Source: Candidatus Thorarchaeota archaeon
GTDB lineage: Archaea > Asgardarchaeota > Thorarchaeia > Thorarchaeales > Thorarchaeaceae
Direction: 5' to 3'
Length of the DNA: 20,705 bases
NCBI GenBank assembly: GCA_048884785.1
Contig: JBHLQM010000060.1
Coordinates: forward strand, 2,062-22,766
Under the pieces are notes generated by a model, which did not search any database, was not told where the DNA came from, and saw nothing but the letters and a program-made list of their open reading frames with translations. Of the stretch, positions 1-20,705 are shown one piece after another. The first letter of the stretch is position 1. Each line of letters starts with the position of its first letter. Made by a program: the position numbers and the translations under genes.

Positions 1-678
1 AAAGTTAGAAACGAGAGTCTGGAGGCGACGGTTGAATCTCTAAAAGCTGCTCCTGTGGCTGATACTGCGCTTGTTACAGAGCTTAGGCAAAATGCCAAGG
101 TACTAGAGGCAGAGAGGAATATTTTGGAAAACAAAATTACCGATACCGAAACAAATCTTCATTTGGTTGAGTCGCAGCTAGCAAACTTGAGGGATGAATT
201 CTCAAAGAAAGAATTGGAATGCGAGGACTATCGTGAGAGAAGTACTAAGCTTCAAGCTGAAGCTGAAACAGTAAAGGATCGACTTGAGGAAGTTGATGAA
301 CTAAGAGCCCGCGTCCGTTCTCTTGAATCTGGTGATTCAATGCGTGAACTCGAGAGAACTCGAAGTGAAATTGAAAGACTTAGTGCCAGCAATGAACGAT
401 TGAAGAAGGATCATGACGCAATGAAAGCCAAAGTTGAGTATACAGAGGCTAGGCTAAAAGGATATCTTGGTCTAATGGATAGTACAGAAAAAACCAAGGC
501 ATTCTTGATTCTCGAAGATAACAAGGAGATATCTCTCCGTGAGATTGCTCGCTCGTTGGGGGTATCCCCTGCTACGGTTTCAAAATGGGTAGACGATTTT
601 GTTCAGCTTGGTATTGCACGTTTGGTTGATGGGACAACTTTGGTATTGGCCATAGGAAAGGATGAAGCATCAGAATAA
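1..678 (+). CDS. Coiled-coil protein with C-terminal winged helix-turn-helix (5'-truncated)
   Basis: The frame is open from base 1 (KVRNESLEATVESL...), so the real start is probably upstream of the window. A long E/K/R/L-rich heptad region is followed by an HTH signature, ISLREIARSLGVSPATVSKWVDDFVQLGIA. Confidence 0.8.
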   Translation, partial: KVRNESLEATVESLKAAPVADTALVTELRQNAKVLEAERNILENKITDTETNLHLVESQLANLRDEFSKKELECEDYRERSTKLQAEAETVKDRLEEVDELRARVRSLESGDSMRELERTRSEIERLSASNERLKKDHDAMKAKVEYTEARLKGYLGLMDSTEKTKAFLILEDNKEISLREIARSLGVSPATVSKWVDDFVQLGIARLVDGTTLVLAIGKDEASE

Positions 679-1122
679 CTAGAATGAATCAATTCTATGC
701 AGGAACTGCGCAACTTCGATTAGCCCATCCAATCTGAAGACCTTCTCATAGAGTTCCTCAATTCCAGTCTTTGACTTCTTGGATTCTTTCAGATACAACT
801 TAACTGCAGGCCGAAGTATTTCTTCAAGGTATGACCTTCTCAAGTTGGTGAGGGATGTTATCAATTCCGAACTGAACTCTTTGTGGTCAAGTGCCATTCG
901 CACTTCATTGTATTCTTGTGTGCATTTTGCTTTCGAATCAAGTATCTTCTCCGTTCCACTTAGCGCCTTTTTTGCTAAAGCTCTGTACTTCGCCTGAGCC
1001 TTTTTTAGATCGGAATATGCAAGCAATTTTGTATCGGAGCAGGCATCCAAGAAGGGCACACTTCTTGTAGCCACTGACTCAAGCAAGCCACTAATCTTAT
1101 TGAGGCTATCCTTATCAGTCAT
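679..1122 (-). CDS. Hypothetical alpha-helical protein (~147 aa)
   Basis: The ORF fills the gap between neighbours, and its stop directly abuts the convergent stop of the first gene. ATG at 1122 (MTDKD) is preferred to the track start at 1146. No recognised motif. Confidence 0.65.
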   Translation of the reverse strand: MTDKDSLNKISGLLESVATRSVPFLDACSDTKLLAYSDLKKAQAKYRALAKKALSGTEKILDSKAKCTQEYNEVRMALDHKEFSSELITSLTNLRRSYLEEILRPAVKLYLKESKKSKTGIEELYEKVFRLDGLIEVAQFLHRIDSF

Positions 1123-1207
1123 ACACGAAACCGTACAACTATACAATTCTCTGCTTTTAATAATGTCTGAATCATATCAAATGGCTAGACCGTAACAGGA
1201 ATAAGAG

Positions 1208-2275
1208 ATGCGACATGTTTCTGTTACAATGAAAGAGGCTCTACTATATTCCAAAATAAAAGAGGCAGTTCGATGCGACCTCTGTGCACGTAGATGTGTA
1301 ATAAACGAGGGAGAAACAGGGTTTTGTCGTGTTCGCATTGTCAAGAATGGCATTCTCTACAGCAAAGTTTACGGTTTAATTGACGGTATGGCTCCTGACC
1401 CCGTGGAAAAGAAGCCTCTCTTCCATTTTGCCCCCGGATCAAATACTTTCTCAATCAGTACCTCTTCATGCAATTTCAGGTGTGATTTCTGCCTCAACTA
1501 TCACTCTTCTCAAAGAGAATCTCCAGTGGGCGAAGAGCTTTCTCCTACGGACCTAGTTGGACTCGCCAAGCAATATGATTGTCAGGGGATGACATATACA
1601 TATACTGAACCAACAATCTTCATGGAGTTGGCGTATGATACAGCGAAACTTGTGCACCATGAAGACATGTATAACACATTTGTCACGAATGGCTATATGA
1701 CATCTGAGGCTGTTGATTTGATTTCACCTTATCTTGATGCGGCTTCTGTCAACTTTAAGGGGAGCGCTAACAAGGAGTTTTACAAAAGGCTCATGGATGT
1801 TCCTAAGACAGATCCGATATTCTCCAGTATGGAGCAGATGAAATCAAGGGGGGTGTTCATAGAAATAACAAATCTGATTATTCCTCAGATAGGGGATTTC
1901 CTCGATGACACTCGTATTCTTGCTGAGTGGGTAGTCGAAAATCTTGGCCCTCGAACACCGTTCCATTTCACATCTTTTGCCCCCACGTATAAGATGACAC
2001 ATATTCCACGAACACCTGCTTCCACGCTTGAGCGGCATATCTCAGTTGCGAAAGAGTCCGGTCTGGAGTTCGTGTATTCAGGAAATGTCCCTGGCCATGA
2101 CTATGAAAATACATATTGTCCGAAATGTGGTTTTCAGGCTGTGGAGCGTTACTCTGTATATCTAAAGAGAAATAGTCTCAGAGAAGACGGACGCTGTCCA
2201 AAATGTGGCACAGATTTGGGGATGTCAGGAATCAAGTGGATGAAGGTAGGCCGTGGAAGATCACGTTTCTATTGA
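1208..2275 (+). CDS. amrS: AmmeMemoRadiSam system radical SAM enzyme (PflX/AmrS-like)
   Basis: N-terminal CDLCARRC...GFCRVR, DPVEKKPLFHF, radical SAM CNFRCDFC, YTYTEP, VTNGY, YSGNVPG and C-terminal CPKC x2. The true start may be the ATG at 1229 (MKEALL). Confidence 0.9.
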   Translation: MRHVSVTMKEALLYSKIKEAVRCDLCARRCVINEGETGFCRVRIVKNGILYSKVYGLIDGMAPDPVEKKPLFHFAPGSNTFSISTSSCNFRCDFCLNYHSSQRESPVGEELSPTDLVGLAKQYDCQGMTYTYTEPTIFMELAYDTAKLVHHEDMYNTFVTNGYMTSEAVDLISPYLDAASVNFKGSANKEFYKRLMDVPKTDPIFSSMEQMKSRGVFIEITNLIIPQIGDFLDDTRILAEWVVENLGPRTPFHFTSFAPTYKMTHIPRTPASTLERHISVAKESGLEFVYSGNVPGHDYENTYCPKCGFQAVERYSVYLKRNSLREDGRCPKCGTDLGMSGIKWMKVGRGRSRFY

Positions 2276-2285
2276 GGGAACTGGT

Positions 2286-3170
2286 ATGCAAGTTCTTGGT
2301 GTTTCTTGGAAAACCCGTGGTACCAAATACAAATCAGGTCTTAATGTACGGAATTCGCAGGATGAAATCAAATTCCTACCCATCACCCGAGGACAGCGCA
2401 TCGCCTGGACTGTTCAGGGGCCCAAAAGATGCATTGGAAGGCTTTCAGATGACCAGATATTGAATCCATGTCCATCAAAGCAGGTTGTTCTCAAGGGTGC
2501 AAAATGCCCGGAGTGTTCAGCACTTGATTTTTTCGAACCATGTATTCGATGTAATGGCTATAGTTGTAGAGCGAGCAATAATCGAAGAATCGAATGTGAG
2601 AATTCGGATTATGTTGTTTATCTTGCAATCTTCAATGATAGTAGTATCAAAGTGGGAGTATCTACCAAGAAAAGAGCAATGATTCGATGGTTGGAACAAG
2701 GAGCCGATTACGCAGGAGTATTGCTGGAAGTTGAAGGCGGCAAAATGGCAAGGCAAATTGAGCATGACATAGGCAGGCATCCTGCCATTCAGACAGCTGT
2801 ATCAAGTGCCAGCAAGAAGAAGTCATTATTATCGAAACTCAGCTTTGATGAGGCAAATTCCATTGTGATGAGTTTTCTGGATTCCTACTCAATTCATTCC
2901 ACATTTGAAGCTCCCACGCTCATAGATCTTTCAATTCATTATTCACTTGATGACCTTCTCACAGAACCCATCCCATGGCTTCGAAGGAATCAGAAAATAC
3001 AAAATTTGAAACTTGTTGGTAATGTTCTTGGTATGAAAGGATCCTACGTAATCACGAAGATTGGTAATGCATATCGCATAGCATCATTGAAAAGACTCAT
3101 TGGTTATTCAATAAATGAGGGGATAGCTGAGCCATTTGAATCTCAATCTGGGCTCTTAGATTTCATATGA
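2286..3170 (+). CDS. DUF2797-like protein (Cys-rich N-terminus)
   Basis: RCIG...CP...KCPEC...CIRC...C cysteine cluster, then YVVYLA...IKVGVS...RWLEQGA and a G-x-KG-x tail typical of DUF2797. ATG at 2286, after GAGGG, is preferred to GTG at 2253. Confidence 0.75.
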   Translation: MQVLGVSWKTRGTKYKSGLNVRNSQDEIKFLPITRGQRIAWTVQGPKRCIGRLSDDQILNPCPSKQVVLKGAKCPECSALDFFEPCIRCNGYSCRASNNRRIECENSDYVVYLAIFNDSSIKVGVSTKKRAMIRWLEQGADYAGVLLEVEGGKMARQIEHDIGRHPAIQTAVSSASKKKSLLSKLSFDEANSIVMSFLDSYSIHSTFEAPTLIDLSIHYSLDDLLTEPIPWLRRNQKIQNLKLVGNVLGMKGSYVITKIGNAYRIASLKRLIGYSINEGIAEPFESQSGLLDFI

Positions 3171-3209
3171 GTAAAATCAAAATACCCGTAATATAGCTGG
3201 CAGAACAGT

Positions 3210-4055
3210 ATGAATGAGCAAGAAGAAATTGCATTGGTTCGTTACATCTCACTGGTACGCAGAGAAGGTGGAGAACCCATACTAGGAATCCCCTATCGCG
3301 AGATGAGCGTCGACCCGGACCTCATTGCAAGCTTCGTCTTGGCTATCATCATATTTGAAAATCGTCAATTGAAAACCTTCACAAAAGAGGGTTACGTCGT
3401 TGTAATTGAGGAAGGGAAACATGTCGTAGGTCTCCTAATAGTTGACAAAGTAGAAGATGACGAGCCTTATAGGAATGAACTACGAAAGATTATTGCCCTA
3501 TTTGAAGAGGAATTTGATACTCAACTTAATTCGTGGAAAGGAGACATTCGTCCCTTTAGGAAATTTGCCCTTGATATTCTTGGCATCTTTCCATACAGGG
3601 ACTTGGATTGGGATTTGGTACCACACATGGTACAACCTTCAGAAGCTGCACCTGATCATCATACTCCAATTCCATGGAGTGTGGGTGAAACGGATGAAAG
3701 GATACAGAATCTTGTAGGGTTCATCAATGGAAAGCGAACAATCAATGAAATAATGGAGGCCTCGGAATATACAGAGTTGGAAACAAGAGCCATATTCTCG
3801 ATGCTTGATAGATACAAGTGGATTCGACTGGACAGAAAACTGGGTCCCACATCGCTACTTCGGAAGATTGCCAATCCGCCCAGGTATTTAATTGGTGCCT
3901 ACGGCGACCAGTTGCTTGAGATTGTCGAGAAATTCGATGGAACAAAAACGATTGCTGAGATATGTCAATCCCTTTCTTACTCAGTTGAGGTAGTAGTAAC
4001 AATTGCCCGTAACTTGATTGATGCAGGAGTGCTGAAATACTATGATTCCAATTAA
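3210..4055 (+). CDS. Longin-like domain + tandem wHTH protein (NPRL2/NPRL3-like architecture), paralog 1
   Basis: N-terminal longin-type pattern (ISLVRREGGEPIL...DPDLIASFVLAI...VVIEEGKHVVGLLIVD...LRKIIALFEEEF...F). Two repeats of a 'DG-RT--EI' wHTH follow (FINGKRTINEI; KFDGTKTIAEI...LIDAGVL). Confidence 0.65.
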   Translation: MNEQEEIALVRYISLVRREGGEPILGIPYREMSVDPDLIASFVLAIIIFENRQLKTFTKEGYVVVIEEGKHVVGLLIVDKVEDDEPYRNELRKIIALFEEEFDTQLNSWKGDIRPFRKFALDILGIFPYRDLDWDLVPHMVQPSEAAPDHHTPIPWSVGETDERIQNLVGFINGKRTINEIMEASEYTELETRAIFSMLDRYKWIRLDRKLGPTSLLRKIANPPRYLIGAYGDQLLEIVEKFDGTKTIAEICQSLSYSVEVVVTIARNLIDAGVLKYYDSN

Positions 4056-4141
4056 TAGTAAGGCTTATAGTAGTGATTACACCTGCATCTATCTCCTATC
4101 TGAGGGCCATACATGTGTTTACAGAGGAGAGATATTCGAAT

Positions 4142-4963
4142 ATGGCTGTTGATGTTACCAAGGTTCGGTATATCTCTCTAATTCGTCTTGAAGGTGGAGA
4201 GTCGCTTGTTAATATTCCTTATGAGGAGCTCACAGTCGACCCTGATCTTATTGCAGGATTTGTTACGGCCGTAATTATCTTTGCAAAAACACCTATTCGT
4301 ACAATACGAAAAGCCGCCTATGACATTCTCATTGAGGTTGGCAAAACAACTTTGGTTCTTCTTGTTGTGGATCCGGTTCCAGATGAAGCGCCATACAGAG
4401 CGAAATTGAAGAGAATTCTCGATTTGATTGAAGAGGAGCATGGAAGAAGACTAGAGCAATTCGAGGGTGATGTTAGGAGATTTAGAGAATTCGCCATCTC
4501 CATTCTCAAGGAGTTTCCATACGATATACCTGATCCAGATATGGTTCCGGTTAGGAAACCAAAAGGAGTTCCGATTCCGTACAGAGTAGGCAAAGTTGAC
4601 AGTCTGTTGGAACGAGTTGAGAGCTTCATTAATGGCAAGCGGTCAATGTCCGAGATTCTAGATCTAATTGGCATTTCTGAGGATGAAGTGACTGCCTTGG
4701 TATCAGTTCTTTCAAAGTATGGTTGGATTGAATTCAAAAAGAGGCTCACAGAGGATGACATTCTTAAGAGAACGGATTGCCCGAAGGCATCAATAGATAG
4801 GTTGAAGGGTTCATATGGCATGCCTATCGATGATATCCTCGAGAAATTCAATAAACCCTCTCAGGTGAAAGAGGTTCTTGATTCACTGCCGTATGATAGG
4901 AATGCATCTTGGTTTATTGTCAACAAACTCGTTGAATTGAAATGCTTAGATCAGGTAACCTAG
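4142..4963 (+). CDS. Longin-like domain + tandem wHTH protein (NPRL2/NPRL3-like architecture), paralog 2
   Basis: Aligns ungapped with the preceding gene over ~120 aa at roughly half identity (hand count). Contains FINGKRSMSEI. ATG at 4142, downstream of AGAGGAG, matches the paralog's N-terminus better than GTG at 4073. Confidence 0.65.
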   Translation: MAVDVTKVRYISLIRLEGGESLVNIPYEELTVDPDLIAGFVTAVIIFAKTPIRTIRKAAYDILIEVGKTTLVLLVVDPVPDEAPYRAKLKRILDLIEEEHGRRLEQFEGDVRRFREFAISILKEFPYDIPDPDMVPVRKPKGVPIPYRVGKVDSLLERVESFINGKRSMSEILDLIGISEDEVTALVSVLSKYGWIEFKKRLTEDDILKRTDCPKASIDRLKGSYGMPIDDILEKFNKPSQVKEVLDSLPYDRNASWFIVNKLVELKCLDQVT

Positions 4964-5785
4964 GTCGAGTACATCATCTTTTCCTGGAATGCCCACCACA
5001 TCACTTCTACACTGATGGCAGTGCACAAACTGCTTCAAATAGACACCAGCATCTTTTCTTGCCTGTAGCAATTGCGGAAATGTTGGAGGTATCATTGAAG
5101 ACATGCAGTCTAGAGGAACAAGAGGTAGTATGTTCTGAAGATCAACTCCTAGATTCGCAAGTGTTGCTGCGAGTTCAACGACCTCATCAGAATTGAGCTT
5201 AGGAATGAGAATTGTGTTGACCTTTACATGAATTCCTGCACCTTTGGCACTCACTATCCCTCTAACTTGTCTATCAATAATATCCTTGGCCATCTCGAAA
5301 CCAGAGCTAATTTTCCCGTCTATAAATGCCCACTCGTAAATCTTTGATGCAGTTGTAGGTCTGATTGAACTCATTGACACTGATATGGTAGAAACTTCGA
5401 GCTTTTCAAGGCGCTTGACATTTTTTTCCAATAGAATTCCATTGGTGCTTAAACATAGCCTCATCTCAGGAAATGAATCCCTAACAAGCTCAATAGTTTC
5501 AAATGTTTCTTCATTGAACAGAGGGTCACCAGGTCCTGCAAATCCGACAATACGCAAATTTGGTTTTTTCTCAAGATAGTGCGACAGTACAATCAAAGAT
5601 TCCTCTGGGCCTAAGATATCTTGACAAGAACCCGGCATTGGAATATGGCACGATGAATTCTGGCTTTGGCAATATGAGCACTTTACATTGCAGGCTTTGG
5701 CAACTGGGAGGTGTATTCTCTCCCATAATTCGGTTCGTTTGTTGCTCCAACATGGATGATGGACTAAGTGATATGCTAATGTCAT
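4946..5785 (-). CDS. NifB-like radical SAM protein (stand-alone, no NifX domain)
   Basis: HPCW, RIHLPVA, CNVKCSYC, AGPGDPL, LCLSTNG, VKVNTILIP and C-terminal HCHQCRSDVVG. Confidence 0.8.
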   Translation of the reverse strand: MTLAYHLVHHPCWSNKRTELWERIHLPVAKACNVKCSYCQSQNSSCHIPMPGSCQDILGPEESLIVLSHYLEKKPNLRIVGFAGPGDPLFNEETFETIELVRDSFPEMRLCLSTNGILLEKNVKRLEKLEVSTISVSMSSIRPTTASKIYEWAFIDGKISSGFEMAKDIIDRQVRGIVSAKGAGIHVKVNTILIPKLNSDEVVELAATLANLGVDLQNILPLVPLDCMSSMIPPTFPQLLQARKDAGVYLKQFVHCHQCRSDVVGIPGKDDVLDLGYLI

Positions 5786-5797
5786 TATTCCAAGCTC

Positions 5798-6235
5798 TTA
5801 GATTATGTCTTCAAGTAATCGCGTGGCTTCTCTTGCACAAATCTTTGCATCATTGAAAATGAGGCCTAGCTTGGCATTTTCAGGCGCAGTAACTGTCAGG
5901 AGATATCCATGCGATATGGAAATGGTTAATGTCGTTCCTCGTGTACCCTGAATTATGATAGATTTTAGCTCCCCTTGTCGCAACTCTTTTACAGTTTGCT
6001 CGCCAACAGCTTGAATACTAGCAACCATAGCCGCAACTGAAACTTCCTCAACACCTGAATTGAAATGACTGACAAAAGGAAGCCCTTCTACCGAAAATAT
6101 GGCAGCGCCTAGAATTGGAGACTTGTGACTAAGATTTCTGAGTAGAGTCTTTAGTGGTTCCAATCCTTCTTCAGTTGTCAGGCGGGCCAAAGCAAAATCA
6201 CTCTCTAGTCTAACATTCTTCTTTTTACTAATCAT
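5798..6235 (-). CDS. Roadblock/LC7 (MglB-like) domain protein
   Basis: ILGAAIFSVEGLPFVS...VAAMVASI...EL..GEL..IIIQG..G...LLTV.....KLGLI is the roadblock consensus. ATG at 6235 or TTG at 6241. Confidence 0.88.
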   Translation of the reverse strand: MISKKKNVRLESDFALARLTTEEGLEPLKTLLRNLSHKSPILGAAIFSVEGLPFVSHFNSGVEEVSVAAMVASIQAVGEQTVKELRQGELKSIIIQGTRGTTLTISISHGYLLTVTAPENAKLGLIFNDAKICAREATRLLEDII

Positions 6236-6258
6236 TAGCAATAATCTGAAGGTTCTTT

Positions 6259-6275
6259 CACGCGTATAAAGCTTA
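6259..6275 (-). promoter_or_regulatory. Putative archaeal BRE/TATA promoter for the roadblock-nifB-like unit
   Basis: The minus strand reads AAGCTTTATACG, about 30 nt upstream of the ATG at 6235. The context resembles the hsp20 promoter (AAAGCTTATATA). Confidence 0.45.
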
Positions 6276-6283
6276 GTAACAGG

Positions 6284-7273
6284 CTACTCAATTAGACGAA
6301 CTGAGGTTACGGTATCACTTCGTAGACGTCTAGTTGGTGTTTTCATTACTCGGAGAATATTATCCGCATGCGTATCGAGCCCGGATTCTCTAAGCATTTC
6401 AACAAACTCAAATCCTGTGGAGATTGCAAGTCCACGGAGAGGCTTGCCCTCTTTGCAGGATTCCAGCAAATCCTTCGTGGAGACCAATTTGCATCGAATA
6501 TCCTCTTCTCGATGTTTCTGGAGATGGGAAACTCCCTTGCGCGAAATTCCTCTATTCTCCCTCTGTTCTTCAGTGTAGCTTTTTCGCTTTGATATATTCT
6601 CAAGCCTATTGATGCCCTTACTAATTATGTCATCAGATCTTAGATTTGAGCCATATTGCTCTCGAACACTTTTGGTTGTGGATGTCACCAACCATGCGGT
6701 TCCATACACTTTCTGATATCTCATTCCCTTGAGGATTTCAGATTCACTGAGGAGCGTGATAGATCTATAGCCCTTATACTCAACTGAAATTGTCCAATCT
6801 GGGTTGGCATGATGAACCAAAAGGTCAGGAGTCAATCCCTCACCAGTTGTCGGGACCGTAGTTGATACATCAGGAAAGAGTGTCATAATAAGAGCAAGAA
6901 ATGCCTCGTGGAAGATATTGTGACGTAGATTCCGAGCCTCTTGAGGGTGTCTCATTCCTGCTTCTCGATATAGTACCGGCATTTCCACTTTTTGGCCTGT
7001 TCTTTTCTTGACTTCATTTCTTGTTGTTAAACGTCCTCTTCTATGATTCTCCTGTACCAGCCTCACGGCAGCCTCGAAGCCTATAAGGCCAAAAATGACT
7101 TTACCTAGTGATTTATTCTCAGTTCCTCTTCGCTTCGCCTCATCCTCTGCCCACTTTATCACTTCTTGAGCTTCGCTTCCTAGGAGTTGTATTATCGAAC
7201 CCATTTTGTCATGAAGCCCATACCTATTGATGTGATTCCTTAGTGATGTGCTATATTTGACTCGTTTTCCCAA
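6284..7273 (-). CDS. Hypothetical protein with PD-(D/E)xK nuclease-like motif
   Basis: FHEAFL...GLTPDLLV...ISVEYKG...MRY..AWLVT has the spacing of the restriction-endonuclease-like fold. The protein is basic, and its TTG start is preceded by GAGGAG. Confidence 0.6.
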   Translation of the reverse strand: MGKRVKYSTSLRNHINRYGLHDKMGSIIQLLGSEAQEVIKWAEDEAKRRGTENKSLGKVIFGLIGFEAAVRLVQENHRRGRLTTRNEVKKRTGQKVEMPVLYREAGMRHPQEARNLRHNIFHEAFLALIMTLFPDVSTTVPTTGEGLTPDLLVHHANPDWTISVEYKGYRSITLLSESEILKGMRYQKVYGTAWLVTSTTKSVREQYGSNLRSDDIISKGINRLENISKRKSYTEEQRENRGISRKGVSHLQKHREEDIRCKLVSTKDLLESCKEGKPLRGLAISTGFEFVEMLRESGLDTHADNILRVMKTPTRRLRSDTVTSVRLIE

Positions 7274-7315
7274 AGTATCTCCTCATGTGAACTGTCAACT
7301 ATTGTCTTTCATGAA

Positions 7316-7987
7316 CTAGAGAATATCCTTGATGAGTTTCACTTCTTGGGTTTCTTCGTTGAATGATACAAGATCTGCGTTTCGCAAGTCGTGAATTGCT
7401 TTGATTACAGCGGTTGGCATTATTCCAGTGCTAGATTCTATATTCTTGCGAGATATTGCAGTCTTTGTATTGTGAAGTGTATACAAGACCCGAGCATGGG
7501 GCTTTCCGCCAAAGATTTTCTCAATTAGTAGGATGTAGATAGCTAGAAGATCACTAACGTCTACTTTCTCCTGAAGCTTCTCCTTTTCAGCCGCGGTTTC
7601 ACGGTATAACTCGGATACTTTTTCGAGCTGTGCATTTATTTGATTCATTTCAGTTCGCAGCTCATCTCTCTCTCTTCGAATTGCATCAATTTCCTGATCT
7701 TTATTCGCTGCGGACTTTGCTATATCCTCTTTCAGAGTATCGGCTTCTCTGGTCCTTTCGGCTAAGCTCTCCTGAAGGCTCTCTAGCTTGGCTGATTTCT
7801 CCTGCAATTCGGCTTCGGTTTCTTTAAGCTTTTCTTCAGCAGCCCACGATTTCTCCTCTGCTTCTCTTCTTGAAACTCGAAGTTCTTCTGCTTCTGCCTC
7901 AAGTTTCTCAAGTTCATCAAAAGCTTTGAGGGCTTTTGTCTTTAGCTCTTCAAATAACGACTCTAGTCTCTGCTTATCAGATGACAT
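7316..7987 (-). CDS. Coiled-coil protein with C-terminal winged helix
   Basis: About 140 aa of E/K-rich heptads, then RVLYTLH...ISRKNIESSTGIMPTAVIKAIHDLRNADLVSFNEETQEVKL. AGGAGG RBS. Confidence 0.8.
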   Translation of the reverse strand: MSSDKQRLESLFEELKTKALKAFDELEKLEAEAEELRVSRREAEEKSWAAEEKLKETEAELQEKSAKLESLQESLAERTREADTLKEDIAKSAANKDQEIDAIRRERDELRTEMNQINAQLEKVSELYRETAAEKEKLQEKVDVSDLLAIYILLIEKIFGGKPHARVLYTLHNTKTAISRKNIESSTGIMPTAVIKAIHDLRNADLVSFNEETQEVKLIKDIL

Positions 7988-8021
7988 GTTGACTCCTCCT
8001 GATTGAGAACAGTTTTCTGCC

Positions 8022-9167
8022 TTAAATCAGTTTCACATTGTACTCATATGCCTTGCTAATAATATATGATTTGTATTTCTCTTTCAAATCCTTAAGTGGA
8101 AGCCCAAATGACTTGAATGACTCGAGCTCACCTTTTCTCTTCTTACGGAGCATTATTTCATTTTCTTTACTTAGATACTTATCCCCCTCTATAGCTGGAA
8201 TACTTCGGTTTTGGTGTGCACAAGTAATATCTGATTTGCTCAAGGCTTCCAATGAATGCTCAATTTCCTGCAGCATTCCCCCGCGGCTCCAGAAATCGGA
8301 AGTTGTCATTCCAATCAAATGGACCTCCGGAGTCGCAAGACCCTGTATATTAGAGAGTTCTATTGAGTTAGATCTTATTGTCGAGAAGATTCTCAATGAC
8401 CATGGAGATAGGTCAACCAGGATGAAAATGGGTATCTCATTATCAGCCAGTCTTCTTATCCATGCTCTCATATTCCGACCCGGCTGTCCGAAAAGTGAGC
8501 CGACCCCTATCCTGAGTTCATCGGGTAGATTGAGTTCGATTAGGTTTCGTGCCATTGCTTCTTTTTCAACAAATATTGCGGCATCAATGTTGATGTCGTG
8601 AATCCTTACATCAAAAGGCCTACTTGAGATAAACCAGCCGTATTCACCTGCTTGATTGCAGTTCAATTGCTTTCCAGATAGATCTGTGAGGGTCACGTCA
8701 CCAAAGAATGTACCTTTCGGTGAGCTCACAACTCCAAATTCCTCGCGAGGCACAGATTGTCCTCTAATTCTCAGAATTCTTTCAACCAATGTAATGATGC
8801 GGTTTGTTTCATTTTGACTGCTTATCTTGAGTGTATCTTGGACTCGCTTGACTTTATTCATGTAGTAAAAATCTCGGAGTGACATTGACATACCTTGGTC
8901 CAAATGTTCTCGAAAACGTGATAATCCGTAGACCAACCCTGCGATTGTCCGGGCGCTTTCCACCTTTCTTCCATCTATAAATGATGGAGTATCGTCAATT
9001 GATGTATAGCCTGTTTCAGGCACGTACTGCACATTCTTCTTTGAGGAGCCAAAGTACCCTATTTCAGGAAATTCTCCTTCCTCTATTGTTTGGTGGAGGG
9101 TATATAGGATATGATCTATGATTTCCATCACCTCCGTGGAAGAAATGTTAAGGTTCTTAGACATCAT
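8022..9167 (-). CDS. top6A: DNA topoisomerase VI subunit A (Spo11 family), divergent
   Basis: SLRDFYY (catalytic Tyr), Q.ETN, REEFGV, Toprim FVEKEA, GQP, LATP and KGELES. Lies immediately downstream of top6B. Confidence 0.88.
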   Translation of the reverse strand: MMSKNLNISSTEVMEIIDHILYTLHQTIEEGEFPEIGYFGSSKKNVQYVPETGYTSIDDTPSFIDGRKVESARTIAGLVYGLSRFREHLDQGMSMSLRDFYYMNKVKRVQDTLKISSQNETNRIITLVERILRIRGQSVPREEFGVVSSPKGTFFGDVTLTDLSGKQLNCNQAGEYGWFISSRPFDVRIHDINIDAAIFVEKEAMARNLIELNLPDELRIGVGSLFGQPGRNMRAWIRRLADNEIPIFILVDLSPWSLRIFSTIRSNSIELSNIQGLATPEVHLIGMTTSDFWSRGGMLQEIEHSLEALSKSDITCAHQNRSIPAIEGDKYLSKENEIMLRKKRKGELESFKSFGLPLKDLKEKYKSYIISKAYEYNVKLI

Positions 9168-9168
9168 T

Positions 9169-10698
9169 TCATTCCACCTCCTCTGGAAACAATTCTGAGA
9201 GGTTCACCTTCTTTGAAGCGCTCTCTTCGAGAATTTCAGATATGAACTGGTAATAGCTACGAAGCCTGTTCTCTCTCTTTATGCTGCTATGAATTCTATG
9301 CCGACGTTTCACTTGTTCACTTAGCCTTCTTAGGCAATCCTTCATCCCAAGTTCAATCTCGCGCCTTATTTCATCGACATCTGCAATGTATTCTTTCCCA
9401 ACTGTTTTGAAAGGCACTTTGGTAGAGCAAAGATGTACAAAAAGTGATAGAGGATCTTCCATTCCAAAGCCGTATGCTTTCATGTTTAATTCCTTAATCA
9501 CCCGGCTTGATACATCTGAACCCTCATCATAAAGAAGTGGAATTCTATTTGCAAAACGGTACAAATTCACGCCATTGGCAAGATTTCCGCCATAGGCGGC
9601 TCCGATTTCGATGACGAAGGGATGCCCTTGATACACAGAAGGTGATCTTATAGAAGTTGCAATAAACTCCGGCTCCAATCTTTGAATTCCTGCTCTAAAC
9701 GCCTTTTGGCCTGCGGGAGAAAGGGCCCTTGAGGTGGGAATCATGAACCCATCAAAAGTTGAGAGTGCATTAATCAGCTCTAGTAAATCTTCATTACTTA
9801 GATCCTTTGGCTGAGTCTCTGAATTCAGCCCTGCGTACAAGAGAAATGCATCGGAAGTTGACTGTCCAATTCTTTGAAAAGAATTGATTAGAAAGGACTT
9901 CAAATTGCCGCTGCGCGAGTTTCTAATCATGTATTTCAGCATTTCAATGTCGGTGCCGTGTGGATGGGGCTTCACTTCTTTAGGACTTGGTGGAAGTGTT
10001 TCAATGACTCTTTCAAACTCAAGCAAGTCCTTATCAGGGGTTTGGAACCAAATTGATGAGTACGGAACTATCAAGCTGGTCTTGCTAAAATAATCTAAGA
10101 TTCTTCTCTTGCTCCTCAGCCAATCACCCTGAAGGCAAAACGATATTGTTGTTCCATGGTTGATGGGAGTCTTAGGAAGATCTATTTCAGAGATGATATC
10201 CGTTTCGTTTTTCTCTACATCAAGTTGCATCTTCATTGAATGAAAGACATCTTCTCCCGTTATGCCAGTAACGATCTCGATTGGTTTTTGTGTGGTGACT
10301 TGACCATAGAGAAGGGCCAAACTCCCCCCTAATCCAAATGTTCCTCTGCTCTGCTTATGTGTAAACTTCGTTCCTGTTAGCATCTTGCCAATCAATTTTG
10401 GAACATCTTTCCTTCGAATTCCAGAACCATTATCCTGTACTACGAGTCTGAAAATTCCTGATCCAGAAGTTGCTAGATTGATTTGGTCTTTTTGATTTAT
10501 TGCTGATAGTTTCACATTAATCTCTGGAAGAATCCCCACTGCTTCACAAGCATCTAGACTGTTTTCTACAAGCTCTCGGATTGAAACATATAACGAACGA
10601 GCAGGATTGTCAAAACCAGCTAGAGTTCGATTTCGATAGAACCAAGCTGAGATAGACAGCTCTGTTATTTCAGGTTGAGAAAAGGTACTGGAAAGCAA
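9169..10698 (-). CDS. top6B: DNA topoisomerase VI subunit B
   Basis: FYRN...GFDNPARSL, GHKL motifs ELVENSLDA, DNGSGI and SRGTFGLG, PHPHG, H2TH region, RFANRIPLLY, and KVPFKTVGKE (switch Lys). Confidence 0.95.
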   Translation of the reverse strand: MLSSTFSQPEITELSISAWFYRNRTLAGFDNPARSLYVSIRELVENSLDACEAVGILPEINVKLSAINQKDQINLATSGSGIFRLVVQDNGSGIRRKDVPKLIGKMLTGTKFTHKQSRGTFGLGGSLALLYGQVTTQKPIEIVTGITGEDVFHSMKMQLDVEKNETDIISEIDLPKTPINHGTTISFCLQGDWLRSKRRILDYFSKTSLIVPYSSIWFQTPDKDLLEFERVIETLPPSPKEVKPHPHGTDIEMLKYMIRNSRSGNLKSFLINSFQRIGQSTSDAFLLYAGLNSETQPKDLSNEDLLELINALSTFDGFMIPTSRALSPAGQKAFRAGIQRLEPEFIATSIRSPSVYQGHPFVIEIGAAYGGNLANGVNLYRFANRIPLLYDEGSDVSSRVIKELNMKAYGFGMEDPLSLFVHLCSTKVPFKTVGKEYIADVDEIRREIELGMKDCLRRLSEQVKRRHRIHSSIKRENRLRSYYQFISEILEESASKKVNLSELFPEEVE

Positions 10699-10752
10699 AG
10701 GAAACTCACACTCAGGATGCTACATCCCAGTGTGTCACTATGAATGCAGGTA

Positions 10753-11670
10753 TTACGTAGAAAACATGCTGTAAATCATTGGCAATGTAAAATAGCCGAA
10801 TATGATCATGATAATAAGTGCTGCAGTAAGAACCGCCCATAGTTCTCTACTCCATTTCACTACAGTTCCGCCATCAAATGGCTGAAATGGTATCATATTG
10901 AATGCTCCAAGAATGGCATTGAGTATAATACCCGTCTGAAATATGAAATAGACGGGTGGTGCAATACCAAGGCCACTTATTGTCAATAGTATCGAAAGCA
11001 GTGCAAATGCCACTGCAATAATGAGATTTGATAGTGGACCTGCTACATTTGTCTTTCCGTCTTTTTCAAGGCTATCCGCACCACTCGTAAAGACGACCCC
11101 TGTACCAAATATGGGAATGGAGAATAGAATGGCAATTGCCGATAGATAGTAACCAGATGTAGTCATACGAAACTCAGCCCACATTCCATAGTGTTGAGCT
11201 GTGAATTTGTGTGCCATTTCATGAACAAAATATGCTAGAAGCAAACTGGACACAGTGGCTAATGGAACCCACCAATATCCAATGGCTACAAGGAAAATCA
11301 GAGCTTGGAATGCCGATATGATACCTGGAACCCCTATGTAGTTCGACTGAAGAGAAATACTGACGAGAATTACAAGAATGGCTGATATCGTGAGGTCTCT
11401 CTTCTCTTGGTTGGAAAATCGGCTCTTTCGGCGTCTTGCTCGCTGCCTTCGGGGTACTTCTTGCCTTTGTTCAACCAGAACATCTTCATCGGGTTCATAT
11501 TCATCTACAGTGAGAGAGTCCTGAACCTTTCTCTTGGCTCTTTCCTTGGCGAGATGTATTCCAGGGCAACCATGTCCTTCTGGCAATCGATGGTCTGTGC
11601 AGTATACTCCGTTGCAGTACGGACATGTGAATCCAAGGTCATCCTGACCGCAGAGAGAACACCGAACCAT
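10753..11670 (-). CDS. AN1-type zinc finger fused to M50 (site-2 protease) membrane metalloprotease
   Basis: N-terminal CSLC...FTCPYCNGVYCTDHRLPEGHGC (AN1). HEMAH, AGPLSN and NMIPFQPFDGG (M50), with multiple hydrophobic TM segments. Confidence 0.88.
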   Translation of the reverse strand: MVRCSLCGQDDLGFTCPYCNGVYCTDHRLPEGHGCPGIHLAKERAKRKVQDSLTVDEYEPDEDVLVEQRQEVPRRQRARRRKSRFSNQEKRDLTISAILVILVSISLQSNYIGVPGIISAFQALIFLVAIGYWWVPLATVSSLLLAYFVHEMAHKFTAQHYGMWAEFRMTTSGYYLSAIAILFSIPIFGTGVVFTSGADSLEKDGKTNVAGPLSNLIIAVAFALLSILLTISGLGIAPPVYFIFQTGIILNAILGAFNMIPFQPFDGGTVVKWSRELWAVLTAALIIMIIFGYFTLPMIYSMFST

Positions 11671-11845
11671 CGAACAATCACCAGTATACTATGATAGATG
11701 CCTGTCACATCCAACAATTTTTGATTGAAAAGCCTATTCCTAATGGCCAGATGCAAAAGTGAGTATAGATATACTCGGAAAGGACAACCCTTAAGTGATG
11801 TTTTCCAAAGGTCGATTCCCGGAACACGAGTTGGAGTGACGGCTA

Positions 11846-13237
11846 TTGGACTATGACGTTGTAATAGTTGGCAGTGGTCCGGCTGGAATATTCTGTGCTC
11901 TAGAGTTAGTAAAACACAAACCTGATTTGAGAATCGCTATGATTGAGAGAGGAAAGAGCATAGAGACCCGTCATTGTCCAAATTCCATCGCATCTCGTGG
12001 GTGCACAAAATGTAATCCTTGCGCAATTCTTGCTGGCTGGGGCGGCGCAGGAGCTTTCTCTGATGGAAAGCTAACGATTTCAACCAAGGTGGGAGGCTGG
12101 CTTGATGAAATCATTGGAGAGGGAAATCTCGCCTCGCTGATTGACTATGTGGATCAACAGTACCTCCTATACGGAGCTTCAGAGAAGCTCTATGGTACTA
12201 ATGAGGATGATTTAGAGGAATATACTAGAAAGGCTGCTCTAATTGGCCTTTGGTTGATTCCTCAGAAAATACGTCACATGGGCCGTGAGGGTTGTATTGA
12301 AGTCATTGGCGGAATGTATCAATACCTGAAACAGCATATCCAGATTAAGCTTCAAACAGAAGCCAAAGATATCCATGTAGAAGGGAACGCTGTAAGCGGT
12401 TTGGAAACGAATGGAGGAGAAATTATCTCGGCACAATACGTGGTAGCCGCCCCTGGACGTATAGGAAACAACTGGCTATCGCAACAGGCAGAGCGTCTTT
12501 CCATACACAAGGAAAACAACTACGTCGACATTGGTGTGAGAGTTGAAATTCCCGAACCTGTTATGGCCGAGATTGCCTCCAAGCTCTATGAGCCTAAACT
12601 AGTCTACTATTCAAAGCGTTTTGATGATAAAGTGAGAGTATTCTGTTTCAATCCTGGGGGCGTTGTGACTACAGAATACTATGATGACATTCTGACAGTC
12701 AATGGGCAATCATTTGCTAATGAGAAAACTCAGAACACAAACTTCGCCCTGTTGGTGTCAACGAAATTCACTGCTCCATTTGATGCGCCTATCGCATATG
12801 GTCAATCGATTGCGCGTCTTGCGAATATGCTAGGTGACGGGGTACTTGTTCAAAGGCTCGCTGATTTAAGGCGAGGAAAAAGAAGCACCGAGGAGCGTAT
12901 CGCACGTAGTCCCATCAAGCCAACATTACCGAGTGCATGTCCCGGTGATCTTAGCTTTGCTTTGCCATATAGGCATCTTACGTCAATAATGGAAATGCTT
13001 GAGGCGCTCGACAAGCTTTGTCCAGGAGTTGCCGATGATGGAACACTTCTCTATGGTGCTGAAGTCAAGTTCTATTCCTCGAGATTGAAGCTCGGTCCAA
13101 ACCTAGAAACTGACATTGGCAACCTTTATGCCGCAGGCGATGGGGCCGGAGTTACACGAGGTTTGATGCAGGCATCTGTGTCTGGAGTCGTAGTGGCACG
13201 TGATATTCTGGCAAAAGAAGGAATCAAGGTGAATTAG
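11846..13237 (+). CDS. Uncharacterised FAD-dependent oxidoreductase (COG2509-like)
   Basis: VVIVGSGPAG Rossmann motif, GGAGAFSDGKL, DIGVRVE, RVFCFNPGG, NFALL, EVKFYS and AGDGAGVTRGL. TTG start after GGAGTGA. Confidence 0.88.
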   Translation: MDYDVVIVGSGPAGIFCALELVKHKPDLRIAMIERGKSIETRHCPNSIASRGCTKCNPCAILAGWGGAGAFSDGKLTISTKVGGWLDEIIGEGNLASLIDYVDQQYLLYGASEKLYGTNEDDLEEYTRKAALIGLWLIPQKIRHMGREGCIEVIGGMYQYLKQHIQIKLQTEAKDIHVEGNAVSGLETNGGEIISAQYVVAAPGRIGNNWLSQQAERLSIHKENNYVDIGVRVEIPEPVMAEIASKLYEPKLVYYSKRFDDKVRVFCFNPGGVVTTEYYDDILTVNGQSFANEKTQNTNFALLVSTKFTAPFDAPIAYGQSIARLANMLGDGVLVQRLADLRRGKRSTEERIARSPIKPTLPSACPGDLSFALPYRHLTSIMEMLEALDKLCPGVADDGTLLYGAEVKFYSSRLKLGPNLETDIGNLYAAGDGAGVTRGLMQASVSGVVVARDILAKEGIKVN

Positions 13238-13254
13238 ATTTTCTTTCCCTTGTC

Positions 13255-13268
13255 ATAAAGCTTATATA
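13255..13268 (+). promoter_or_regulatory. BRE/TATA promoter of hsp20-cdc48
   Basis: ATAAAGCTTATATA in the intergenic region upstream of hsp20. Confidence 0.6.
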
Positions 13269-13273
13269 CCAAC

Positions 13274-13296
13274 TGTTCACTAGTGACTAGTGAACA
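13274..13296. promoter_or_regulatory. Perfect palindrome, putative repressor operator
   Basis: TGTTCACTAGT-G-ACTAGTGAACA has 11-bp arms and a 1-nt spacer. It lies directly downstream of the TATA box, over the expected transcription start. Confidence 0.6.
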
Positions 13297-13297
13297 A

Positions 13298-13389
13298 CTG
13301 GTCCCTAGTCGGACCAGCTGACATCACGTGAACGGGAGCCCCTCAGTGACTCCAAAGACGGTTCAATCCGTCGGGGCTCCCCCCGGGAG
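13298..13389 (+). other. Structured 5' leader of hsp20 (hairpin + tRNA-like mini-structure)
   Basis: Hairpin CTGGTCC/GGACCAG (13298-13317). Stem GGGAGCCCC/GGGGCTCCC (13334-13342/13373-13381) encloses GACGG-TTCAAT-CCGTC. Confidence 0.5.
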
Positions 13390-13397
13390 TGAGTATT

Positions 13398-13823
13398 ATG
13401 ATTGATGATGACTTTGACAAATTAGTTAGGAATATGTTCGAGCGATTCTTTGGTGGATCAATTAGATTTGGATTTGAATCTCAAGATGAGGTACTTAGAA
13501 CACCTCAAGATAATATGGTAGGTCCAGAAATCTCTTCTGAGAATGGTCCGTTGATTGATGAAATAGACCTTGGCAATGAATACTTGATAGTTGTTACATC
13601 AAATGAAGCCGAGATGGCTCCTGTCGCTCAGATTGATGGCAAATACCTTACATTAAAGATGAATGACATTTCAGAGAAACTAGTTGAGATTGAAGTAGCA
13701 TTCCCAGTTAACGTGATGGCTTCTTCAATGACCTATAGAAATGGAGTTGTAGAGATTAAGTTAGTGAAAGCTCTTGAAGGTAATGCAGATAAGAATGAGG
13801 GTGTCATAAGAATAGTTGAGTAG
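13398..13823 (+). CDS. hsp20: Small heat-shock protein (Hsp20/alpha-crystallin-like), divergent
   Basis: DDDFDKLVRNMFERFFGG N-terminus, PLIDEID, TYRNGVVEIKL and C-terminal IxI motif (VIRIVE). Sits 12 nt upstream of cdc48. ATG at 13398 after GGAGTGA (alternative GTG at 13389). Confidence 0.8.
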   Translation: MIDDDFDKLVRNMFERFFGGSIRFGFESQDEVLRTPQDNMVGPEISSENGPLIDEIDLGNEYLIVVTSNEAEMAPVAQIDGKYLTLKMNDISEKLVEIEVAFPVNVMASSMTYRNGVVEIKLVKALEGNADKNEGVIRIVE

Positions 13824-13835
13824 GAGATAAGGAAG

Positions 13836-16025
13836 ATGAGTGAAAAATCGATACGTCTCAAAGTGGCTGCGGCAATGCCAAAGGATCAGGGTCGAGGCAT
13901 TGTCCGATTAAACTCGGATGTAAGAAACGAACTTGGACTAAGGTCGGGTGACTATGTTCTGATTAAAGGCCAGAAAGAAACCGTTGCAATAGCTTGGCCT
14001 GGTCTTCAGGAAGATGAAGTATTGGATATGGTTCGAATGGATGGGCTAATTCGAACAAACTCAGGTGCGCGCTTGGGAGAAGTTGTCGAAGTCAGCAAAA
14101 TTGAGATTCAGGAGGCTGCAAGAGTCACGATTGCACCAAATCAGCATATTAGATTCCAGCCCGGCTTTGACAACTATGTCAAGCAACAGCTGATGAACAA
14201 GCCGGTCACACGTGGTGATACGATTCTTGTCGCATCGATTGGTCGGGGTCTTCAATTCACTGTTACGTCTGCACACCCCGGGAAACATGTAAGAATCTCT
14301 CCAGCTACAACTATTGAGCTAAGAACCGAGCCTGTAAAACCTGAGGATGTTACCATCCCGCAGGTTACCTACGAAGATATTGGTGGATTGGGAAAAGAGC
14401 TTCAGAAAATTCGAGAAATGATAGAACTTCCTATGAAGTCTCCAGAGCTCTTTAAGAGATTAGGAATCTCTCCTCCAAAAGGAGTTCTTCTGCATGGTCC
14501 TCCTGGAACGGGCAAAACTCTGATTGCCAAAGCTGTTGCAAATGAATCTGGTGCCAGTTTCAAGGTAATCAACGGGCCTGAGATCATGTCTAAGTTCTAT
14601 GGTGAATCGGAGCAAAAATTGAGGGAAACGTTCGAAGAGGCCGGCAGGAATGCTCCTAGCATAATCTTCATTGACGAGCTCGATAGTATTGCACCAAAGC
14701 GTGCTGAAGTTACTGGTGAAGTGGAGCGAAGAGTAGTTGCTCAATTATTGGCTTTGATGGATGGGCTTGAAGGACGAGGTCAAGTTATTGTAATCGGAGC
14801 TACGAACAGAGTAGATGATATTGATGAAGCTCTTCGAAGACCAGGAAGGTTTGACAGAGAGATTGAGATTGGAGTACCCGATAAAATGGGTCGCTTAGAG
14901 ATTCTCCAAATTCATACTAGGGCAATGCCTTTAGAGAAAGATGTTGAATTATCAAAACTTGCAGCTATTACGCATGGATTTGTAGGGGCTGATCTTGCCG
15001 CCTTGGCACGAGAAGCTGCAATGCAGGCCCTACGAAGAGCACTTCCCCACGTTGATCCCGAGAGCGGCGACATTCCCTCAGATGTGCTAAATAGCCTCTA
15101 CGTGACCCAATTAGACTTTGAGCTTGCAATGGCTGAGGTTTCACCCTCTGCACTACGAGAAGTATTTGTGGAAAAGCCGAACGTAAAGTGGGATGACGTA
15201 GGTGGTCTCTCAAAAGTGAAGTCCCAGTTATCAGAAGCTATTGAGGCGCCGTTAAAGCATCCTGAGGTGTTTGAAGAGATGGGAATTCGAGCTCCTAGGG
15301 GTGTGCTGCTATTTGGTCCGCCGGGGACTGGGAAGACGCTTCTCGCAAAAGCTGTTGCCACTGAGAGCGAGGCCAACTTCATTTCAATAAGAGGCCCAGA
15401 AATATTCAACAAATATGTTGGGGAGTCTGAAAAAGCGGTTCGTGAAATATTCAAGAAAGCGCGACAGACTGCGCCATGTATTCTATTCTTTGATGAGATT
15501 GATGCAATACTAGGATCACGCTCTGAAAGGGATGAAACAGGAGTTAGCAAACGAATTGTAAACCAATTCCTTGCAGAAATTGATGGGATGAAGGCACTTC
15601 AGAATGTACTCGTAATAGGCGCCACTAATCGTGCTGATATCCTCGACCCTGCAGCATTGCGTCCTGGTAGATTCGATTCCGTAATCTTCGTTCCCCCGCC
15701 GGATCTCGAAGCCAGAGTTGAGATTTTGAGGGTTCATACAAAGAACATGCCTCTGGAAAAAGATGTAAATCTGGAGGTTCTTGCCGAATTGACCGAGGGA
15801 TTCTCAGGCGCTGATATTGAAGGACTTACAAGGGAAGCAGCAATGGCTGCTGTCCGGAAGGATTGGAAACCCAAACCTGTTTCCATGGCCCACTTCAAAG
15901 AAGCATTGAAGGAAATCAGACCAACGATTTCAGAAGAGGATGCAAAGAGATTCCTCCAAATTGCTGAAATGGTGAAAAAACGTCAACCTGAGAAGAAAGA
16001 TGCAATCCTGCCCCAGTATATGTGA
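13836..16025 (+). CDS. cdc48: Cdc48/VAT (p97) family AAA+ ATPase
   Basis: N-domain [10 protein letters not shown], two Walker A GPPGTGKT, Walker B FIDELD/FFDEID, pore loops KFYGESE/KYVGESE, RPGRFD x2, and C-terminal -YM. Confidence 0.97.
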
Positions 16026-16039
16026 GCATAGTTGAGAAA

Positions 16040-16089
16040 GACCTGCCCTATGAATACAGGATAATCAGTATGGGGCAGGTCAATTTTCT
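16040..16089 (+). terminator. Stem-loop after cdc48
   Basis: GACCTGCCCTATG (16040-16052) pairs with TATGGGGCAGGTC (16069-16081), 13 bp including two G-U pairs, and is followed by AATTTTCT. Confidence 0.55.
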
Positions 16090-16243
16090 GAACTCAGGAT
16101 TCCTGGAAAGGAAGTAGTATCTCATTTGCACCTCATTCACATATTGCTTTGAAACCCATTCCTTATTGAAAAGACAATTCGTACATTCCAGATACTCTTT
16201 TCAACTAACTTGATTGTATCTTCTTTGACCGGAGGTCGTCAAT

Positions 16244-17104
16244 ATGGGCGCCTTTTACCCAATTTCACCACTTGTAGCTATAACAAACACCAGCTACTCT
16301 GCTCAAGCTGGAGTTATGGACGAGATGTGGGCCTGCCGAGTGGTTAGAGGAAAGAAGATAATCGTAGAGAAGACTATCTCAGAGCTGGATTTGGAGAGTT
16401 ATGTGGGCGTAATCTATGGCCACATTCGAGTTGAGGGTCTGAGTCGCCATGCCGTTGCGCAATGCGCAGGACGTCTCATGCAATTCTCACGAAAATATCA
16501 GCAAGCAGGAGTTGCTCCTAATTATGAAATTCCGGACTTGTTTTATGATGAAGCAGGTGAAGAAGTAACAGTCGAAAGCCTATCTTCAAGCTCAGACATA
16601 GTGATGGAAGAGTCAGCAGAAGTATTTTCGCACGCTCCAGTTGGACAATTGCCAACTATAACACCTCAAGTAGGAAAAAATGCATGGAGCTACGTTGCAG
16701 AGTCTCACGGAATTATGATATGCGAGATGGCAGCGTATGCGGCATCTTTACCTGAAGGGCATCTAACTCTAATGTTTGAAGGAGTTGCTGATGATCTGAT
16801 ACGTAAATGGATCCATCCTGAGGATCCAATGGTTCTCCCAATCAGGTTTGGGGAGATGATATTTAGTTGTTCAAGTGATAGTCAGCTACCCAAAACAGGG
16901 ACGTTAAATGTTTCAATAGAAACTCAGGGATGCGAATTTCTCAAGGCCGCCAGAGAAATTGATCCAGATGGAACAAAGCTACCTCGAGGATATCCTTGTG
17001 CATTTCATGAAATACTTGCAAGGAAAGTTTCAGAGGTCACAGACTTGAAAATAGGTGTAAATACATCTTCAACTGGATGTATTGTAACTATGTCCTTTGA
17101 ATAG
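16244..17104 (+). CDS. Hypothetical protein with C-terminal V4R/MetOD1-like Cys-containing domain
   Basis: GGAGGT RBS. The C-terminal pattern VSIETQGCEF...YPCAFHEIL...SSTGCIVTMSF resembles the V4R/HNOB-like fold. Confidence 0.5.
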   Translation: MGAFYPISPLVAITNTSYSAQAGVMDEMWACRVVRGKKIIVEKTISELDLESYVGVIYGHIRVEGLSRHAVAQCAGRLMQFSRKYQQAGVAPNYEIPDLFYDEAGEEVTVESLSSSSDIVMEESAEVFSHAPVGQLPTITPQVGKNAWSYVAESHGIMICEMAAYAASLPEGHLTLMFEGVADDLIRKWIHPEDPMVLPIRFGEMIFSCSSDSQLPKTGTLNVSIETQGCEFLKAAREIDPDGTKLPRGYPCAFHEILARKVSEVTDLKIGVNTSSTGCIVTMSFE

Positions 17105-17202
17105 ACAAACAACTGATATGCAATAATCTTAAAATGCCATGCGCATTCCATCTCCTGATGCAGAGACTTGAATAGAAGGGTCTCGGTCTGGGAGATTTTA
17201 AA

Positions 17203-17478
17203 ATGTCCTATCTCACTTGGCGTGAATATGTTCGCTCCGGACCAATATGTCTGGGCGTCCTACTGATTATTGCAGGTGCAATAATGGTACTATTACCCAC
17301 CATGGGAATTGTACTTGTGCCTGAATGGGACCAAATAATTGGAGCCATTCTTGCAGTCGTTGGTCTTGGATTTGTTGTGTGTGGATTCTTCTTTACAAAG
17401 AAGAAGCGGGATTCAGTTCTCAAACCGGTTAGCACGCGTCTTGACGACACTCCCCCGCCTCCTCCGCCGCCAGATTAA
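17203..17478 (+). CDS. Small two-TM membrane protein with C-terminal polyproline tail
   Basis: Two hydrophobic segments, a KKKR stop-transfer, and the ending DDTPPPPPPPD. GGGAG upstream. Confidence 0.75.
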   Translation: MSYLTWREYVRSGPICLGVLLIIAGAIMVLLPTMGIVLVPEWDQIIGAILAVVGLGFVVCGFFFTKKKRDSVLKPVSTRLDDTPPPPPPPD

Positions 17479-17497
17479 ATCCAAAGTATCAAGGTTC

Positions 17498-17560
17498 TTT
17501 GAGTGAGCCCCGTGGCCAGAGCGATGGTCCGGGACTCACAAACTTCTGTTTTTTTCGTTT
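17498..17560 (+). terminator. Long imperfect hairpin followed by T-tract
   Basis: GTGAG.CCCG.GGCCA / TGGTC.CGGG.CTCAC followed by TTCTGTTTTTTTCGTTT. Confidence 0.6.
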
Positions 17561-17647
17561 CCTTGCATCTCTATTTCATCGCGCAAATCCTAATATGTGG
17601 CCGAGTGTGTGATTCAGTAGAATTGGATTTGGGATGGGACAAATTCG

Positions 17648-17938
17648 ATGAAATTCCTAGAGTATCGCGATAGCCAATTTCATGAGTGCGCAGGTCAACC
17701 CGCCACTGAGATATCACTGAAGATTGATGACACTCAGAAGAAGCTCATTCTCACTGTTCCTGGAGGTGTTAGCATGATAAACAAGCGCTCTGCCGAAAGA
17801 GCGGCTCGAGGCATCTCCAAGACGGGATATAGTAGCAAGAGTGGAGCAACACTTGGTAGAGGGTATGAGCTTGTTATTGAGGGTCATGGTGGGGCTTTAC
17901 CTGATCGCCTCAAACACTCGCCACGTGAAGTCTACTAG
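17648..17938 (+). CDS. Small protein, possible divergent single gelsolin-like domain
   Basis: The pattern ISLKIDDTQKKLILTVPGGVSMINKRSAERAARGI...GYELVIEG...LP matches the gelsolin repeat layout (beta-hairpin, long helix, terminal strand). The CDS is solid; the fold call is tentative. Confidence 0.45.
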   Translation: MKFLEYRDSQFHECAGQPATEISLKIDDTQKKLILTVPGGVSMINKRSAERAARGISKTGYSSKSGATLGRGYELVIEGHGGALPDRLKHSPREVY

Positions 17939-18013
17939 TGCATGCATCAACGGTTTCACGAATGTGGGTGAGCCTGCTTGACAAATGAAGGATTCAGAGG
18001 AGAGATATGAGAT

Positions 18014-19789
18014 ATGTCTGAGGAGGACATTAGGAGAATCGTAGAAGAAGCAACTAAGGAAGCCATGAAACAGTCATATACTGAGGCAGGAGTGAAATTT
18101 CTCGAAGCTGCCAGAGCAAGCGAGCAGAAGGGCGACTTTGCAGGCTCTGAAAATCTTCAACGTCAGGCCGGTGAAAACTTTTGGAAGGCTGCAAATGAAT
18201 ACAGAGCATCAAAGAGCTTCAAAGCCGCGGCAATCAACATGTGCAAGGCTGGAGATGTATATAGCGAACTTGGTGATGCAGATAATGCAACTAGGGCTTA
18301 TGAACAGGGTGCGTATGATCTCTATGGAGCTTCAGCTGAACATCTGATGTGGGGAGAGGATGCGGAAACCAAGAAAGGGACCGCTCTCGCAGTTACCGGC
18401 AGCATGCTGTTACTCATGATTGGACGTGACTCAGATGCGTTTGCGAAATCTCGTAAGTTCGCAGCTGAGAATGCATCTCGCTTGAGATTCCCGGGTGTTG
18501 TTAGGCTTAGTCAAATCCCTCAGATGCTTGAGAGTGCAATAGGAGCACTTGATCTGACTGCTTTTGCAGATGCTGAAACTGCAGCAGTAACTGAATTGAA
18601 GGCCGCATTGGCTGGTGCAAACGCTCATGAATTCAATGGTTACGTGGACAAGGGCGTCGAGATGGTCCGGGAGATTCTCCGTGGGAAGCTCAAAGTCCCG
18701 AAAATATCTTCTCAGCTAGAGCTTCCGATTGATATGACGTTCAAAGAGGAATTTCCAATCCGTGCCATCATTGAGAACAAGGGTGAAGGATCTGCCAAGA
18801 ATGTGAAACTTGAGTGGCACATTGATGATGGATTGAAAGTACTGTCAGGCGATGCTAAGTCGTCATCATCACTTCTGAAGCCTGAAGAATCAATCTATCT
18901 TGAGTTGCAGGCAAAGGCAATTGCGGATATGGAGGGTTCTAGGGAATACAGTATTCTGGTAAGAGGCACCTATTCTGACGATTTGAACACTGAGTACACA
19001 CTTCAAGTTGGTCCGGGGACTTTCATTCTGAAGGATTTCAAAGAGACTGAGAAACTTATGCAGGATGTGGATGTTACTGAGGGACGGATCAGCCTTCTGT
19101 ACCCATCAATTGATTCATCATCCTTTGAGGCAGAACCTTTACTGAGAGTTGTTTCCGCACTGGAGTCCTATCTTGCTACTGCAAGAAGTGAAATCGACAA
19201 GAAAGAACTTGGACCAGCAAAGGCTCGCATCTCGGTGGTAAACTCTATCGTTGACAATGTTGATTCTCTCCTTGCAGATGAAACTCTCAAGAATCAAATT
19301 GAGAAAAGACGGGCGGCTGAGAAGCAAGAATACGCAAAAGAGCTATTAGCCTCAGCCAAAAAAGCGGCATCGCTTTCATTCGATGACGAAATCATGGAGC
19401 TAGATGCGGAGAGGGACACTCTTTTTGCCCACTGGGATGAGAAGGCTGAGAGCAGGAAAACAGTATGGCAGACCCTAAAGAATGCTGATGATAGAGTATC
19501 GGAATTGATTCGAAAGCTTCAGGCGATACAAAGCGAAATGCCATCGGCAGCAACGACTGATGACCCTACCCTGGCTGCAACTAGAACCAAGATTCGTACA
19601 TCTTTGGAAACCCTTGGGGAAATGGCATCTTCTCTGCGGCTAGAGATTGGAAAAGCTGTAAACGAACCTGCAATTGCTTCCAAGGACCGCCCAGATGAAC
19701 ATCCAAAGATAGCGAAGGCAAAGGAATCTCTTGAGTCTGCCAGAAGAGCAGTCAATCACTCAATTGACTCACTAATTGGAGAACCATGA
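18014..19789 (+). CDS. Alpha-SNAP/TPR-like helical repeats + CARDB/Ig-like domain + coiled-coil protein
   Basis: N-terminal repeats (FLEAA...FWKAANEYRASKSFKAAAINMCKAGDVYSELGDADNATRAYEQGA), central Ig-like IENKGEGSAKNVKL...GLKVLSG...GTYSD, and a helical C-terminus. No signal peptide. GAGGAG RBS. Confidence 0.65.
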   Translation: MSEEDIRRIVEEATKEAMKQSYTEAGVKFLEAARASEQKGDFAGSENLQRQAGENFWKAANEYRASKSFKAAAINMCKAGDVYSELGDADNATRAYEQGAYDLYGASAEHLMWGEDAETKKGTALAVTGSMLLLMIGRDSDAFAKSRKFAAENASRLRFPGVVRLSQIPQMLESAIGALDLTAFADAETAAVTELKAALAGANAHEFNGYVDKGVEMVREILRGKLKVPKISSQLELPIDMTFKEEFPIRAIIENKGEGSAKNVKLEWHIDDGLKVLSGDAKSSSSLLKPEESIYLELQAKAIADMEGSREYSILVRGTYSDDLNTEYTLQVGPGTFILKDFKETEKLMQDVDVTEGRISLLYPSIDSSSFEAEPLLRVVSALESYLATARSEIDKKELGPAKARISVVNSIVDNVDSLLADETLKNQIEKRRAAEKQEYAKELLASAKKAASLSFDDEIMELDAERDTLFAHWDEKAESRKTVWQTLKNADDRVSELIRKLQAIQSEMPSAATTDDPTLAATRTKIRTSLETLGEMASSLRLEIGKAVNEPAIASKDRPDEHPKIAKAKESLESARRAVNHSIDSLIGEP

Positions 19790-19790
19790 A

Positions 19791-20705
19791 TCACTTTGCA
19801 TGTTTGTTCATGAACCCCTCAAGCCTATTCATAGCTTCACTGATCATATCGGGAGGAGGCAGAAATACGCTTCTGAAATGTCCAGCTCCGTAGTTCGGAT
19901 CGAATCCCGACCCTGGAACAAATACGATCCCTGTTTCACTTAGCACATTCTTGACGAATTCAGTATCGTCTGGCCACCTTCCTTCAAGTTCAATTTTAGG
20001 CATGATGTAGAATGCTGCCTCAGGAAGTCGCGTTGATATGGAGTCAATTTCATTGAGCCTCTTGTGTATGAGGTCTCTTCTTATTCTGAGTCGGCTCATG
20101 GTTTCTGTAAGATGTCCTCCATCTCCTCTGAGAGCGGCTATTGATGCAATCTGTGCAGTTGCATTAAGGCAGATTCTCACCCTGGCTTGACGAATCATGG
20201 CATCATAAAGAGGATTTAGTTCGCCGTTTTGGTCGTGGAAATAGGCATATCCGACTCTCCATCCAGGGGCGAGATACACCTTACTTACGCCATTGAAGCC
20301 AATAACTGGAACATCTCCAGCAATTCGTGCCATTGGTGTCATAGCCTCATCATATGTGAGCTGGTCATAGATTTCATCAGAAATTAGAGGCAGTCCATAC
20401 TCTCCTGCAATTGAGACTATTTCTCTTAGCGTCTTTTCATTATACACTGAACCAGTTGGGTTGTTTGGATTGATAACTAGGATTCCTATCGTCTTATCAT
20501 TAATCTTACTGCGGAGGTCCTCTGTATCAGGATTCCAGTCTTCTTCTTCAATGGTTCTGTAGGTTGTGGGAATGCCTCCAAAGAATCGGACATAGCTGAT
20601 GTATGGGGGATAGGCTGGACCTGGAATTAGCAATTCGGATCCTGGATTGATTAGCGCTCCCGTAAGGAATTGAATGCCCTCCGAAACACCAGCAGTCACG
20701 ATAAT
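19791..20705 (-). CDS. PLP-dependent aminotransferase class I/II (AlaA/AspC-like), 5'-truncated
   Basis: P.YPPY, INPNNPTG, SDEIYD, NGVSKVY..PGWRVGY (PLP Lys), VPGSGF and HFR. The frame is open to the window end. Confidence 0.95.
   Translation of the reverse strand: MIVTAGVSEGIQFLTGALINPGSELLIPGPAYPPYISYVRFFGGIPTTYRTIEEEDWNPDTEDLRSKINDKTIGILVINPNNPTGSVYNEKTLREIVSIAGEYGLPLISDEIYDQLTYDEAMTPMARIAGDVPVIGFNGVSKVYLAPGWRVGYAYFHDQNGELNPLYDAMIRQARVRICLNATAQIASIAALRGDGGHLTETMSRLRIRRDLIHKRLNEIDSISTRLPEAAFYIMPKIELEGRWPDDTEFVKNVLSETGIVFVPGSGFDPNYGAGHFRSVFLPPPDMISEAMNRLEGFMNKHAK

Follow-up and report, generated by a model that had tools for sequence, protein, structure and literature searches.

Organization of the locus

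Two co-oriented paralogous genes, referred to here as A and B, lie in tandem on the forward strand of the window, that is, the whole 20,705-nt stretch of Thorarchaeota DNA that was analyzed (Table 1). BLASTP aligns their products with 109 identities over 277 positions (39%), 10 gap positions and an E value of 2e-65, and over the N-terminus 59 of 120 residues (49%) are identical in an ungapped alignment. This N-terminal identity is far above chance: in 2000 shuffles of the stretch, identities average 8.9 and never exceed 19. The description in an earlier note of two adjacent co-oriented paralogs, about half identical over an ungapped N-terminus of ~120 residues, is thus borne out. The reading frame of B is open from a GTG at 4073, and its start is most likely the ATG at 4142 rather than that GTG, because the database form (P0124, 273 aa) and most orthologs begin there.

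Table 1. Genes and domains at the A/B locus. Domain limits of B are transferred from A by alignment, A alone being modeled.
Feature	Position	Strand	Description and basis
Gene A	3210..4055	+	281 aa; longin, linker strand and two winged helices; NPRL2-like, A-type; ORF, AF2, Foldseek
A longin domain	3231..3593	+	residues 8-128; AF2 secondary structure, VIA match to Sec22b longin
A linker	3594..3683	+	residues 129-158; D-L-V-P strand and IPWSVG motif; model, alignment
A winged helix 1	3684..3869	+	residues 159-220; motif NGKRTINEI; models, GATOR1 chain match
A winged helix 2	3870..4043	+	residues 221-278; motif DGTKTIAEI; models, same GATOR1 match
Gene B	4142..4963	+	273 aa from ATG; paralog of A, same architecture; BLASTP, ortholog alignment
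B longin	4157..4519	+	alignment to A
B linker	4520..4588	+	alignment to A
B winged helix 1	4589..4774	+	alignment to A
B winged helix 2	4775..4951	+	alignment to A
NifB-like radical-SAM gene (rSAM2)	4946..5785	-	between B and roadblock gene; Pfam Radical_SAM E 1.4e-14
Roadblock/LC7 gene	5798..6241	-	147 aa, convergent to A-B; Pfam Robl_LC7 E 2.8e-11

Of the radical-SAM genes at the locus, rSAM1 is assigned to the AmmeMemoRadiSam system (284.5 bits, cut-off 220). The 3' end of rSAM2 overlaps B by 18 nt, and its product scores 209.9 bits with the NCBIfam nifB model, under the cut-off of 343.65. This gene is present in 54/54 Thorarchaeial loci with enough DNA after B, is missing where the sister family has its single copy, and is probably a neighbor rather than part of the A/B system. 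The roadblock/LC7 gene lies 835 nt downstream of B and scores 43.4 bits with Robl_LC7 (cut-off 23); roadblock matches in the genome number 14, with 11 over the cut-off. A roadblock gene ~0.8 kb away on the opposite strand had been noted previously, and both its family and its distance hold, although the interval is filled by rSAM2. Both families of the order have a roadblock gene beside the A/B-type gene. The block from rSAM1 to a coiled-coil gene is kept in nearly every Thorarchaeial locus with enough DNA, and most extend to Top6A/B; in view of this general conservation adjacency alone carries little weight, and the link between A/B and the roadblock gene, which is convergent with them and separated by another gene, is weak.

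Domain architecture

In the AlphaFold2 (AF2) model of A (mean pLDDT 85.9, pTM 0.78) the longin domain has the strand and helix order b-b-a-b-b-b-a-a (b1 10-17, b2 23-28, a1 36-50, b3-b5 56-79, a2 85-107, a3 114-126); residues 136-140 then form the linker strand, and the two winged helices span 159-219 and 225-277. The longin-like domain that had been proposed for each protein is found as an AF2 longin fold in A and by alignment to A in B, and the proposed 'D-x-VP' linker is likewise present in both, as D135-L-V-P138 in A and D133-M-V-P136 in B, its proline being invariant in the 45-sequence alignment. Invariant across A and B orthologs are P138, I154, P155 and V158. Two 'DG-RT--EI' repeats had been claimed for each protein; A has both, at residues 173-181 and 243-251, whereas B of this window has one clear copy (NGKRSMSEI) and a degenerate second copy (NKPSQVKEV), for which the majority consensus of B orthologs is FDG.

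Comparison with NPRL2 and NPRL3

In a Foldseek search with the whole A model, ranks 1-10 are all GATOR1/SEACIT chains (NPRL2/NPRL3, Npr2/Npr3), with E values of 9.1e-8 to 1.6e-5, and MglB, LAMTOR and Mon1-Ccz1 appear among the lower-ranked matches. The whole-chain rmsd to the GATOR1/SEACIT chains is 11-14 Å, and the domain packing differs. When the C-terminal half of A is modeled alone (pLDDT 92.9), GATOR1/SEACIT chains occupy ranks 1-8 and 10-11 (TMq 0.52-0.65). VIA aligns 137-143 of the 152 residues of this tail to GATOR1/SEACIT chains with Z of 10.0-11.2 (rows 1-8), spanning residues 167-329 of the human GATOR1 chain and 237-488 of the yeast chain; single winged-helix matches reach Z <=8.3 over about 70 residues. 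On these models, the A/B tail corresponds in both fold and arrangement to the C-terminal part of eukaryotic NPRL2/NPRL3. For the A longin domain, all 50 VIA rows listed are of longin/roadblock type, with SNARE, adaptor and Fuzzy longins closest and no GATOR1 chain among them; the structurally nearest are Sec22b, Ykt6, VAMP7 and AP sigma/mu (Z 12-15.8), the Sec22b longin aligning over 120 residues with Z 15.8 and an rmsd of 2.4 Å. By itself, the modeled longin domain looks generic. The NPRL2/NPRL3-like architecture put forward in the earlier note is nonetheless sustained by model comparison, in which the best Foldseek matches of A are GATOR1/SEACIT and not unrelated folds, and the likeness of A/B to NPRL2/NPRL3 in architecture and fold is, as judged from the models, real.

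Pfam assigns A to no family at E <=0.01 and gives B a sub-threshold winged-helix match only (wHTH-PRTase_assc, E 0.0086). A search of the whole genome with the Pfam NPR2 (PF06218) and NPR3 (PF03666) models gives no match at E <=0.1, and none is obtained with the IML1 model (PF12257), these negatives being bounded by a genome completeness of 91.3%; the control genomes for the NPR2 model, all prokaryotic, give no match in any. A 45-sequence A/B profile searched against PDB sequences retrieves no NPRL chain at E <=10. None of the sequence methods used here links A/B to the NPR2/NPR3 families. DUF742 (PF05331), which occurs in bacterial roadblock-GTPase operons, does not match A or B; a distant homolog at L090, a locus of another Asgard family, scores 26.6 bits with this model against a cut-off of 27.

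Conserved residues

The longin domain is the best-conserved portion of A, and the strongest conservation among B orthologs likewise falls there. The loop at strand 2 is G21-E22-P23 in 24/24 A sequences and G19-E20-S21 in 23/23 B sequences, and further invariant longin loop segments are paralog-specific (FENRQLKTF in A, FAKTPIRTIRK in B), which suggests an asymmetry of the kind expected from two non-equivalent subunits. Arginines R11, R17, R88 and R114 are invariant in both paralogs, with R17 immediately preceding the glycine loop. The b4-b5 hairpin, with an invariant glycine, is E-E-G-x-x in A and E-V-G-x-x in B; this hairpin is presumed to be the position of the NPRL2 arginine finger, Arg78. 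No basic residue is conserved in it among the 24 A and 23 B sequences aligned; on that presumed equivalence, which does not come from a residue-level superposition, A/B give no indication of GATOR1-type catalysis. The catalytic subunit is reported to have a GP motif where longin strand 2 begins (PMC12290439); the strict GP dipeptide is absent from A (24 sequences) and B (23), and the loop is glycine-rich. Mean net charge marks the winged helices as acidic or neutral: it is +0.4 and -3.7 for winged helices 1 and 2 of A and -2.5 and -2.2 for those of B, respectively.

Distribution and age of the duplication

A and B occur in tandem, 18-172 nt apart, in 61 of 70 related loci. Five of the 70 have A only, and each of these ends <=405 nt after A. 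A locus from a Thorarchaeial MAG (L085) carries only a B-type gene, which scores 55% to B and 38% to A and has no adjacent A. Of the 43 genomes sampled from the window's family, 42 contain a match at E <=1e-10; other Asgard families have full-length homologs that match less strongly. Support for each of the two clades, A and B, is 99%. In the sister family, which belongs to the same order, the gene is single-copy and its product shares 30-31% identity with each of A and B. The duplication is old and confined to one family of Thorarchaeia. A recent lineage-specific duplication, which the earlier note had named as a possible objection, is contradicted as to recency by the well-supported clades and family-wide occurrence, whereas the restriction to one lineage stands. 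Because of this restriction, the A/B duplication is independent of the eukaryotic NPRL2/NPRL3 split and not its ancestor. The single copy in the sister family and the solitary B-type gene indicate that a heterodimer is not required of this type of protein.

Connection with small GTPases

No GTPase family is detected by Pfam among the 21 window ORFs scanned, in agreement with what had been stated for the window, and the conserved Thorarchaeial neighborhood of A/B contains none. Elsewhere in the same genome, contig C40 encodes a 653-aa protein in which an N-terminal domain and an Arf-like GTPase (Pfam Arf E 1.2e-17 versus Gtr1_RagA E 8.5e-5) precede a C-terminal longin/two-winged-helix module that matches the A1 profile at E 9.5e-34. 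This GTPase fusion occurs about once per genome in the window's family and also in the sister family (L096). Its upstream neighbor, a 566-aa protein, contains a C-terminal longin and two-winged-helix module homologous to A/B (E 2.7e-7). Pfam finds no domain in this neighbor, and BLASTP does not align it significantly with the fusion (E 0.46); the two genes form a conserved tandem in 6/6 other genomes sampled. The C40 pair thus resembles A/B in having the homologous module, again in tandem, and differs in the N-terminal domain and Arf-like GTPase covalently attached in the fusion. At L090 a full-length homolog (E 1.1e-36) is encoded two genes from a same-strand Arf-like GTPase, and Arf/Ras domains are present in 3 of 40 distant relatives scanned. 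The Gtr1_RagA model has 12 matches in the genome at E <=0.01, 5 of them over the cut-off and none linked to A/B; the one compared with other models, that on C40, fits Arf far better. A GTPase partner for A/B is therefore supported indirectly, by the GTPase-fused sister and the GTPase operon. Among the 40 there are also relatives joined to KaiC-type ATPases, giant Ig-rich proteins and transporters, so that a partner other than a GTPase is conceivable.

Proposed function and alternatives

The explanation we favor, and to which we give about an even chance, is that A/B are Thorarchaeal members of the published Asgard 'NPRL2-like' family and constitute a longin platform for a small GTPase. By analogy with other longin/roadblock proteins, the longin domains of A and B would probably mediate dimerization, an A:B heterodimer being the likeliest form, of which the conserved tandem of genes and the paralog-specific invariant loops are indirect signs, and the dimer would serve as a platform binding an Arf/Rag-like small GTPase encoded elsewhere in the genome. 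The platform would set the nucleotide state or the location of the bound GTPase, a role as GAP, GEF or scaffold being alike possible, and the acidic winged helices would contact other proteins and not DNA. A far more specific form of this explanation is doubtful: that the pair is an obligate asymmetric A:B heterodimer acting in trans as GAP or GEF of an Arf/Rag-like GTPase, as a free-standing counterpart of the fused sister pair, with A (G-E-P loop, R17) catalytic and B structural, and that it is a minimal model of pre-eukaryotic longin GAPs of the GATOR1/FLCN/C9orf72 class, possibly docked on the roadblock protein as Rag regulators are on Ragulator.

The partner might instead be a P-loop ATPase of the MinD/ParA or KaiC type or another switch protein, with the longin domain acting as a general Asgard adaptor of NTPase switches. 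A KaiC-type ATPase domain does lie beside the longin in 4 of the 40 relatives scanned (P0303, P0318, P0328 and P0344); however, these fusions share the longin part only (profile positions about 15-120), no ATPase gene adjoins A/B, and the closest full-module sisters are fused to or near Arf-like GTPases, and we consider regulation of an ATPase unlikely. The GTPase fusions and the GTPase operon also favor a switch partner over the suggestion, in our judgment quite improbable, that A/B are longin adaptors without any NTPase partner, binding membrane or cargo like SNARE and adaptor longins. The close structural relationship of the longin to those of the SNARE and AP proteins named above, and the relatives in which giant Ig-rich proteins and a transporter end, on the cytoplasmic side, in this domain, are consistent with such adaptors, but the SNARE/AP matches reflect a shared fold only, and Pfam finds neither a SNARE motif nor an adaptor trunk in A/B.

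Many archaeal winged-helix proteins are regulators, and A/B might control transcription, contacting DNA through their winged helices and sensing a ligand or partner through the longin. The weak wHTH-PRTase_assc match of B points this way, as do MarR-type chains at E 0.22 in the search of the 45-sequence profile against PDB sequences, the TrmB match of the single-copy homolog of the sister family (E 4.5e-6) and the presence of HTH_47 in related clusters. Nevertheless, the average charge of the winged helices, the concentration of the strongest conservation in the longin domain, and the match to the protein-binding tail of NPRL2/3, which covers both winged helices and the linker at Z 10-11 compared with <=8.3 for single DNA-binding winged helices, make regulation of transcription distinctly unlikely. 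The same match, stronger and twice as long, argues against A/B as RRE-like peptide-recognition partners of the two radical-SAM enzymes whose genes flank the pair, even though winged helix 1 and the preceding strand align to the RRE-type domains of MccB, TruD and PbtF (Z 6.2-7.8, 63-71 residues). With rSAM1 belonging to the AmmeMemoRadiSam system, and the NifB-like rSAM2 lying on the opposite strand and having no counterpart at the sister family's locus, such a partnership is scarcely credible.

Relation to known systems

NPRL2-NPRL3 (yeast Npr2-Npr3) form the core of GATOR1/SEACIT, the GAP for RagA/Gtr1. Longin GAP complexes (GATOR1, folliculin and C9orf72-SMCR8) control eukaryotic nutrient signaling. 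Like A/B, NPRL2 and NPRL3 are two paralogs in which a longin at the N-terminus is connected by a linker to tandem winged helices; A/B are about 100-300 residues shorter, and, unlike GATOR1, their genome yields no DEPDC5/Iml1 match. NPRL2 has the GP motif, replaced by G-E-P in A, and NPRL3 lacks it; loosely alike, the proline at the start of strand 2 is kept in A and not in B. A/B offer a good minimal system for studying the role of a longin head joined to an NPRL2-type tail before lysosomes and TOR.

An 'NPRL2-like' family has been reported in most Thorarchaeial MAGs by Liu et al. (2020; bioRxiv 10.1101/2020.10.19.343400, Fig. 5c), and A/B resemble it in architecture and in their distribution over 42/43 family genomes with weaker homologs in other Asgard families, the asCOG being tentatively equated by its description in the accessible portion of that work. 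As far as that portion extends, the protein family is already published, so that the window adds no new kind of thing, and the tandem paralog pair, the roadblock neighbor and the GTPase-fused sisters are not mentioned in it. The present analysis adds the strict conservation of the A/B pair across one Thorarchaeial family, the fixed differences between the paralogs in loops that face the GTPase in eukaryotic complexes, and the GTPase-fused sisters in the same genome, which name a candidate class of partner.

Longin/roadblock dimers are described as platforms for small GTPases in the available text of a further report (PMC10933270). MglB-MglA, Ragulator-Rag, Mon1-Ccz1 and TRAPP share the core fold with A/B, and such GTPase-binding dimers may serve as a general model of A/B action. 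These platforms, which are mostly GEFs or scaffolds, lack the tandem winged-helix tail of A/B. FLCN-FNIP, C9orf72-SMCR8 and the Asgard 'FLCN/SMCR8-type' longins have DENN domains and a strict GP with an adjacent arginine finger, whereas A/B have winged helices and neither DENN nor GP; in the part of the source available (PMC12290439), they share with A/B a conserved glycine-rich loop before strand 2, and for them, as here, a longin pair is proposed to act on Arf/Rag-type GTPases.

Gene content of the locus

The adjacent paralogous genes A and B, each encoding a longin domain, a linker strand and two winged helices, are a real feature whose likeness to eukaryotic NPRL2 and NPRL3 is real at the level of predicted structure and whose function is putative. 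The two proteins share 39% identity over 277 aligned positions (E 2e-65). The ungapped N-terminus has 59 identities in 120 positions; 2000 shuffles averaged 8.9 and never exceeded 19. This bears out the earlier note, which had described two adjacent co-oriented paralogs about half identical over some 120 residues. The start of B is placed at the ATG at 4142 because the database form has 273 residues and most orthologs share this start, so that the extent first given for B is probably to be corrected. The description of two winged-helix motif repeats per protein likewise needs qualification for the B of the window, in which the second motif is degenerate.

Genes of the A/B locus and its surroundings, with the apparent operon at locus L090 of another Asgard genome
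Feature	Positions	Strand	Remarks
Coiled-coil gene, 5' flank of block	1-678	+	long coiled coil, then C-terminal winged HTH
AmmeMemoRadiSam-type radical-SAM gene	1208-2275		end overlapped by DUF2797 gene (23 nt)
DUF2797 gene	2253-3170	+	immediately 5' of A; Pfam E 3.5e-17; C-terminus ...QSGLLDFI, PCNA PIP-box-like
Gene A	3210-4055	+	281 aa
Gene B	4142-4963 (taken limits)	+	273 aa in database; ORF open from GTG at 4073
NifB-like radical-SAM gene	4946-5785	-	convergent to B; 3' ends overlap 18 nt
Roadblock/LC7 gene	5798-6241	-	Pfam E 2.8e-11; precedes NifB-like radical-SAM gene on minus strand
329-aa ORF	6284-7273	-	just after roadblock gene; 53-78% identity across Thorarchaeota loci; no match in Pfam or NCBIfam
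Coiled-coil gene, 3' flank of block	7316-7987	-	long coiled coil, then C-terminal winged HTH; weak SMC-like coiled-coil matches
M50 peptidase gene	10753-11670	-	N-terminal AN1-type zinc finger, an unusual combination; adjoins topoisomerase VI genes
L090 operon (six genes)	4018-8233	-	351-aa winged-helix protein; 276-aa Arf-like GTPase with N-terminal extension; 180-aa acidic coiled-coil; 303-aa A/B homolog; 157-aa and 104-aa proteins

A roadblock gene near the pair on the opposite strand is confirmed by Pfam, but the gap once thought to separate it from the pair holds the NifB-like radical-SAM gene, which had gone unmentioned. The statement that the window encodes no GTPase stands, since no GTPase domain turned up in the scan of 21 window ORFs. 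The genome has 14 roadblock matches, this gene included, and 11 of the 14 exceed the family cut-off. The roadblock gene is convergent to A and B with another gene in between in the window's family, and in the sister family it is the direct convergent neighbor of a single-copy gene; five distant homologs (L090-L092, L094 and L095) have no roadblock neighbor. A link between the roadblock protein and A/B is possible, with support that does not extend beyond the common ancestry of the locus.

A scan of positions 3000-6400 for promoters and terminators returned counts at shuffle level with bacterial consensus sequences. A single 266-nt contig from a metatranscriptome (RNA) library maps to 5734-5999, from the last part of the roadblock gene into the first part of the radical-SAM gene; it gives a weak hint, in a library that may hold DNA, that these two genes are read together. 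No contig from the library falls on A or B, which at the level of contigs shows neither expression nor silence.

Structural likeness to NPRL2 and NPRL3

The relation to NPRL2 and NPRL3 is invisible to every sequence method used. Pfam and NCBIfam searches with A returned no match, a 45-sequence profile found no NPRL chain among PDB sequences, and A, B, and this profile gave only chance-level matches there. The NPR2, NPR3, and IML1 models have no match in the window's own genome (3.6 Mb, 91.3% complete). In the ESM Atlas the matches are archaeal clusters without names, with HTH_47 in 11-50% of members and TrmB in 52% of one, and one cluster resembling adaptor sigma.

In the AlphaFold2 model of A (45-row alignment, pLDDT 85.9, pTM 0.78), a canonical longin domain spans residues 8-128 and is followed by a linker strand with D135-L-V-P138 and by two winged helices. 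In a Foldseek search of the PDB with whole A, ranks 1-10 are all chains of the eukaryotic complexes GATOR1 and SEACIT (E 9.1e-8 to 1.6e-5 over 329-366 alignment columns), with adaptor sigma, zeta-COP, Mon1-Ccz1, roadblock, and MglB chains below them. Over the whole chain, TM-scores reach only 0.30-0.38 (rmsd 11-14 Å), indicating that domain packing differs from that in the GATOR1/SEACIT chains. VIA-align with whole A is dominated by the longin domain, with Sec22b (Z 15.8), Ykt6, VAMP7, Fuzzy, and adaptor longins on top and no GATOR1 chain among the best 50 rows; in the model, the longin head of A is thus generic.

Because of this dominance, residues 130-281 of A were modeled separately (66-row alignment, pLDDT 92.9). 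With this tail alone, Foldseek ranks 1-8 and 10-11 are of NPRL2/NPRL3/Npr2/Npr3 type (E 8.3e-5 to 8.6e-3, TMq 0.52-0.65), rank 9 being FAM91A1. VIA-align, at Z of 10.0-11.2, places 137-143 of the 152 residues on positions 167-329 in the human chain and 237-488 in the yeast chain, compared with Z of at most 8.3 over about 70 residues for single winged-helix matches. The likeness therefore resides in the tail together with the domain order. As whole A and the tail alone both rank GATOR1/SEACIT chains first in Foldseek, the NPRL2/NPRL3-like architecture proposed earlier is upheld, and on the evidence of the models the structural likeness of A to NPRL2/NPRL3 is real.

Conservation and age of the duplication

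Among 70 related loci from species-representative genomes, A and B form a tandem in 61, spaced by 18-172 nt. Five have A only, each ending within 405 nt after A, one has B at a contig start, and two are other paralogs. The remaining locus, L085 of a Thorarchaeota MAG, has only a B-type gene (55% identity to B, 38% to A), situated between the AmmeMemoRadiSam-type and NifB-like radical-SAM genes; at this locus A and the upstream DUF2797 gene are both absent. Each of the 54 loci that extend at least 1500 nt beyond B has the radical-SAM and roadblock genes, and the stretch bounded by the AmmeMemoRadiSam-type gene and the coiled-coil gene is kept in nearly every locus with enough DNA, running on into Top6A/B in most loci, with the M50 peptidase gene there instead in a minority. 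Such synteny is more a sign of close kinship than of function.

Matches at E ≤1e-10 occur in 98 of 201 sampled genomes of the phylum, and the strong tandem pair is limited to the window's family, in 42 of 43 other genomes. The sister family, represented by one genome, has a single copy with 30% identity to A and 31% to B, flanked on one side by DUF2797 and on the other by the convergent roadblock gene, without an intervening radical-SAM gene. A quick maximum-likelihood tree, with SH-aLRT support only, recovers an A clade (99%), a B clade (99%), and a grouping of B with further Thorarchaeota paralogs (89%), in a three-way split of the sister-family copy, A, and B plus those paralogs. From this distribution and tree, the duplication is old within one Thorarchaeial family rather than recent, as the earlier note had allowed it might be, and is nonetheless local, which excludes it as the source of the eukaryotic NPRL2/NPRL3 split.

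Relatives associated with GTPases

The window's own genome has eight matches to A. One lies on contig C40, in a 653-residue protein that starts with an N-terminal domain and continues with an Arf-like GTPase (Pfam Arf E 1.2e-17, with Roc and Ras matches too and a weak one to Gtr1_RagA), a linker of acidic character, and a longin and two-winged-helix module (profile E 9.5e-34). Across this genome the Gtr1_RagA model matches 12 places. This fusion occurs about once per genome of the window's family and is present in the sister family. The fusion gene is preceded by one for a 566-residue protein whose C-terminal part matches the A/B profile (E 2.7e-7), in which Pfam finds no domain and which BLASTP does not match significantly to the fusion (E 0.46); the tandem of the two (loci L008 and L013) is kept in all six other genomes of the family sampled. 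Around four additional paralogs of this genome (L004-L007), the ~3.3 kb examined contains no NTPase gene and no roadblock gene.

In another Asgard family, the full-length homolog at L090 (genome G007, E 1.1e-36), which has a near-threshold DUF742 match, lies two genes downstream of the Arf-like GTPase on the same strand. The first protein of this operon has by eye a longin-like N-terminus with a VDPDL motif; homology to A/B is not supported, hhalign with the profile giving 9% probability and aligning only a winged-helix stretch.

Distant relatives number 315 at E ≤0.001. Among 40 of the 150 listed that were scanned for domains, three have Arf/Ras, four a KaiC-type ATPase, and 20 no Pfam domain; further relatives bear Ig-rich giant ectodomains, prenyltransferase-like repeats, an MFS transporter, V4R, or additional HTH domains. 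The longin head is a widely reused adaptor, and it is the closest full-length sisters only that point to a GTPase.

Proposed mechanism and comparison with known systems

Longin and roadblock proteins are described as dimeric platforms for small GTPases in PMC10933270. By analogy, A and B would most likely pair through their longin domains, and the dimer would engage an Arf/Rag-like GTPase encoded elsewhere in the genome. Each paralog has its own invariant loop residues around strands 1-3 (G21-E22-P23 and FENRQLKTF in A; G19-E20-S21 and FAKTPIRTIRK in B), which at the sequence level suggests two non-equivalent subunits. The occurrence of B alone at L085 and the single copy of the sister family indicate that this type of protein need not form a heterodimer. 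Complex prediction for A and B (24-row and 23-row alignments), run without folded controls, scored 0.02 and 0.01 where the mark is 0.32, and speaks neither for nor against binding of A to B. An alternative function, that the winged helices bind DNA, is argued against by their neutral to acidic charge.

In A/B orthologs the β4-β5 hairpin, the putative counterpart of the NPRL2 Arg78 site, keeps one glycine invariantly but conserves no basic residue. Four arginines (R11, R17, R88, and R114) are invariant in both paralogs, and of these R17 directly precedes the glycine loop. A/B may act as GAP, GEF, or scaffold.

A and B fit the Asgard 'NPRL2-like' family as described by Liu et al. (bioRxiv 10.1101/2020.10.19.343400) and likely belong to it. 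Within the literature searched, a link between NPRL2/NPRL3 and archaea was found only in that preprint and in PMC12290439, and no printed mention of the tandem pair was found. According to section 2.4 of PMC12290439, a GP motif starts strand 2 beside the arginine finger in NPRL2, FLCN, SMCR8, and C9orf72, and NPRL3 and FNIP2 are without it. The strict GP motif is absent from both paralogs: A keeps the proline, as G-E-P, and B has serine at that position.
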